NCBI GenBank assembly: GCA_037134455.1
Contig: JBAXME010000005.1
Coordinates: 1,159-65,158, forward strand
Source of the DNA: Synechococcaceae cyanobacterium ELA445
GTDB taxonomy: Bacteria > Cyanobacteriota > Cyanobacteriia > PCC-6307 > Cyanobiaceae
DNA: 64,000 nt
Reading direction: 5' to 3'
This document shows positions 1-64,000 of this stretch, piece by piece. Below the pieces are notes generated by a model, which saw only the letters and a list, made by a program, of their open reading frames with translations, was not told the origin of the DNA and ran no database searches. Position numbers and translations under genes: made by a program. Every line of letters begins with the position of its first letter. The stretch's first letter is position 1.

Positions 1-1
1 C

Positions 2-1972
2 CCGTCCTGCTTCCCCGAATGGGCCCTGGGGCCCATGCCCCACGTCTATCCCTTCATCGTCAATGATCCGGGTGAAGGCAGCCAGGCCAAGCGCCGGGCC
101 CAGGCGGTGATCCTTGACCACCTCACCCCACCCATGGCCCGGGCGGGCCTTTATGGCCCCTTGCTGGAGCTCGAAGCACTGCTCGATGAGTACTGGGAGG
201 CCCACCAGCTGGGCAGTGCCCGACAGGTGGGCCTGAAGCAACGGCTGACTCTCTGCCTGGAGTCCCTCCAGATGGACCTGGATCTTGAGGCGGCCGACGG
301 TTACCTCTGTGAACTCAAGGAAGCCCAGATCCGCACCGGCCTCCACACCTATGGTCAGCTACCGCCGCCCCGTCAACTGGCGGAGCTGCTGCTGGCCCTG
401 GCCCGGCCTCCGGTGCCCGGCGGTGCAGGCCTCACCCAGGCCCTTGCCCTCGACGCTGGCCTGGCGTTCGATCCCTGGGGGGATCCCGAGGAGCAGGAGC
501 TCGGCGAGGGGGACCGTGTCCTGCTGGGCCATGGCGTTCGTCGGGTGGGGGATGGGGTAGCCCTGTTGGAGCAGCGGGCCCTGGACCTGATGGAGGCCCT
601 GATCAATGGCACTGGGGCCCCCATGGTGGACTGGGGCGGCGGCAGTGCAGCGGTGCTGGAGCGCGTGCGCACGGGCCTGTTGCCCAACCTGCTGGCCTGT
701 GGCGAAGAGGAACGGAAGGCTTTCCTGGCGGCCCTCGCGGGAGAGCGGATCGCCGCCGGACCCTCAGGGGCCCCCACCCGTGGACGCCCCGATCTGCTGC
801 CCACCGGCCGCAACTTCTACAGCGTCGATCTGCGGGGGCTGCCAACGGAGGCGGCCTGGGACCTGGGTCGCCGCAGCGCCGAACTGCTCATTGACCTGCA
901 TTTGCAGGAGGAGGGGGAGGATCTGCGCCACCTGGCCCTCTCGGTATGGGGGACCGCCACCATGCGCAACGGCGGCGAGGACATCGCCCAGGCCCTGGCC
1001 CTGATGGGGGTTCGGCCCGTGTGGGACGGTCCCACCCGCCGGCTGGTGGAGGTGGAGGCGATCCCACTGACCCTGTTGGGAAGGCCCCGGGTGGATGTGA
1101 CCCTGCGCATCTCGGGACTGTTCCGCGACGCCTTCCCCCAATTGGTGGGCTGGTTCAACCGTGCCACTGCTCTGGTGGCAAGCCTGGATGAGACGGAAGC
1201 GGTGAACCCCCTGGCCGCCACCGCCCGCCGGGAGGGCCACGCCTCCCGGATCTACGGATCCGCCCCCGGGGCCTACGGAGCGGGGCTGCAGGGGCTGATC
1301 GACAGCGGCCACTGGGAGGAGCGGGGCGACCTGGGCGAGGCCTTTCTGAATTGGAGCGGATGGCGTTACGAGGGCTCAGGGTCGGCAGGCTGCGAGGCGG
1401 TGGCGGACCGGGCGGGCCTGGAAAATCGGCTGCGCCAGGTGCAGGTGGTGCTGCACAACCAGGACAACCGGGAACACGACCTGCTGGATTCCGACGACTA
1501 TTACCAGTTCCACGGCGGTCTGAGTGCCGCAACCGAGCGTGTCCGGGGCCGTGCACCGGCCCTCTGGTTCGGTGACCATTCCCGCGCCCAGAGGCCCCGG
1601 ATGCACCGACTGGAGAAGGAACTCGACAAAGTGCTGCGCTCCCGGGTGCTCAATCCCCGCTGGATCGAGGGGATGCGGGCCCACGGCTACAAGGGGGGGT
1701 TCGAATTGGCGGCGAGCCTCGATTACCTCTTCGCCTACGACGCCAGCACGGGCCGGGTGCCGGACTGGAGTTATGGAGCGATCTGCAACCAGTGGCTGCG
1801 CTCCGACTCCGTGCTGGCTTTTCTGCGGGACTGCAACCCCTGGGCGCTGCGGGACATGGCCGAACGGCTATTGGAGGCCCGCAACCGAGGGCTGTGGGAG
1901 GGGGCCGAACCTGGGCAACTGGAGCACCTGCGTCAGTTGGTGCTCAGCAGCGAGGAACTGGTGGAGGGCTGA
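2..1972 (+). CDS. cobN: Cobaltochelatase subunit CobN, C-terminal half (gene starts upstream of the window)
   Basis: Frame open from base 2 (PSCFPEWALGPMPHVYPFIVNDPGEG). CobN motifs LPTGRNFYSVD, GRPRVDVTLRISGLFRDAFP, DSDDYYQFHGG and GYKGGFE. Confidence 0.95.
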   Translation, partial: PSCFPEWALGPMPHVYPFIVNDPGEGSQAKRRAQAVILDHLTPPMARAGLYGPLLELEALLDEYWEAHQLGSARQVGLKQRLTLCLESLQMDLDLEAADGYLCELKEAQIRTGLHTYGQLPPPRQLAELLLALARPPVPGGAGLTQALALDAGLAFDPWGDPEEQELGEGDRVLLGHGVRRVGDGVALLEQRALDLMEALINGTGAPMVDWGGGSAAVLERVRTGLLPNLLACGEEERKAFLAALAGERIAAGPSGAPTRGRPDLLPTGRNFYSVDLRGLPTEAAWDLGRRSAELLIDLHLQEEGEDLRHLALSVWGTATMRNGGEDIAQALALMGVRPVWDGPTRRLVEVEAIPLTLLGRPRVDVTLRISGLFRDAFPQLVGWFNRATALVASLDETEAVNPLAATARREGHASRIYGSAPGAYGAGLQGLIDSGHWEERGDLGEAFLNWSGWRYEGSGSAGCEAVADRAGLENRLRQVQVVLHNQDNREHDLLDSDDYYQFHGGLSAATERVRGRAPALWFGDHSRAQRPRMHRLEKELDKVLRSRVLNPRWIEGMRAHGYKGGFELAASLDYLFAYDASTGRVPDWSYGAICNQWLRSDSVLAFLRDCNPWALRDMAERLLEARNRGLWEGAEPGQLEHLRQLVLSSEELVEG

Positions 1973-1988
1973 GCCTCCGGTTCCTCAC

Positions 1989-2516
1989 TCAGCCGTTGAG
2001 GTCCTTGGCGATGCTGCGCCAGGCCTCGGTGGAGCCTGGTTTCGCTGCTTGCTGGGAAACCACCGATTGGCCCTCACTCCCTTCTCCCTTCACCTTGCGG
2101 GGGGCGGGTGCGGCTCCACCGGGCTGGTTCACGCCCGCAACGGACGCTCCATTGAGACGTTGGTTGAGTTCGCTGGCGGTGAGCCTTTCGGCGAAAGTCT
2201 TCTTGACGGGCTTGGGCACGCCGCCGGTGAGGTCGATGGGGGCATCGGCCTTGACGGTGCCAGGAAAACCGGTGGTGGCCTTCTCCACCCGGGCGTCCAT
2301 GGAGTCCACCTCCTGGATGAACTCTTTGCCGCCGGGGTTGTCAGCGCTGCCAGGGAAGGTGCGACGGATCGTGTTGGGACTCCGCATGAACTCCACATTG
2401 CCCAGGCTGCTGGAGGAATCCGCATCAAGGAAGAAGGTGGCCTCGTCCTTCTTGGGCTTCTCGTCCCTGTTCTGGCTCCAGGTGCGGTTGCCCAGCAAGC
2501 GGTCGAACAGTCCCAT
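1989..2516 (-). CDS. Hypothetical protein
   Basis: ORF 1989..2588; likely start MGLFDRLLG at 2516. Conserved-looking core FFLDADSSSSLGNVEFMR...IRRTFP. No family recognised. Confidence 0.7.
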   Translation of the reverse strand: MGLFDRLLGNRTWSQNRDEKPKKDEATFFLDADSSSSLGNVEFMRSPNTIRRTFPGSADNPGGKEFIQEVDSMDARVEKATTGFPGTVKADAPIDLTGGVPKPVKKTFAERLTASELNQRLNGASVAGVNQPGGAAPAPRKVKGEGSEGQSVVSQQAAKPGSTEAWRSIAKDLNG

Positions 2517-2545
2517 CGACGACGTGAGGAAAACGTGACTAGACC

Positions 2546-3199
2546 CTAGCGACCATCCAGCTCCAGACCATGGGTATCCGTACCGCAACTACGCAAAAGT
2601 CCGAGATTTGTCAGCTGGGTGTCGATCGCTTCGCAGACCAACGGCGTGGGGTGCCAGCGGCCCTGCATGCCGTAGTCGTACCAGGCTTCCGCGCCGTCAA
2701 AACCCAGGCTGGCAGCGGCGGTGATCAGACGTCGGTGGGAAAGACGATAGCGAGCCGGATGGGCAAGCAGGGCCAGGCCACCGGCTTCGGCAATGGAGTC
2801 TCGGACCGCTGCCGCCTGCAGCGCTTTGCCCACCACGGACTGGCCCCGCAGATAGGGCTGTAGGGCTGGGTGGTCCCGCTGGAATCCCAGGGCGAGCACG
2901 TGTACCAGGCAGCCCTCCAGCAGGCAACTGATCTCCGCACCGGTCCATAGCATGGGCGTGGGCCGCCCCGTCCTCCGTTCGGCCTCCAGCAGCTCCTGCA
3001 TCGGCCCGTAGGCATCGATGCTGTGGTGGTCCGTGACAGCGAAGTGCTCCAGGCCACGATCGATCGCCTGGCGAGCCAGCTCCTCGGGGTGCAAGCTGCC
3101 GTCGCTGCAGTGGGTATGGCAGTGGAAATTGAACCGGTCGGGGCAACTGGAGGCCGTGACCTGCTCCAGCACAGCCGCCAGGGGATGGCCCCTAGCCAC
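2546..3199 (-). CDS. PHP-domain metal-dependent phosphoesterase
   Basis: FHCHTHCSDG, AVTDHH, LAHPARY and CGTDTHG PHP metal motifs. GTG start at 3199 overlaps the hemJ stop. Confidence 0.88.
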   Translation of the reverse strand: MARGHPLAAVLEQVTASSCPDRFNFHCHTHCSDGSLHPEELARQAIDRGLEHFAVTDHHSIDAYGPMQELLEAERRTGRPTPMLWTGAEISCLLEGCLVHVLALGFQRDHPALQPYLRGQSVVGKALQAAAVRDSIAEAGGLALLAHPARYRLSHRRLITAAASLGFDGAEAWYDYGMQGRWHPTPLVCEAIDTQLTNLGLLRSCGTDTHGLELDGR

Positions 3200-3782
3200 C
3201 GGTGGCCAGGGCCTCCTCCCCCTCGGCCCGCAGGCGACGCCAGCGGGCATAAAACTGAATGGATACAGCCATGAACACCACCAAGGCCACCAGGAACCAG
3301 GTGGCCGCCCCGGTGGGGAACTGGGCCTTGAACACCACCAGCATCACCACCAACACAAGCAACAGTGTGGGCAATTCATTGAGGGCCCGGAGCTGTTTGC
3401 CGCCCCAGCAGCACGTGCCCTTCTCCAGTTGGCCCATCAGGCGATAACAGAACAGGTGGTAGGCCAGCAGGGCCACCACTCCGGCGAGCTTGGCGTGCAT
3501 CCAGCCCTGCTTCAGCCAGGCAGGCTCCAGCGCCAACAAACCCACGGCCATGGCCACGGTCACCACCAAACCCGGGGTGGTGATGATGTTGGCCAATCTG
3601 CGCTCCATCAGCACGTACTGGTTCTTAAACGCGGAGCGCACGGGTTCCTCCCGCTCCTCGGCTTCCACGTGGTAGATGAACAGCCGCACCAGATAGAACA
3701 GCCCTGCGAACCACACCACCACGCCCACAATGTGGAGCGTCTTGAACCACAGGTAGGCCTCGGGGGGGAGGGCCAGGTTCAT
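3192..3782 (-). CDS. hemJ: Protoporphyrinogen oxidase HemJ
   Basis: WFKTLHIVGVVVWFAGLFYLVRLFIYH, MERRLANII and NELPT motifs; multi-pass membrane protein. Confidence 0.93.
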   Translation of the reverse strand: MNLALPPEAYLWFKTLHIVGVVVWFAGLFYLVRLFIYHVEAEEREEPVRSAFKNQYVLMERRLANIITTPGLVVTVAMAVGLLALEPAWLKQGWMHAKLAGVVALLAYHLFCYRLMGQLEKGTCCWGGKQLRALNELPTLLLVLVVMLVVFKAQFPTGAATWFLVALVVFMAVSIQFYARWRRLRAEGEEALATGG

Positions 3783-3784
3783 GG

Positions 3785-3958
3785 TCAGGGCTGGTTGAAC
3801 AGGCCCTCAAGGTAGAGCTCCCGCACTTCGGGCTGGGCAACGCCCTGCTGCACAAGGAACTGGGCAAGGGCTGTCTGGAGCAGGGCATTGGCCTCCAGAC
3901 CGGGCCGACGCCGCAGAAAGCCCTGCATCGCCTCGATCAGGTCGCCCGGCAGCTCCAT
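3785..3958 (-). CDS. Small cyanobacterial protein, DUF2811-like
   Basis: MELPGDLIEAMQGFL...LLQTALAQFLVQQG...LYLEGLF resembles DUF2811 from memory; start uncertain. Confidence 0.6.
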   Translation of the reverse strand: MELPGDLIEAMQGFLRRRPGLEANALLQTALAQFLVQQGVAQPEVRELYLEGLFNQP

Positions 3959-4137
3959 CTGCAGCCCAGAGACCCCAGGGGCACTACCCGTAGTGTCGCC
4001 GCAATCCATGGGGCAGCCATCTGGTGGAAGGAGCCACAAGATCCACCCCCAAGCGCTCGCTGTCAAGGGGCCTTGTGCCCAGTCCCCAGGACCAGGCAGC
4101 CATGAGATGCTCGGCCCAGGAAGGGCAAGGGTGACCG

Positions 4138-5490
4138 ATGGCCGAGCGCTGGGATCTGGTGGTGGTTGGAGCCGGCTCCGGTGGCCTGGCCGCCAGCAAG
4201 CGGGCCGCAGCCCACGGCGCGCGCGTGGCCCTGATCGAGGGGGATCGGGTGGGGGGCACCTGTGTGATCCGCGGCTGCGTGCCGAAAAAGCTGCTGGTGT
4301 ACGGCTCGGCCTACCGGGAACTGCTGGCCAACGCCGCCAGCTTCGGCTGGGACCTTGAAGGGGTGCAGTGCCGTCCGGCCACGCTGCTGGCCAACGTGCG
4401 CGCCGAGGTGGATCGTCTCGATGCGCTTCATGTGTCCCTGCTGCAGAAGGCAGGGGTTGAACTGATGCGGGGCTGGGCCCACTTCGAGGATCCCCATCGC
4501 CTCACGGTCTCCAACGCCAACGAAACCCAAACGATCGAAGCCGAGCGAGTGCTGGTGGCGGTGGGGGGCCGGCCGCTGCGCCCGGCCCTACCCGGGGCGC
4601 AGCTGGCATGGGTGAGCGACGACCTGTTTCTGCAACCAGACCTACCGGAGTCGATCGTGATCGTCGGCGGTGGTTACATCGCCTCGGAATTCGCCTGCAT
4701 CCTGGTGGGGCTGGGGGTGCGGGTGACCCAACTGGTGCGCCGCGATCACTTGCTGGCCGGTTTTGACCGGGAGCTGGCGGATGCGGTGCAGGCCGGCATG
4801 GAGGAACTGGGGGTGGACCTGCGCTTCAGCACCTCACCGGAGCGGATCGATGGCGAGCCCGGTTCCCTCCACCTCACCACTGCTGCCGGTGAAGGGCTTG
4901 AGGCGGCGGCAGTGCTGCTGGCCACCGGACGGGAACCCTTTACGGAGGGCCTCAACCTCGACGCGGCCGGGGTACGGCGCGAAGGCCAGCGGATTCCAGT
5001 GGACGCCGACCAGCGCACCAATGTGGCCCACATCTATGCGGTGGGCGACGTAACCGACCGCATCAACCTCACCCCTGTGGCGGTGGATGAGGGCCGCGCC
5101 TTCGCCGACAGCGTGTTCGGCAGCAAGCCTCGCCGCACCAGCCACGAGCTGGTGGCCAGCGCCGTGTTTACCCAACCGGAACTGGCCAGCGTGGGCCTGA
5201 GCGAAGAGCAGGCCAAGGAGCGTTACGGCGAAGCCGGGGTTCGGGTGCACCGGGCCCGCTTCCGCAGCATGGCCCTGGCCCTGCCCAAGCGGGGGCCCCG
5301 CTGCCTGCTCAAGCTCGTCGTGGAGGTCGCCACCGACCGGGTGCTGGGGGCCCACATGGTGGGGGAACACAGCGCGGAGATCATCCAGATGGCGGCCATT
5401 GCCCTGGGCATGGGGGCCACCAAGGCCGACTTCGATCGCACCATGGCCCTCCACCCCAGCGTCGCCGAGGAATTCGTGACCATGGGCTGA
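4138..5490 (+). CDS. gor: Glutathione-disulfide reductase
   Basis: GAGSGG FAD motif, GGTCVIRGCVPKK redox disulfide, C-terminal HPSVAEEFVTM. Confidence 0.95.
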   Translation: MAERWDLVVVGAGSGGLAASKRAAAHGARVALIEGDRVGGTCVIRGCVPKKLLVYGSAYRELLANAASFGWDLEGVQCRPATLLANVRAEVDRLDALHVSLLQKAGVELMRGWAHFEDPHRLTVSNANETQTIEAERVLVAVGGRPLRPALPGAQLAWVSDDLFLQPDLPESIVIVGGGYIASEFACILVGLGVRVTQLVRRDHLLAGFDRELADAVQAGMEELGVDLRFSTSPERIDGEPGSLHLTTAAGEGLEAAAVLLATGREPFTEGLNLDAAGVRREGQRIPVDADQRTNVAHIYAVGDVTDRINLTPVAVDEGRAFADSVFGSKPRRTSHELVASAVFTQPELASVGLSEEQAKERYGEAGVRVHRARFRSMALALPKRGPRCLLKLVVEVATDRVLGAHMVGEHSAEIIQMAAIALGMGATKADFDRTMALHPSVAEEFVTMG

Positions 5491-5508
5491 GATGGAGAAG
5501 CCCCTGGT

Positions 5509-7467
5509 TCAGCAGGCTTCCACCTCCAACCCATCCCGTTGGCTCTCCTCCTCCTCGGGGTGGAAGTAGATCCGAATCGATCGGGCCAGGGAGGGGCCCA
5601 CCCCCGGGGCCGCCGCTATCTGCTCCAGGCTCGCCAGCTGGATGGCATCGATCGAGCGGAAATGGGCCAACAGCTCCTTGACCCGCCGCGGACCCAGACC
5701 AGGGATGTCACTCAAGCGGGAACGCTTCATCCGCTCGCCCCTCTGCTGGCGGTGGAAGCTGACGGCGAAGCGGTGGGCCTCATCCCTCAACCGCCTCAGC
5801 AGTAGCACCCCCAGCTGATCCGGCTCACTTTCCACCGGTTTACTGGCCCCCGGCAGAAACACCTCCTCCCGCTGCTTGGCCAGGGAGCAGACCACCAACT
5901 CCTCATGCAGATCAAGCTCCCGCAGGGCCTCCATCACCGCCGACAGCTGGCCCTTGCCGCCGTCGATCATCACCAGATCGGGCCAGTCGTTGAGGCCGCC
6001 CGTGTGCAGGGTGGTGCCGGTGAGCTTGCGCAGTTCCGCCAGGTTGGTTCCCTCCGCCTTGGCCTGGGCCCAGCGGCGGAAGCGCCGCCGCATGATTTCG
6101 GCCATGGCCATGAAGTCATCGCTGTGGCCGGCGCCGATGCTGCTGCTCTGGATCTTGTATTTGCGGTAATGCTGCCGGGCCGGTAGTCCGTCCACGAACA
6201 CCACCTGGGAGGCCACCGCGTCGCTGCCCTGGATGTGGCTGATGTCGTAGCCCTCAATCCGCCGCGGTGGCTGGGGCAACTCCAGCAGCTGGGCCAGATC
6301 CTCGGTGGCCAGCTGGTGTTGCTCGGCGCTGCGCTGGGCCCGGGTGAGCTCGAAGCCGGCGTTGCGCTCCACCAGTTCCACCAGATCGGCTTTCTGTTGG
6401 CGCTTGGGGTGCTGCAGGCTCACCTTGCGGCCCCTGCGCTCGGCCAGCCAGTCGGCCACCAGTTCTTGCTGGGGCAAGGCGTGCTGCACCAGCACCTCAG
6501 GGGGGATCTCCACCGGCTCCACCTGGCCGTAGTGCTCCTCCATCACCCGCTGCAGGATGGCGCCCGGGGTGGCGATCGAGGCGTCGGCGGTGTAACCCAG
6601 CCGACCCACCAGCTTGCCGGCCCGCATCTGGAACAGTTGCACCGCCGCCACCCGTTCATCGGACGCCAGGGCGATCACATCCCGGGACACGGAACTGTCG
6701 CCCAGGCTCATCTTCTGGTCTGCGGTGAGGGTCTCCAGCCCCTGGAGTTGATCCCGCACCAGCGCTGCCTGCTCAAAGTCAAGCCGTTCGGCACAACGCT
6801 CCATCTGGGCCGTCAGCAACTCCAGCAGTTCGTCGTTGCGGCCCTGGAAGATCATCGCCACCTTGCGCAGCAGGCGCTGGTAGTCATCGGGGCTGATCTT
6901 CTGCTGACACACCCCTGGACAACGGCCAATGTCGAAGTTGAGACAGGTGCGGTCGCGGAAGAGGGGCTGGGGCCGCTGGCGCATCGGGAACACCCGCTTC
7001 ACCAGGGCCAAGGTGCGGCGCAGCAGGCCCACATCCACATAGGGCCCGTAGAAGCGGTCGTGGGGTTTGCGGAAGCGGCGCTGGCGCGTGATGAAGATCC
7101 GGGGGTAGGGCTCGCTCCAGGTGATGCAGAGGTAGGGGTACTTCTTGTCGTCCTTGAGCAGCACATTGAAGTGGGGCTGGTGCGACTTGATCAGGTTCGA
7201 CTCCAGCGCCAGGGCCTCCGCCTCGCTGTCGGTGACGATGAACTCGATCTCGTGCACCTGCCGCACCATCAAGCTGATGCGGGGGCTGAGATCGTGGGAC
7301 TCGCGGAAGTAGCTGCGCACGCGGCTGCGCAGGCTTTTCGATTTGCCGATGTAAAGGATGCGGTCGTCGCCGTCCCGCATCAGATAACAGCCAGGTTCCG
7401 CAGGAAGCTCCTTTAAGCGGATCTCCAGCCGCTCCGGTTGGAGCACTAGGGGCTCCGCCACGCTCAA
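5509..7467 (-). CDS. uvrC: Excinuclease ABC subunit C
   Basis: GIY-YIG N-terminus ([24 protein letters not shown]), [17 protein letters not shown]-terminal HhH. Confidence 0.97.
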
Positions 7468-7946
7468 CCGCCGTAGGACCAGCCTGTGGCCGCCAGATCA
7501 AGGGCCGCGCCATCGCGATGCAGCACGGCGCTTTTCACCTCGCCAACGAACACCGTGTGGTCGCCATGGGCCACCTGGCCCACCAACTCACATTCCACCG
7601 CCCCGAGGGCGTCGTCGAGGATGGGCAGGCCCAGCTCGCCGAGTTGGAAGGGGGCGGCCTCAAACCGTCCGCCGACCCCCTGCTGGGGCTTGAAGAACAC
7701 GGCAGCAAGGTCTTTTTGATCGGCCGCCAGCACGTTGAGGGAAAAACGGCCCGTGCGCTGGATGATGCCGTTGCTGGTGGAGTCAGCGCGCACGCCCACC
7801 ACCACCAGCGGCGGCTCGAACGAGCCCTGGGTGACCCAGCTGGCGGTGAAGCCGTTCACCACCTCCCCCTCCGCCACACCGCAAACAAAAAGCCCGTGGG
7901 GAATCTTGCGCAGAAGGGTTTTCTTGGCGGGGAGGTCGAGGGCCAT
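7464..7946 (-). CDS. Flavin reductase-like FMN-binding protein
   Basis: [17 protein letters not shown] and [10 protein letters not shown]; stop overlaps the uvrC start by 4 bp. Confidence 0.88.
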
Positions 7947-8034
7947 GGACAGGGGCTCTGGGCTCAGGAATGACACCAACTCTAGGCAGGGGCTATGGCC
8001 GAACCGGGCTGGGAGGCTCCATAGGATCGGGCCC

Positions 8035-8526
8035 ATGAACGTGCTCTACCCCGGCAGCTTCGATCCCCTGACCCTGGGGCACCTCGATCTGATCGAGCGC
8101 AGCGTGCGCTTGTTCGACGGCGTGGTGGTCGCGGTGTTGCAGAACCCCAGCAAGACCCCCAGCTTCCCCCTGGGGCAGCGGCTGGAGCAGATCCGGTTGG
8201 CCACCGCGCACCTGAAGGGGGTGGAGGTGAGCAGCTTCGACGGCCTGACCGTGGACTTCGCCCAGCGCTGCGGTGCCACGGTGATTCTGCGGGGTCTGCG
8301 GGCCCTGAGCGATTTCGAATTCGAACTCCAGATTTCCCACACCAACCACAGCCTAGCGCCGGCGGTGGAGACCCTGTTCATGGCCACGTCCGTGCAGCAC
8401 AGCTTCCTCAGCAGCTCGGTGGTGAAGGAGGTGGCCCGCTTCGGTGGCGACGTTCGTCACATGGTGCCAACGGGAGTGGCGGAGGATCTCGCCAGGCTCT
8501 TTAATCGGTCAGCCCCGCAAAACTGA
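8035..8526 (+). CDS. coaD: Phosphopantetheine adenylyltransferase
   Basis: [31 protein letters not shown] and [18 protein letters not shown]. Confidence 0.96.
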
Positions 8527-8527
8527 G

Positions 8528-9472
8528 ATGACCGAGACCCGGCTCACCGTGCTGGATCAACTGGATCAGCTCGAGGATGTGGTGCTGGACGGCAGCCGCA
8601 TTCCTTTCAGCGGTGGACGCCTGGTGAACGAGCAGGAGGCCATCGAGGTGCTCGATGCTCTCCGTGGCGCCCTGCCCGTGCAGTTCACCCAGGCGGATGA
8701 GCTGATCCGCCAGAGGGAGAGCTTCATCAGCCAGGCCCGGCAGCAGGCCGACGAAATCCTCAGCCAGGCCCGCCTGCAACGGGAACAGCTGATCAGTGCC
8801 GCCTCCGTGCGCCAGGAGGCCGAGCGCCAGGTGGGGGAACTGCGGGAGCAGGCCCGCCAGCAGTGCGAGCAATTGCTGCTGCAGACCCGCCAGCAGGTGG
8901 CCCAGGCAGAACAGGACAACCAGACCAGGCTGGCCCAGATGGAGCAGCAGTTCGGTGCCCGCCGGCAGCAGCTGGAGCAGGAGTCGCTCCAGCGCCGCCA
9001 GCAACTCGACCAGGAGTACGTGGAGATCAAGCGTCAACTGGTGGACCAGCACGAACGCGCCCGGCAGCAGAGCCTCCAGGAACTGGATCAGATCCGCCAG
9101 GAAAGCCTGCGGGTCCAACGGGAAAGCCAGGCGGAAGCTGAACGGCTCCATGCCGACGCCCTTCAGTTCCGCCAGCAGACCCAACAACAATGTGAAGGCT
9201 TGATCAGTCGCTCCAGGGCCGAAGCCGGGGCTGTGCAGGAAGGGGCCAACCGCTACGCCGAGCAGGTGCTCGGGGAGCTGGAGGGCCGCCTGCAGGACAT
9301 GGGCAAAGTGGTGGCGGCCGGTCGTCGCGAACTGGTGCGCTTGCAGGCCACCGATCCTGCTGCTCTTAGCCCGGTCAAGGCCGATGAGCGCAACGGAGCT
9401 TCCAACCCCCCGCCCATCGGCAGGGCCCGAAGGGCCGCCGAACGGCTCAGACAGGCGGCCGGCAGAGGCTGA
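8528..9472 (+). CDS. DivIVA-like coiled-coil protein, probable cyanobacterial division factor Cdv3
   Basis: Long Q/E/R-rich coiled coil starting 1 bp after coaD; N-terminus LDQLEDVVLDGSRIPFSG. The Cdv3 call rests on remembered coaD linkage. Confidence 0.7.
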   Translation: MTETRLTVLDQLDQLEDVVLDGSRIPFSGGRLVNEQEAIEVLDALRGALPVQFTQADELIRQRESFISQARQQADEILSQARLQREQLISAASVRQEAERQVGELREQARQQCEQLLLQTRQQVAQAEQDNQTRLAQMEQQFGARRQQLEQESLQRRQQLDQEYVEIKRQLVDQHERARQQSLQELDQIRQESLRVQRESQAEAERLHADALQFRQQTQQQCEGLISRSRAEAGAVQEGANRYAEQVLGELEGRLQDMGKVVAAGRRELVRLQATDPAALSPVKADERNGASNPPPIGRARRAAERLRQAAGRG

Positions 9473-10730
9473 CGTCCTGCACCTGCAGCAGGATTCTGCC
9501 GATGGTGGTGTTGGGCACCGAGGCGCCGTTGGAGATCATGCTCACGTAGCGCGGACCATCGACGGTGTCGAGGATGCCGGAGATGGAGCGCACCCCAGAA
9601 ATGGTGCCGGTCTTCCCACGGAAATTTCCCTCGATTCGGGTGCCGATGAACAGGTGCTTGAGGGTTCCCCGGCGGCCGGCGATGGCCATGGAGGCTTGGT
9701 AGTTGGCGGCGTAGGGGTGTTGGGCCATGCGCACCAGGAGGGCCGACAGCAGGCGGCTGGTGACCCGGTTGGCCCGGTCCAGGCCGCTGCCATCGGCCAC
9801 GGAAACCCCGGCCATGGGCAGGCCCTGCTGGTTCAGCCACTGCATCTCCAGTTGGCGAGCCGAGGCCAGGTTCCAGGTGCCGCTGGCGGAGCGCAGCAAC
9901 ACCTCTGACGTGAAGTTGTGGCTCTCGGTGTTGGCCAGGCTGAGCAGGTCATGCATTGGAGCTGAAAGTTCCTCATGCAGCAGCACCATGTCATCGCTGG
10001 CTTGCGGCTGGGCAGCCACCAGGGAGATCTGCACCCCTTTGCCCCCCTGGCGGGCCATCTCCTGCTGCAGGAGGCGCTGCAGACGGCCGATGGGATTGGG
10101 AATGGCTGCTTCGATGGCGTTGCTGGTCAGGGCCAGGCGGGTGATCGGGGCGCCATAGGCCTCGGCCCGATCCTCCAGGTGCCAGCCCTTGGGCCACCAG
10201 TTGGGTAGGGGTTCCTCCGCCAGCTGGAGCCGCACCAGGGAGGGAACGGTGCCGGAGCTGCCACCGGAGCCCAGGGCAAGCTTGGCGAAACGCTGCATCT
10301 GGGGCATGCCCAGGTCAGGATCGCCGTTTCCGGTGAGGCGCAGGGTGCCATCGGGAAGGCGCCAGAGCTGGGTGCGCAGCCGGAAATCGGGGCCCAGCCG
10401 GTCGAGGGCGTAGGCCGTGCTGATCAGTTTCTGGTTGGAGGCCGGAAGCCGTGGTTGTTGGCCGTTGATGTCCGCCAGGAGCCGGCCCGATCCATCCGCC
10501 ACCGTCACACTCCAGACGGGAGCTTCGCCGCCCACGGTGGCCACCAGGCGCTGCTGCAGGCTCGGACAACTGGCGACCCCCTGGAGCTGGGGCAAGCCAA
10601 TCGGCGGCGGGGCCGGGGGCAGCGACGCCATGGGGACCGCCATCTCCTGGGCCCGGAGCAGGGGCGCAGGCAGGGCGATCAATGCCGTCGCCAGCGTGGC
10701 TAGCAGGACCGGCCGGGGGGAGGTCACCAT
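9447..10730 (-). CDS. dacB: D-alanyl-D-alanine carboxypeptidase/endopeptidase (PBP4, peptidase S13)
   Basis: PASNQK (SxxK), SHN (SxN) and GKTGT (KTG) motifs; N-terminal signal peptide. Confidence 0.92.
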   Translation of the reverse strand: MVTSPRPVLLATLATALIALPAPLLRAQEMAVPMASLPPAPPPIGLPQLQGVASCPSLQQRLVATVGGEAPVWSVTVADGSGRLLADINGQQPRLPASNQKLISTAYALDRLGPDFRLRTQLWRLPDGTLRLTGNGDPDLGMPQMQRFAKLALGSGGSSGTVPSLVRLQLAEEPLPNWWPKGWHLEDRAEAYGAPITRLALTSNAIEAAIPNPIGRLQRLLQQEMARQGGKGVQISLVAAQPQASDDMVLLHEELSAPMHDLLSLANTESHNFTSEVLLRSASGTWNLASARQLEMQWLNQQGLPMAGVSVADGSGLDRANRVTSRLLSALLVRMAQHPYAANYQASMAIAGRRGTLKHLFIGTRIEGNFRGKTGTISGVRSISGILDTVDGPRYVSMISNGASVPNTTIGRILLQVQDVSLCRPPV

Positions 10731-10731
10731 C

Positions 10732-11253
10732 TCAGGAACCGATCTTCAAGCTGGTCACCGTGCCGGAAACCCTGAACTGGTTGTCGTCCAGGTCAATTGG
10801 GGTTCCCACCTTGATGCTCTGGCCCCCGAACTCCACGCCCTCCTTGGTGAGCTGTCCCTGGCCCTCGAGAAGGAAACGGGCATCGAGGGTGCTGAACACC
10901 TTCTGGTTGGGGTCATCCACCGTGATCACCTGCCCGGCGGGGGTGATCGTGGAAATGCGGCGGGGCAGGGGGGTCACATCCTTGACGGTGACGCTGCCGT
11001 GGGGCTGGTTGCGAATCACGATGTTCACGCTGCCTTTCTGCTTGGTGCCGGCAATCAGGGAGGCAGGGTCAACGGCGGGGATGCCCCGCACATCAACGGT
11101 CACCGTGATTGGCTTGAGAGATCCGGTGGCCTTGGCAACCGCACCGCTCAGCTTTGGACTCCAGATCACCCCCACCAAGGCAAGGGCGACGGCAACGCCG
11201 GCGCCGATGTCCACCAGTCCGATGGAGCGACGGCTGGTATGGATGGGGGCCAT
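10732..11253 (-). CDS. DUF4330-like membrane-anchored protein
   Basis: One N-terminal TM helix, then beta-rich region ending GQSIKVGTPIDL; 1 bp from dacB. Confidence 0.7.
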   Translation of the reverse strand: MAPIHTSRRSIGLVDIGAGVAVALALVGVIWSPKLSGAVAKATGSLKPITVTVDVRGIPAVDPASLIAGTKQKGSVNIVIRNQPHGSVTVKDVTPLPRRISTITPAGQVITVDDPNQKVFSTLDARFLLEGQGQLTKEGVEFGGQSIKVGTPIDLDDNQFRVSGTVTSLKIGS

Positions 11254-11322
11254 GGAGGAACTGCAGACGCTAAAGTGTACGGAGACCCAGTGGAAGTCAC
11301 CAGGGGGCCCCGCGGGATCGCC

Positions 11323-12057
11323 TCAGCTACGCAGACCTTCGATGAAACGGTCCAGGGCCCCAAGTCCGGCGCCCACATTCAGCCCCTGCTGGTCGTCCCC
11401 AAGGGCCTCCTCCACCGCTTCGGTATCAGGTCGGGTGTCAAAGCGATGGGCAAGGCGAAAGCCATCGGGATCCTGGCGGTAGAGCTCCCAGTCACCGGGG
11501 AAGGCCCGTCGCAGGGCTGATCCGGATCGGGGCAGGAGGGCATAGGCCGCTTCCCATGTGGAGAGGAAACCGCGACGGCGTTCCCTGGCCACGCTGCCGA
11601 TCCCGACCGCCGCATCCTCCAGGCGACCGTTGAGGATCACCACCGCTCCGCCATGGGCGCGGCAGACCTGCTCCACCTCGGCATAGTCCGCCTGGGCCGG
11701 GGCCACGAGCACCAGCACGGCGGGATGGAGCTCTTCGCTGGGGGGATCAGATTCTCCGGAAGCATTCTCCTGGGGCTGGAGGCGCCGGAGCCGATCTCCA
11801 AGGCTGCCCAGCCAGGGGGCCAGCTCGGGGGCATCGCGGCGGGCCAGGGCGGCGCCACCGGCATCGGTGAACAACAGTTCGGCGATGGGGTCCGTCCCAT
11901 TAAGGGAGGCCAGCAGCCTTAGGGCCACCGGCAACACCCTCAACCCCTCAAAACGGAGCTCCACGGTCCAGCGGCCATGGCTGCGGGCGGCCAGCGCCTC
12001 CCGCAGGGCGGTCAGTGCCTGCTCCTCGGCGGTGCGCAGATCGGCGGGAAGGGCCAT
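11323..12057 (-). CDS. DUF1995 family protein
   Basis: LPADLRTAEEQA, ELRFEGLR, DAGGAALARRD and LRRAFPGDWELY; cyanobacterial/plastid family. Confidence 0.8.
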   Translation of the reverse strand: MALPADLRTAEEQALTALREALAARSHGRWTVELRFEGLRVLPVALRLLASLNGTDPIAELLFTDAGGAALARRDAPELAPWLGSLGDRLRRLQPQENASGESDPPSEELHPAVLVLVAPAQADYAEVEQVCRAHGGAVVILNGRLEDAAVGIGSVARERRRGFLSTWEAAYALLPRSGSALRRAFPGDWELYRQDPDGFRLAHRFDTRPDTEAVEEALGDDQQGLNVGAGLGALDRFIEGLRS

Positions 12058-12102
12058 GGGCAGGGGGAGAAGGGAGCGGGGGTGGATGCCTGTTCGGGGA
12101 CC

Positions 12103-13275
12103 CTACCCAGGGGTGACGGATCGTTGGGCCCGCCGCAGGGCGGCCGGCAGGGGGGCCAGGTCTTCCTTCGTCAACCAGGGGCCCAGGCTGATGCGCAGGC
12201 CTGAGGAGGCCCGAGCCGGATCCACACCCATGGCCAGGAGCACGGGGCTTGCGGTGGCCTGGCCGCTGCTGCAGGCGGTGCCGCTACTCACCGCGAAGCC
12301 CTCCTGCCAAAGAAGCCGCACCAGGCGCCGGCCCGGGAGGGGTTCTCCGCCGGGGGAGGACACCAGCAGGCTGATGTGGTGGGGAAGCCGCCGGTTGGGG
12401 CAACCGCTGAGTTCGATTCCCGGCAGGCTCAGCAACTCGGCAAGCAGATGATTTCGCAGAGACACGAGGGGATCACCGCCATAGTCCTCCCGTCGTTGGT
12501 CTGCCAGTCGCAGGGCCTCGGCGAATCCAGCGGCCAGTGCCACCGCCTCGGTGCCCCCTCGTCGCCCTCCCTCCTGGCCGCCTCCGTCCACCAGCGGCGC
12601 CAAGGGGAGACGGGGGGAGGCCACCAGGGCGCCGATGCCCCGGGGCCCCTGGAGCTTGTGGGCGGTGAAGCTGAACAGGTCCACCGCCAGGGTGGCCAGG
12701 TCGATCGAACGGTGGCCCACCACCTGGACCGCATCGGTGTGGAACAGCACTCCGGCCGCCCGACAAAGTGCCCCGATCGCCTCAATCGGCTGCAGCGTGC
12801 CCACCTCGCTCTGCCCCCAGATCACCGACACCAATCGGGTCGGAGGCGCCAGGAGACGTGGGAGCTCCTCCAGTTGGACCCGGCCCAGGCGGTCCACCGG
12901 CACGGCAACCACTTGCCATCCCAACAATTCGAGGCGGCGGGCGGCGGCCACCACGGCGGGATGCTCCACGGCCGAGATCAGCAGCCGACCCACCGGCAAG
13001 GTCGAGGCGGCCCCCAGGAGGGAGGCCTGGGCCGCCTCGGTGCCGCCCGAGCAGAAGGTCAGGGCCAAGGGGTCACAGCCCAGGCTGGTGGCGATCGACA
13101 GGCGGCTGCGCTCGAGGCAGTCGGCGGCGGCCAGGCCGAAGCCGTGAAGACTGGATGGATTGGCCCACGCCTCTCGCTGGGCCTGCGCCATCACCGCCAA
13201 CACCTCGGCCGCCGGCGGCGAGGTGGCGCAGGCGTCGAGGTAGAGGCCCTGATCAGCCGGGGACGCCGCCATCAC
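12103..13275 (-). CDS. Cysteine desulfurase (IscS/NifS-like, PLP)
   Basis: YLDACATSP, ANPSSLH, FHTDAVQ, TAHKLQGPRGIG (PLP lysine) and SSGTACSS (catalytic Cys). Confidence 0.92.
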   Translation of the reverse strand: MMAASPADQGLYLDACATSPPAAEVLAVMAQAQREAWANPSSLHGFGLAAADCLERSRLSIATSLGCDPLALTFCSGGTEAAQASLLGAASTLPVGRLLISAVEHPAVVAAARRLELLGWQVVAVPVDRLGRVQLEELPRLLAPPTRLVSVIWGQSEVGTLQPIEAIGALCRAAGVLFHTDAVQVVGHRSIDLATLAVDLFSFTAHKLQGPRGIGALVASPRLPLAPLVDGGGQEGGRRGGTEAVALAAGFAEALRLADQRREDYGGDPLVSLRNHLLAELLSLPGIELSGCPNRRLPHHISLLVSSPGGEPLPGRRLVRLLWQEGFAVSSGTACSSGQATASPVLLAMGVDPARASSGLRISLGPWLTKEDLAPLPAALRRAQRSVTPG

Positions 13276-14410
13276 GCTCCATGCGGGAGCGGGTCCGGGA
13301 CTCCAGGGAATTGGAAGCCAGGGCCAACAGGTCGTCGAGGGAGCGTTCGCTCAGCAGGTCTTCAACCCGGGCCCGGGCTTCAGCGCTGACGCAGGCTTCG
13401 GGGCGAATGCAGCCGTGGACGCAGGCAACGGAGCAGTCGATGGAAGGGGCGGGCTTGGTGCCTGCCACCACCTTCGCGGAGGCCTCGGCTTCGAGGTTGG
13501 GCCGTGGAGTGGCGCCGGCCTCCACAGGGGCCACCTCCCCTTGGCGAACCTCGTGGGCTTCCGTGGCCAGCACCCCATCGAACACCAGTTCTGCTGGGCC
13601 GGTCATGAAAACGTGGTTGCTGGCGTGATCCCAGCGAATGTGCAGGGGACCGCCGGGCAGATCCAGCCGCGCTTCGGCTTCCAGGAGCCCGAGCCTATGG
13701 AGGGCCACCAGGGAGGCGCAGGCGCCCGTACCACAGGCAAGGGTGGGACCGGCGCCCCGCTCCCACACCCGCATGCGCCCGTGGGTGGGGTTGAGCACCT
13801 GCACGAAGTGGACATTGGTGCGGGCAGGGAAGCTGGGGTGTTGCTCGAGCCAGGGCCCGTAGCGTTCCAGGGGAATGGCCTCCACATCGCTCACCGGAAC
13901 CACCACGTGGGGATTGCCCATGCCGGCGGCCGCCACGGCAAAGCGCACCCCCTCGAGTTCCAGCTCCCCCTGGGGCAGGCCCGCCGGACCCACGCCCAGC
14001 AGGGTGGGAACGGCATCAGGCTCCAGAAAGGGCTCGCCCATGTCGACCCGCACGCTGCCATCGGCCTGCAACTCAGGCACGATCCGGCCAGCGAGGGTCT
14101 CCACCTGCCAGGTGCGTCCGGGTGCATCCCCATCACTGTCCGCCAGAAAGCGGGCGAGACAGCGAATGCCGTTGCCACACATCTCCGGCTCGGTGCCGTC
14201 GGCATTGAAAATCCGCATGCGCAGTTCACCACCCGCCACCGGTGGTAGCGCCAGGATCACCCCATCCCCGCCAACACCGAAGCGTCGGTCACAGAGCTGC
14301 CGGACCAGTTCGGGAGTGAGGCCGAAGCAGAAATCGGGGTCAGTTTCCGTGCGGCCATCCAGCAGCAGGAAGTCGTTGCCCAATCCCTGGTACTTGCTGA
14401 ATTGGAGCAC
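13253..14410 (-). CDS. dapF: Diaminopimelate epimerase with a ~100-aa C-terminal extension
   Basis: FSKYQGLGNDF, EMCGNGIRC, MGNPH and WERGAGPTLACGTGAC; GTG start. Confidence 0.95.
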   Translation of the reverse strand: MLQFSKYQGLGNDFLLLDGRTETDPDFCFGLTPELVRQLCDRRFGVGGDGVILALPPVAGGELRMRIFNADGTEPEMCGNGIRCLARFLADSDGDAPGRTWQVETLAGRIVPELQADGSVRVDMGEPFLEPDAVPTLLGVGPAGLPQGELELEGVRFAVAAAGMGNPHVVVPVSDVEAIPLERYGPWLEQHPSFPARTNVHFVQVLNPTHGRMRVWERGAGPTLACGTGACASLVALHRLGLLEAEARLDLPGGPLHIRWDHASNHVFMTGPAELVFDGVLATEAHEVRQGEVAPVEAGATPRPNLEAEASAKVVAGTKPAPSIDCSVACVHGCIRPEACVSAEARARVEDLLSERSLDDLLALASNSLESRTRSRMERDGGVPG

Positions 14411-14465
14411 CCAGGTCGCCTCGACGACAGCGATGCCATCCTAGGAACGAGCTCGTCGAACTCCC

Positions 14466-14681
14466 TTGGCCCTCCTGGACACCTCCTTGCCTGGTGTGCG
14501 GCAACTGCAGAACTGGATTCGCGCCAAGACGGCCATCCGCATCCAGATCAACGACGGCACCAAGCTCGATGGCACCCTCGACTGGCAGGACATGGAGTTC
14601 CTGGCCCTGCGGCAGTCCGATGAGAAGGATCCGATTTTGATCCAACGGCTGTCCGTCAGCCTGATCCGCTCGCTCAACTGA
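14466..14681 (+). CDS. hfq: Cyanobacterial Hfq-like Sm protein
   Basis: [14 protein letters not shown]...GTLDWQD resembles cyanobacterial Hfq (Ssr3341 type); lies between dapF and leuS; TTG start. Confidence 0.85.
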
Positions 14682-14772
14682 ACCGCCCCGGGGGCGATTA
14701 GGGCTCCGGGGCTGTGGCACCATCACAGGCCAGCCCCCGAGCCCCCACCGGGGCCGGCGTCGAGCCAAGGCC

Positions 14773-17385
14773 GTGACCGAACCCACCCCCTACCAGCCCC
14801 AGGCGATCGAAGAGCGCTGGCAGAACCGCTGGCGGGAGCAGGAGCTCGAGCTCGACGCCACCCCCGTACCGGCGGGCGAACCTTTTTATGCCCTGTCGAT
14901 GTTCCCCTATCCCTCGGGGAACCTGCACATGGGCCATGTGCGCAATTACGTGATCACCGATGTGATCGCCAGGGTGCAGCGCATGCGGGGGCGCCAGGTG
15001 CTCCATCCGATGGGCTGGGATGCCTTCGGCCTGCCGGCGGAGAACGCCGCGATTGAGCGGGGGGTGAATCCGGGCGACTGGACCGACAGCAACATCGCCC
15101 AGATGCGCATCCAGCTGCAGCGCCTGGGCCTCTCGATCGACTGGGATCGGGAGGTGGCCACCTGCCACGCCACCTACTACCGCTGGACCCAGTGGCTGTT
15201 CCTGCAGTTCCTCGATGCGGGCCTGGCCTACCGCAGGGAGGCCACGGTGAATTGGGATCCCGTTGACCAGACCGTGCTCGCCAACGAACAGGTGGACGGC
15301 GAGGGTCGTTCCTGGCGTTCCGGTGCCCTGGTGGAGAAGCGGAAGCTGCGCCAATGGTTCCTGAAGATCACCGCCTACGCCGACGCCCTGCTGGACGACC
15401 TCGATCAGCTCAAGGGTTGGCCGGAACGGGTACGCACCATGCAGGCCAATTGGATCGGCCGCTCGCTGGGGGCCGAACTCAGTTTCCCCATCCTCGATGG
15501 GGCCGGCACGCCAACGGGCGAGGCGATCACCGTGTTCACCACCCGGCCCGACACGGTCTACGGGGTGAGCTATCTGGTGCTGGCACCGGAACACCCGCTG
15601 GTGCCCCAACTCACCCACGCCGACCAGGAAACTGCCGTGATCGCCTTCCGCGATCGCGTCAGCCTGCAGAGCGAACAGGAGCGCACCGCCGAGGACAAAC
15701 CCAAGCAGGGGGTCCCCCTTGGAGCCTCAGTGCGCAACCCCTTCACCGGCCAAACGGTCCCTCTCTGGATCGCCGACTACGTGTTGGCCGAGTACGGCAC
15801 CGGTGCGGTGATGGGCGTTCCCGCCCACGACCAGCGCGATTTTGTTTTTGCCCGCCGCTATGAGCTGCCGGTGAAACAGGTGATCGTTCCCGAAGGAGCC
15901 GATGAGCACGCCTATGAAGGCGGTGCCTGGACCGAGCCAGGTGTCCTGATCCACTCCGGTCCCTTCGATGGCATCGCGTCCGCCGAAGCCAAGGCCCAGA
16001 TCATTGGCCTGGCCGAAGCCCAGGGCTGGGGCCAGGGCAAGGTGCAGTTCCGCCTGCGGGACTGGCTGATTTCCCGCCAGCGCTACTGGGGCTGCCCCAT
16101 ACCCGTGATCCACTGCGACCACTGTGGTGTGGTGCCCGTACCGGAGGACCAGTTGCCGGTGGAGCTGCCCCGGGACGGGACCATCAGCGGCAAGGGGGCA
16201 TCACCTTTGGCCCAGCTGGCTTCCTGGGCTGAGGTGCCCTGCCCCAGCTGCGGGGCCCCGGCCCGGCGGGAGAGCGACACCATGGACACCTTCATGTGCT
16301 CCTCCTGGTACTACCTCCGCTACAGCGATCCCCACAACACGGCCCTGCCCTTCGGCCGCGAGGCGGTGGACCGCTGGCTGCCCGTGGACCAGTACGTGGG
16401 TGGCATCGAGCACGCCATCCTGCACCTGCTCTATTCCCGCTTCTTCACCAAGGTGTTGCGCGATCGCGGCCTGCTGGGGTTCGACGAACCCTTCCAGCGT
16501 CTGCTCACCCAGGGGATGGTGCAGGGGATCACCTACAAAAATCCCCACAGTGGCCGCTACGTGTCGCCGGCCGAGGTGAGCGATCGCACGGATCCCCGCG
16601 ATCCCGTCACCGGAGAGGTGCTGGAGGTGTTCTTCGAGAAGATGTCGAAGTCGAAGCACAACGGCGTCGATCCGGCCACCGTGATCGACCGCTACGGCGC
16701 CGACACCGCCCGCATGTTCATCCTGTTCAAGGCGCCACCGGAAAAGGATCTGGAGTGGGATGACGCCGACGTGGAGGGGCAGTTCCGCTTCCTGCAGAGA
16801 CTCTGGCGGCTGGTGGAGACGGCCCTGGCCCGCGATCTCAGCTTCGGTGGCGGAACGGCGGCGGGCGCTTCTGCGCTCCCGGCAGCCACCAACGAGCCGG
16901 AACGGGAGTTGCGCCGGGCAGTGCACACCGCCATCGCCGCCATCGATGACGATCTGGCCGACGGCCACTACCAACTCAACACGGCGGTCTCGGAGCTGAT
17001 GAAACTCAGCAACGCCATGGGAAGCACCCTGGAATCCGTGGGCGAGGAGGTGGCCAACGAAGCCCTCCAAACCCTTGTGCTGTTGCTGGCCCCCTTCGCC
17101 CCCCATCTAGCCGAAGAACTCTGGCTGCGGTTGGGGGGATCGGGCAGCGTGCACCGCCAGAGCTGGCCCCGTGCTGATGCCTCCGCCCTCGTGCGGGACA
17201 GCATCGAGTTGGTGATCCAGGTGAAGGGCAAGGTGAGGGGAAGTCTCACGGTGCCCGCCAGCGCTGATGCGGCCACCCTGGAGCGCCTCGCCCTAGCCAG
17301 CGACGTGGCCCTCAAATGGTTGGAGGGCCAGTTCCCCCGCCGGGTGATCGTGGTGCCCGGCAAGTTGGTGAACCTGGTGCCTTAA
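14773..17385 (+). CDS. leuS: Leucine--tRNA ligase
   Basis: [13 protein letters not shown] (HIGH), KMSKSK (KMSKS) and [15 protein letters not shown]. Confidence 0.98.
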
Positions 17386-17419
17386 GCCAGGCCACCGGCC
17401 TCAGAGACCGAAACCGATG

Positions 17420-17660
17420 AGCCTGGGTGGCCTCGAGAGGCCTGGTGTGGGGGATGAACAGATCCAAGGGGATCTCGCCCCGCTCCCCGCCGAAGGCGGA
17501 CCGCCGTCCTATCCGACCCGTCACCTACTGGAAGGGACGGGTGGAGATCTCCTCTCCGGCCAGGCCGTGGATCATGGATCAGCCCCAGCCCGGGTAGCAG
17601 GTCTCCAGGGCAGCGCCCACAACCTCCATGCTGCCGGTGCAGTTGAAGGAGGAGCGGGTG
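17420..17660 (-). pseudogene. frmA: Relic of S-(hydroxymethyl)glutathione dehydrogenase / class III ADH (C-terminal fragment)
   Basis: Minus frame reads [70 protein letters not shown]. This matches the FrmA signature GWG...[22 protein letters not shown]. Stops at 17579-17581 (TGA) and 17525-17527 (TAG). Confidence 0.85.
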
Positions 17661-17664
17661 CGGA

Positions 17665-19275
17665 TCAAGGGCGTGCACCGTACTGAACGGTGAGGGAGAG
17701 GGGATCGGCCCAGTCACCGGTGGCGACGTAGCCCCGTGGGTTGGCGACCAGACGCCGCAGGATCCAGAACGCCGGCTCCGGACTATCCAGGCCCAGACTC
17801 ACCTGAATCTGCTCCAGGCTGCGGGGCAGACCATCGGCCAGCAGCCCCTCAACGCTGGCCTGGAGCGCCAGCACCTTGGCAGCCGCTTTCTTGCCCGCTT
17901 CGACACCGGGCTGGTGGTAGGCATTCACATCCACCAGCTCGCCATAGAGGCCAACGGCCCGCTCGAACAGGGCAATCAGGGCCCCCAGGCTGCGCTCGTC
18001 GAAGCGCCGCAGGGTGAGCGACAGGCTCTGGCGCCCCCCTTCGCTCAGGGCGGAACGGGTGCCCTGCAGGAAGCCGTCGAGCACATCGCCGGGATGCTCC
18101 CCCCCCAGGGGAGCGATGTCAGCTGGATCCTCCAGCACCTCGAGGAAGGTGACGAAGAAGTTGTCGAGCCCGTCCCGCAGTTGCTGGACGTAGGCGTGTT
18201 GGTCGGTGGATCCCTTGTTGCCGTAAACAGCCAGGCCCTGATGCACCACATGCCCCTGGCGGTCGAGCTTCTTGCCCAACGACTCCATCACCAGCTGCTG
18301 CAGGTAGCGGCTGAACACCTCCAGGCGATCGCGGTAGGGGAGCACCACCATGTCGCGGCGACCCTGACCATCCCCGGACGCGTACCAGGCCGCCGCCAGC
18401 AGGGCGGCAGGATTCGAGCGCACATCGGCCCCACGGGTGGCCCCGTCCATGACAGCCGCCCCATCGAGGTAGGCCCGCAGATCAGCGCCGATCAGGGCCG
18501 CCGGCAGGAGCCCCACGGCACTGGTGATGCTGGTGCGACCCCCCACCCAGTCGAACAGGTCAAAACGGGCGAGCCATGCCTCCGCCTCCGCTTGCCGGTC
18601 CAATTGGCTGCCCAGCATGGTGACGGCCACCGCCTGGGCGGCCCAGGTGCCGCCCAGGGCCTCCAGCCTGGCTCGGGCCTGTTCCTGACCTATGCGGGGT
18701 TCGGGGGTCCCCCCCGACTTGCTCACAACGATCACCAGGGTGGAACGCAGGCGCTCACCGAGGCCCGCCAGCACACGGCTGAAGCCCTCCGGATCCACAT
18801 TGTCAAAGAAGTGGAACGGCAGGCCGATCCCCTGCCTTTGCAGGGCCTTGAGGATCAGCAGTGGTCCGAGGCCTGAACCGCCGATGCCAATCCAGAGCAC
18901 ATCGGTGAAGGCCGTACCACCGGGGGCCGCGATCGTGCCGTCGATGACCGCCCGACCGAAGGTCTCGATCCGATCGATTTCGGCGCGGATGTGGTCGGCC
19001 GTGGCGGCATCGGGCGCCAGCTCAGGAGCCCGTAGCCAGTAATGGCCCACCTGGCGCTGCTCATCGGCGTTGGCGATGGCCCCCCGTTCCAGGGCCGCCA
19101 TGGCAGCAAAAGCCCGTTGGAATCCTGGCTCCAGACGCTCGAGCTGGGCTGCATCCAGGTCCATCCGGCTGACGTCGAGCCAGAAGCCGAGATCCTCGTG
19201 GTGCCACAGAAGGGAGCAGAACCGTTGCCACTGCTCAGGCGGCGATGCGTTGCTGGAGTCCGGAAGCAAGGTCAT
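17665..19275 (-). CDS. pgi: Glucose-6-phosphate isomerase
   Basis: IGIGGSGLGP, SKSGGTPET-like motif, DWVGGRTS, QQLVMESLGK and QPGVEAGK. Likely start 19275 (or 19302), not the ORF limit at 19680. Confidence 0.96.
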   Translation of the reverse strand: MTLLPDSSNASPPEQWQRFCSLLWHHEDLGFWLDVSRMDLDAAQLERLEPGFQRAFAAMAALERGAIANADEQRQVGHYWLRAPELAPDAATADHIRAEIDRIETFGRAVIDGTIAAPGGTAFTDVLWIGIGGSGLGPLLILKALQRQGIGLPFHFFDNVDPEGFSRVLAGLGERLRSTLVIVVSKSGGTPEPRIGQEQARARLEALGGTWAAQAVAVTMLGSQLDRQAEAEAWLARFDLFDWVGGRTSITSAVGLLPAALIGADLRAYLDGAAVMDGATRGADVRSNPAALLAAAWYASGDGQGRRDMVVLPYRDRLEVFSRYLQQLVMESLGKKLDRQGHVVHQGLAVYGNKGSTDQHAYVQQLRDGLDNFFVTFLEVLEDPADIAPLGGEHPGDVLDGFLQGTRSALSEGGRQSLSLTLRRFDERSLGALIALFERAVGLYGELVDVNAYHQPGVEAGKKAAAKVLALQASVEGLLADGLPRSLEQIQVSLGLDSPEPAFWILRRLVANPRGYVATGDWADPLSLTVQYGARP

Positions 19276-19498
19276 TGCGGCGGCCGACAACCTGGGTGGC
19301 ATAGGCCTAAATCTATCCACGGACCGCTTCAGCGAATGCCTCAGACCGTTGCTGGGCCAAAAGCGGTTGCCAACAGAAACCGGGCTGCACCCGGAGTGAT
19401 GCCACACCGATGGGACAGACGAAGGTCTGCCCCATCGGCGTGAGCCCCAGTTGGCTATAGACCCAAAATAGTGGTAATTCGTTAACGTTTTTGTCGCA

Positions 19499-20368
19499 TT
19501 GCTGCCGAACTTGGCCCACGGTCGTTCCAGCCCCACCCGGTCGCCGTTGTGGCGGCATGGGTTGGTGGGCCTAGGCGTCGCCCTGGCCGTGGGATTGGGC
19601 CTCGAAGGATCCAGCTCGCTCCGCCTGGGCATGGGCAACAGCGTCCTCACTGAACCCGGTCTCACCGCCAGTGTCGGCACCGACAGCAGCAGCGCCCTGG
19701 CCCTGAGCGGTGAAGGTCAGCGGCCTGACCCCACTGACTTCAGTCCCCAGGAATTGCGGGAACTGCAGCAGCGTTTCGGCGTTCATGGTCCCCAGACCCC
19801 CCTGGCCCAGCTGTTCACCCGAGGGCTCGATGAACTCACCCCCCTGCGGGCCCACACGCTGGGGCGCCTGGAGGAACTGAGGCCCACGATCCTGAGCGAG
19901 AGCAAGCGCATGGGGGTCAACCCGATGCTGGTGGCTGCGATCCTGTTTGATGAGATGCAGCACGCCAAACCAGGCGAGGACCTGCCCCTGGCGGCCCATT
20001 CAGGCCTGTTCACGACCCACGGCCCCGCCCAGCTCGGCCTGAGCGAGATGGTTCATCAGGGGCTGCTTCGGGAGGATGCTTCGCTCGAGGAAATCCAGGC
20101 GGCCCGGGAACAACTGTTGGATCCCCGCCGCAACGTGCAGCTTCTGGTGGGCAAGCTGGCCCGCCTGCAGCGCGTTCTAGGAATCGAGCCCGGCCGCCGC
20201 CTGGACGCCAGCAGCCGGCCCCGGGATGCCAAGGCCATTGCCACCCTTGCCTATCTCCACAACGGCAAGCTCGATTACCCCACCCGGCTGCTGCGCTATC
20301 TGCAGGATCCCGAGCTGCACGCCCTGATCTACTCCGGTCGCAAGCAGGCGATCACCGTCCTCATTTGA
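19499..20368 (+). CDS. Exported hypothetical protein with lysozyme/lytic-transglycosylase-like motifs
   Basis: N-terminal hydrophobic helix; LVAAILFDE, HGPAQL, LDPRRNV and LAYLHNG resemble SLT motifs. Confidence 0.6.
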   Translation: MLPNLAHGRSSPTRSPLWRHGLVGLGVALAVGLGLEGSSSLRLGMGNSVLTEPGLTASVGTDSSSALALSGEGQRPDPTDFSPQELRELQQRFGVHGPQTPLAQLFTRGLDELTPLRAHTLGRLEELRPTILSESKRMGVNPMLVAAILFDEMQHAKPGEDLPLAAHSGLFTTHGPAQLGLSEMVHQGLLREDASLEEIQAAREQLLDPRRNVQLLVGKLARLQRVLGIEPGRRLDASSRPRDAKAIATLAYLHNGKLDYPTRLLRYLQDPELHALIYSGRKQAITVLI

Positions 20369-20411
20369 CCGAGGCTCCAGTGGGCAGGCCCGGCACTCGC
20401 TTGCCAACACC

Positions 20412-21326
20412 TCAGCAGAGACGGCCGAGGGCCGCAAGGCGCTCCTGAAGTGCCATCCAATCGAAACTGCGCGGATCGAGTCGCTCGCCCCCCAGGTCAA
20501 CCGCACGGTGAGTGGTGATCTGTTGGGGCGGAATGGAGAATCGCTTCATCCAGTCAGCTAGCACCACGGCAGCGGCATCCAGCTGGGCGGCGGTATAGCC
20601 GCTGTGGGTGGCTTCATCGTTCTCCCCATCGAGAGGGGTTTCCAGGCTCAGGTGGAGGGCAAAGTTGTTGACCGAGCCATTGATGCGCGGATTGGTGATC
20701 ACCCAATGGCCGTTGAAGGCCGAGTTGCCGGAGCCGAAGGCACGGCGGCCGGGATCGAGCACCTGCACCACCTGCCCCTGGAGACCCACCAGGGTGTGAT
20801 AGCTCACCTGGTCCTCATCGCGGGGGTGGGGGGTGACAAAGGTGTTGATGGCGGAGTTGAGCCCGTAGACGGTTTCATGCAACACGATCAGCTGCGGGGT
20901 CGGATCGACCGGTTGGCCGAAGGCGTCGAGGTTGAAGCGTTCTCCGTAGTTGCTGGGATCGGTGGAGAGGTGGAAGGTGCGCTGGGGTAAGGCAGCGCTG
21001 AGCCGCTCCATACGGCTCGTCAGCTCTGGATCGCTGCTGCTGCACTGGCGCTGGAGTGGGCTGCGCCAGGGAGCTGCGGGCGGTGGCGGGGGCGCCCTGC
21101 GGCTGCTGGTTTTCGGGCTGTCCTGGGCGATGGTTCGGGCTCCAACCCCGTCCCGCAGGAACTGGAAGAGTGAGGGGTTGCTTACGGCCGGACTGGCATC
21201 GCCGATGGACCGGGAGAGCCAGCCCAGGGCTGCGAGGCAACACAGCCCCCCCACTCCCACCGTGAGCAGGAGGGGCCGTTGCTGCAACCAACGACGCTGA
21301 ACGAACCTGCGGGGTGGTCTCAACAT
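20412..21326 (-). CDS. N-acetylmuramoyl-L-alanine amidase (Amidase_2/PGRP-like)
   Basis: LIVLHET, VSYHTLV, RAFGSG and TTHRAVD..ERLDP Zn-amidase motifs; N-terminal TM helix. Confidence 0.85.
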   Translation of the reverse strand: MLRPPRRFVQRRWLQQRPLLLTVGVGGLCCLAALGWLSRSIGDASPAVSNPSLFQFLRDGVGARTIAQDSPKTSSRRAPPPPPAAPWRSPLQRQCSSSDPELTSRMERLSAALPQRTFHLSTDPSNYGERFNLDAFGQPVDPTPQLIVLHETVYGLNSAINTFVTPHPRDEDQVSYHTLVGLQGQVVQVLDPGRRAFGSGNSAFNGHWVITNPRINGSVNNFALHLSLETPLDGENDEATHSGYTAAQLDAAAVVLADWMKRFSIPPQQITTHRAVDLGGERLDPRSFDWMALQERLAALGRLC

Positions 21327-23053
21327 CGCAACGGCACCCCTGCCGGCTCAGGCTGGAGCGTCAACCAGCGCCGACGTCGCTCCAGGGTCGCCTCGCCAGC
21401 GGCGGCATCGGCCGTGAGCCGCCAACGCTCAATCGCCGCGGGGCCAGAGGTGAGGTCCCGATGCAAAACCCGGCCCCGGCGGGCCAGCAGCAATGGCTGG
21501 GGCACCCCCTCCTGCAACAAGGGGGCCAGCTCCTCGGCTTGCCGCAGTCGAACGCCATCGAGGGCCAGAAGCTCGTCCCCCACCTCCACGCCAGAGCGTT
21601 CCGCTGGCCCATGACGATGCACCCTGCGCACGCTGAGCCCCTGCTGGGGATCGGCCTGGCAACCCATGCCACAGAAGGGATGGCTGGCTCGCTCCTCCAC
21701 CAGCGCCAGTCCCACATCCGGGAGGTAGGACGCCAGGGGCGGGTCCTCGGTGGAGGTGAGCCACATGGGCAACAGGGTGGCCAGATCGGGCGATTGGGCA
21801 GCGAAGGCGGCGATCAAGTCAGCAGAGCTGTAGCCCTTGCCTACCCGGCCGAAGCGCCGCCAGAGGTCGCGCACCACCTCCGCGAGTTGGGAGCCAACCC
21901 GACGCAGGTGCAGATCGAGCACCAGGGCCAGAAGCGCCCCCTTGAGGTAGTAGCTGATCTGGTTGTCGTCGCTGTAGGCATCGCGCTTGTAGAGCTTCAC
22001 CCAGGCCTGCTCGCTGCTCTGCTGGAGGCTCTGCAGATGGCGACCAGGGGTGAGCAGATAGAGGCTGATGTCTGACCCCAGGTCTTCCAGCACGGTGGCC
22101 TCCCCCGTCAGCCCAGCGGCATGGGGCAGCAGCAGATCCACGTAACTGGTCACCCCTTCGGCGAACCAGAGGGTGGGAACCACGGTGGGCTGGTGGTAAT
22201 CGATCGGTGTGAGTTCTGACGCCCTCAGCCGGCGCACGTTCCACTGGTGCAGGTATTCATGCCCCACCAGCTGCAGAAGCTTGCGCAGGCCATCGGGACG
22301 CCCCAGGGCCCTTCGGCCGAACTGGAGCACGGAGCTTCCGTCGTGCTCCAGGCCTCCGTAGCCCTCCTCCAGCAGGTGGAGCACAAAGAGATAGGTGGGG
22401 GCTGCGGGAAGCGATTCCCCCATGAAACGGCAACAGCTGCGGCAGACCGCCGCCACCTGCACGAGAAGATCAGGATGGAGCTCCAACAGGGGGCGGCCCG
22501 TTTCCCAGGTGACCCAGCGGTGGGGCACCCCCTCCACGCAGAAGCGATGGCTGGTGTGGGGGCCCACCTCCACGGGGGCATCCACCAGGGCGTCATAGCT
22601 GGGAGCCTGCCATTGGCCGTCGGCATCGCGGGGCAGGGGAACAAAGGATTCCCAGCCGGAGGGAAGAACCAGTGCCAGCCGATGGGGGGTCCAGCGTTCA
22701 CCCTCCACTTCCAGGGCGAGGGCCGCCAGGGCAAGGAACCCATGCTGATCATTGAGGTGGCAGGTGCGCACGCTCAGCTCGGTGGCCAGGGAGCTGGTGC
22801 GGATCTCCACCGGATCGGACCCGGGCAACTCCACCTCCCAGCTGGCTGGCTGCAGGGGGCGCACCGGCAGGACCGCCCCCCCCTGCACCACCTCGAGACT
22901 CTCCAACTGACGCACGTAATCGCGGATCAGATAGGAACCAGGAGTCCAGGAGGGAAGGCGGAAGCGCAACACCCGGGACCGGGGTGTCAAGGAGAGGGTG
23001 GCGCGCACCAGGTGCTGGCGGCAGGCCGTGAGATCCAGCGTCAGCTCAGGCAC
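21320..23053 (-). CDS. M61 family metallopeptidase with C-terminal PDZ domain
   Basis: WTPGSYLIRDY, YGGLEH, HEYLHQWN (HEXXH), LWFAEGVTSY and SYYLKG; PDZ segment GPAERSGVEVGDELLALDG. Confidence 0.92.
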   Translation of the reverse strand: MPELTLDLTACRQHLVRATLSLTPRSRVLRFRLPSWTPGSYLIRDYVRQLESLEVVQGGAVLPVRPLQPASWEVELPGSDPVEIRTSSLATELSVRTCHLNDQHGFLALAALALEVEGERWTPHRLALVLPSGWESFVPLPRDADGQWQAPSYDALVDAPVEVGPHTSHRFCVEGVPHRWVTWETGRPLLELHPDLLVQVAAVCRSCCRFMGESLPAAPTYLFVLHLLEEGYGGLEHDGSSVLQFGRRALGRPDGLRKLLQLVGHEYLHQWNVRRLRASELTPIDYHQPTVVPTLWFAEGVTSYVDLLLPHAAGLTGEATVLEDLGSDISLYLLTPGRHLQSLQQSSEQAWVKLYKRDAYSDDNQISYYLKGALLALVLDLHLRRVGSQLAEVVRDLWRRFGRVGKGYSSADLIAAFAAQSPDLATLLPMWLTSTEDPPLASYLPDVGLALVEERASHPFCGMGCQADPQQGLSVRRVHRHGPAERSGVEVGDELLALDGVRLRQAEELAPLLQEGVPQPLLLARRGRVLHRDLTSGPAAIERWRLTADAAAGEATLERRRRWLTLQPEPAGVPLRC

Positions 23054-23063
23054 AGGCGCGCAA

Positions 23064-23408
23064 TCAGCAGCTGAGTTGAACCGTGGCCGTCGGCAGGACG
23101 TTCGAGACGTCCTTCAGGGCCAGACGGGCGGCGTAGCGGCGGGTGAGGCGTCCCAGAAGGGGGGGAAGTTGAAGGTTCTGGCTCAGGCGCTGCAGATCCC
23201 CCACCAGTGCCAGTTCACCGTTGCGCTGGCGGCGCCAACCCAGACTCAGATCCGATCCGATTCGCACCTGTAGCTCCACGGCTTGGCTCTCGCCGGCAAA
23301 GCCCCGCAGCCTTCCGCCCCAAAGGGGCTCCAGACCGAGATCCGAAAGACTGGCCGCCAGCACCTCGGTGTCCCGCAGGACGGTTGGCAGGATGGACAGG
23401 TGGGACAT
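23064..23408 (-). CDS. DUF1257 / Ycf35 family protein
   Basis: MSHLSILPTVLRD...LSDLG and LGWRRQRNGELALVGDL; start at 23408. Confidence 0.8.
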   Translation of the reverse strand: MSHLSILPTVLRDTEVLAASLSDLGLEPLWGGRLRGFAGESQAVELQVRIGSDLSLGWRRQRNGELALVGDLQRLSQNLQLPPLLGRLTRRYAARLALKDVSNVLPTATVQLSC

Positions 23409-23415
23409 GGAACCA

Positions 23416-24093
23416 ATGCCCGAGTTGCCAGACCCTAGCGATCTGGACCTGAGCGTCCAGTGGCCGTTGTCACCGGCCTGGCCTCGCTTTGCCTCGCCCC
23501 TGCGGCTGGGGGTGATGGCATCGGGGGAGGGAAGCAACTTCGAAGCCCTGGTGGCTTCCTGCCGCCAAGGGCCACTGGGGGCCGAGGTGGCCCTCCTGGT
23601 GGTCAACCATTCAGCCTGCGGCGCCCAGCGGCGGGCCGAACGCCTGCAGGTGCCCTGGCAGTTGCTCGATCATCGCAAGCATGCCAACCGAGAGGCCCTC
23701 GATGGGGCCCTGGTGCAGGCATTTCGCCGGGCGGAGGTGGATCTGGTGGTCATGGCCGGCTGGATGCGCATCGTGACGCCGACCCTGATCACCGCCTTCC
23801 CCGATCGGCTGGTGAACATCCACCCGTCGCTGCTGCCCAGTTTCCGCGGCCTCGATGGGATCGGTCAGGCCCTGGCAGCGGGCGTCACCCTGACGGGATG
23901 TACCGCCCACCTGGTGACCGAAGAAGTGGATGCGGGGCCGATCCTGGTGCAGGCGGCCGTGCCCGTACTGGCCGGAGACGACCACGGGCTCCTGGCGGCG
24001 AGGGTTCGCCATCAAGAGCACCGCATTCTGCCGCTGGCGGTGGCCCTGGCGGCCCAGCGGCTGGGCCTTGCCCAGCCGGAACCTCAGGGGTAG
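23416..24093 (+). CDS. purN: Phosphoribosylglycinamide formyltransferase
   Basis: GVMASGEGSNFEAL, VMAGWMRI, NIHPSLLPSFRG and GCTAHLVTEEVDAGPI; start 23407 or 23416. Confidence 0.95.
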   Translation: MPELPDPSDLDLSVQWPLSPAWPRFASPLRLGVMASGEGSNFEALVASCRQGPLGAEVALLVVNHSACGAQRRAERLQVPWQLLDHRKHANREALDGALVQAFRRAEVDLVVMAGWMRIVTPTLITAFPDRLVNIHPSLLPSFRGLDGIGQALAAGVTLTGCTAHLVTEEVDAGPILVQAAVPVLAGDDHGLLAARVRHQEHRILPLAVALAAQRLGLAQPEPQG

Positions 24094-25175
24094 AAGGGCA
24101 ACAACGGCAGGCCCGTAGCAGCGGGGAGACCCGCCATCAGGTTGAGGCACTGCACCCCCTGGCCGGCCTGGCCCTTGATCAGGTTGTCAATGGCACTCAT
24201 CACGATCAGCTGCCCTGTGCGCGGATCCACCTGCACCGACAGCAGGGCCCGGTTGGTCTGGCGCACCCACTTGGTGGAGGGGTAGGTGCCCACCGGCAGC
24301 ACCTCCACGCTGGGGCTGTGGCGGTAGGCAGCCTGCAACAGGGTGGTGCAGTCTTCGGCGGTAAGGCCAGGATCCCGCAGGCGGCCATAGACGGTGGCCA
24401 GCAAGCCCCGCACCATCGGCATCAGATGGGGGGTGAACTGCAGTTGGATGGCATGGCCCCTGGCACGGCTGGCCATCTGCTCAATTTCACTGGTGTGGCG
24501 ATGGCCCACCACGCCGTAGGGGGCCACGGCCTCGCCGGCCTCCGCCAGCAATAGATGCTCCTTGGCGGCCCGACCACCACCGGAGGCGCCGGTCTTGGCG
24601 TCAATGATGATGCCGCTGCCCTCGATCAATCCCTGCTGCAGAAAGGGCAACAGGGCCAACAGGCTGGCGGTGGGAAAGCAACCGGGCGCCGCCACCAGGC
24701 GGGCCTTGCGGATGGCTTCCTCCTCCCACTCCACCAGGCCGTAGACGGCCTCCAGACAAAGGTCGTCATCGCTGCGGGGATACTGGCGCGCCTCACCGCC
24801 ATAGACCTCCTTCCACTGGGCCAAAGAGCGGTAGCGGTAGTCGGCGGAGAGATCCACCACCCGCACGCCGCGCTCCAGCAGGGCGGGTACCAGGGTGGAG
24901 GCGAGGCCGTTGGGCAGGCTGAGAACGGCCAGGTCGGCGGCGGCGGCGATCGCCTCAGGGTCGGGCCGTTGCACGGTCAGATCGCCGGGTAGGGGCAGGA
25001 AGGGCACCAGCTCCTTCCAGCGCTTGCCCGAGCTGCGCTCCCCCCCCAGGAAGGTGACGTTCAGATGGGGGTGATCCTGCAGCAGGCGCAGGGTCTGCAG
25101 TCCGCCGTAGCCACTGGCCCCCACCACGGCAACACCCCGAAGGTCCACCGGCTGGGATGCGGAAGGGGTCGCCAT
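24084..25175 (-). CDS. argC: N-acetyl-gamma-glutamyl-phosphate reductase
   Basis: VGASGYGG, DLSADYR, PGCFPT (catalytic Cys) and DNLIKGQAGQ. Confidence 0.96.
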   Translation of the reverse strand: MATPSASQPVDLRGVAVVGASGYGGLQTLRLLQDHPHLNVTFLGGERSSGKRWKELVPFLPLPGDLTVQRPDPEAIAAAADLAVLSLPNGLASTLVPALLERGVRVVDLSADYRYRSLAQWKEVYGGEARQYPRSDDDLCLEAVYGLVEWEEEAIRKARLVAAPGCFPTASLLALLPFLQQGLIEGSGIIIDAKTGASGGGRAAKEHLLLAEAGEAVAPYGVVGHRHTSEIEQMASRARGHAIQLQFTPHLMPMVRGLLATVYGRLRDPGLTAEDCTTLLQAAYRHSPSVEVLPVGTYPSTKWVRQTNRALLSVQVDPRTGQLIVMSAIDNLIKGQAGQGVQCLNLMAGLPAATGLPLLPFYP

Positions 25176-25252
25176 GCCGGAGAGTCGAGAACGGCAGATC
25201 GTACCGGGCCCTATAAGGGAAGGCAGCACCTAGGCCACGGGCCTGCTCTGTT

Positions 25253-26905
25253 CTGACCACCTCCGTCGCCATCCAGTTCGATTCGATCACGGACGCCCTA
25301 GCCGCCATTCGCAACGGCGAGATGGTGGTTGTGGTCGACGATGAGAATCGGGAGAACGAGGGTGATCTGATCTGCGCAGCCCAGTTCGCCACGCCGGAGC
25401 AGATCAACTTCATGGCCACCGAGGCCCGGGGCCTGATCTGCCTGGCCTTGGAGGGGGAGCGGTTGGATGCCCTCGACCTCCCCCTGATGGTGGACCGCAA
25501 CACCGACAGCAACCAAACCGCCTTCACCATCAGCGTGGATGCCGGTCCTGAGAACGGTGTCAGCACAGGCATTTCCGCTGAGGACCGGGCCCGCACGATC
25601 CAGGTGGCCATCCATCCCTCCAGCCGCCCCTCCGATCTGCGCCGACCCGGCCACATCTTTCCCCTGCGCGCCCGCCAGGGGGGGGTGCTGAAGCGGGCGG
25701 GCCACACCGAGGCGGCGGTGGATCTGGCCCGGATGGCGGGGTTGTACCCCTCCGGGGTGATCTGCGAAATCCAGAACCCGGATGGCTCCATGGCCCGGCT
25801 GCCCCAGTTGGCGGACTACGCCCAGCGCCATGGCCTGCGGCTGATCAGCATTGCCGACCTGATCCGCCACCGGCTTGACACCGAGCGGTTCGTCAAACGG
25901 CTGGCCGAAGCCCGCATGCCCAGCAGCTTCGGCACCTTTCGGGCAATCGGCTTCCGCAACGAACTGGACGGCAGCGAGCACATCGCCATCGTCAAGGGCC
26001 ACCCCGAAAGGGCCCCTGGCGCCGTCCTGGTGCGGGTGCATTCCGAATGCCTCACTGGCGATGCCTTCGGCTCCCTGCGCTGCGACTGCCGGCCCCAACT
26101 GGAGGCGGCCCTGCGCATGATCGAGGCCGCCGGCGAGGGGCTGGTCATCTACCTGCGCCAGGAGGGGCGGGGCATTGGCCTGATCAACAAGCTGCGGGCC
26201 TACAGCCTCCAGGATGGGGGGCTCGACACCGTAGAAGCCAACGAGCGTCTGGGGTTCGCCGCCGACCTGCGCAACTACGGGGTCGGGGCCCAGATCCTCA
26301 GCGACCTGGGGGTGAGGCGGCTGCACCTGATCACGAACAACCCCCGCAAGATTGCAGGCCTCGGGGGCTACGGCCTCCAGGTAGAGGACAGGGTTCCCCT
26401 GGTGATCGACGCAGGCGAGCACAATGCCGTTTACCTGCAGACCAAGCAAGTCAAGTTGGGCCACCTGATGGAAAGCCCCCAGGGCCCCTCGGTGGTGCTG
26501 GCCTGGCAGGGGCTACAGCCAGTGGAGGAGATCGAGCGCTCCCGCCTGCGCCAAAGCCTGCAGCGCTGGGCCGGGGAGCTCCAACTGGAAGTACACATCG
26601 AAGAGCACCCTCGCCTGCTGGCCCTGCTCGATCAGCCCGATGTGGCGGTGCTCCTTGGTCCGCTTGAGCGGAGCAAGGAGCACGATGGCCCAACGGACTT
26701 CGCCCAGGTTCGCCTCAGCGAAGGGTTGCAGACCCTGGCCCGCTGGCCAGGCACCCGTTCCGTCAGCCTGCTGCTGGCCCCGGACGCCCAACGCAGCACC
26801 CATCCCAGCGTCAGCCTGGAGGCGGAGAGGCGCCCCCTGGTGGAACTGCTGCAGGAGAGTCCCGTGCTGCAGCTGCAACCCGGGGCACTCCTCCGCTGGA
26901 GCTGA
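25253..26905 (+). CDS. ribBA: Bifunctional DHBP synthase / GTP cyclohydrolase II with C-terminal extension
   Basis: [33 protein letters not shown] and RQEGRGIG. Conserved-looking [14 protein letters not shown] lies upstream of the first ATG (25322), so the start is placed tentatively at CTG 25253. Confidence 0.93.
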
Positions 26906-26948
26906 GCGAGCTGTAGCTGCACTCAGCTCGGCGGTTCAGATCGGCGCC

Positions 26949-27389
26949 TCAGGCGACGATCGTGACCTTGTTGATCTTGGTGCCCTTCTTGATCGCCAGC
27001 ACCACATCGAGATTGCCGGCCTGACCGAACACGGTGTGGACCCCATCGAGATGGGGTTGGGGCTCGTGGCAGAGGAAGAACTGGGAGCCACCGGTGTTCC
27101 TGCCCGCATGGGCCATCGAGAAGGTGCCGGCCTGGTGCAGGCGGGTGTTGATCTCGCAGGGGATCGTGTAGCCGGGGCCACCGGTGCCCGCAGGACCCCT
27201 GGCGCCCTCCCGGGTGTTGGGGCACCCCCCCTGGGCCATGAAGCCGGGAATCACGCGGTGGAAGGCGAGCCCGTCGTAGAAGCCCTCGCCCACCAGCTTG
27301 ACGAAATTCGCCACGGTGCCAGGAGCATCGCCATCGAACAACTCGATCTCCACGGTGCCGGCATCGGTTTCCATCAGGGCTTTGGTCAC
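26949..27389 (-). CDS. Cyclophilin-type peptidyl-prolyl isomerase
   Basis: [19 protein letters not shown] and [15 protein letters not shown]...[10 protein letters not shown]; GTG start at 27389 (or ATG 27374). Confidence 0.95.
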
Positions 27390-27456
27390 AGGGTCTGGGG
27401 GCAAAAGCGGACTGTATGCGCTCTCGGGTAGAACAGTCGCGTTTGACGCCCCTGCG

Positions 27457-28365
27457 ATGACAAGCCCCACCGGCCTGGACCTGGCCCATGCCCGTCTGGG
27501 GGTTCTGGGCGGCAGCGGCCTCTACGGGATGGAGGGGCTTGAGGAGGTGCAGGAGGTGCAGGTGGACACCCCGTTTGGGCCCCCCTCCGATTCCCTCAGG
27601 CTGGGGCGCATCGGTGATCTGGAGGTGGTGTTCCTGGCCCGCCACGGCCGCCACCACACCTTCAGCCCCACGGAGGTTCCCTACCGGGCCAACCTCTGGG
27701 CCCTGCGCTCCCTCGGGGTGCGTTGGATTCTTTCCTGCTCAGCCGTCGGTTCGCTCCAGGAGCACCTGCGCCCCCTCGACATGGTGGTGCCGGATCAATT
27801 CATCGACCGCACGCACCAGCGGCCCCTGAGCTTCTTCGGCAATGGAGCCGTGGCCCACGTGGGTTTCGCTGACCCCTTCTGCCCGGTCCTCAGCCGCCTG
27901 CTGGGCGATGTAGCCGACAGCCTGATGCCCGAAGGCACCAGCCTCCACCGTGGCGGCACCTACCTCTGCATGGAGGGGCCGGCCTTTTCCACCCGCGCCG
28001 AATCGCACCTCTACCGCAGCTGGGGCTGCTCGGTGATCGGCATGACCAACCACGCCGAGGCCCGTCTGGCCCGGGAGGCGGAGATCGCCTACACCACCCT
28101 GGCCATGGTCACCGACTACGACTGTTGGCACGTTGACCATGACGCCGTGACCGTGGATCTGGTGATCGCGAACCTGAAGTCGAATGCCGAACTGGCCCAG
28201 CGCATCGTGCGGGTGGCCGCAGAACGCATCGACGCCCAGCGCCCCATTAGCAGCGCCCACCATGCCCTGCGCAGTGCCCTGATGACCCCCAAGGAACAGG
28301 TGCCCCTGGACACCCGCAGGAAGCTGGATCTCTTCACCGCCCCTTACTGGGGAGCGCTCACCTGA
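27457..28365 (+). CDS. mtnP: S-methyl-5'-thioadenosine phosphorylase
   Basis: [30 protein letters not shown] and MVTDYDCWH. Confidence 0.94.
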
Positions 28366-29264
28366 AGGGCGCGACGTAGGTCGCCGCCACAGGTCTGGAG
28401 CAGGGCCCCGGCTTCTTCGCTCTCCAGCTGCCGCAGGGCCATCAGCAGGGAGCGTTTCACCGAGCCCCCCGAGCGGAGGAGCAGTTCCCGACCCTGGTCC
28501 CGCTCCACCCCGGCCAGGTCCCGCAGGATGCGCAGGGCCCGATCTTCCAGTTTGCTGTTGGTGACCGCCACATCCACCATGCGGTTGCCGTAGACCTTGC
28601 CCAGGCGCACCATCACTCCCGTCGAGAGGATGTTGAGGGCCATCTTGGTGGCCGTGCCGGCCTTCAATCGGGTGGAGCCGGTGACCAGTTCCGGGCCAGT
28701 GAGCAGACGGATGTCGATGGCAGCGGGCATCGGCGCCTGATCGGCTGGAACGCAGGCCATGGCGATCGCCAGGGCCCCGATCTCCTGGGCCAGATCCAGG
28801 GCGCCCAGCACGTAGGGGGTGGTGCCTCCGGCGGCGATCCCCACCAAGGCATCCCCGGCGCCGAAATTCCTCTGCTGCAGATCGGCACGGCCGGATTCCC
28901 GCAGATCTTCCAGCCCCTCCGAACTACGCAGCAGGGCCGGTGCTCCGCCGGCCAGGACCCCTTGCACCATCTCAGGCGGAGAACAGAACGTGGGCGGACA
29001 TTCAGCCGCATCCAGCACCCCAAGCCGCCCAGAGGTGCCAGCACCGATGTAGAAAAGTCGGCCGCCGTGGCGGAGTCGCGCACTGATGGCCTCCACCGCG
29101 TTCGCCAGCTCGGGTGCGGCAGCGGCCACCGCCTCCTGGGCCCGCAGATCTTCGCGGCAGAAGAGATCCACCAACGCGGCGGTGCTGAGCTGGTCCAGTT
29201 CGGCGCTGGCCGGGTTGGCCTGCTCGGTCAGCAGGTGGCCACGATCAAGGGTGGAGAAACTCAC
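28344..29264 (-). CDS. murQ: N-acetylmuramic acid 6-phosphate etherase
   Basis: GAGTSGRLGVLDAAECPPTF, TGPELVTGSTRLKAGTATK and GKVYGNRMVD. Confidence 0.95.
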   Translation of the reverse strand: MSFSTLDRGHLLTEQANPASAELDQLSTAALVDLFCREDLRAQEAVAAAAPELANAVEAISARLRHGGRLFYIGAGTSGRLGVLDAAECPPTFCSPPEMVQGVLAGGAPALLRSSEGLEDLRESGRADLQQRNFGAGDALVGIAAGGTTPYVLGALDLAQEIGALAIAMACVPADQAPMPAAIDIRLLTGPELVTGSTRLKAGTATKMALNILSTGVMVRLGKVYGNRMVDVAVTNSKLEDRALRILRDLAGVERDQGRELLLRSGGSVKRSLLMALRQLESEEAGALLQTCGGDLRRALQVSAPQ

Positions 29265-29686
29265 AGCAGTCCCTCCAGGCGGCGACGGAAATTCTCCAGT
29301 TCGGGATCAACGCCCGGTTCACCAGCCCCTGCTTCCCCTTCCCCGGGTCCTGCGGCCGACATGTCCGACTGCTCCTGCCAATGGGACACATCCATGTTGG
29401 CCTCCGGTGGGGCAATCAACAGCCGCTCCTCGGCCGAGCGGGGCAGGAAGCCACTGGGTACGACGCGTGCCTGATAGCCCGATTCGGCACAGAAGCGCTC
29501 CATTTCCTCCTGATCCAGGGCCTCCACCGTGGGCACAGGAAAATCCTGGGCCTCCAGCAGACCGGCGTAGCGCTCCGCGTCGTCGGGGTCCTCGAACAGC
29601 AGCACCACCGTGCTGCCGTTCAGTTCCAGGGAATGGATGCCTTCATTCTCACTGCCGGCATCGAAGAGAAGCACGTGGACCGGCAT
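29261..29686 (-). CDS. DUF3110 family protein
   Basis: VLLFDAGSENEGIHSL and VLLFEDPDDAERYAGLLEAQDFP. Confidence 0.82.
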   Translation of the reverse strand: MPVHVLLFDAGSENEGIHSLELNGSTVVLLFEDPDDAERYAGLLEAQDFPVPTVEALDQEEMERFCAESGYQARVVPSGFLPRSAEERLLIAPPEANMDVSHWQEQSDMSAAGPGEGEAGAGEPGVDPELENFRRRLEGLL

Positions 29687-29717
29687 GGAGCGGTAGGGAG
29701 TCACGCCCGTCAGTTTC

Positions 29718-30683
29718 TCATTCCTGCCCTTCGCCCAGTTGCTGCAACCGGCGGTAGAGCGCCTCCTCGGCGTCGCTGAGCTCCTCGGGAACCACGATCC
29801 GAATCTCCACCAGCTGATCACCCCTTTCCCTGCCCTGCTCCAACCCCCGCCCCCGCAGACGCAGCAGCCGGCCACTGGAGGATCCGGGAGGCACCCGCAG
29901 CTTCACCGGTCCCGCCAAAGTCGGTACCACCACGGAGCAGCCCAGGGCAGCGTCGGCCGGCATCAGCTCCAGCGGGTAGGTGACCCGTAGCCCGTCAATG
30001 CGCAGTCCTTCGCTGGTGCGCACCCTCAGGTGCAGGAAATGGTCCCCGCCGCCCGGGGTCACCCCGGCCAGACGCAGCCGCCAGCCATCCCCCGCCAGGG
30101 GCGGAGTCCAGACCTCAACAGTCGTGCCATCGTCGAGCTCCAGTTCAATGCGCTCCCCCATCAGGGCCTGCTCCGGAGTCAGCTCCACCAGGGTCTCCAG
30201 ATCGGTCGACGCCTGCACCGGAGGAGGGGGGGACGGCGATGGCGCCACCTGACCGGGCCTGTCATAGGAACGATCGCTGGGAGATGGCCGAGGTTCATCG
30301 CTGTCTGCGTCGGCCTCCGTCTCCCAGGAGGATGGGGCGTCTTGCGGGGGGGGATCCACCTGGCGGCGGCGGCCGAAGATGGTGTCGAAGTAGGTCTCGA
30401 AATCGGGGAAACCGCTGGCGAAGGGATCCTGCGGCGAGCTGGCCGTGGGATCAATGCCCCCCTCCCAGGCCTTTCGCCGCTTCGGGTCGGTGAGCACCGC
30501 ATAGGCCTCATTGACCAACTTGAAGCGCTCTTCGGCCACCGGATCGTTGCCGTTGAGGTCGGGATGCCAGAGGCGGGCCTGCTGCCGGAAAGCCCGCTTA
30601 AGGCTGGCGGCGTCGGCGCCCGGCTCCAGGCCCAGCACCGCCCAGTAATCAGGGGCGGTCGCGGTGGATGCTCGGCGGATCAA
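29718..30683 (-). CDS. dnaJ: DnaJ-class chaperone (J domain plus C-terminal domain, no zinc finger)
   Basis: DYWAVLGL, WHPDLN (HPD) and FKLVNEAYAVL; directly downstream of dnaK. Confidence 0.93.
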   Translation of the reverse strand: MIRRASTATAPDYWAVLGLEPGADAASLKRAFRQQARLWHPDLNGNDPVAEERFKLVNEAYAVLTDPKRRKAWEGGIDPTASSPQDPFASGFPDFETYFDTIFGRRRQVDPPPQDAPSSWETEADADSDEPRPSPSDRSYDRPGQVAPSPSPPPPVQASTDLETLVELTPEQALMGERIELELDDGTTVEVWTPPLAGDGWRLRLAGVTPGGGDHFLHLRVRTSEGLRIDGLRVTYPLELMPADAALGCSVVVPTLAGPVKLRVPPGSSSGRLLRLRGRGLEQGRERGDQLVEIRIVVPEELSDAEEALYRRLQQLGEGQE

Positions 30684-30686
30684 GGA

Positions 30687-32777
30687 TCAGACCTCCGACC
30701 AGGGGTCGTCGTCGTAGGGACGACTGCGGGGCACCGAAGCGCTGGGACGCCGCGGTGGGTCCTCTCTGCCATAGCTTCGGGGCGACGGGCCGAACCGATC
30801 CCTGCCATAGGCCGGCTCCCCCCAGGGGTCTGCGCCAAAGCGGGACGGGCTGCCTGGCCGATCCCAGTCGTCCCAGTCGTCGTCGGAGAACAGCTCATCC
30901 TTGAGGGAGCCCAGGGTGTTCTTGATCCCCTGCAGCGGATTAGTGTCCTGCTTGCGCTCGCTGGCGAGGCGCCGGTTGAGGCCGTAGATCGCCTCCTGCA
31001 ACTGGCTCACGGCCAGATCGAGATCCTGCAGATCAGCGGCATCGCCAGGAGCCAGCAGGTCCTGCACCTCCCGCAGGGCCATCTCCACGGCCCGCTGCTG
31101 CCGCTCCGCCCCATAGGGCCCCAGCTCCAGGGCCGCATCCCTCAGGCGCCGCTCGGCCTGGGCCACCAAGGTCTGGGCCTGGTTGCGGCGATCGATCTCG
31201 GCCCGCTTGCGCCGGTCTTCGCCCGCCTTGCGATCGGCCTCCTGCAGCAAGGCGGCGATTTCCTCTTCGCTGAGGTTCGAGCCCCCCTGGATCGAGACGG
31301 TCTGTTGGCGGCCGGTGGTGCGATCCGTGGCGGACACCTGCAGCAGACCATTGGCATCGATATCAAAGGAGACCTGGACCTGGGGCACCCCCCGGGGGGC
31401 CGGGGGAATCCCGGCCAGCCGGAAACGGCCCAGGGACTTGTTGCCCTCAGTCATCTGCCGCTCCCCCTGGAGCACATGGACCTCCACCGAAGACTGGTTC
31501 GCCTCCGAGGTGCTGAACAGATCGGACTTGCGGACGGGGATCGGGGTGTTGCGCGGGATGAGCACCTTCATCACGCCGCCGATGGTTTCCAGGCCCAGCG
31601 AGAGGGGGGTGACGTCGTTGAGCATGAGGTCCCGCAGTTCACCGGTGAGGATCCCGGCCTGCACGGCGGCGCCGATGGCCACCACCTCATCGGGGTTGAC
31701 CGACTGGCACGGTTCGAGGGGGATGAGGGTGCGCACCATCTCCTGCACCATGGGCATGCGGGTCCCACCTCCCACCAGCACCACATCATCAACGTCTTCG
31801 GCGGCGAGCTGGGCATCCCGCAGGGCCCGTTGCACCGGCCGCAGCAGCCGATCAAGCAGGTCGGGGCAGAGCCCCTCAAACACCCGCCGTTCCAGGGTGG
31901 TTTCGATATGGAGGGGCCCTTCAGGCCCGGTGGCGATGAAGGGGAGAGAAATCGGGGTGCTGGTGACGCCGGAGAGCTCCTGTTTGGCTTTCTCCGCCGC
32001 TTCGGTGAGCCGTTGGAGGGCCTGGCGATCCCGGCGCAGATCAATGGTGTGGTCCGCCAGGAAGGCCTCCGCCAGCCAATCGACGATGCGGCGATCCCAG
32101 TCGTTGCCGCCCAGCTGGGTGTCGCCACTGGTGGCCTTGACGTCAAAGACGCCATTGGCGATCCGCAGAATCGACACATCGAAGGTGCCGCCACCGAGGT
32201 CAAACACCAGCACCCGCTTGACCGTGCTGCGGTCGAAGCCGTAGGCCAGCGCCGCAGCCGTGGGTTCATTGAGGATCCTCTCCACCGTGATGCCCGCCAG
32301 CCGGCCCGCATCCCGTGTGGCCTGGCGTTGGGCATCGTTGAAGTAGGCCGGCACGGTGATCACCGCCGCCTCCACCGGCTCACCAAGGTAGGTGGAGGCA
32401 TCGTCCACCAATTTGCGCAGGATGCTGGCCACCAGTTCCTCGGCGGCGTATTCCCGTTCAGTGGCTGGACAAACAACCCGCACATTGCCCAGGTCATTGG
32501 CCCGCACCGTGTAAGGCACCGCCAGGCTTCCTTCCTCCAGTTCGGACCAGGTGCGGCCGACGAAGCGCTTGAGATTGGCGAAGGTGTTGCGGGGATTCAG
32601 CACCAACTGCCGACGGGCCAGCTGGCCGACCAGCAGCTCCTGGTCACGGCTGAACCCCACCACCGAAGGCGTGGTGCGCCCCCCCTCCGCATTGGCGATC
32701 ACCTGGGGCCGACCGCCCTCGAGCACTGCCACCACCGAATTGGTGGTGCCCAGGTCGATGCCAACGATCCGACCCAT
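30687..32777 (-). CDS. dnaK: DnaK/Hsp70 chaperone (dnaK3-like, acidic Asp/Trp tail)
   Basis: GIDLGTTNS, TVPAYFNDAQRQAT, DLGGGTFDVS and NPDEVVAIGAA; tail DDDWDDWD. Confidence 0.97.
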   Translation of the reverse strand: MGRIVGIDLGTTNSVVAVLEGGRPQVIANAEGGRTTPSVVGFSRDQELLVGQLARRQLVLNPRNTFANLKRFVGRTWSELEEGSLAVPYTVRANDLGNVRVVCPATEREYAAEELVASILRKLVDDASTYLGEPVEAAVITVPAYFNDAQRQATRDAGRLAGITVERILNEPTAAALAYGFDRSTVKRVLVFDLGGGTFDVSILRIANGVFDVKATSGDTQLGGNDWDRRIVDWLAEAFLADHTIDLRRDRQALQRLTEAAEKAKQELSGVTSTPISLPFIATGPEGPLHIETTLERRVFEGLCPDLLDRLLRPVQRALRDAQLAAEDVDDVVLVGGGTRMPMVQEMVRTLIPLEPCQSVNPDEVVAIGAAVQAGILTGELRDLMLNDVTPLSLGLETIGGVMKVLIPRNTPIPVRKSDLFSTSEANQSSVEVHVLQGERQMTEGNKSLGRFRLAGIPPAPRGVPQVQVSFDIDANGLLQVSATDRTTGRQQTVSIQGGSNLSEEEIAALLQEADRKAGEDRRKRAEIDRRNQAQTLVAQAERRLRDAALELGPYGAERQQRAVEMALREVQDLLAPGDAADLQDLDLAVSQLQEAIYGLNRRLASERKQDTNPLQGIKNTLGSLKDELFSDDDWDDWDRPGSPSRFGADPWGEPAYGRDRFGPSPRSYGREDPPRRPSASVPRSRPYDDDPWSEV

Positions 32778-32834
32778 GGATCCGCACACGCAGCACCCAA
32801 GGTAACGGGCCCCGTGGCCGGCTCCAAGGGAGGC

Positions 32835-32853
32835 CTTAATCCGGCCTTAGTGA
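32835..32853 (+). promoter_or_regulatory. Putative Pho box (SphR/PhoB site) upstream of pstCAB
   Basis: CTTAATCC and CTTAGTGA at 11-bp spacing, about 20 bp before a TATTTT -10-like hexamer (32874-32879). Confidence 0.45.
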
Positions 32854-32900
32854 CGGCAGTGAGGGTTTCTCCCTATTTTTCAATTGAAGGCGTACCTTGC

Positions 32901-33854
32901 ATGACCACCAGTTTCAAAGAGGACCTGTTCACGCTTCGCCGCAGGCCTGCCAGCGAAAAGCTCATTGACCTGGGCTTTCGTCAGCTGGTGATTGTGCTGG
33001 CGTCCCTGGTGGCGATCGTGCTGCTGGGCATCCTGCTCACCGTGATGCACGGTTCAGAGGAGGCTGTCAAACAATTTGGACTTGGCTTCCTGGTGAAGTC
33101 CAGCTGGAATCCGGTAACAGAGGAATACGGCGCCTTCACGGCCATCTATGGCACCATCGTCACCTCGGTGTTGTCCCTGCTGATTGCCGTGCCCCTGGGG
33201 GTGGGCACAGCCATCTTCATCACCGAAAACCTGATCCCCCTGCAGCTCCGCAACCTGATCGGCCTGATGGTGGAGCTGCTTGCGGCCATCCCATCGGTGG
33301 TGCTGGGCCTCTGGGCCATTTTCGTGATGGAGCCCTTCCTGCGACCCTTCCTCAGCTGGCTTTATTCCACCCTGGGCTGGTTGCCCTTCTTCAGCACCGA
33401 ACCCCAGGGCCCCGGCATGGCGCCGGCCATCCTGATCCTGGTGGTGATGATCCTGCCGATCATTACGGCCATCTCCCGCGATTCCCTCAACCAGGTGCCC
33501 CCCGAGCTGCGCCAGGCGGCCTATGGCGTGGGCACCACCCGCTGGGGGGCGATCCTGCAGGTGATTCTGCCGGCGGCCATTTCAGGTATCACCGGCGGCG
33601 TCATGCTGGCCCTCGGTAGGGCCATGGGCGAAACGATGGCCGTGACCATGATCATCGGCAACTCCAACAACTTCAGCCTCTCCCTGCTGGCCCCCGGCAA
33701 CACCATCGCTTCGATGTTGGCCAACCAGTTCGGCGAGGCGGATGGCTCCCAGGTGTCGTCATTGATGTACGCCGCACTGGTGCTGATGGTGCTCACCCTG
33801 GTGGTGAACATCTTTGCTCAGTGGATTGTCAAGCGCCTAAGCCTGAAGTACTGA
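32901..33854 (+). CDS. pstC: Phosphate ABC transporter permease PstC
   Basis: ELLAAIPSVVLGLW and ALGRAMGETMAV; multi-TM. Confidence 0.96.
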   Translation: MTTSFKEDLFTLRRRPASEKLIDLGFRQLVIVLASLVAIVLLGILLTVMHGSEEAVKQFGLGFLVKSSWNPVTEEYGAFTAIYGTIVTSVLSLLIAVPLGVGTAIFITENLIPLQLRNLIGLMVELLAAIPSVVLGLWAIFVMEPFLRPFLSWLYSTLGWLPFFSTEPQGPGMAPAILILVVMILPIITAISRDSLNQVPPELRQAAYGVGTTRWGAILQVILPAAISGITGGVMLALGRAMGETMAVTMIIGNSNNFSLSLLAPGNTIASMLANQFGEADGSQVSSLMYAALVLMVLTLVVNIFAQWIVKRLSLKY

Positions 33855-33862
33855 ATCCCACC

Positions 33863-34768
33863 ATGGCCACCTTCGCTCCGACCACGAGCCTGTTCGAAAG
33901 GCAATCACTCCACAAGAAGCCTTCCCTTCGCCGCAACCGCTGGAACCTGTTCTTCACCCTCCTGGCGGGCCTATTCGCCACGGTCTGTGTTCTGCCCCTG
34001 TTCCTGGTGTTGATCTATGTGCTGATCAAGGGAGGTTCCCTGCTCAGCATCGGTCTGCTCACCCAGTTACCCCCTGCCCCGGGCACCACCGGAGGCGGCA
34101 TCGCCAACGCCATCCTGGGCACCTTCCTGGTGACCCTGGTGGCATCCCTGATCGCCATCCCCGTAGGAGTGGGCGGAGGCATCTACCTGGCCGAATACTC
34201 CCGCGGTGGTTGGTTCCAGGGTTTCGTGCGTTTCGGCACCAACGTGCTGGCCGGCGTGCCCTCAATCATCTGCGGCGTGTTCATCTACGGCCTGATTGTC
34301 TCCACCCGGATCCTGTTCGGCGAGAGCTACAGCGCTGTGGCGGGTGGTATCGCGCTCTCGGTCTTGATGCTCCCCACGGTCATCAAGACCACCGACGAAG
34401 GCCTGAAGCTGGTTCCCCAGGAGCTCCGCTGGGGGGCTATCGGCGTGGGTGCCTCCAAATTCGTCACCATCACCAGCGTCACCCTGCCTACGGCCTTCAC
34501 CCCCATCGCCACCGGCGTGGTTCTCGCCATCGCCCGAGCCGCTGGCGAAACGGCCCCCTTGATCTTCACGGCCCTGTTCTCCCCTTTCTGGCCCGAGGGA
34601 CTGCTGAAGCCGATCGCCACCCTTTCGGTGCTGATCTTCAACTTCGCGATCATGCCCTACGAGGCCCAGAACGCCTTGGCCTGGGCGGCCTCGTTTGTGC
34701 TGGTGGCTCTCATTCTGGGCGCCAACCTCTTTGCCCGCTGGCTGAGTCGCTTCGCCTCCTCCACCTGA
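33863..34768 (+). CDS. pstA: Phosphate ABC transporter permease PstA
   Basis: GIYLAEY, LAGVPSIICG and ARAAGETAPL. Confidence 0.96.
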   Translation: MATFAPTTSLFERQSLHKKPSLRRNRWNLFFTLLAGLFATVCVLPLFLVLIYVLIKGGSLLSIGLLTQLPPAPGTTGGGIANAILGTFLVTLVASLIAIPVGVGGGIYLAEYSRGGWFQGFVRFGTNVLAGVPSIICGVFIYGLIVSTRILFGESYSAVAGGIALSVLMLPTVIKTTDEGLKLVPQELRWGAIGVGASKFVTITSVTLPTAFTPIATGVVLAIARAAGETAPLIFTALFSPFWPEGLLKPIATLSVLIFNFAIMPYEAQNALAWAASFVLVALILGANLFARWLSRFASST

Positions 34769-34834
34769 AGGCGACGCCAAGGCTCCACCGTTGAAGACCC
34801 ACCATTTGCTTCCCTGTTCCCCTTCCCTGCAGCC

Positions 34835-35653
34835 ATGACCAGCTCGACCTCCAGCCACGAACGGACCACAACCTCTGGAACCTGCATGTCGCTGGAGAAC
34901 GTCTCGATCAGCTATGGCAGCTTCGAGGCGGTTCGCAACGTCTACATGGAGATCCCCAAGGGTCAGGTGACCGCGTTCATCGGCCCTTCGGGCTGCGGCA
35001 AATCCACCGTGCTGCGGGCCCTCAACCGCATGAACGATCTGATCGAAGGCTGCAGCCTCAAGGGACGTGTGGTGTTCGACGGCAATGACCTCTACGCCCC
35101 GAACGTCGACCCCGTAGAGGTGCGCAGACGGATTGGCATGGTGTTTCAACGGCCCAATCCCTTCCCCAAATCCATCTACGAGAACATCGCCTTCGGTGCC
35201 CGCATCAACGGCTACAAGGGGGACATGGATGAGCTGGTGGAGCGTTCCCTGCGCAAGGCGGCCATCTGGGATGAAACCAAAGACAAACTGAAGGAGAGCG
35301 GCTATTCCCTCTCCGGTGGCCAACAACAGCGACTCTGCATCGCCCGCGCCATCTCCATCGAGCCGGAGGTGATCCTGATGGACGAACCATGTTCAGCTCT
35401 TGATCCAATCTCCACCCTCAAAATTGAGGAGATGATGCACGAGCTCAAGAAGAACTACACGATCGTGATCGTGACCCACAACATGCAGCAGGCCGTGCGG
35501 GTCTCCGACCAAACGGCTTTCTACAACGCCGAAGCTGTAGAGGGCGGAAGCGGCAAGATAGGCTACTTAGTGGAGTTCAACGAAACCGAGTTGATCTTCA
35601 ATTCGCCTGCTCAGCAGGCCACCCAGGACTACGTCAGCGGTCGCTTCGGCTGA
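34835..35653 (+). CDS. pstB: Phosphate ABC transporter ATPase PstB
   Basis: [36 protein letters not shown] and DYVSGRFG. Confidence 0.97.
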
Positions 35654-35828
35654 TTGTTCCGATTGCCGTTTCACTCGTGTTCTTTGCCCCTCAGGCTGGC
35701 TGGATCAGCTCAAACGCTGCGCCATTCCACCTTTAAGAGGGGCCACAATTCACTCCCATAGCCGTCAAATTCCTTGGGGCTTTGTTCGCTTGGTTGGGCA
35801 TAGCCATCCTGGGATCTCGGTACTCCAT

Positions 35829-35851
35829 AAAAAAACCGGCCCGCGGGCCGG
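35829..35851 (-). terminator. Rho-independent terminator of tRNA-Ser
   Basis: Minus strand CCGGCC-CGCG-GGCCGG followed by T7, 8 bp past the tRNA 3' end. Confidence 0.85.
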
Positions 35852-35859
35852 CTGATGAA

Positions 35860-35946
35860 CGGAGAGGGAGGGATTCGAACCCTCGATAGAGTTGCCCCTA
35901 TACAGCATTTCCAGTGCTGCGCCTTCGACCACTCGGCCACCTCTCC
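35860..35946 (-). tRNA. tRNA-Ser (anticodon GGA)
   Basis: GGAGAGGTGGCCGAGTGG...CAGCACTGGAAATGCTG...long variable arm...GGTTCGAATCCCTCCCTCTCCG; CCA not encoded. Confidence 0.97.
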
Positions 35947-36007
35947 AGGGGCAAATGGGGCAGATGTCAATGTAGCAGCAGCCCCTTCGCCACCCCCGAG
36001 CGCCGCC

Positions 36008-36391
36008 ATGACGCCGACAGCTCCAGGTAAGAGGTTCCCGATCAGGGTGCATTTTCGTCAGCAGGATCGCGTCATTCAGCTGGAGGTGCCCGAGGGGGAG
36101 TACATCCTGCGCAGCTTTGAGGAACAGGGCGAACCGTTGCCGTTCAGTTGCCGCAATGGCTGCTGCACCAGCTGCGCGGTGCGGGTGCTCTCCGGCACGA
36201 TCGACCAGCGCGAAGCCCTCGGCATCTCCCAGGAACTGCGTCGCAGAGGTTATGGCCTGCTCTGCGTTGCCCGGGCGATCGCCCCTCTGGATGTGGAGAC
36301 CCAGGACGAGGACGAGGTCTATGACCTGCAGTTCGGCCGCTTCTTCGGCCGTGGCAAGGTGCGACCAGGCCTTCCCCTCGACGAAGAATGA
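36008..36391 (+). CDS. 2Fe-2S ferredoxin with C-terminal extension (Fed2/FdC2-like)
   Basis: CRNGCCTSC...LLC cluster ligands; tail DEDEVYDLQFGRFFG...GLPLDEE. Confidence 0.9.
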   Translation: MTPTAPGKRFPIRVHFRQQDRVIQLEVPEGEYILRSFEEQGEPLPFSCRNGCCTSCAVRVLSGTIDQREALGISQELRRRGYGLLCVARAIAPLDVETQDEDEVYDLQFGRFFGRGKVRPGLPLDEE

Positions 36392-37281
36392 GCCCTTTGC
36401 ACCAGGCACGCCTTTCGGATCTGGCCTTGGCCGATTCCGACCTTGACTCCCAGGAACTGGAGCGGTTGTCGGCGGTGGCCCGCCGGGCTGCGGACGCAGG
36501 AGCGGACGTGCTGATGGGGCTCTACGGCGAGCTGGAGCACATCCGGGAGAAGGGCCGTGCCGGAGATTTGGTTACCGAAGCCGACTTGGACGCGGAGAAA
36601 GCCGTGCTGGCGGTGCTGGCGGACGCCACGCCCCAGTTGGGGGTGTTGGCGGAAGAATCAGGGCGCAGCCTGCAACGCACCGATCTGGAGTGGTGCGTCG
36701 ATCCCCTCGATGGCACAACGAACTTCGCCCATGGGTTTCCCTTCTTCGCCACTTCAATAGGCCTGACCTGGCGGGGGATCCCACTGCTGGGGGCCCTGGC
36801 AGCTCCGGCGCTGGGGCAATCGTTCTGGGCCGCCCCGGGCCTGGGGAGCTGGTGCAACGACCAGCGCCTGGCCGTGAGCGACTGCTCCGAGCTGGGTGCC
36901 TCGCTGCTGGCCACCGGTTTCGCCTACGACCGCCACAGCCGGCTGGACAACAACTACGCCGAGTTCTGCTGGTTCACCCACCGCACCCGGGGGGTGCGCC
37001 GCCCCGGATCCGCCTCCCTCGATCTGGCCTACGTGGCCGCCAGCCGACTGGATGGTTACTGGGAGAGGGGGCTCTCCCCCTGGGATCTCGCCGCCGGTGT
37101 GGTGCTGGTGGAACAGGCTGGGGGTGTCGTCAGCGCCTATGACGGCGGCCGCCTTGTGCTGGCGGAGGGTCGCCTGATCGCCTGCGCTCCTGGGCTGCAG
37201 CAACATCTGGTGCAAGGCCTGGCCCAGGTTCGCCACTTGACCGGGGCGAGCTTCGGTGCCCCCGAACTGGACGCTCCATAG
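36388..37281 (+). CDS. suhB: Inositol monophosphatase family protein
   Basis: DLVTEAD, LAEE, WCVDPLDGTTNFAHG and WDLAAG. Confidence 0.92.
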   Translation: MSPLHQARLSDLALADSDLDSQELERLSAVARRAADAGADVLMGLYGELEHIREKGRAGDLVTEADLDAEKAVLAVLADATPQLGVLAEESGRSLQRTDLEWCVDPLDGTTNFAHGFPFFATSIGLTWRGIPLLGALAAPALGQSFWAAPGLGSWCNDQRLAVSDCSELGASLLATGFAYDRHSRLDNNYAEFCWFTHRTRGVRRPGSASLDLAYVAASRLDGYWERGLSPWDLAAGVVLVEQAGGVVSAYDGGRLVLAEGRLIACAPGLQQHLVQGLAQVRHLTGASFGAPELDAP

Positions 37282-37317
37282 GATCGGCCACCACCCCTTT
37301 CTGTCCGCCGTCACGCC

Positions 37318-38493
37318 ATGGCCCTGCAACCTGCCGCTGGCGCCAAGGATCTGAACCCCCTCGAGGTCACGGGCAACCGACGCCTGCGGGAGCAGCTGGC
37401 GGCGGTCTACCGGCTCTGGGGCTACCAGGAAGTGGCCCCCCCGAGCATTGAGCGGCTGGACACCCTGGAGGCGGGCGGTGCCATCGACGACCGCGAGGTG
37501 GTCCGATTGGTGACCGACGAACCGCTGGGCCTGCGGCCGGAGATGACCGCCTCGATCGCCCGGGCCGCCTCCACCCGCCTGGCGGGCCGGCCGAGGCCCC
37601 TGAGGCTGTGGGCCAGTGGCACCACGTTCCGCACCTTCATCGGTGATTCGGGCAGCCAGCGGGTGCAGGAGCGGCTCCAGAGCGGCGTCGAATTGCTGGG
37701 GGTGTCCGGCACCGCCGCCGACGCCGAACTGCTGAGGCTGCTGCTGGCCTGCACCGAAACCCTTGGGCTCCAGGCCCGTCACCAACCTCGGTTGTTGCTG
37801 GGGCACCACGGCCTGCTGACAGCGCTGCTGGGGCGGGTGCCTGCCTCTCACCGCACCGCGGCCCGCAAGGCCCTGACGGGTTTCGATCCCCTCGCCCTGG
37901 CGGCCCTGCCCCTCGATGAAGCCGATCGCCAGGCGCTGCAACGGTTGATGCGCCTGCGGGGGGAGCCCCCGGCGGTGCTCTACCAGCTGGAGCAACTGCT
38001 GGGCCCCGGCCCCCTGCTCCGGGATCTGTCCACCGTGCTGGGAAGCATCGCCGGCACCGCTGAGCGGCTGGGGGTGACGCTGCAGCTGGATCCAAGCTTT
38101 CAGCCCCATTTCGATCTGTATGACGGTCTGGTGCTTGAGCTGGTTTGCCAGGGAGAGGCCGCTCCTGTGGCGATTGCCAGCGGCGGTCGCTACGACGCCC
38201 TGATGCAACGCTTCGGCAACGACGAGGCGGCGGGGGTGGGGTTCGGCTTCGCGATCGAGGAGATCCGCGAACTGCTCGATCCGTCGGAGTTCGGTGGTGA
38301 TCCGCCGGAGGGTCCCACATTGGTGGCCTATGCCGAACCGGGCCTGATCGGCGTTGCCCTCGATCAGCTGCAGCAGCTCCATCACCAGGGACAGCCGGCG
38401 GAACTGCTGAGCGAACCCTGTTCCAGCCAGGCGGAAGCGGAGCGCCTGGCCAGCGACCGTGGCTGCAGCGGCGCCGTATGGCTCGGGGCCTGA
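37318..38493 (+). CDS. hisZ: ATP phosphoribosyltransferase regulatory subunit
   Basis: HisRS-like fold: LRPEMTASIARA, QSGVELLG, ASGGRYD and GVGFGF. Confidence 0.92.
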   Translation: MALQPAAGAKDLNPLEVTGNRRLREQLAAVYRLWGYQEVAPPSIERLDTLEAGGAIDDREVVRLVTDEPLGLRPEMTASIARAASTRLAGRPRPLRLWASGTTFRTFIGDSGSQRVQERLQSGVELLGVSGTAADAELLRLLLACTETLGLQARHQPRLLLGHHGLLTALLGRVPASHRTAARKALTGFDPLALAALPLDEADRQALQRLMRLRGEPPAVLYQLEQLLGPGPLLRDLSTVLGSIAGTAERLGVTLQLDPSFQPHFDLYDGLVLELVCQGEAAPVAIASGGRYDALMQRFGNDEAAGVGFGFAIEEIRELLDPSEFGGDPPEGPTLVAYAEPGLIGVALDQLQQLHHQGQPAELLSEPCSSQAEAERLASDRGCSGAVWLGA

Positions 38494-38538
38494 GGACCAC
38501 CCCTCCCTAGGATCGGCGGCCAGCGAATGCGTCCGGCG

Positions 38539-38763
38539 ATGGCCCACACAATCCTCACCGACGTCTGCGAGGGGGTGGCCGATTGCGTGGACGCCTGTCC
38601 AGTGGCCTGCATCCACCCAGGCGCCGGCGCCAACACCAAGGGCACTGGGTTCTTCTGGATTGACTTCGACACCTGCATCGACTGCGGCATCTGCCTGCAG
38701 GTGTGTCCGGTGGAGGGGGCGATCGTGCCCGAGGAAAAGCCTGCGCTGCAACGGCGGCCCTGA
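38539..38763 (+). CDS. Dicluster 3Fe-4S/4Fe-4S ferredoxin
   Basis: CEGVADCVDACP and CIDCGICLQVCP. Confidence 0.92.
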   Translation: MAHTILTDVCEGVADCVDACPVACIHPGAGANTKGTGFFWIDFDTCIDCGICLQVCPVEGAIVPEEKPALQRRP

Positions 38764-38876
38764 ACCGCACGACTCAACCCAACGGCGTCAGTTCGGTGAC
38801 CCGTCCCCAAACACCCTTGAGACACCCGGCAGCAGGTCCGTAAGGTCAGCTCAGATCACGACAGACGGCAGCTCCC

Positions 38877-40796
38877 ATGGCGGTTTTGGAACAGGGTCAG
38901 ATCCAGATCCATACCGAGAACATCTTCCCGATCATCAAAAAGGCCGTTTACTCCGGCCATGAGGTGTTCCTGCGGGAACTCGTGAGCAACGGGGTGGATG
39001 CCATCAGCAAGCGGCGCATGGCCGCCATGGCGAGCGACTGCAGCGAAGGCAGCGAAGGGCAGATCTCGATCCGCATCGACCGTGAGGCCAAGACCCTCAC
39101 CATCAGTGACAACGGCATCGGCATGACCGCCGATGAGGTGAAGCGCTACATCAACCAGGTGGCCTTCTCCAGCGCCGAGGAGTTCCTGGAGAAGTACAAG
39201 CGCGAGGACGACGCCATCATTGGCCACTTCGGCCTGGGCTTCTACTCCAGCTTCATGGTGGCGGCGAAGGTGGAGCTGGTCAGCCTGAGCGCCAAACCAG
39301 GGGCTGAGGCCGTGCGCTGGAGTTGCGACGGCTCCCCCAACTTCAGCCTCGAATCGGGCGAACGGGCCGAGCCCGGCACTGAGGTGATCCTCCATATCCA
39401 GGAAGAGGAGCTCGAATACATCGAGCCGTCCCGCATCCGCACCCTGATCACCACCTATTGCGACTTCCTGCCCGTGGAAGTGCAACTGGAGGGGGAAACG
39501 GTGAACAAGCGTCTGGCCCCTTGGCGCCAGAGCCCCCGCGATCTGACCGAAAACGACTACATCGAGCTCTACCGCTACCTCTATCCGTTCCAGGGGGACC
39601 CGCTGCTGTGGGTGCACCTGAACACCGACTACCCCTACACCCTGCAGGGGATCCTCTACTTCCCCCAACTCACCGGCCGGGGTGACTGGGAGAAAGGCGA
39701 GATCCGGCTGTACTGCAACCAGGTGTTCGTCAGCGATTCGATCAAGGAGGTGGTGCCCCGCTACCTCCTGCCCCTGCGCGGCGTGATCGACTCCCCCGAC
39801 ATCCCCCTGAACGTCAGCCGTTCAGCCCTGCAGACCGACCGGCGGGTGCGCTCGATCGGCGGTTTTGTGGCCAAAAAGGTGGGTGATCGCCTCAAGGAAC
39901 TGCACCGGGATGATCCGAAGCGGTATGCGGAGATCTGGGAGGGGATTGCCCCTTTCATCAAGATCGGTGCCCTGGAGGACGACAAGTTCGCCGAGCAGGT
40001 GGCGGATCTGGTTCTGTTCGGCACCACGGCCGCTGCCGTTGAACCGGCCACTGAGCCGGAATCGACCCCGGCTGATCCCATTGCCGTCGGTGACAAGGCC
40101 TACACCACCCTGTCCGGTTACCGCAGCCGGCTTGCGGCGGACAACGACAAACGCATCCTCTACTGCACCGATGAGGCTGGCCAGGCCGGAGCCCTGGCCC
40201 TGTGGAAGGCCCAGGGGGCCGAAGTGCTTCAGGCCGACACCTGGATCGATGCCCAATTCATCCCCTGGCTGGAATCCCGCCACGGGGAACTCAAATTCCA
40301 GCGCGTGGACGCCGAACTGGACGCAAGCATCCAGGAGCAGGAGAGCGAACTCACGGACGCCGAGGGGGCCGGCAGCAGCGACAAGCTCAAGGATCTGTTC
40401 CGCCACGCCCTGGCCAACGACAAGGTGACCGTGCAGGTGCAGGCCCTTAAGGGAGAAGGGGCTCCTGCCGCCCTGATCCTGCTGCCCGAGCAGATGCGCC
40501 GGCTCAACGACATCGGCGCCCTGATGGAACAGCGCCTGCCGGGGCTGCCCGATCACCACGTGCTGGTGGTCAACAAACGCCACCCCCTCGTAGCGGGCCT
40601 GCTCAAGCTCTCCAGCGGCGCCGTGCTCACCGGGGCCTCGGGCGTCTCCCCCAGTCAACAGCTGGCCGATGACCTCAGCCGCCACGTGTATGAACTGGCG
40701 CGGCTTGCGGTTGGAGGCGTGGAGCCCAACCAGTTGGCGGGTTTCCAGCAACGCAGCTCCGACCTCCTGGGTCGGCTGATGGAGCGGGGGCTCTGA
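38877..40796 (+). CDS. htpG: Chaperone HtpG (Hsp90)
   Basis: FLRELVSNGVDA, DNGIGM, IGHFGLGFYSSF and LNVSRS. Confidence 0.97.
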   Translation: MAVLEQGQIQIHTENIFPIIKKAVYSGHEVFLRELVSNGVDAISKRRMAAMASDCSEGSEGQISIRIDREAKTLTISDNGIGMTADEVKRYINQVAFSSAEEFLEKYKREDDAIIGHFGLGFYSSFMVAAKVELVSLSAKPGAEAVRWSCDGSPNFSLESGERAEPGTEVILHIQEEELEYIEPSRIRTLITTYCDFLPVEVQLEGETVNKRLAPWRQSPRDLTENDYIELYRYLYPFQGDPLLWVHLNTDYPYTLQGILYFPQLTGRGDWEKGEIRLYCNQVFVSDSIKEVVPRYLLPLRGVIDSPDIPLNVSRSALQTDRRVRSIGGFVAKKVGDRLKELHRDDPKRYAEIWEGIAPFIKIGALEDDKFAEQVADLVLFGTTAAAVEPATEPESTPADPIAVGDKAYTTLSGYRSRLAADNDKRILYCTDEAGQAGALALWKAQGAEVLQADTWIDAQFIPWLESRHGELKFQRVDAELDASIQEQESELTDAEGAGSSDKLKDLFRHALANDKVTVQVQALKGEGAPAALILLPEQMRRLNDIGALMEQRLPGLPDHHVLVVNKRHPLVAGLLKLSSGAVLTGASGVSPSQQLADDLSRHVYELARLAVGGVEPNQLAGFQQRSSDLLGRLMERGL

Positions 40797-40881
40797 GCCG
40801 GAGGAACCAGGCCTCGCAGGCCCTTTGATAAGCTCAGTGCCTGGGGTTTGCCCCATTGATCATCGTTGAACGGTTGAAGTC

Positions 40882-41118
40882 ATGTCCCGGGTTTGTCAAC
40901 TCACCGGCAAGCGCGCCAACAACGGCATGGCGGTCAGCCATTCCCACGTGCGCACCAAGAAGCTCCAACAGGTGAACCTGCAGGAGCGCCGCCTCTGGTG
41001 GGCCGAGGGCAACCGTTGGGTCAAGCTGCGGCTCGCCACCAGCACCCTGCGCACCATCCAGAAGAAAGGTCTGGGTGCCTACGCCAAGGAGCTGGGGATC
41101 AACCTCGCCAAACTCTGA
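40882..41118 (+). CDS. rpmB: 50S ribosomal protein L28
   Basis: [34 protein letters not shown]. Confidence 0.98.
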
Positions 41119-41169
41119 GCGTTCAGCCCAACCGCTGGATCTCTCCCCAGTTCACAACCGCCTGGATCC

Positions 41170-41742
41170 GTGAACCGTCGTCAGCTGCTCGTCGGTTCCG
41201 CCCAAGGTGCAACCTTCCTCTTGTTTGGCCTGCTGGGATTGCCCCAGCGGGCCTTTTCCATGGGCGGCGACCTGCCCGAACTCAACGGCCCCGCGCCCGG
41301 TTTCACCCTGGCGGCGACGGGCCTGGAGGATGGCGGCCCGGATGGAACGGCCAGCCTGGAGGGCTTCCACGGCCGCTGGCTGGCCCTCTACTTCTATCCC
41401 AAGGATTTCACCGGCGGCTGCACCCTGGAGGCCCGCGGTTTTCAAAAGGATCTGGCCGCCTTCCGTGCCCGGGGCGCCGAAGTGGTGGGCATCAGTGCGG
41501 ACAGCCCTGATCAGCACGCCTCCTTCTGTGACAGCGAGGGGCTTCGCTTCCCCCTGCTCTCGGATCCCGGCGGCCAGGTGAGCCGCCTATATGGCTCCTG
41601 GATCCCCCCCTTCTCCCAACGTCACACCTTCCTGATCGACCCGGACGGGGTGGTGCGGGCCCGCTGGGTGGCGGTGCGCCCGGTGGGCCACAGCCAGGAG
41701 GTGCTCGCCGAACTCACCCGGCTCCAGACCACAGGGGCATGA
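41170..41742 (+). CDS. bcp: Peroxiredoxin Q/BCP with Tat-like leader
   Basis: YFYPKDFTGGCTLEA (peroxidatic Cys) and FCDSEGLRFPLLSD; N-terminus RRQLL plus hydrophobic stretch. Confidence 0.92.
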   Translation: MNRRQLLVGSAQGATFLLFGLLGLPQRAFSMGGDLPELNGPAPGFTLAATGLEDGGPDGTASLEGFHGRWLALYFYPKDFTGGCTLEARGFQKDLAAFRARGAEVVGISADSPDQHASFCDSEGLRFPLLSDPGGQVSRLYGSWIPPFSQRHTFLIDPDGVVRARWVAVRPVGHSQEVLAELTRLQTTGA

Positions 41743-41829
41743 TCCGGCTCTGGTAGCCGGTGAGCTTGCTGGGTGTTGGGCCGCACCGCCCGGGGCCGAT
41801 AGCGTTGGGCACTCCGTAGAACCAACCCG

Positions 41830-42732
41830 ATGACCTCCAGGGTCACCAGCCGCCGCGAGATGCTCCGCTTGGTGTTGGGCGGTGGCCTGGTGGCAGGCCT
41901 GCTGCTGGGCCGGGAGGCCACCGCCCAGCGACTCGCTGCCAGTGCTGGCTCTGGAGACAGCCTGCATTGGCTGGCGGTGGCCGATACCGGTGGGGGCAAT
42001 CCCGAACAGCGGGCGGTGGGGGCGCGGATGGTGGCCGTCCACCGGGCCCGGCCCCTGGATCTCGTGGTTCTTGGGGGTGACAACATCTACCCCGACGGCG
42101 ACATCGCCCAGGTCAAGGAAAAGTTCACGATCCCCTACAAGGGCCTGCTGGAGGCCGGCGTACCGTTTCACGCCGTGCTGGGCAACCACGACATCCGCAC
42201 CGCCAACGGGGATCCCCAGATCGCCTATCCCCCCTTCGGCATGAAGGGGCGCTGGTACACCCTCCGGAAGGGCCCTGTCGAGTTTTTCATGATCGACACC
42301 AACGTGAACGCCAACTGGGGTCGCCAGCTCCCCTGGCTTCGGGAGGCCCTGGCCGCCAGCACCGCCCCCTGGAAGGTGGTGGTGGGTCACCACCCGATCT
42401 ATTCCTCCGGTTACTACGGCAATGACGAAGTGGCCAGGGACCGGCTTGCACCCCTCTTCCGCAGTGCCCGCGTGCAGCTCTACATCAACGGGCACGACCA
42501 CAACTACGAGCGCAGCAAGCCGATCCATGGCACCACCTACCTGGTGGTGGGAGGGGGTGGCGCCTACCTTCGCCCGATCGATCCAGGGGGGAACAGCGCC
42601 CGGGCCATCAGCGTGCACAGCTTTGCCGAGCTGACCGCCGGCAAGGACAGCCTCGAGATCCAGGCCTGGGACATCGATGGCCGTCCGATCGACCGGGCCG
42701 TGCTCGACCGCAGCGGCAAGGTGGTGAGCTGA
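41830..42732 (+). CDS. Tat-exported metallophosphoesterase, purple acid phosphatase-like
   Basis: SRREML signal; ADTG, GDNIY, GNHD, VVGHH and GHDH metal-ligand blocks. Confidence 0.88.
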   Translation: MTSRVTSRREMLRLVLGGGLVAGLLLGREATAQRLAASAGSGDSLHWLAVADTGGGNPEQRAVGARMVAVHRARPLDLVVLGGDNIYPDGDIAQVKEKFTIPYKGLLEAGVPFHAVLGNHDIRTANGDPQIAYPPFGMKGRWYTLRKGPVEFFMIDTNVNANWGRQLPWLREALAASTAPWKVVVGHHPIYSSGYYGNDEVARDRLAPLFRSARVQLYINGHDHNYERSKPIHGTTYLVVGGGGAYLRPIDPGGNSARAISVHSFAELTAGKDSLEIQAWDIDGRPIDRAVLDRSGKVVS

Positions 42733-42744
42733 CCTCCCTCCGGT

Positions 42745-44046
42745 TCAGCAATCCAAGGTGTGCTGACGCTCCCAGGCGCTCACCTGGCTGGTGGCCTGAC
42801 GCCACTCCCTGATCCGCAGGGTCTCGTAGGCAGAACAGAAGGGTTCCCCCAGGCTCTCTCGTAGTCGACCATCAGCTGCGAAGGCCATCAGGGCCTCGCC
42901 GAGGCTGGCGGGCAGGGGGCGCGCATGGATGGTGGCTCCGGGATCGGCGTAGCTGTCGTTGTCGGAGCGGGGGCCTGGATCGAGTTGGCGTTCGATGCCA
43001 TCCAGCCCCGCCGCCAGCACCGCCGCCTGCAGCAGGTAGGGGTTGGTGGAGCCATCGGGCAGCCGCAGCTCGATGCGCTGGTCGTCGGGGATGCGCACCA
43101 TGTGGGTGCGGTTGTTGCCGCTGTAGCTGATGCCCCCTGGGGACCAGGTGGACCCGGAGCTGGTGGGGGGGGCCGCCAGGCGCCGGTAGCTGTTGACCGT
43201 GGGATTGGTGAGGCAACTGAGCGCCGGAGCATGCTCCAGCAGGCCGGCGAGAAACTGATAGGCCAAGACCGAGAGACCCAGCTCGCCGCCGGCGTCATGG
43301 AAAAGGTTGCGCCCCTGGCCGTCCCAAAGGGAGAGGTGGGTGTGGCAACCGTTGCCCGTGAGGGCGCTGAAGGGCTTGGGCATGAAGGTGGCCCGGCCGC
43401 CATGGGTTTCCGCCAGGGTCTTGACCATCACCTTGAAGAAGGCATGGCGATCAGCGGTGACCAAGGCATCGTCGAACGTCCAGTTGAGCTCGAACTGGCC
43501 GTTGGCATCTTCGTGATCGGCCTGGTAAGGCCCCCAGCCCAGGCTGTCCATCGCCCCCACCAGTTGGGCAACCAGGGGCAGTTGGCGCATCAGGGCTAAC
43601 TGGTCGTAGCAGGGTTTGCTCTGCTGGTCGGCCCCATCGGCCAGGGCTTCTCCCGATGGATTGAGCAGGAAGAACTCCGCTTCCACGCCACTGCGCAAGT
43701 GGAACCCGAGCCGTTCAGCCCGCTCCAACTGCCGCTTGAGCACCTGGCGTGGGGACTGCTCCAGGGGCTGACCCTCCAGCAATAGATCGCCCGCCACCCA
43801 GGCCACCTCCGGCTGCCAGGGCAGGGGCATCAGGCTGGCTGGATCGGGGATGGCCAACACGTCTCCGTCGGCGGGGGAGAGATCCAGCCAGGCGGCAAAG
43901 CCCGCGAATCCCGCTCCACTCACCTCCATCTCGGCGATGGCCCGGGCGGGCACGAGCTTGGCCCGCTGCACGCCAAACAGATCCGTGAAGGAGACCAGAA
44001 AGTGGGCGATTCCGTTGGTCTGGGCGTAGGCCTGAAGGCGACTCAT
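42745..44046 (-). CDS. glnT: Glutamine synthetase-like ligase of the GlnT/GmaS (gamma-glutamyl-amine synthetase) group
   Basis: FLVSFTDLFGVQRAKLVPA, GAGFAGFAAWLD, GVEAEFF, DHEDANGQFE, FMPKPF..TGNGCHTH, NNRTHMVRIP and IELRLPD...NPYL. Confidence 0.88.
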   Translation of the reverse strand: MSRLQAYAQTNGIAHFLVSFTDLFGVQRAKLVPARAIAEMEVSGAGFAGFAAWLDLSPADGDVLAIPDPASLMPLPWQPEVAWVAGDLLLEGQPLEQSPRQVLKRQLERAERLGFHLRSGVEAEFFLLNPSGEALADGADQQSKPCYDQLALMRQLPLVAQLVGAMDSLGWGPYQADHEDANGQFELNWTFDDALVTADRHAFFKVMVKTLAETHGGRATFMPKPFSALTGNGCHTHLSLWDGQGRNLFHDAGGELGLSVLAYQFLAGLLEHAPALSCLTNPTVNSYRRLAAPPTSSGSTWSPGGISYSGNNRTHMVRIPDDQRIELRLPDGSTNPYLLQAAVLAAGLDGIERQLDPGPRSDNDSYADPGATIHARPLPASLGEALMAFAADGRLRESLGEPFCSAYETLRIREWRQATSQVSAWERQHTLDC

Positions 44047-44118
44047 GGAGGAGGTTGACGCAAGGGTGAGGTCAAGGCGGCCAGGATGGCGGAGGCAACG
44101 CCAACCGCTGGTAGGGGA

Positions 44119-45138
44119 TCAGACCAAGCCAGGCCCCCTCCAGAGACGATCCACCGCCGAACGCAGTTGGGTCTGCTCGACAGGGCTGTTGCGGGGATTA
44201 CCGGCCCGGTGGCCCAGCACCGATTCGATCACTTCGAAGTGGGCTCCGGGAATACGGGCCGCGTCGGCCGCCATGTCGTCGACGGTGAAATAGAGATCGT
44301 GGCGGCCCGCCAGCACGGAGGTGCGGGCCCTGATCGAGCCGAGGGCGGCCGCCAGATCGCCGTGGTGGGGGGCTCCGGCGGAGACGTCATGGGCCATCCA
44401 GGTGTCGATCATGGCGATCAGGTCGCGGGGGTCGTGGCGGCGGTAGGCCGGCAGCCACTGGGTCTCCACGTAGTCCTCCACCGCCATGGGGCCTGCGGTG
44501 AGGTGGTGCCCTTCGCCGTAGAAGCGTTGGCTGGCGGCCCAACTGGCGTAGATCAGGGCAAAGGTGCGCAACCCCTCGATCGGCTCGGCCTCGAAACCCG
44601 TGCCGGTCCAGTGGCGGTCTGCGGTGAGGGCCTGGCGCAGGCTGTGGAGGAACAGGCGGTTGTGGATGGCGGTGCGGGCGGTGCCACAGACGACGCAAAG
44701 CCGCTCCACCGCCTCAGGAACGTCCACGGCCCACTGGTACCCCTGCTGGCCCCCCATGGACCAGCCATAGATCAGGGCCAGACGCTCGATGCCGAACTGC
44801 TCCCACAACAGACGGCGCTGGGCGCGCACGTTGTCGCCGTGGCTGACCACCCAGCCAGATTCCGCCAGGCCCATGGCCCCGTGGCTGGGGCTGCTGGAGA
44901 GCCCGTTGCCCCACATGTCGACGATGACGATGAAGTGGCGCTGGGGGTCGAGCACCGGGCCCACCGCCCAGGCGATGTCGCCATGGTGAGCGCCGTAGGA
45001 GGTGGGGTAAAGCACCGCATTGGAGCGCTCCGCGTTCAGCTCGCCAAAGGTGCAGTAGCTGAGCTGGGCCTCCGCAATGGTGTGACCACAGGCCAGGGGG
45101 AAGGGGCCCAGTGCAAAACGGCCGCTGGTCCCACTCAC
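44119..45138 (-). CDS. Alpha/beta hydrolase, homoserine O-acetyltransferase (MetX)-like
   Basis: LSYCTFGELN, GWSMGG nucleophile elbow, HDLYF acid and GHRAG His. GTG start overlaps the desaturase TGA (GTGA). Confidence 0.85.
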   Translation of the reverse strand: MSGTSGRFALGPFPLACGHTIAEAQLSYCTFGELNAERSNAVLYPTSYGAHHGDIAWAVGPVLDPQRHFIVIVDMWGNGLSSSPSHGAMGLAESGWVVSHGDNVRAQRRLLWEQFGIERLALIYGWSMGGQQGYQWAVDVPEAVERLCVVCGTARTAIHNRLFLHSLRQALTADRHWTGTGFEAEPIEGLRTFALIYASWAASQRFYGEGHHLTAGPMAVEDYVETQWLPAYRRHDPRDLIAMIDTWMAHDVSAGAPHHGDLAAALGSIRARTSVLAGRHDLYFTVDDMAADAARIPGAHFEVIESVLGHRAGNPRNSPVEQTQLRSAVDRLWRGPGLV

Positions 45139-46070
45139 GCCGGCAGGGCCAGGCTCGGCAGCCGCTGCAGCAGGTCGCGGTGCACGGCCAAGTAGCCAGG
45201 ATCGCAGTGCTGGAGACGGGGGGCGATCAGGCCATGGGCGGCCGGAAGGGCATGGAAAGGAAGGGACGGATAGAGGTGGTGCTCGGCATGGAACGGCATG
45301 TTCCACATCAGCCAGCGGACTGGCGCCAAGGTGAGGGTGGTGCGGGTGTTGGCGGTGCCATTGCTGTCAAAGCTGCAGCCGGCGTGCTCCGCCAGCAGCA
45401 GGAAGCGCAGAAACGGCTGGCCGATGGCTAAGGGCAACAGCCAGTACCAGAGCAGAAAACCATTCCCCCCGATCAGGGACGCCAGTGCCACCAGGCCATA
45501 GGCGGCGAACTGGAGGCGCACGGAACGGCGCACCGAAACAATCACCTCAGGGTTGAGATAGGGGAGGTGCGAGACATCCCCGCCCAGCAGGAGGGTGAGA
45601 TGCCCCCGCAGCTTGCCGACCCACCAGTTCCAGCCGCCGATCTCGAGCCCGTACTCCCACAGGTTGGTGGGGGGCGCATCCTCCAGTTCAGGGTCCAGGC
45701 CGGGCAGGTGGGTGTAGCGGTGGTGCCACTGGTGGTAGCGGCGGTAGAAGGTGGCGTTGTAGAAGCTCAGCAGCCCGGCCAGCCAGGCGGCAGCGTCATT
45801 AAGACGCCGATCGGCGAAGGCGGTGCGATGACCGCACTCATGCATGGGCGCAAAGCAGGTGGCCAGGCAGACCCCAAGGGCGACCAAGGCCAACAGGCGC
45901 AAGGGCAGGGGAAGCGCGGCCTGCCCCCACACCACTCCGGCCCCAACGATCAGAGCCAGGTGGGAAACCAAGCGAAGGGAAGCGGGACCGTTGGCTGAGC
46001 GGTTGAGACCGGCCAGTTGCTCCTTGGTGAGCAACGGAAGTTCTGGGGCGGAAGGCAGGGTGGACGTCAT
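45135..46070 (-). CDS. Membrane di-iron fatty-acid-desaturase-superfamily enzyme (MocD-like)
   Basis: Three His boxes HECGH, HQWHH and HAEHH; TM helices. Confidence 0.88.
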   Translation of the reverse strand: MTSTLPSAPELPLLTKEQLAGLNRSANGPASLRLVSHLALIVGAGVVWGQAALPLPLRLLALVALGVCLATCFAPMHECGHRTAFADRRLNDAAAWLAGLLSFYNATFYRRYHQWHHRYTHLPGLDPELEDAPPTNLWEYGLEIGGWNWWVGKLRGHLTLLLGGDVSHLPYLNPEVIVSVRRSVRLQFAAYGLVALASLIGGNGFLLWYWLLPLAIGQPFLRFLLLAEHAGCSFDSNGTANTRTTLTLAPVRWLMWNMPFHAEHHLYPSLPFHALPAAHGLIAPRLQHCDPGYLAVHRDLLQRLPSLALPA

Positions 46071-46106
46071 GGCAGCTAGTTCATCAGACCGCCCGGGGGG
46101 CCTTCG

Positions 46107-46120
46107 GTAGACATCATCAC
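46107..46120 (-). promoter_or_regulatory. Putative NtcA site (GTG-N8-TAC variant)
   Basis: Minus strand GTG-ATGATGTC-TAC, 36 bp upstream of the desaturase ATG. The -10 at the expected distance (TGAACT) is imperfect. Confidence 0.4.
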
Positions 46121-46144
46121 CATTTGGAGGAGGTGACTGCCGCT

Positions 46145-47170
46145 TCAGCGAAATTTTTCCAGCACCACCTTGCCGATGCTGGTGTGGCTTTCCACCAGGG
46201 CATGGGCCCTGCGCAGGTGGAGCGCATCAATCGGCCCCAGCCGCTGGGCCAGGGTGCTGCGGATCCGCCCCTCCAGCACCAGCTGGGCCAGCCGCTCCAG
46301 CAACGCCCCCTGCCGATCCATGTCGGCGGTTTGAAACAGCGAACGGGTGAACATGAACTCCCAATGCAGGCTGAGGGATTTTTTCTTGAGCAGCCGCAGG
46401 TCGATGGCGGCGGGATCGGGATCATCGATCAGGGCCAGGGCCCCCTGGGGGGCGAGCAGATCGGCGAGCGCTGGGAAATGTCGATCGGTGTGGGTCAGGC
46501 TGACCACGTGCTGCACCGCATCGAAACCGAGCGCCTCCAGTTGGGGTCTGAGTGGTTGGTGATGGTCGATCACGTGGTGGGCCCCCAGGTCGCGGACCCA
46601 GGCCTGGCTCTCGGGCCGCGAGGCAGTGGCGATCACCGTGCGACCGGTGAGCTGGCGCAACAGTTGGATAGCGATGGAACCCACCCCGCCGGCGGCCCCT
46701 ACCACCAGTACGTGGTCCCCGCGGCCAAGGGCAGGGTCAGGTTCCAGACGCAACCGATCAAACAGCAGCTCCCAGGCGGTGATCGCCGTCAGGGGCAGGG
46801 CTGCCGCCTGGCCATCGTCCAGGCAGGTGGGGGCGACGGCGACGAGGCGCTCATCCACCCGATGCCATTCAGCGTTGCAGCCGTCGCGGTCGAGGGCGCC
46901 GGCGTACCAGACCCGATCCCCCGGCCTGAAACGGCTGACCCGCGCCCCCACCGCCTCCACGACGCCCACGGCATCCCAGCCCAGCACCTTCCAGCCCCCG
47001 GGCGCTGCCCCGTCGCGCCGTCGCACCTTGGTGTCCACAGGATTGACGGCCACGGCGGACACCCGCACCAGCAGATCGCGCTCCAAAGGGACGGGGCGGG
47101 GCAGCTCGATGTCCACCAAGGAACGGGGATCCTCGACGGGCAGGGGCTGGCCGTAGCCGACGGCGTGCAT
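46145..47170 (-). CDS. Medium-chain dehydrogenase/reductase (zinc-binding ADH family, quinone-oxidoreductase-like)
   Basis: VNPVDTKVR, LGWDAVG, AAALPLTAITAWELLFDRL, GAAGGVGS and HWEFMFTR; no Zn-binding cysteines seen. Confidence 0.9.
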   Translation of the reverse strand: MHAVGYGQPLPVEDPRSLVDIELPRPVPLERDLLVRVSAVAVNPVDTKVRRRDGAAPGGWKVLGWDAVGVVEAVGARVSRFRPGDRVWYAGALDRDGCNAEWHRVDERLVAVAPTCLDDGQAAALPLTAITAWELLFDRLRLEPDPALGRGDHVLVVGAAGGVGSIAIQLLRQLTGRTVIATASRPESQAWVRDLGAHHVIDHHQPLRPQLEALGFDAVQHVVSLTHTDRHFPALADLLAPQGALALIDDPDPAAIDLRLLKKKSLSLHWEFMFTRSLFQTADMDRQGALLERLAQLVLEGRIRSTLAQRLGPIDALHLRRAHALVESHTSIGKVVLEKFR

Positions 47171-47173
47171 GGC

Positions 47174-48238
47174 TCAGCGGGCAAGGGCAGGTCTGGAGCT
47201 GGCGGTGGGCAGACCTGCCGCCAAGAGCTGGCGGTGAATGGCAGTGGCCTCGCGTTGGCGCTCGATTCCCCCTGGCTCCGGAGGCTGGTCCAGGGATGCT
47301 TGCCACTCTCCGAGGAGCCCCTCGGCGTCAAGCGGGCGATCCAGATCCGCGCAGGGGCAACCAATCGCCTCGGCGGCGGCGCGCACCTTGGGGTCATAGC
47401 TGAGGGCTGCGCAGGGGGCTCCGGCCAGGGCGGCGAGGATCAAGCCATGCAGACGCATGGCGATCACCAGACCCGCCCGCTCAAACAGCACCTGGGCCTC
47501 GCCCGGACTCTGGGCCGCCACCGCCACGCTTCTCCGGGCAAGGCGCTCACTCAGCAGCCCCCGGGACCGCAACTCCTCGAGCAGGTCCCTGTCCTGATCG
47601 AGATGGAAGGGAAGCCAGTGCACAGGCCGATCGGCCTGCTCGGCCAACCTATCCAGGGCATCCAGCAGCAGCAGCCAGCCGTCATGGGTCAACAGCGGAC
47701 TGAATCGCCAACACAACAGGATCGCCCCCCCTTCCCCCTGCCAGGAACCCTGGGGCAGGCTCCAGACCGGGTCGCTGCCCTGTAGGGAGACCACCCCCCA
47801 GCGGGCCGCCAGGGCGGCGGAGGCAGGATCACGCCAGCTGATGCCACTGGCCAGGGGGAGAAGCCAACGCACCAGCGTGCGACTGCGGAAACGCTTGAGC
47901 GGACCAAGGCCCTGGCCCCAGAGCAGCACGGGCTTGGCCCCTAACCGGGCGGCCACGATCAGCAGCGCGTAATAGAGGAGGCTGCGGAAGCTGGTGGCGT
48001 CCTGCAGCAGGCTGCCCCCACCCAGCACCAGCGCATCGCAATGCTGGAGGGCCGCCAGCACGGCCCCGAGGCTGCGGCGGGGGCAGGTGGCCACCGCGAA
48101 ACGGGCCTCCACCTGTGCCTGGTCATGGGCGGTGACGATGGGCTCGTGGCCTGGCGGCAGTTGCTCCAGCAGGGCCGCCAGCAGGGCGTCATCACCGAGG
48201 TTGTGCTCGCCGTAGTAGCCGCAGAGCAGAGGCCGCAT
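47174..48238 (-). CDS. csaB: Polysaccharide pyruvyl transferase CsaB
   Basis: GYYGEHNLGDDALL, LGGGSLLQDATS, MRLHGLILA and SYDPKV. Confidence 0.92.
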   Translation of the reverse strand: MRPLLCGYYGEHNLGDDALLAALLEQLPPGHEPIVTAHDQAQVEARFAVATCPRRSLGAVLAALQHCDALVLGGGSLLQDATSFRSLLYYALLIVAARLGAKPVLLWGQGLGPLKRFRSRTLVRWLLPLASGISWRDPASAALAARWGVVSLQGSDPVWSLPQGSWQGEGGAILLCWRFSPLLTHDGWLLLLDALDRLAEQADRPVHWLPFHLDQDRDLLEELRSRGLLSERLARRSVAVAAQSPGEAQVLFERAGLVIAMRLHGLILAALAGAPCAALSYDPKVRAAAEAIGCPCADLDRPLDAEGLLGEWQASLDQPPEPGGIERQREATAIHRQLLAAGLPTASSRPALAR

Positions 48239-48304
48239 CAGGAATCGGGCCGCACCAGCCCCGCCGGCTTCGTACATTACGGACCACAGCCAGTGCGGGG
48301 CACG

Positions 48305-48595
48305 GTGCACGCCCTCTCCCTTCCCACCTGGTGGATCCACGTCACCTCCGTGCTGGAGTGGGCCCTGGCCATGGTGGCGATTCAGCAGTGGGGCCGCCAA
48401 CGGCAGGAACCCGAGTGGACCTGGCTTTCCTTGGCGATGGTGCCGGCCCTGATCAGCGCCATGGCCGCCTGCACCTGGCACCTGTTCGATAACGCGGCCG
48501 AACTGCAAGGCCTGGTGGTGTTCCAGGCGGCAACCACCCTGGTGGGCAACGTGGCCTTGGCGGGGGCAGCCTGGCGCCTGGCCCTGCCGCGATGA
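48305..48595 (+). CDS. DUF2499 / Ycf49-like membrane protein
   Basis: HALSLPTWWIHVTSVLEW...ACTWHLFDN; GTG start. Confidence 0.85.
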   Translation: MHALSLPTWWIHVTSVLEWALAMVAIQQWGRQRQEPEWTWLSLAMVPALISAMAACTWHLFDNAAELQGLVVFQAATTLVGNVALAGAAWRLALPR

Positions 48596-48909
48596 CTGAC
48601 ACCATTGGCTCCCTGCTCGAAGCCTGGGGCCGATTTGATCCGGCACCCCTGTTCGTCCTTTCCCTGTTGCCTTACCTGGCCTTCCTCCGCTGGGCTGGCC
48701 GCAGCGGCCGCTTCCCTGCCATCGCCCTGCGTGGCTTCTGGCTCACCCTGCTGTTTGTCGCCGTGACGATCGTGGCTGCGGTGGTGGCCCAACAGCGTTT
48801 CGGTGCCCAATTAGCCGACGTGGATGCCCTGCACGGCGGGGCCGAAGCCTTTCTGACCCTCAGCAACCTCTTCATCCTGGTGGGGTTCGCCAGCAGGCCC
48901 AAGCCCTGA
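48592..48909 (+). CDS. DUF3593 membrane protein
   Basis: LFVLSLLPYLAFL, LLFVAVTI and VDALHGGAEAFLTLSNL; overlaps the ycf49-like stop. Confidence 0.82.
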   Translation: MTDTIGSLLEAWGRFDPAPLFVLSLLPYLAFLRWAGRSGRFPAIALRGFWLTLLFVAVTIVAAVVAQQRFGAQLADVDALHGGAEAFLTLSNLFILVGFASRPKP

Positions 48910-49162
48910 AGCAGATCGAAGTGGATCCGGCGGCCGCTCCAGTTGGAGGAGGTTTTTCAGTTTCCTGAGCGACCATCCAAAGGAGCCGGTCATCAAGAAA
49001 GGAACGCCAAGCCCCAGGCCCTCGCTTTCTCCCCAATGCTGGCGAACTCCTTGGCCGCATGGCGAGGGCGGGGCAAGGGAGGAGCGTTTCAGCGATGAAC
49101 AAGTCTTAAGGGCCCATCCACCTGCCGGGGATCACCCGGAAGATGGGGCGCGTCGCTTTGCC

Positions 49163-49429
49163 TTGACTCCCATGATTCTTCCGCTCCTGGCCGTAGCTCC
49201 CGCCTCGCTCTCCTGGTCGCCGAAGGTGGCCCTGGTGATGATCGTCGCCAACGTGATCGCCATCGGCATTGGCAAAGCCACCATCAAGTACCCCAACGAA
49301 GGCGCGCAGCTGCCCAGCCCCCAGTTCTTCGGCGGACTCAGCCATGCCTCGCTGCTGGCCACCACCAGCTTCGGCCACCTCTTGGGCATCGGCGCCATCC
49401 AGGGCCTCGCCTCCCGCGGCGTGCTCTGA
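49163..49429 (+). CDS. psaK: Photosystem I subunit PsaK
   Basis: WSPKVALVMIVANVIAI...FGHLLGIGAIQGLASRGVL; start TTG 49163 or ATG 49172. Confidence 0.93.
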   Translation: MTPMILPLLAVAPASLSWSPKVALVMIVANVIAIGIGKATIKYPNEGAQLPSPQFFGGLSHASLLATTSFGHLLGIGAIQGLASRGVL

Positions 49430-49442
49430 GTTCCGAGGGGCC

Positions 49443-50654
49443 TCAGCGCCAGCCGATCAGATCGGGTAGCGCCCGCAGGCCATAGCGCTCAAAGCGGTAG
49501 TCAAAGAGCAGGGCGGAGAGATCCTCCGCCCTTTTTTTGTCGGCAAGCCCGGCAAGCAAACGGTCCAGGCGCCGATCAGCGCCAGCTCCCGTCAACCCCA
49601 GCCAGGTGCGCCGTGCCAGCCGGCCGCTCAGGCTCCAGCGCCAGCCCAGGGCCTTGCGCAACTGCACCGGATAGCTCCCCAGGAGACGATCCGCTTCGGA
49701 TGGCGCAGCCACCGCAGCGATGAGCAGCTCGGAGAGAACCCCGCTGCTGGCCATGGCATGGCGGATGCCCTCGCCCCCCAGCAGGTTGGCGGTGCTCACC
49801 GCATCTCCCAGGCCGATCAGGCGCCCGCGGCGGTGGCTGTCCCGGCGTCTGATCGTGCTGCGAATGCGGCCGCCATGGCGATCCAGCACCCGGTGGCCCA
49901 GCAGGTCGGCCCGCCGCATCATGCGCTCCAGGACGCCCCCCAACGGTGGCTGGGGCCGGGAGGAATCCAGGAGGCGGCACACCCCCACCTTCAGCCGACC
50001 CGGTTGCATCGGGAAAATCCAGCCATAGCCCTGGGGAACCCAGTCGGAACCGAGGGCGAAACTGAGCTGGTCCGACCAGGCCTGCCAGACATCTGGGGGC
50101 ACCTGGAGCAACCACTCAACGCCGAGGCCCTCGGTCAGGGTCTCCTCGCCCGGACCAGGTTCTCCGATCAATTGCCGCCGCTCACCGGTCGCATCCACCA
50201 CCCAGTCGCTGATCACCTCCGTATCCGCACCGGAGCCGAGTCGCAGCTGGGTGACCATGGCCCCCTTCCGCTCCTGGCTGGTGAGGGCGGTGGCCCCCAG
50301 CACCACATCCCCGCCCCAAAGCCTGCACTCGGCCGCGAGCCACTGGCGCAGGGCGCCGAACTCCAACACCACCCCGAGCGGAGAGGGGGCCGTCCAGTGA
50401 CGGCGCTGCTCTCCGGGCCCCAGCAGTTGCCAACGGCTCCAACGGCTGGCCACCACGTGGGCGGGAAGGCCAAGATTCTCCACAGCCGCCCAGGGCAGGG
50501 CGGCACTGCTGAAGGCCCCTCGATCCAGCTGGGGCAATCGATCCACCAGCAGCACGTCGACCCTGGAGCGGGCGAGACGGCGAGCCAATTCACCACCGGC
50601 GGGGCCGGCCCCCACCACCAGCACCTGGCAGCGGAGCGATGGCGGCGAGGTCAA
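49443..50654 (-). CDS. FAD-dependent oxidoreductase, geranylgeranyl-reductase/FixC-like
   Basis: [20 protein letters not shown] and [15 protein letters not shown]; TTG start overlaps the dxs TGA. Confidence 0.82.
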
Positions 50655-52561
50655 ACGGTGAGGGGTTGGCGCCGGAGCGCGGCGCCGAAGCGCTCGAGAA
50701 TGCGATCGGCCATCTGGGGGGGTGTAAGGCCCAGGGCCTGCTTGCTCTGCTCGGGGCTGGCGTGATCCACCAATTGGTCGGGGATGCCAATGCGCAGGGT
50801 GGGCACGTGCACATCGAGATCACTGAGGGCTTCCAGCACGGCTGCACCAAAGCCACCGGCCAGGGCACCCTCTTCGAAGGTGACCAGACGGCCGATGCGG
50901 CGGGCCATCGGCGCAATCAAGGCTTCGTCGAGGGGGCGCAGGAAGCGGGCGTTGATCACCGAAGCGCGCACCCCCTGCTCCTGCAACAGCCCGGCGGTGG
51001 CCATGGCCGGGGCCACCATGGCTCCGTAGGCCACCAGCAGCAGATCGTCGCCATCGGCGAGCTGTTCGGCCCTGCCGATCTCCAGGGGTTCCCAGCCCTC
51101 CTCCATCAGCGGCACCCCCTCGCCCTCGCCGCGGGGGAAGCGGATGGCACAGGGGCCGTCGTGGCCGATTGAGGTGACCAGCATGCGCTGCAACTCGGCC
51201 TCGTCCTTAGGGGCCATCACCGTGAAGTTGGGGACGGCGCGGAGGTAGCTGATGTCGTACTGGCCCTGGTGGGTGGGGCCATCGGCACCGACGATGCCGG
51301 CGCGGTCAAGCACGAAGGTGACCGGCAACTTCTGGATACCCACATCGTGGATGAGCTGGTCGAAGGCCCGCTGCAGGAAGGTGCTGTAGATCGCCACCAC
51401 GGGCTTGAGGCCCTCACAGGCCATGCCCGCGGCCATGGTGACGGCGTGCTGTTCGGCGATGCCGACATCGAAGTATTGGTTCGGCAGGGCCTTCTCCAGC
51501 AGGTCAAGGCCGGTGCCGGTGGCCATGGCGGCGGTGATGCCCACCACGGTGGGATCCTGCTCGCAGATTTTGATCAGGGTTTGGCCGAAGACCTTGCTGT
51601 AGCTCGGGGGCTTGGGTTTGCTGGAGGGATAGGCCTTGCCGGTCTTGAGGTCGAAGGCGGACTGGGCGTGGTAGCCCACCTGGTCAGCTTCGGCGTAGGG
51701 ATAGCCCTTGCCCTTGGTGGTGGCCACATGCACGAGCACAGGCCCGTCGCAGCGGTGGGCCGCCTGGAAGGTGCGCACCATGGCAGCGATGTCGTGGCCA
51801 TCGACGGGGCCCACGTAGGTGAAGCCCAGCTCCTCGAACACCGCGCCCACCTTGGGCACCGAGAGCCGCTTCATGCTCTCTTTGAGGGTTTTCAGCTCCG
51901 GGGGCAACTCGCCGTGCAGGAAAGGGAGGTGCTTAACGGCTTCCTCGGCGCTGCCGGAGAGGAACTGCAGCGGCGGGCTGAGCCGCATACGGTTGAGATA
52001 GGTGGACAGGGCCCCTACCGGTGGTGAGATCGACATGTCGTTGTCGTTCAACACCACCAGCAATTTGGTGTGGGGCAGATGCCCAGCGTGGTTGATCGCT
52101 TCCAGGGCCATGCCGCCGGTGAGGGCCCCATCGCCGATGACGGCGACGCAGTGGAAATCCTCGCCACGGCGATCGCGGGCCAGGGCCATGCCCAGGGCGG
52201 CCGAGATGCTGGTGGAGGCGTGGCCGGCGCCGAAGTGGTCGAACGAGCTCTCGCATCGCTTCAGATAGCCCGCCACACCACCCTGCTGGCGCAGGGTGTC
52301 GAACTGGGCGTAGCGACCGGTGATCAGCTTGTGGGGATAGGCCTGATGCCCCACATCCCAGACCACCCGATCGTGGTCGAGGTCAAGGGTTTGGTAGAGG
52401 GCGAGGGTGAGCTCCACTACCCCCAGACCCGGGCCGAGGTGGCCGCCGCTGGTGGAGACAACCTCGAGGTGGCGTTCGCGGATCTGGCGGGCGATGGCCT
52501 CCAGTTCAGCGGTGCTGAGACCGTGCAATTGATTCGGATGCCTCAGCTCACTGAGATGCAT
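50651..52561 (-). CDS. dxs: 1-deoxy-D-xylulose-5-phosphate synthase
   Basis: [33 protein letters not shown] and [10 protein letters not shown]. Confidence 0.97.
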
Positions 52562-52668
52562 GACCCACCCGCCTGATCGGGTCAATCTAGGACCTCCCTC
52601 AGGCCCTCCGGCCGCAAGGGTCACCGTTTCGACAGGGAACTCCGAGGGGTCTTGGCACACTGGAGTCC

Positions 52669-54231
52669 ATGAGCGACTACCTGCAGCGGATCCTGAGGGC
52701 CCGGGTCTACGACGTGGCGATCGAGTCCCCCCTCGATCCGGCCACCAACCTGTCGGCGCGGCTGGGCAATCGGGTGTTGCTCAAGCGGGAGGACCTGCAG
52801 CCGGTGTTCTCCTTCAAGCTGCGGGGCGCCTACAACAAAATGGTGGGCCTGGAGCCCGGGGAACGGGCCCGGGGCGTGATCGCCGCCAGTGCCGGCAACC
52901 ATGCCCAGGGGGTGGCCCTGGCGGCCCAGAAGCTTGGTTGCCATGCGGTGATCGTGATGCCGGTCACGACGCCCGAGATGAAGGTGCGATCCGTGGCCGC
53001 CCGGGGGGCCGAAGTGGTGCTCCATGGCGACACCTACGACGAGGCCTACCGCCATGCCCGCCAACTGGAGCAGGAGCGGGGACTGAGCTTCATCCACCCC
53101 TTCGACGATCCCGATGTGATCGCCGGTCAAGGCACCATCGCCCTGGAGATCCTGCGCCAGTGCTCCACTCCCCCTGATGCCATCTACGTGGCGGTGGGGG
53201 GCGGTGGCCTGATCGCCGGCATCGCCGCCTACGTGAAAAGCCTCTGGCCCCAGGTGGAGGTGATCGGCGTGGAACCGGAGGACGCCGACGCCATGACCCG
53301 TTCCCTGGCGGCCGGCAAGAGGGTGATGTTGGAGCAGGTGGGCCTGTTTGCCGATGGGGTGGCGGTGCACCAGGTGGGGGAACACACCTTTGCCCTGGCC
53401 CAACGCCACGTGGACGCGATGGTGACGGTGGACACCGATGAGATCTGCGCCGCCATCAAGGACGTCTTTGAAGACACCCGCTCCATCCTCGAGCCGGCTG
53501 GCGCCCTGTCGGTGGCGGGGCTGAAGGCGGATGTGTTGCGCAGGGGCCTGGAGGGCAAGACCCTGGTGGCGGTGGCCTGCGGCGCCAACATGAACTTCGA
53601 CCGGCTGCGCTTCGTGGCCGAGCGCGCCGAGCTGGGGGAAGAGCGCGAGGCCATGCTGGCCGTGGAAATCCCGGAGCGGCCGGGCAGTCTGCGGCGTCTG
53701 TGCGAGGTGCTCGGCTCCCGCAGCCTCACGGAGTTCAGCTACCGCATGGCCGATCCCCGCATTGCCCATATTTTCCTGGGGGTGCAGGTGCTCGGCCATG
53801 ACGACGCCAAACACCTGCAGGCGGAGCTGGAGACGGGGGGATTTCCCTGCCTCGATCTCAGCGGCAATGAGCTGGCCAAGCTGCACCTCCGCCACATGGT
53901 GGGGGGACGCCTACCCGTGCGGGTGCCTGCCGCAGCGGACTCTGAGCTGAGGGAATTGCTCTACCGCTTCGAGTTTCCCGAACGGCCGGGTGCCCTGATG
54001 GCGTTCGTCAACGCCCTGCACCCGAACTGGAGCATCAGCATCTTCCATTACCGCAACCACGGCGCCGACGTGGGCCGCATCGTGGTGGGTGTGCAGGTAA
54101 CGGCCGAACAATTGGCCGATTGGAACCTCTTTCTGGCCGGTCTGGGCTACCGCCACTGGGAGGAGACCGCCAACCCCGCCTATGCCCTCTTTCTGGGTGC
54201 CACGGGCGCCGCCCAGCCTGCAGGGGCTTGA
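52669..54231 (+). CDS. ilvA: Threonine ammonia-lyase, biosynthetic
   Basis: [27 protein letters not shown] and VGGGGL; C-terminal ACT domains [10 protein letters not shown]. Confidence 0.97.
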
Positions 54232-54297
54232 GTGCCGCCATGGCAGGAACCCATTCGCCTGCGGTACGGTGCAGGCCTTACCTGCTGGCGCCTGCGC

Positions 54298-54873
54298 ATG
54301 CCCAGCGAAAGCCTTTCGCTCCCAGCCCACCTGGAGGCAATCCTCTACCTCAAGGGCAAGCCCCTCACCCTGGGTGAGCTGGCCGAGATCGCAGCCGTGA
54401 CTCGCGAAGAAGCCGAGTTGGCCCTGATCACCCTGATGGCCGATTACGCCCATCGCGATACGGCCCTGGAAATCCGCCAGGACGGATCCCACTACGGCCT
54501 GCAGCTGCGCGAGAGCCTGGGCGACCTGGTGCAGAACCTTTTGCCCGTGGATCTGTCCACGGCCTCCCTGCGCACCCTCGCCACCATTGCGCTCAAAAAA
54601 CGGCTATTGCAATCGGAGCTGGTGGAGCTGCGCGGTTCCGGGGCCTACGACCACATCAAGGAGCTGCTGGCCCACGGCTTCATCGAGCGGCGGCGCCAGA
54701 GCGATGGCCGCTCCTCCTGGCTGACCCTGAGCGAGAAATTCCACCGCACCTTCGCCATCAAGGCTGACGACCTGGCAAGCCGACGCCCCCGCGAGGTTGC
54801 AAAGGAGGCTGATGCCTCAGGGGCCCCTGCCGCTGGCAGCGGGCCGGAATCCGATTGGGAGGAGGCTGCCTAG
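54298..54873 (+). CDS. scpB: SMC-Scp complex subunit ScpB
   Basis: LEAILY, LRTLATIA...QSELVELRGSGAYDHIKEL. Confidence 0.9.
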   Translation: MPSESLSLPAHLEAILYLKGKPLTLGELAEIAAVTREEAELALITLMADYAHRDTALEIRQDGSHYGLQLRESLGDLVQNLLPVDLSTASLRTLATIALKKRLLQSELVELRGSGAYDHIKELLAHGFIERRRQSDGRSSWLTLSEKFHRTFAIKADDLASRRPREVAKEADASGAPAAGSGPESDWEEAA

Positions 54874-54905
54874 AGTCGCGCCCAGAATCCGATCCGAAGG
54901 AACCC

Positions 54906-55199
54906 ATGGAAGCCCTGAGCCTGCTGCTGGGTGTGCTGGCCCAGACCCTCAGCATCTACACCCTCATCCTGTTGGTGCGGGTGCTGCTCAGCTGGTTCCC
55001 CAACCTGGATTGGAGCAACCCCGTGCTCTCCACGGTGAGCTCCATCACCGATCCCTATCTCAATGTTTTCAGGGGGTTGATTCCGCCCCTGGGGGGGCTT
55101 GATCTTTCGGCGATCATCGCCTTCATCGCCCTCAACCTGGTCCAGCAACTGCTCGGTGGCCTGAGCGCCTCGTTGATGGGGGGCGGTCTTGGTTACTGA
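54906..55199 (+). CDS. YggT/YlmG family membrane protein
   Basis: VLLSWFPN...ITDPYLNVFRGLIPPLGGLDLSAI. Confidence 0.92.
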   Translation: MEALSLLLGVLAQTLSIYTLILLVRVLLSWFPNLDWSNPVLSTVSSITDPYLNVFRGLIPPLGGLDLSAIIAFIALNLVQQLLGGLSASLMGGGLGY

Positions 55200-55729
55200 A
55201 TCGGTCGGCCGTTTGTAAGAGAGTCCTGGTCGGCCAATTGCTGTTCCAGGGGAAGCAGTTCGTCCTCTTCACCGGCCCGCCGACGCACGGGTGCACTGAA
55301 TCCCCTGGCCTTCACATTGCTGAAACGAAACGGCCCCGGTGTTCCCGGTGGCACCGCCAGCCTGAGGGCAAAGTCGGAACGACCAGGGGGCACGTCGCCG
55401 ATCGATCCCACCCGCGTGCGGTTGGGCAGCACCGGTTCACCGCTGGCATCGAGGATTCGAGCGAACACATCGGTGTCCACCACTGCTTTTCTGCCCGAAT
55501 TGATCACCTCCCCCCGTAGGGCGTAGCACCGGGCTTCCGCCTCCCGGCGCAGCTGGGGCTGGGTGCCCACATCCGCGGCAGGACAGGGCTCCAGCGTCAC
55601 CCCACTCACCCGCAGCTCTGCCGCCAGGGCAGGCCCTGCGGCGGCCACCAGTACGAGCAACCCCGTGGCCAGGCCCAGAAGGGCCCTCACCAGCCAAGAG
55701 ATGCGCCGAGGGTGGGGGTGCTTGATCAC
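55193..55729 (-). CDS. Exported hypothetical protein
   Basis: Signal peptide ending ALA-A; two Cys; GTG start overlaps the HD-GYP stop. Confidence 0.7.
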   Translation of the reverse strand: MIKHPHPRRISWLVRALLGLATGLLVLVAAAGPALAAELRVSGVTLEPCPAADVGTQPQLRREAEARCYALRGEVINSGRKAVVDTDVFARILDASGEPVLPNRTRVGSIGDVPPGRSDFALRLAVPPGTPGPFRFSNVKARGFSAPVRRRAGEEDELLPLEQQLADQDSLTNGRPIQ

Positions 55730-56436
55730 AGGGCTTGTCCGGAGGCCGGATGGGTGATGTCTGGATAGGGATCTCCATAGCCCCCTTCAACGGGATTGAG
55801 ATGGGAGGGGAAGCTTTCGGGGAAGCGGTAATCGCCCTGCCGGAAGAGGCGGACGCAGGCCCCCACCACAGCTGGGTCAAACAGGACCCCGCTGCCCTGC
55901 TGCAAGACCGTCAGGGCTTTCTCAAGTCCGGGGGACTCCCGGTAGGGACGTTCACTGACCATCGATTCCATCGTGTCAGCCACCGCGAGGATGCGGGCGG
56001 CCTGGCAGATGGCCCCAGCCTTGAGCCCCTGGGGATAGCCGCTGCCATCCAGCCGCTCGTGATGCTGAAGGACCGCCTGGTTCATCTGCAGCGGCAAGGG
56101 CACATTGCGGAGCACCGCATAGCCGGTGACGGGGTGGCCCGTGACGGCGGCCAACTCCGCAATCGAGAGCTCCCTCGGCTTGCTGAGGATGTCGATGGGC
56201 ATGGCAATCATGCCGATGTCATGGAGCAGGCCTCCCACGCGGACGCTGAGCACCTCAGCGGTCGAAAATCCCAGTTCAAGGGCGAGGGCAGCGGCCAGAT
56301 GGGCCATCCGCTGGGAGTGCAAGTAGGTAACGGTGTCCCGGGCCTCCAGGACCGCAAGCAGGGCGCGCACGGTTCCTGCGTGGGCGACGAACCCGTCAAA
56401 CCCTTCGCCCGGGGGGGACGTGAGCAGGGGTTCCAT
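55726..56436 (-). CDS. Stand-alone HD-GYP domain protein (cyclic dinucleotide phosphodiesterase family)
   Basis: HSQR, LLHDIG, HP, HHERLDGSGYP, ILAVAD and RPYR. Confidence 0.88.
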   Translation of the reverse strand: MEPLLTSPPGEGFDGFVAHAGTVRALLAVLEARDTVTYLHSQRMAHLAAALALELGFSTAEVLSVRVGGLLHDIGMIAMPIDILSKPRELSIAELAAVTGHPVTGYAVLRNVPLPLQMNQAVLQHHERLDGSGYPQGLKAGAICQAARILAVADTMESMVSERPYRESPGLEKALTVLQQGSGVLFDPAVVGACVRLFRQGDYRFPESFPSHLNPVEGGYGDPYPDITHPASGQAL

Positions 56437-56473
56437 GGGCGGAACGGGATCCGAAGACGTGCTTCAACGCTAG

Positions 56474-56803
56474 TCAGCGCCGATCGCCACTTCCAGAAAT
56501 CACATTTCGCTCCGAACGGCTGGCCAATTTGGCCAGATTTGCCTGGCCGATCTCCTCCAGGCTGAATCCCAGTTCGCTGGCCAATTGGGCCACGTACCAG
56601 AGCACGTCACCCAGTTCCAGCTTCAGATCCTCACGCACCCGGGCGTCGAAAACGCCTCCCTGATCCCGCAGCACCTTCTTCACCTTGTCCGCCACTTCCC
56701 CCGCCTCGCCACAAAGGCCAAGGGTGGGGTAGATCGGATTGGAGCCCGCCTGGGGATAAAGGGCAGTCTGTCGTGCCTGGTTCTGGTAGGCGTCGAGGTC
56801 CAT
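56474..56803 (-). CDS. MazG-like NTP pyrophosphohydrolase
   Basis: [16 protein letters not shown] and [13 protein letters not shown]. Confidence 0.9.
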
Positions 56804-56861
56804 GGCGATGACATCAAAGGCCAGGCCGGATGGTAGTTTCCGCAAACCCTTCGGCCTTCCG

Positions 56862-58361
56862 ATGGCTCAGCCCGATCTGACGCGACGCACCAAGATCGTG
56901 GCCACCATCGGCCCCGCCACCGAGTCGGCCCAGAGACTCAAGGAACTGGTGCTGGCTGGAGCCACCACCTTCCGGCTCAACTTCTCCCACGGCGACCACG
57001 CCGATCACGCCGCCCGGATCGCCACGATCCGGCAGGTGTCCAAGGAACTGGGAATTCACATCGGCATCCTCCAGGATCTCCAGGGGCCCAAGATCCGTCT
57101 TGGTCGCTTTGACTCCGGCCCGATCACCCTGGCCAGCGGCGACCCCTTCGCCCTCACCTCCCGGGAGGTGGCCTGCAACCAGACCATCGCCACGGTCACC
57201 TACGACAAGCTGGCCGAGGAAGTAACCGAGGGCTGTCGCATCCTTCTCGATGACGGCCGCGTTGAGATGGTGGTGGTGAAGGTGGATCGCCCTGAGCGCA
57301 CCCTCCGCTGCAAGGTCACCGTCGGTGGGGTGCTCTCCAACAACAAAGGGGTCAACTTCCCCGATGTGCAGCTCTCGATTCGGGCCATGACCCCCAAGGA
57401 CCGGGAGGACCTCACCTTCGGTCTGGCCCAGGGGGTCGACTGGGTCGCCCTCAGCTTCGTGCGCAACCCCTCCGACATGGTGGAGATCCGGGAGCTGATC
57501 CGCAGCCAGGGCCACTCCACGCCTGTGATCGCCAAGATCGAAAAGTTCGAAGCCATCGACCAGATCGACGCCATCCTGCCCCTCTGCGACGGGGTGATGG
57601 TGGCCCGCGGAGACCTCGGCGTGGAGATGCCCGCCGAGGAAGTGCCGCTGCTGCAGAAGGAACTGATCCGTAAGTCCAACAGCCTCGGCATTCCGATCAT
57701 CACGGCCACCCAGATGCTCGACAGCATGGCGGGCAGCCCTAGACCGACGCGGGCCGAGGTCAGTGACGTGGCCAACGCCATCCTCGATGGCACCGACGCC
57801 GTCATGCTCTCCAACGAAACCGCCGTGGGCGAATATCCGGTGGAAGCCGTGGCCACCATGGCCCAGATCTCCAGGCGGATTGAGCGCGACTATCCCCTGC
57901 GCACCCTCGACAGCCACATCGCCAGCACGATCCCCAACGCCATCAGCCAGGCGGTGAGCAGCATTGCCCGCCAGCTCAATGCTGCCGCGATCCTCCCCCT
58001 CACCAAGAGCGGCGCCACGGCCCGTAACGTCAGCAAATTCCGCCCTTCCACACCGATCCTGGCCATCACCAGCGAGGAGAAGGTGGCCCGTCAACTTCAG
58101 CTGGTATGGGGGGTCAACCCGCTGTTGATCGCCGACCAGGAGTCCACCAGCGCCACCTTCGGAGCGGCCATGGCCCATGGCCAGGAGCACGGCCTCCTCA
58201 AGGAGGGGGACCTGGTGGTCCAGACCGCCGGCACCCTGCCGGGAGTGAGCGGCTCCACCGACCTGGTCAAAGTGGGGATCGTCAGCCGGGAGCGGGACGA
58301 GGCGGAGACCCGGCGCAACGATGACAGCCCCTTCCACGCCAGGCTGAGCTCCACCGTCTGA
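56862..58361 (+). CDS. pyk: Pyruvate kinase
   Basis: [32 protein letters not shown] and TQMLDSM. Confidence 0.97.
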
Positions 58362-58371
58362 CCCCCAGCCC

Positions 58372-59616
58372 ATGGCCGCCAAGCTCCCTCTGAGGCAACT
58401 CCCCTTGGGGGAAACCGTGGCGATGGCCCTGAACACCCTCCGGGCCAACCGGATGCGCAGCCTGCTGACGATGCTGGGCATCGTCATCGGCAATGCCTCC
58501 GTGATCACCCTGGTGGGGGTGGGCAAGGGGGCCCAGAACTTGGCGGAAGGCCAGCTCAACACCCTCGGGGCCAATGTGCTCTTCGTGGTTCCGGGCAACA
58601 ACGACACCCGCCGGCAGGGCCTGGAAAATCCCAAGACCCTCGTACTGGAGGACGCCCGAGCCATCACCGAGCAGGTGCCGAGCATCCGACGCGTGGTGCC
58701 CCAGGTGAGCCTCAACGAGGTAGTGCAGGCCGGTGCCAACAGCGCCAGTTCCTCGATCTCGGGAGTAACCCCGGATTTTCTGGCCGTGCGCCGCTTCGAT
58801 GTGGCCCAGGGACGCTTCCTCAGTGAACAAGACCTGGAGTCAGCCCGCAACGTGGCCGTCATCGGACCAGACCTGCGGGACAAGTTGCTGCCCACCGGAT
58901 CGGCCATCGGCCGCCGCATCCGCATCCGCAACCAGTCGTTCGAGGTGATTGGGGTGATGGCCGCCAAGGGGGCGGTGTTCGGCTCCAACCAGGACGAAGC
59001 GGCCTACATCCCCCTCACCACGATGGTCAACAAGCTCAGCGGCCGCGACCCGACCTACGGGGTCAGCCTGAGCTTCATCAGCGTTGAGGCGCGGGACGAG
59101 GCCAGTACCAACGCGGCCAAATTCCAGATCACCAACCTGCTGCGCCAACGGCACAAGATCCTGAGAGAGGACGACTTTGCCGTCCGCTCCCAGAAGGACG
59201 CCCTCTCGATTGTGGGCACCATCACCGGCGGCCTCACCTTGATGCTGGGGGCCATCGGCGGGGTATCCCTGTTGGTGGGCGGCATCGGCATCATGAACAT
59301 CATGTTGGTGTCCGTCAGCGAGCGCACCGAGGAGATCGGCCTACGCAAGGCGGTGGGGGCCCGCAGCACCGATGTGCTGCTGCAGTTTCTTGTGGAGTCC
59401 CTGGTGCTGGCAGCCCTTGGGGGCGCCATCGGCAGCGCCGTGGGTCTGACCACGATCGCGGCCGTCAACCGCTTCACTGCCCTGCCGGCCGCGATCGGTG
59501 CCGGAAACGTAGTTTTCACCGTGGCGCTTTCGGGTTCGATCGGCCTGTTCTTCGGGGTGGTGCCGGCCCGACGGGCCGCCCGTCTTGATCCGATCACCGC
59601 CTTGCGCAGCCTCTGA
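58372..59616 (+). CDS. MacB/FtsX-family ABC transporter permease
   Basis: RSLLTMLGIVIG, VGGIGIMNIMLVSVSERTEEIGLRKAVGA and PARRAARLDPI. Confidence 0.92.
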   Translation: MAAKLPLRQLPLGETVAMALNTLRANRMRSLLTMLGIVIGNASVITLVGVGKGAQNLAEGQLNTLGANVLFVVPGNNDTRRQGLENPKTLVLEDARAITEQVPSIRRVVPQVSLNEVVQAGANSASSSISGVTPDFLAVRRFDVAQGRFLSEQDLESARNVAVIGPDLRDKLLPTGSAIGRRIRIRNQSFEVIGVMAAKGAVFGSNQDEAAYIPLTTMVNKLSGRDPTYGVSLSFISVEARDEASTNAAKFQITNLLRQRHKILREDDFAVRSQKDALSIVGTITGGLTLMLGAIGGVSLLVGGIGIMNIMLVSVSERTEEIGLRKAVGARSTDVLLQFLVESLVLAALGGAIGSAVGLTTIAAVNRFTALPAAIGAGNVVFTVALSGSIGLFFGVVPARRAARLDPITALRSL

Positions 59617-59732
59617 ACGGCGAGGGGATCCCCCACCGGAGCGCTGCCCAGCACTGAGGACCTACTCCTTAAGAAACCCTTAAAAACCCAAAATCGTCAA
59701 GATCGTCACCAAGCGCACACCTGGCAGGTGGG

Positions 59733-60044
59733 TTGATGGGGTGTCTCGATGAGGATTCGATCTTGGCGCTTCTCTCGTGCGGCTATCGCAATACCAGCGA
59801 CCGCATGGTGATCGTTCGTTGCTGTGGCCCCGAAGAATTTTTCCTCGAACGGGTGGTCTTTCCTTTTGAACTCCTCAGCTTCCGGGCCCCCGCTGGCTGC
59901 GAGGTCGAGATCTGGACCCACGACCTGGGCGGTCCAACGCTGGTGGAAGTCATTGATGCCCGCGACCTCTTGGTCGAGTCTCCCCTTGCCGAGAGTCAGG
60001 AGGGAACAGCGGCGTCTGCCATCGCCGGCAGCCTTTTGAACTGA
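59733..60044 (+). CDS. DUF1830-like protein
   Basis: YRNTSDRMVIVRC...FLERVVFPFELLSF.AP resembles DUF1830 from memory; start uncertain. Confidence 0.7.
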   Translation: MMGCLDEDSILALLSCGYRNTSDRMVIVRCCGPEEFFLERVVFPFELLSFRAPAGCEVEIWTHDLGGPTLVEVIDARDLLVESPLAESQEGTAASAIAGSLLN

Positions 60045-60128
60045 GCCTTCTGGGCCCCGGCCGATCGCCCCGCCGATCGCCACGGGCTGGCCGGAGGGCC
60101 TCTTAAAGTTTGGCAAAAGAGCCTCTCC

Positions 60129-62066
60129 ATGAACCAGCGCTGGCGCCTGATCGCCCTTTGGCTTCTGCCCCTCGCCGTCGCTGCCTTCCTTGGCTGGCAG
60201 GTGCTTGGTCAAGGCGGTGCCGACCGCTTCAGCACAGGTTCCAGCGGAGCCGACTCCTCAAGGGTGGCCAGCCGTAACACCGCCGTCGCCCGCATGAGCT
60301 ACGGCCGATTCCTTGATTACATCAATGCGGGCCGCGTCACGTCCGTCGACATCTACGACGGTGGTCGCAATGCGGTGGTGGAGGCGGTGGACCCCGATCT
60401 GGACAACCGGGTGCAGCGCCTCCGGGTGGATCTGCCAGGCCTGGCTCCTGACCTGATCAACCAACTCAAGGAACAGGGCATCAGCTTCGATGTCCATCCC
60501 CCCCGCGCCACCCCACCCTTGCTGGGGATCCTCGGCAACCTGCTTTTCCCGCTGCTCTTGATCGGCGGCCTGATCCTGTTGGCACGCCGTTCCTCGGGCC
60601 TCCCCGGTGGTCCCGGCCAGGCGATGCAATTTGGTAAGACCAAGGCCCGCTTTGCCATGGAGGCCGAAACGGGCGTCAAGTTCGACGACGTGGCCGGGGT
60701 GGAGGAGGCCAAACAGGATCTTCAGGAGGTGGTCACCTTCCTGAAGACCCCCGAACGCTTCACTTCCGTCGGCGCCAAGATTCCCAAGGGGGTGCTGCTG
60801 GTGGGCCCACCGGGCACAGGCAAGACCCTGCTTGCAAAGGCGATCGCCGGTGAAGCTGGAGTGCCCTTCTTCTCCCTTTCGGGCTCTGAATTCGTGGAGA
60901 TGTTCGTGGGGGTTGGGGCCAGCCGTGTGCGCGACCTGTTCAAGCGGGCCAAGGAGAACAGCCCCTGCCTGATCTTCATCGACGAGATCGATGCGGTAGG
61001 CCGCCAACGCGGGGCCGGCATCGGCGGAGGCAACGATGAGAGGGAGCAGACCCTCAACCAGCTGCTCACTGAGATGGATGGCTTTGAGGGCAATTCCGGC
61101 ATCATCATCATTGCGGCCACCAACCGCGCCGATGTGCTCGATTCAGCCCTGATGCGTCCGGGTCGCTTCGATCGTCAGGTGGGGGTGGATCCTCCGGACA
61201 TCAAGGGACGGCTCTCCATTCTCAACGTCCATTCCCGCAACAAGAAACTGGCGGACGACGTCTCCCTAGAGGCGATTGCACGCCGCACCCCAGGCTTCAC
61301 GGGCGCCGATCTGGCCAACCTGCTCAATGAAGCGGCGATTCTCACCGCCCGGCGCCGCAAGGAGGCCACCACCCTGGCCGAAATCGACGACGCCGTGGAC
61401 CGTGTGATTGCCGGCATGGAGGGTAAGCCCCTCACCGACGGCCGCAGCAAGCGGCTGATTGCCTACCACGAGGTTGGCCACGCCTTGGTGGGAACCCTGG
61501 TGAAGAATCACGACCCTGTTCAGAAGGTCACCTTGATTCCCAGGGGTCAGGCCCAGGGCCTCACCTGGTTTTCCCCCGACGAAGAGCAGATGCTGGTGAG
61601 CAGGGCCCAGCTCAAGGCACGGATCATGGGTGCCCTGGGGGGCCGGGCCGCCGAGGATGTGGTCTTCGGCCACGCGGAGGTAACCACCGGCGCCGGCGGA
61701 GATATCCAGCAGGTGGCCTCGATGGCGCGCCAGATGGTGACCCGCTTCGGCATGAGTGATCTGGGCCCCCTCTCGCTTGAATCCGGCAACCAGGAAGTGT
61801 TTCTCGGTCGCGATCTGATGACCCGCAGCGACGTTTCCGATTCGATCACCAACAAGATCGATGAAGCCGTCCGAGGCATGGTGCAGGTTGCCTACCAGGA
61901 AACCTTCCAGCTGGTGAGCCAGCATCGGGCGGGCATGGATCGGCTGGTGGAACTGCTGATCGAGAAGGAGACCCTCGATGGCGATGAGTTCCGCGCCATC
62001 GTCGCTGAGTTTGCCGACATTCCCGAGAAAGAGCGCTTCTCTCCCTTGCTGGCTGCCAAGGTCTGA
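60129..62066 (+). CDS. ftsH: ATP-dependent zinc metalloprotease FtsH (FtsH2-like)
   Basis: [19 protein letters not shown] and HEVGH; N-terminus resembles Synechocystis FtsH2. Confidence 0.97.
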
Positions 62067-62083
62067 CCGCTGGTTGCCTCAAA

Positions 62084-62139
62084 GATCTCGGCTCTGCCCA
62101 TGCAGAACAGGCAACTGTTCTCTCGAGCAGAGCCAGATC
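62084..62139. repeat. Long imperfect inverted repeat (hairpin) downstream of ftsH
   Basis: GATCT(C)GGCTCTGC pairs with GCAGAGCCAGATC; inner AGAACAG-GCAA-CTGTTCT. Confidence 0.8.
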
Positions 62140-62476
62140 GAGCCGCTGAGCAGATTGACGAACGCTGATCTCCCGGAATGGCTCCAGGAGATGCCTCCTC
62201 GCCACTTCACAGGTGCCAACCCCGCATGGGGGAACTGGGAGAGCTGCCCCGAATAGTCAGGGCCCTAGCCGGCTACAGGTTCAGGAAGTGACCGGGGCTA
62301 AAACCACAGGCTCACCCAATTGTGGTGCTCACGACACCTGGGACCACCTTCCCGAAACCGTGAACGGAGGGTGCGCTGCCACCAGGTGCTCCCTGCTGCT
62401 TGAGGGGAATGGCGATCGTGGCCAAACGCTGCAGGCAAAGGGGGCCGTTTGAGGGAGTTAAGGGGCCACCGGCACC

Positions 62477-63073
62477 TCAGACGGCGCGGATCGGACGCTT
62501 CTCGATCACCTTGTCGATCAGGCCGTAGGCCTGGGCCTCATGGGGGGACATGAAGAAATCCCGGTCCGTGTCCTGCTCAATGCGCTCCAGTGGCTGGCCG
62601 GTGCGATCGGAGAGCTCCTGGTTGAGCTTCGCCTTGAGATAGAGGATTTCGTCGGCCTGGATCCGGATGTCACTGGCCTGACCCCGGGCTCCCCCCAAGG
62701 GCTGGTGAATCATGATGCGGGAATGGTGCAGGCTGCTGCGCTTGCCCTTGGCGCCAGCATTGAGCAGGAAGGCGCCCATGCTTGCCGCCAGACCCACGCA
62801 CACGGTCTGCACATCCGGCTTGATGTGCTGCATCGTGTCGAAGATGCCCAGGCCGTCGTAGACGGAGCCCCCTGGGGAATTGATGTACAGGAAGATGTCC
62901 TTCTCGGGGTCCTCCGCCTCGAGAAAGAGCAGCTGCGCCACGATCCGGTTGGCCGATTCGGCCGTGACGGGCTCGCCCAGGAAGATGATCCGCTCCCGCA
63001 ACAGCCTGGAATAGATGTCGAATGCGCGCTCACCCCGGCCCGACTCTTCAATCACGATCGGGATCATGGACAT
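62477..63073 (-). CDS. clpP: ATP-dependent Clp protease proteolytic subunit
   Basis: [44 protein letters not shown] and IMIHQP; start 63073 or 63067. Confidence 0.97.
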
Positions 63074-63143
63074 CGGTGCTTCGGCTCGGCTGATCCTAAC
63101 GAGCGCCTGAGCGCTAGGGTCCACACACCCTTGTCTGAGGAGT

Positions 63144-63908
63144 GTGAGCCCCGCTCTCACCGTTGCTGACAGCAAGCGCGCCTTCCACAGCGCCTTCCCC
63201 CACGTCATCGCTCCGCTCTACCGACGGTTGGTGGACGAGCTCCTTGTGGAGCTCCACCTGCTCAGCCATCAGAAGGGTTTCCAAAGCGATGCCCTCTTCG
63301 CCGCTGGCCTGGTGCAGGTCTTCGACGGCTTCGCCCGCGGCTACCGGCCGCCGGAGCAGAAGGAGCCCCTGTTCGAAGCCCTCTGCACCTCCTCCGGCTT
63401 CAATGCCGTCGAGTTGAGACGTCAACGGGATGCGGCCGTGGCCGCCGTTGGCGACCACGACCTCGAGGAGGTGAAGCATTGGCTTGAGCACCAGGGGCAG
63501 GGGGCACCCGAACCCCTCGGTAGCGCCCTTTCCAGCATCCAGCGCCAGGATTTCCACTACTCCCGCCTGGTGGCCGTCGGACTGCTGAGCCTGCTGGAGA
63601 AGGCAAAAGGGGCCGAGTCGATGGAACCGGAAGCCCTGCGCCAGGCGGCCCACGGGGTCGGAGAAGCCATGGGGCTGATCCGCAGCCGCCTCGACAAGGA
63701 CCTGGGGATCTACGCCACCAACCTTGAGCGGATGGCTCAGGCGGTAGAGCTGATGGAGGAAACGGTGGCCGCCGAGCGGCGGAAACGGGAACGCCTCGCC
63801 ACGGCCCCTGCCACGGAAGGATCCCCCCCGTCCACGGAACCCAGCCCAGGCGACTCCAGCACCGACGCCCTCAGCGGGCCTGCGTCCCCAGCCGCAGGGA
63901 ACCCCTGA
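63144..63908 (+). CDS. psb29: Photosystem II biogenesis protein Psb29/Thf1
   Basis: [10 protein letters not shown]...[24 protein letters not shown] and [15 protein letters not shown]. Confidence 0.92.
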
Positions 63909-63999
63909 GGCTGGTCGAGTCAGCAGGTTTGTCAGCCCCTCCCCCGCTTCCTCCCACCACGGTCAATTCCCTGGCACGGCGCACCAGCAGGGGCAGATC
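63871..63999 (-). CDS. Possible 3' end of a gene entering from outside the window
   Basis: Open minus frame DLPLLVRRARELTVVGG... ending TGA at 63871, overlapping the psb29 tail. Confidence 0.3.
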   Translation of the reverse strand, partial: DLPLLVRRARELTVVGGSGGGADKPADSTSLRGSLRLGTQAR

Positions 64000-64000
64000 C

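Follow-up and report, generated by a model that had tools for sequence, protein, structure and literature searches.

Positions 42745 to 46070 of the window, by which we mean the whole 64,000-nucleotide stretch of DNA analyzed from Synechococcaceae cyanobacterium ELA445, hold a trio of co-oriented minus-strand genes for an oxygenase, an esterase, and a GmaS-type ligase. This trio is a real conserved cyanobacterial unit. Sequence comparisons lead us to suggest, tentatively, that it is a nitrogen-stress-induced module through which the cell could draw nitrogen from small primary alkylamines independently of the N-methylglutamate pathway, with methylamine the likeliest substrate and ethylamine the next. 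The features of the locus are as follows.

45135..46070, minus strand: ORF for a predicted membrane di-iron oxygenase of 311 aa (FA_desaturase/AlkB superfamily)
44119..45138, minus strand: predicted MekB/CgHle-type serine esterase of 339 aa, GTG start, homoserine-acetyltransferase-like
42745..44046, minus strand: ORF for a predicted GmaS-type gamma-glutamyl-alkylamide synthetase of 433 aa (TIGR03105)
46107..46120, minus strand: candidate NtcA-type box GTGATGATGTCTAC, 50 nt ahead of the ATG of the oxygenase gene
46145..47170, minus strand: zinc-ADH-family (adh_fam_1) oxidoreductase (TIGR02817, 497 bits), a variable neighbor

The esterase gene starts at a GTG (45138-45136) that overlaps the TGA stop of the oxygenase gene (45137-45135), the strand reading GTGA from 45138 to 45135. 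This start was accepted because orthologs align from residues 1 to 10 of the 339-aa form. A longer reading frame from 45306 was rejected as an in-frame artifact; the PRK07581 model begins at its residue 63. A 72-bp spacer (44047-44118) separates the esterase and ligase genes. The co-orientation, GTGA overlap, 72-bp gap, histidine boxes, and family assignments claimed in an earlier note on this DNA all hold.

The three genes were contiguous and in the same order in 63 of 80 cyanobacterial species-level loci, and all three were present in 66 of the 80; nearly all loci have the order oxygenase-esterase-ligase. The oxygenase and GmaS were present in each of the 26 genomes that had an esterase ortholog, even where GmaS was unlinked, in a sample of 61 + 251 genomes that are related, so that the counts are not independent (GmaS was counted at an identity of at least 55%). 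Co-occurrence elsewhere, which the earlier note had proposed as a check, is borne out by these figures. On the Leptolyngbya BL0902 plasmid NZ_CP046158, exactly the trio lies between replication and partition genes. The trio is decaying in one Nostocales genome (G272), which keeps the oxygenase and GmaS but only 60 codons of the esterase. In 17 Cyanobium loci, genes for a transporter, a Ni-hydrolase, and a Rieske oxygenase lie next to the trio; the neighbors of unlinked gmaS genes are housekeeping genes only. No exporter, NRPS/PKS, or PLP partner was found in the 80 loci, no MocE/F-type redox partner was found in the cyanobacterial loci, and ADH was usually absent from them. About 8 of 251 genomes, most of them Nostocales, had an oxygenase ortholog but neither esterase nor GmaS, and some of these orthologs contained stop codons. 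This solo occurrence counts against strict three-way dependence, and the oxygenase may therefore have another substrate.

The ligase matched the NCBIfam profile TIGR03105 (type III glutamate-ammonia ligase) at 610.9 bits (cut-off, 469.6) and the crystallized Rhodovulum enzyme RhGmaS (PDB 7CQL) at 586 bits, with 61.5% identity over 429 columns. In a phylogenetic tree, it grouped with RhGmaS (support, 94/98). Assignments as GlnA type I (275 bits; cut-off, 429) and GGputSyn (250 bits; cut-off, 650) were rejected, the ligase belonging to the GmaS lineage and not to that of PuuA/IpuC/AtdA1. The roles of the methylamine-pocket and catalytic residues of RhGmaS have been defined (PMC7948447), and 16 of the 17 catalytic or pocket residues named there are identical in the ligase, the exception being Tyr191, which is replaced by Phe. 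In the 7CQL alignment, the two proteins agree at Lys30', Tyr147, Gln175, Asp177, Glu179, Glu186, Asn188, and Arg312. Ala48 of the ligase aligns to Ala48' of RhGmaS, which replaces the ammonium-binding Asp of GS (Asp50' equivalent), and Trp301 aligns to Trp300, which replaces the Glu-flap Glu of GS; both replacements are common to all cyanobacterial orthologs checked. As judged by alignment, the ligase is an ortholog-level relative of RhGmaS, the characterized methylamine enzyme, and retains the amine pocket; this makes methylamine or ethylamine the leading candidate substrate. The Km values of RhGmaS are 27 μM for methylamine, 58 μM for ethylamine, and 8.7 mM for NH4+ (PMC7948447).

A separate GXGXG (mgsC) gene was not found in the 99.97%-complete genome, where PF01493 matched only a 1,553-aa GOGAT ORF, and the window contains no mgs or mgd genes, as stated previously. 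A SoxD search of the genome gave no match, but its control was silent too. The genome is predicted to lack the N-methylglutamate pathway, and with no separate mgsC gene, another downstream route would be needed for gamma-glutamylmethylamide. No intact FrmA was found in the genome, which counts against formaldehyde as the product. The earlier claim that canonical methylamine use is unsupported stands for the missing N-methylglutamate route, but methylamine itself returns as a leading candidate substrate, given the RhGmaS-like ligase.

The oxygenase contains the histidine boxes HECGH, HQWHH, and HAEHH, all invariant in the alignment, and scored 128 bits against Pfam FA_desaturase PF00487 (cut-off, 29.7). 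Its best NCBIfam match was the GntB arginine hydroxylase, aligned over the full length; with a score of 48.6 bits (cut-off, 380), it was not accepted as an arginine gamma-hydroxylase. Acyl-lipid desaturase (DesA/DesB) and CrtR were also rejected, with only local matches, scoring 30.7, 20.8, and 21.5 bits (cut-offs, 500, 500, and 475). The AF2 model (pLDDT 85) has a helical membrane fold, and its nearest Foldseek match was subunit 8XKS_K of the Chlamydomonas Ycf2/Orf2971-FtsHi complex (TM 0.72), followed by AlkB; the probability was 1.00 for both 8XKS_K and AlkB (8SBB/8F6T). The oxygenase is predicted to be a membrane di-iron enzyme of the AlkB/desaturase fold, and its relatives include MocD-type and GntB-type enzymes. 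Rhizobium homologs of about 31% identity adjoin a MocE ferredoxin and an FAD reductase, and MocD-type homologs work with MocE/F redox partners. Nearer homologs (37-39% identity), in Paroceanicella and Cupriavidus, are paired with an esterase. MocD-type enzymes O-demethylate rhizopine, a small hydrophilic compound. The role that we propose for the oxygenase is N-alkyl (alpha-carbon) oxidation; to our knowledge, no di-iron desaturase-family enzyme oxidizes an N-alkyl amide.

The hydrolase, a member of the Abhydrolase_1 family, scored 381.6 bits against NCBIfam PRK07581 (cut-off, 332). MetX homoserine O-acetyltransferase was rejected, at 106.8 bits against 500 for TIGR01392 and 102.9 against 331 for NF001209. 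A PDB profile search returned 5E4Y (277 bits) and 5D6O (272 bits), and the AF2 model (pLDDT 86) matched the acetyl esterase MekB with a TM score of 0.92 and 34% identity, as well as the Corynebacterium glutamicum acetylester hydrolase CgHle. The columns of the triad, Ser127 (GWSMGG), Asp281, and His310, are invariant among the aligned orthologs. These models assign the hydrolase to the MekB/CgHle acetyl-esterase subfamily, which acts on small acetyl esters, and not to the acetyltransferases. The "MetX-like hydrolase" described earlier is therefore retained as a hydrolase and refined to a predicted MekB/CgHle-type acetyl esterase.

The box in the window has one mismatch to GTA-N8-TAC and lies at -50 from the oxygenase ATG; this spacing implies a nearly leaderless transcript and, like the mismatch, counts against the NtcA reading. 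Counted over the 200 nt that precede the orthologous first gene, boxes with at most one mismatch occur at 43 of 74 loci; among the remaining upstream regions of these loci, the figure is 59 of 577 (10%). A perfect box was found at 7 of the 74 loci, versus 2.3% of controls, and ahead of 5 of 11 gmaS genes that are unlinked or solo. The glnT gene of S. elongatus belongs to the NtcA-2 iModulon (PMC11420160). The NtcA-type box is a putative nitrogen-regulated promoter of the trio, which is probably nitrogen regulated.

In the pathway that we propose, the GmaS-type ligase would use ATP to join the amine to glutamate, yielding N5-methyl-glutamine (gamma-glutamylmethylamide), a step for which homology support is good. 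The di-iron oxygenase, presumably with reduced ferredoxin as the electron donor, would hydroxylate the carbon adjoining the amide nitrogen to give a carbinolamide, which might be oxidized again, by the oxygenase itself or a neighboring ADH, to an N-formyl or N-acetyl imide. The MekB-type esterase would resolve the oxidized intermediate and release glutamine, which would enter GOGAT. The C1 or C2 co-product would be formate or acetate, except that the carbinolamide would yield formaldehyde or acetaldehyde.

The oxygenase-esterase core extends beyond cyanobacteria to proteobacterial pairs (Paroceanicella, Cupriavidus), whose clusters hold an Fe-ADH, a rubredoxin, a reductase, and also a TetR protein. 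This content fits a sequence of hydroxylation, dehydrogenation, and hydrolysis. No GS-like gene was found with the proteobacterial pairs, and the pair therefore needs no glutamyl substrate. A second cyanobacterial cluster combines a GlnT-family paralog, a GbcA-like (N-demethylase-type) Rieske oxygenase, and an esterase paralog (40% identical); a nonhomologous oxygenase there occupies the slot of the di-iron enzyme. It is possible, and we offer this with greater reserve, that cyanobacteria have their own route in which N5-alkyl-glutamine from GmaS is oxidatively dealkylated by a di-iron enzyme and a MekB-type esterase completes the release of glutamine, a Rieske-based sister system in the guanidine-hydrolase cluster doing the same for methylated guanidines. 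The amine-nitrogen pathway at the core of the earlier note fits the synteny, co-occurrence, plasmid copy, NtcA-type boxes, and Rieske parallel, its function being predicted from sequence.

The gene order is just as compatible with the ligase acting at the end of the pathway. The oxygenase and esterase might free methylamine from a larger N-methylated or esterified compound, such as an N-methyl amide, carbamate, secondary amine, or methylated osmolyte, and GmaS might then trap or detoxify it, with gamma-glutamylmethylamide being used by an unlinked enzyme or stored. Along with the order, the occurrence of proteobacterial pairs without a ligase and the hydrolysis of small esters by MekB-type enzymes speak for this scheme, and the accessory genes of the 17 Cyanobium loci could supply methylated guanidines. 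However, without mgs/mgd genes the nitrogen would stay locked in gamma-glutamylmethylamide, the plasmid-borne trio has no further partner, and unlinked gmaS genes adjoin only housekeeping genes. We consider the scheme unlikely.

That the ligase is instead an extra nitrogen-starvation glutamine synthetase (GlnT), with unrelated neighbors kept by shared NtcA control, is improbable. The ligase carries precisely the GmaS replacements of the ammonium-binding Asp and flap Glu, no sampled genome has the esterase without GmaS, the trio moves together on a plasmid, and a parallel ligase-oxygenase-esterase cluster exists. Set against these points are the annotation of the ligase elsewhere as glnT or, by PGAP, as type III glutamate-ammonia ligase, the listing of glnT among glutamine synthetases in the iModulon paper (PMC11420160), and the turnover of NH4+ by RhGmaS at a millimolar Km (PMC7948447). 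We give similarly little credence to a biosynthetic module that makes a modified gamma-glutamyl or hydroxylated, acetyl-cycled molecule (a signal or osmolyte) under nitrogen stress. GntB, the nearest curated oxygenase model, is biosynthetic and MetX-fold enzymes can be acyltransferases, but scavenging fits better with the NtcA-type control and the GmaS pocket, the esterase groups with the hydrolytic MekB/CgHle enzymes and scores well short of the MetX cut-offs, and exporter, NRPS/PKS, and PLP partners are missing from the 80 loci. A lipid-remodeling pair, with membrane acyl chains as the substrate of the oxygenase, a lipase or acyl esterase as the hydrolase, and the ligase as a bystander, is very improbable: the Pfam family, the sources' name "fatty acid desaturase," and the integral membrane character of the oxygenase agree with it, but the lipid-desaturase equivalog matches are local and score 21 to 31 bits against cut-offs of 475 to 500, the source genome holds separate canonical desaturase homologs, and linkage is tight to GmaS and, in proteobacteria, to rubredoxin, ADH, and TetR.

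The alkylamine module that we favor would be a variation on the glutamylate-oxidize-hydrolyze theme by a route as yet undescribed; no description of it was found in the literature searched, in agreement with the earlier statement that no described cyanobacterial pathway with this enzyme combination was known. It shares its first enzyme with the N-methylglutamate pathway (GmaS-MgsABC-MgdABCD; Rhodovulum, Ruegeria, Methylocella), the ligase being 61.5% identical to RhGmaS, whereas no N-methylglutamate synthase or dehydrogenase was found, and the genes linked to the ligase are those of a di-iron oxygenase and a MekB-type esterase. In addition, the trio belongs to a phototroph and is apparently controlled by NtcA.

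Methylamines are a widespread dissolved organic nitrogen pool. The gmaS gene, reported in about 23% of surface-ocean genomes, serves in field studies as a marker for methylamine-using heterotrophs (PMC7948447). Cyanobacteria such as Trichodesmium have been seen with gmaS but without the rest of the pathway (bioRxiv 10.1101/2021.03.10.434842), a puzzle for which no explanation has been given so far. If our reading is true, the trio would explain these "orphan" gmaS genes of phototrophs, which would gain direct access to alkylamine nitrogen. Surveys based on gmaS would count oxygenic phototrophs as methylamine consumers, and gmaS counts would be read differently. The dealkylation would be a new reaction class for the desaturase/AlkB superfamily, and the trio, as a compact portable cassette, would be relevant to amine utilization or theanine-type biocatalysis.

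The Ipu (isopropylamine), Puu (putrescine), and Atd/Tdn/Npa (aniline, 1-naphthylamine; PMC11335346) systems share the logic of a GS-like ligase that makes a gamma-glutamyl amide, an oxygenase, and a hydrolase. These systems use P450 or Rieske oxygenases and GATase-type hydrolases, whereas in the trio the corresponding roles would fall to a di-iron enzyme of the desaturase family and an esterase of the MetX fold. The hydrolase shares its subfamily, fold (TM 0.88 to 0.93, 32 to 35% identity), and Ser-Asp-His triad with MekB of Pseudomonas veronii (5E4Y/5EFZ) and CgHle (5D6O/5D7B); the partners of the trio esterase are a di-iron oxygenase and GmaS. The rhizobial rhizopine oxygenase MocD/MocE/MocF and GntB of guanitoxin biosynthesis are, like the trio oxygenase, desaturase-superfamily membrane enzymes, with small polar nitrogenous substrates, but the trio oxygenase is far below the GntB cut-off and the cyanobacterial loci lack a MocE/F partner. 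MekB itself follows a Baeyer-Villiger monooxygenase in methyl-ketone degradation. An AlkB-type hydroxylase, an alcohol dehydrogenase, and an esterase convert MTBE to tert-butyl formate and then to the alcohol and formate. The chemistry proposed here is the same (hydroxylation of a methyl group next to a heteroatom, oxidation to formyl, and hydrolysis), except that the heteroatom would be the glutamine amide nitrogen and not an ether oxygen and that the cyanobacterial loci usually lack an ADH.

In the window, the Zn-ADH gene lies directly upstream of the trio on the same strand, with the NtcA-type box downstream of it. Only this genome and about four Vulcanococcus-like loci have such an ADH gene separating csaB from the trio. 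This gene is outside the conserved core, and an accessory role is possible. As a separate observation, an ADH gene also lies near the proteobacterial esterase-oxygenase pairs.

The three genes that the earlier note read as a compact amine-nitrogen pathway lie together on the minus strand, in high-GC (about 67%), picocyanobacterial DNA whose close relatives carry the names Cyanobium, Synechococcus or Vulcanococcus. The trio and its flanking genes are as follows.

45135-46070, minus strand: oxygenase ORF, 311 aa
44119-45138, minus strand: esterase ORF, 339 aa, counted from its GTG start
42745-44046, minus strand: ligase ORF, 433 aa
46145-47170, minus strand: Zn-ADH-family gene (TIGR02817), upstream of the trio
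Beyond the Zn-ADH-family gene, upstream of the trio, minus strand: csaB
Downstream of the trio, convergent: metallophosphoesterase, prxQ and htpG

The minus strand reads GTGA from 45138 to 45135, with the oxygenase TGA overlapping the esterase GTG as described previously, and the 72-bp spacing between esterase and ligase and the oxygenase histidine boxes (HECGH, HQWHH and HAEHH) were all recovered. A longer esterase ORF from 45306 was rejected as an artefact, since the PRK07581 model and all orthologues start at the GTG. A promoter and terminator scan of 42400-47400 detected no sigma-70-like site, and its sole hairpin was at chance level and within the oxygenase gene. The Zn-ADH-family gene separates csaB from the trio only in the window genome and a few Vulcanococcus-like relatives; csaB immediately precedes the trio in other loci.

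Synteny was scored in 80 species-representative loci located via the esterase; the matches were almost only cyanobacterial, and spread outside the cyanobacteria was judged from plasmid records. The oxygenase was immediately upstream of the esterase in about 73 of the 80 loci and GmaS immediately downstream in about 67. The trio was contiguous in 63 loci and complete within the locus in 66, with contig ends interrupting several of those remaining. The set includes picocyanobacteria, Leptolyngbya, Chamaesiphon, Pseudanabaena, Snowella, Aphanothece, Xenococcus and others, and all three genes are adjacent in the sampled genome G050. Among 61 relatives, the oxygenase orthologue was present in 20 genomes and the esterase orthologue in the same 20, every one of which also had GmaS at 55% identity or more, unlinked in six. 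When 251 genomes across the phylum were sampled, both partners were found in 11/11 genomes with the esterase orthologue. The association of the three genes was thus borne out in 26 of 26 distinct esterase-bearing genomes, a count over related genomes rather than a formal statistic. Plasmid NZ_CP046158 of Leptolyngbya sp. BL0902 carries the trio alone, flanked by a replication gene and parA/parB. The trio is eroding in the Nostocales: genome G272 retains the oxygenase, an esterase remnant of ~60 codons and GmaS (locus L124, G272:C2, 5946-8562), and other Nostocales (loci L121-L126) have the oxygenase only, two with in-frame stops, among unrelated neighbours. No conserved neighbour accompanied the solo oxygenase genes of Nostocales and others, and the unlinked gmaS genes of five genomes had housekeeping neighbours throughout and no further partner. 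Synteny, co-occurrence, the plasmid-borne copy and the decay pattern indicate that the three genes are one unit.

The description of the ligase as GS-like held at the level of the family; HMM scores, structural identity, residues and phylogeny define it more exactly as a GmaS. The ligase scored 611 bits on TIGR03105, while the models for type I GlnA and gamma-glutamylputrescine synthetase gave 275 and 250 bits. Its best solved relative was 7CQL (586 bits; 61.5% identity over 429 columns), the gamma-glutamylmethylamide synthetase of Rhodovulum sp. 12E13 (RhGmaS). The RhGmaS structure paper assigns residues to ATP, glutamate, Mg2+ and methylamine binding and distinguishes GmaS from GS by Ala48' in place of the ammonium-binding Asp and Trp300 in place of the catalytic flap Glu (PMC7948447). 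All 17 positions named there are conserved in the ligase, 16 identically and one as Tyr191 to Phe, and all cyanobacterial orthologues checked conserve them too. The Km values of RhGmaS are 27 uM (methylamine), 58 uM (ethylamine), 1.8 mM (propylamine) and 8.7 mM (NH4+; PMC7948447). The placement relative to GlnA, PuuA, IpuC and AtdA1 relies on the HMM scores and a small ML tree of 15 sequences; in the tree the ligase, the other cyanobacterial orthologues and RhGmaS formed one clade (94/98 support), with two paralogue groups outside it. From its sequence, the ligase should produce gamma-glutamyl-methylamide or -ethylamide.

The esterase passed the PRK07581 cut-off (382 versus 332) and fell far short of the cut-offs of all MetX acetyl- and succinyl-transferase models; on these scores the canonical function of MetX in making methionine was rejected. 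A profile built from 12 orthologues matched 5E4Y (277 bits) and 5D6O (272 bits) in the PDB, versus at most 114 bits for true MetX enzymes. The AF2 model (pLDDT 86) fitted "acetyl esterase MekB" at a TM of 0.92 with 34% identity and also superposed on the C. glutamicum "acetylester hydrolase". Ser127 (GWSMGG), Asp281 and His310 are invariant. Because HMM scores, PDB profile, predicted fold and invariant triad agree, the esterase is predicted to be a competent serine hydrolase, from a branch whose known substrates are small acyl esters.

The oxygenase belongs to the FA_desaturase superfamily, and lipid-desaturase equivalogs matched it only locally, at 21-31 bits. The best curated match was full length, to the arginine gamma-hydroxylase GntB, at 48.6 bits, far under the cut-off. 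A profile search of the PDB by sequence returned no matches, leaving the fold search alone informative: the AF2 model (pLDDT 85) was nearest to a subunit of the Chlamydomonas Ycf2/Orf2971-FtsHi complex (TM 0.72) and next-nearest to AlkB. Homologues from Rhizobium and Sinorhizobium in plasmid records (~31% identical) adjoin genes for a "MocE family 2Fe-2S ferredoxin" and an FAD oxidoreductase, the MocDEF arrangement. MocDEF probably demethylates rhizopine. The Ruegeria homologues, at 39% identity, neighbor a Rieske-type ferredoxin, an amino-acid ABC transporter and sarcosine-oxidase genes. Enzymes that act on small polar substrates are clearly part of the oxygenase family.

Two proteobacterial plasmids carry the esterase beside the oxygenase, at 40-43% and 37% identity, respectively.

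Paroceanicella profunda pD4M1A, locus L033, 5791-8912: esterase beside oxygenase, with Fe-ADH and a TetR regulator near
Cupriavidus basilensis pRK1-2, locus L038, 5060-12373: esterase beside oxygenase, with Fe-ADH, a TetR regulator, rubredoxin and FAD reductase

Since a GS-like gene is absent from both clusters, the esterase-oxygenase pair is the older core, to which GmaS is coupled in cyanobacteria. The plasmid clusters have the form of a three-step, AlkB-like cassette that lacks a ligase.

The rest of the N-methylglutamate pathway was not found in the window's 99.97%-complete genome, where the GXGXG domain occurs only within GOGAT. Because mgs and mgd are absent, oxidation and removal of the N-alkyl carbon would be the only nitrogen recovery that uses the two linked enzymes. 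The oxygenase would hydroxylate the N-alkyl carbon beside the amide nitrogen, giving a carbinolamide. Carbinolamides are fairly stable, and those formed in peptide amidation require a dedicated lyase. A second oxidation, which the ADH encoded beside the proteobacterial pairs and beside the window trio could perform, would convert the carbinolamide to an imide, N-formyl or N-acetyl; such an activated acyl compound could be split by a MekB-type acetyl esterase into glutamine and formate or acetate. The oxygenase may act once or twice, the esterase as a lyase or a hydrolase, and the ligase first or last. The genome's sole match to TIGR02818 (glutathione-dependent formaldehyde dehydrogenase) was a 63-bit fragment with TGA and TAG inside, confirming a separate earlier claim of an frmA pseudogene.

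Window 17420-17660 (genome contig C5, C5:18623-18811): frmA fragment

The lack of an intact formaldehyde dehydrogenase fits the formate route and bears on whether formaldehyde can be a by-product of the trio. Methylamine uptake would go via Amt permeases, which transport methylammonium.

A parallel cluster carries an oxygenase of another type.

L028:3727-13026, in the sampled genome G037: arginase-family hydrolase, HypA-like protein, GlnT-family paralogue, HypB-like protein, NMT1-type ABC transporter, Rieske oxygenase and esterase paralogue

The GlnT-family and esterase paralogues are 43% and 40% identical, respectively, to the window ligase and esterase, and the best model for the Rieske oxygenase is GbcA, a glycine-betaine N-demethylase. 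Judged from domain content, the arginase, HypA/HypB and transporter portion resembles GdmH, the guanidine hydrolase system described in Synechocystis. The GlnT-family paralogue has an altered amine pocket (Q175S, N188D and W189F) and groups in the 15-sequence tree with 9QUR, the other solved "glutamate-methylamine ligase", and the cluster may handle methylated guanidines. In 17 Cyanobium loci the Rieske cluster lacks its own esterase and is situated ~5 kb upstream of the trio; in the window genome it is on a separate contig, C27 (L030:2806-6633). Another such locus is at L083:91-5756. A guanidine paper mentions neither the ligase nor the Rieske gene (PMC12704784). Thus, a ligase and a member of the same esterase family are again found together with an oxygenase of demethylase type, one not homologous to that of the trio, which we take as the strongest comparative argument that the trio would ligate, oxidise and then hydrolyse.

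The main rival reverses this order: a larger compound would yield methylamine through the action of the esterase-oxygenase pair, and the methylamine would then be trapped by GmaS. This proposal agrees with the gene order and with the ligase-free proteobacterial pairs, yet it leaves the nitrogen stranded in a gamma-glutamyl amide, and we regard it as unlikely. That the ligase is an ordinary GS is disfavoured by its pocket residues and by the strict co-occurrence; this reading is quite improbable.

A putative NtcA-type box, GTGATGATGTCTAC, lies at 46120->46107, 50 nt ahead of the oxygenase ATG. Scored as GTA-N8-TAC with at most one mismatch within 200 nt upstream, such boxes precede the oxygenase orthologue in 43/74 loci versus 59/577 (10%) other ORFs of the same loci. 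Perfect boxes occur in 7/74 oxygenase upstream regions, with Chamaesiphon and Leptolyngbya orthologues among them, versus 2.3% of controls; they also precede 5 of the 11 gmaS genes that are unlinked or solo. In Synechococcus elongatus PCC 7942, iModulon analysis assigns "glnT" to the NtcA-2 iModulon (PMC11420160). These putative boxes fit a nitrogen-scavenging role for the trio. A biosynthetic module is disfavoured by the putative NtcA control and by the hydrolytic esterase subfamily, and it is as doubtful as the ordinary GS. A lipid role for the oxygenase and esterase, disfavoured by the HMM scores and the gene linkage, is the least credible, with very little probability left to it.

A literature search, which also covered GS and Rieske genes of guanidine clusters, found no description of the three-gene combination or of a cyanobacterial fate for gamma-glutamylmethylamide. 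A preprint describes GmaS and none of the later pathway genes in Trichodesmium (bioRxiv 10.1101/2021.03.10.434842). We infer from these analyses the functions of the trio, a probable variant of known glutamylation-based amine pathways that merits experimental work.

A MAG contig labelled Myxococcales holds the full trio at 54-63% identity, and MAG contigs labelled Alphaproteobacteria lack the oxygenase and hold an esterase of 50% identity next to Zn-ADH-family genes and another alpha/beta hydrolase (loci L104, L108 and L114 in all). These copies reflect either lateral transfer or mis-binning. Additional neighbors of the esterase-oxygenase pair turn up occasionally (L014:5911-6420, L017:6354-7076 and L029:1576-2748): a gene for an OsmC-like protein that separates oxygenase from esterase, a divergent gene of the creatininase family, and a creatinase/M24-like gene next to a GS-like gene of 30% identity. 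Such neighbors may point to substrates among related nitrogen compounds.
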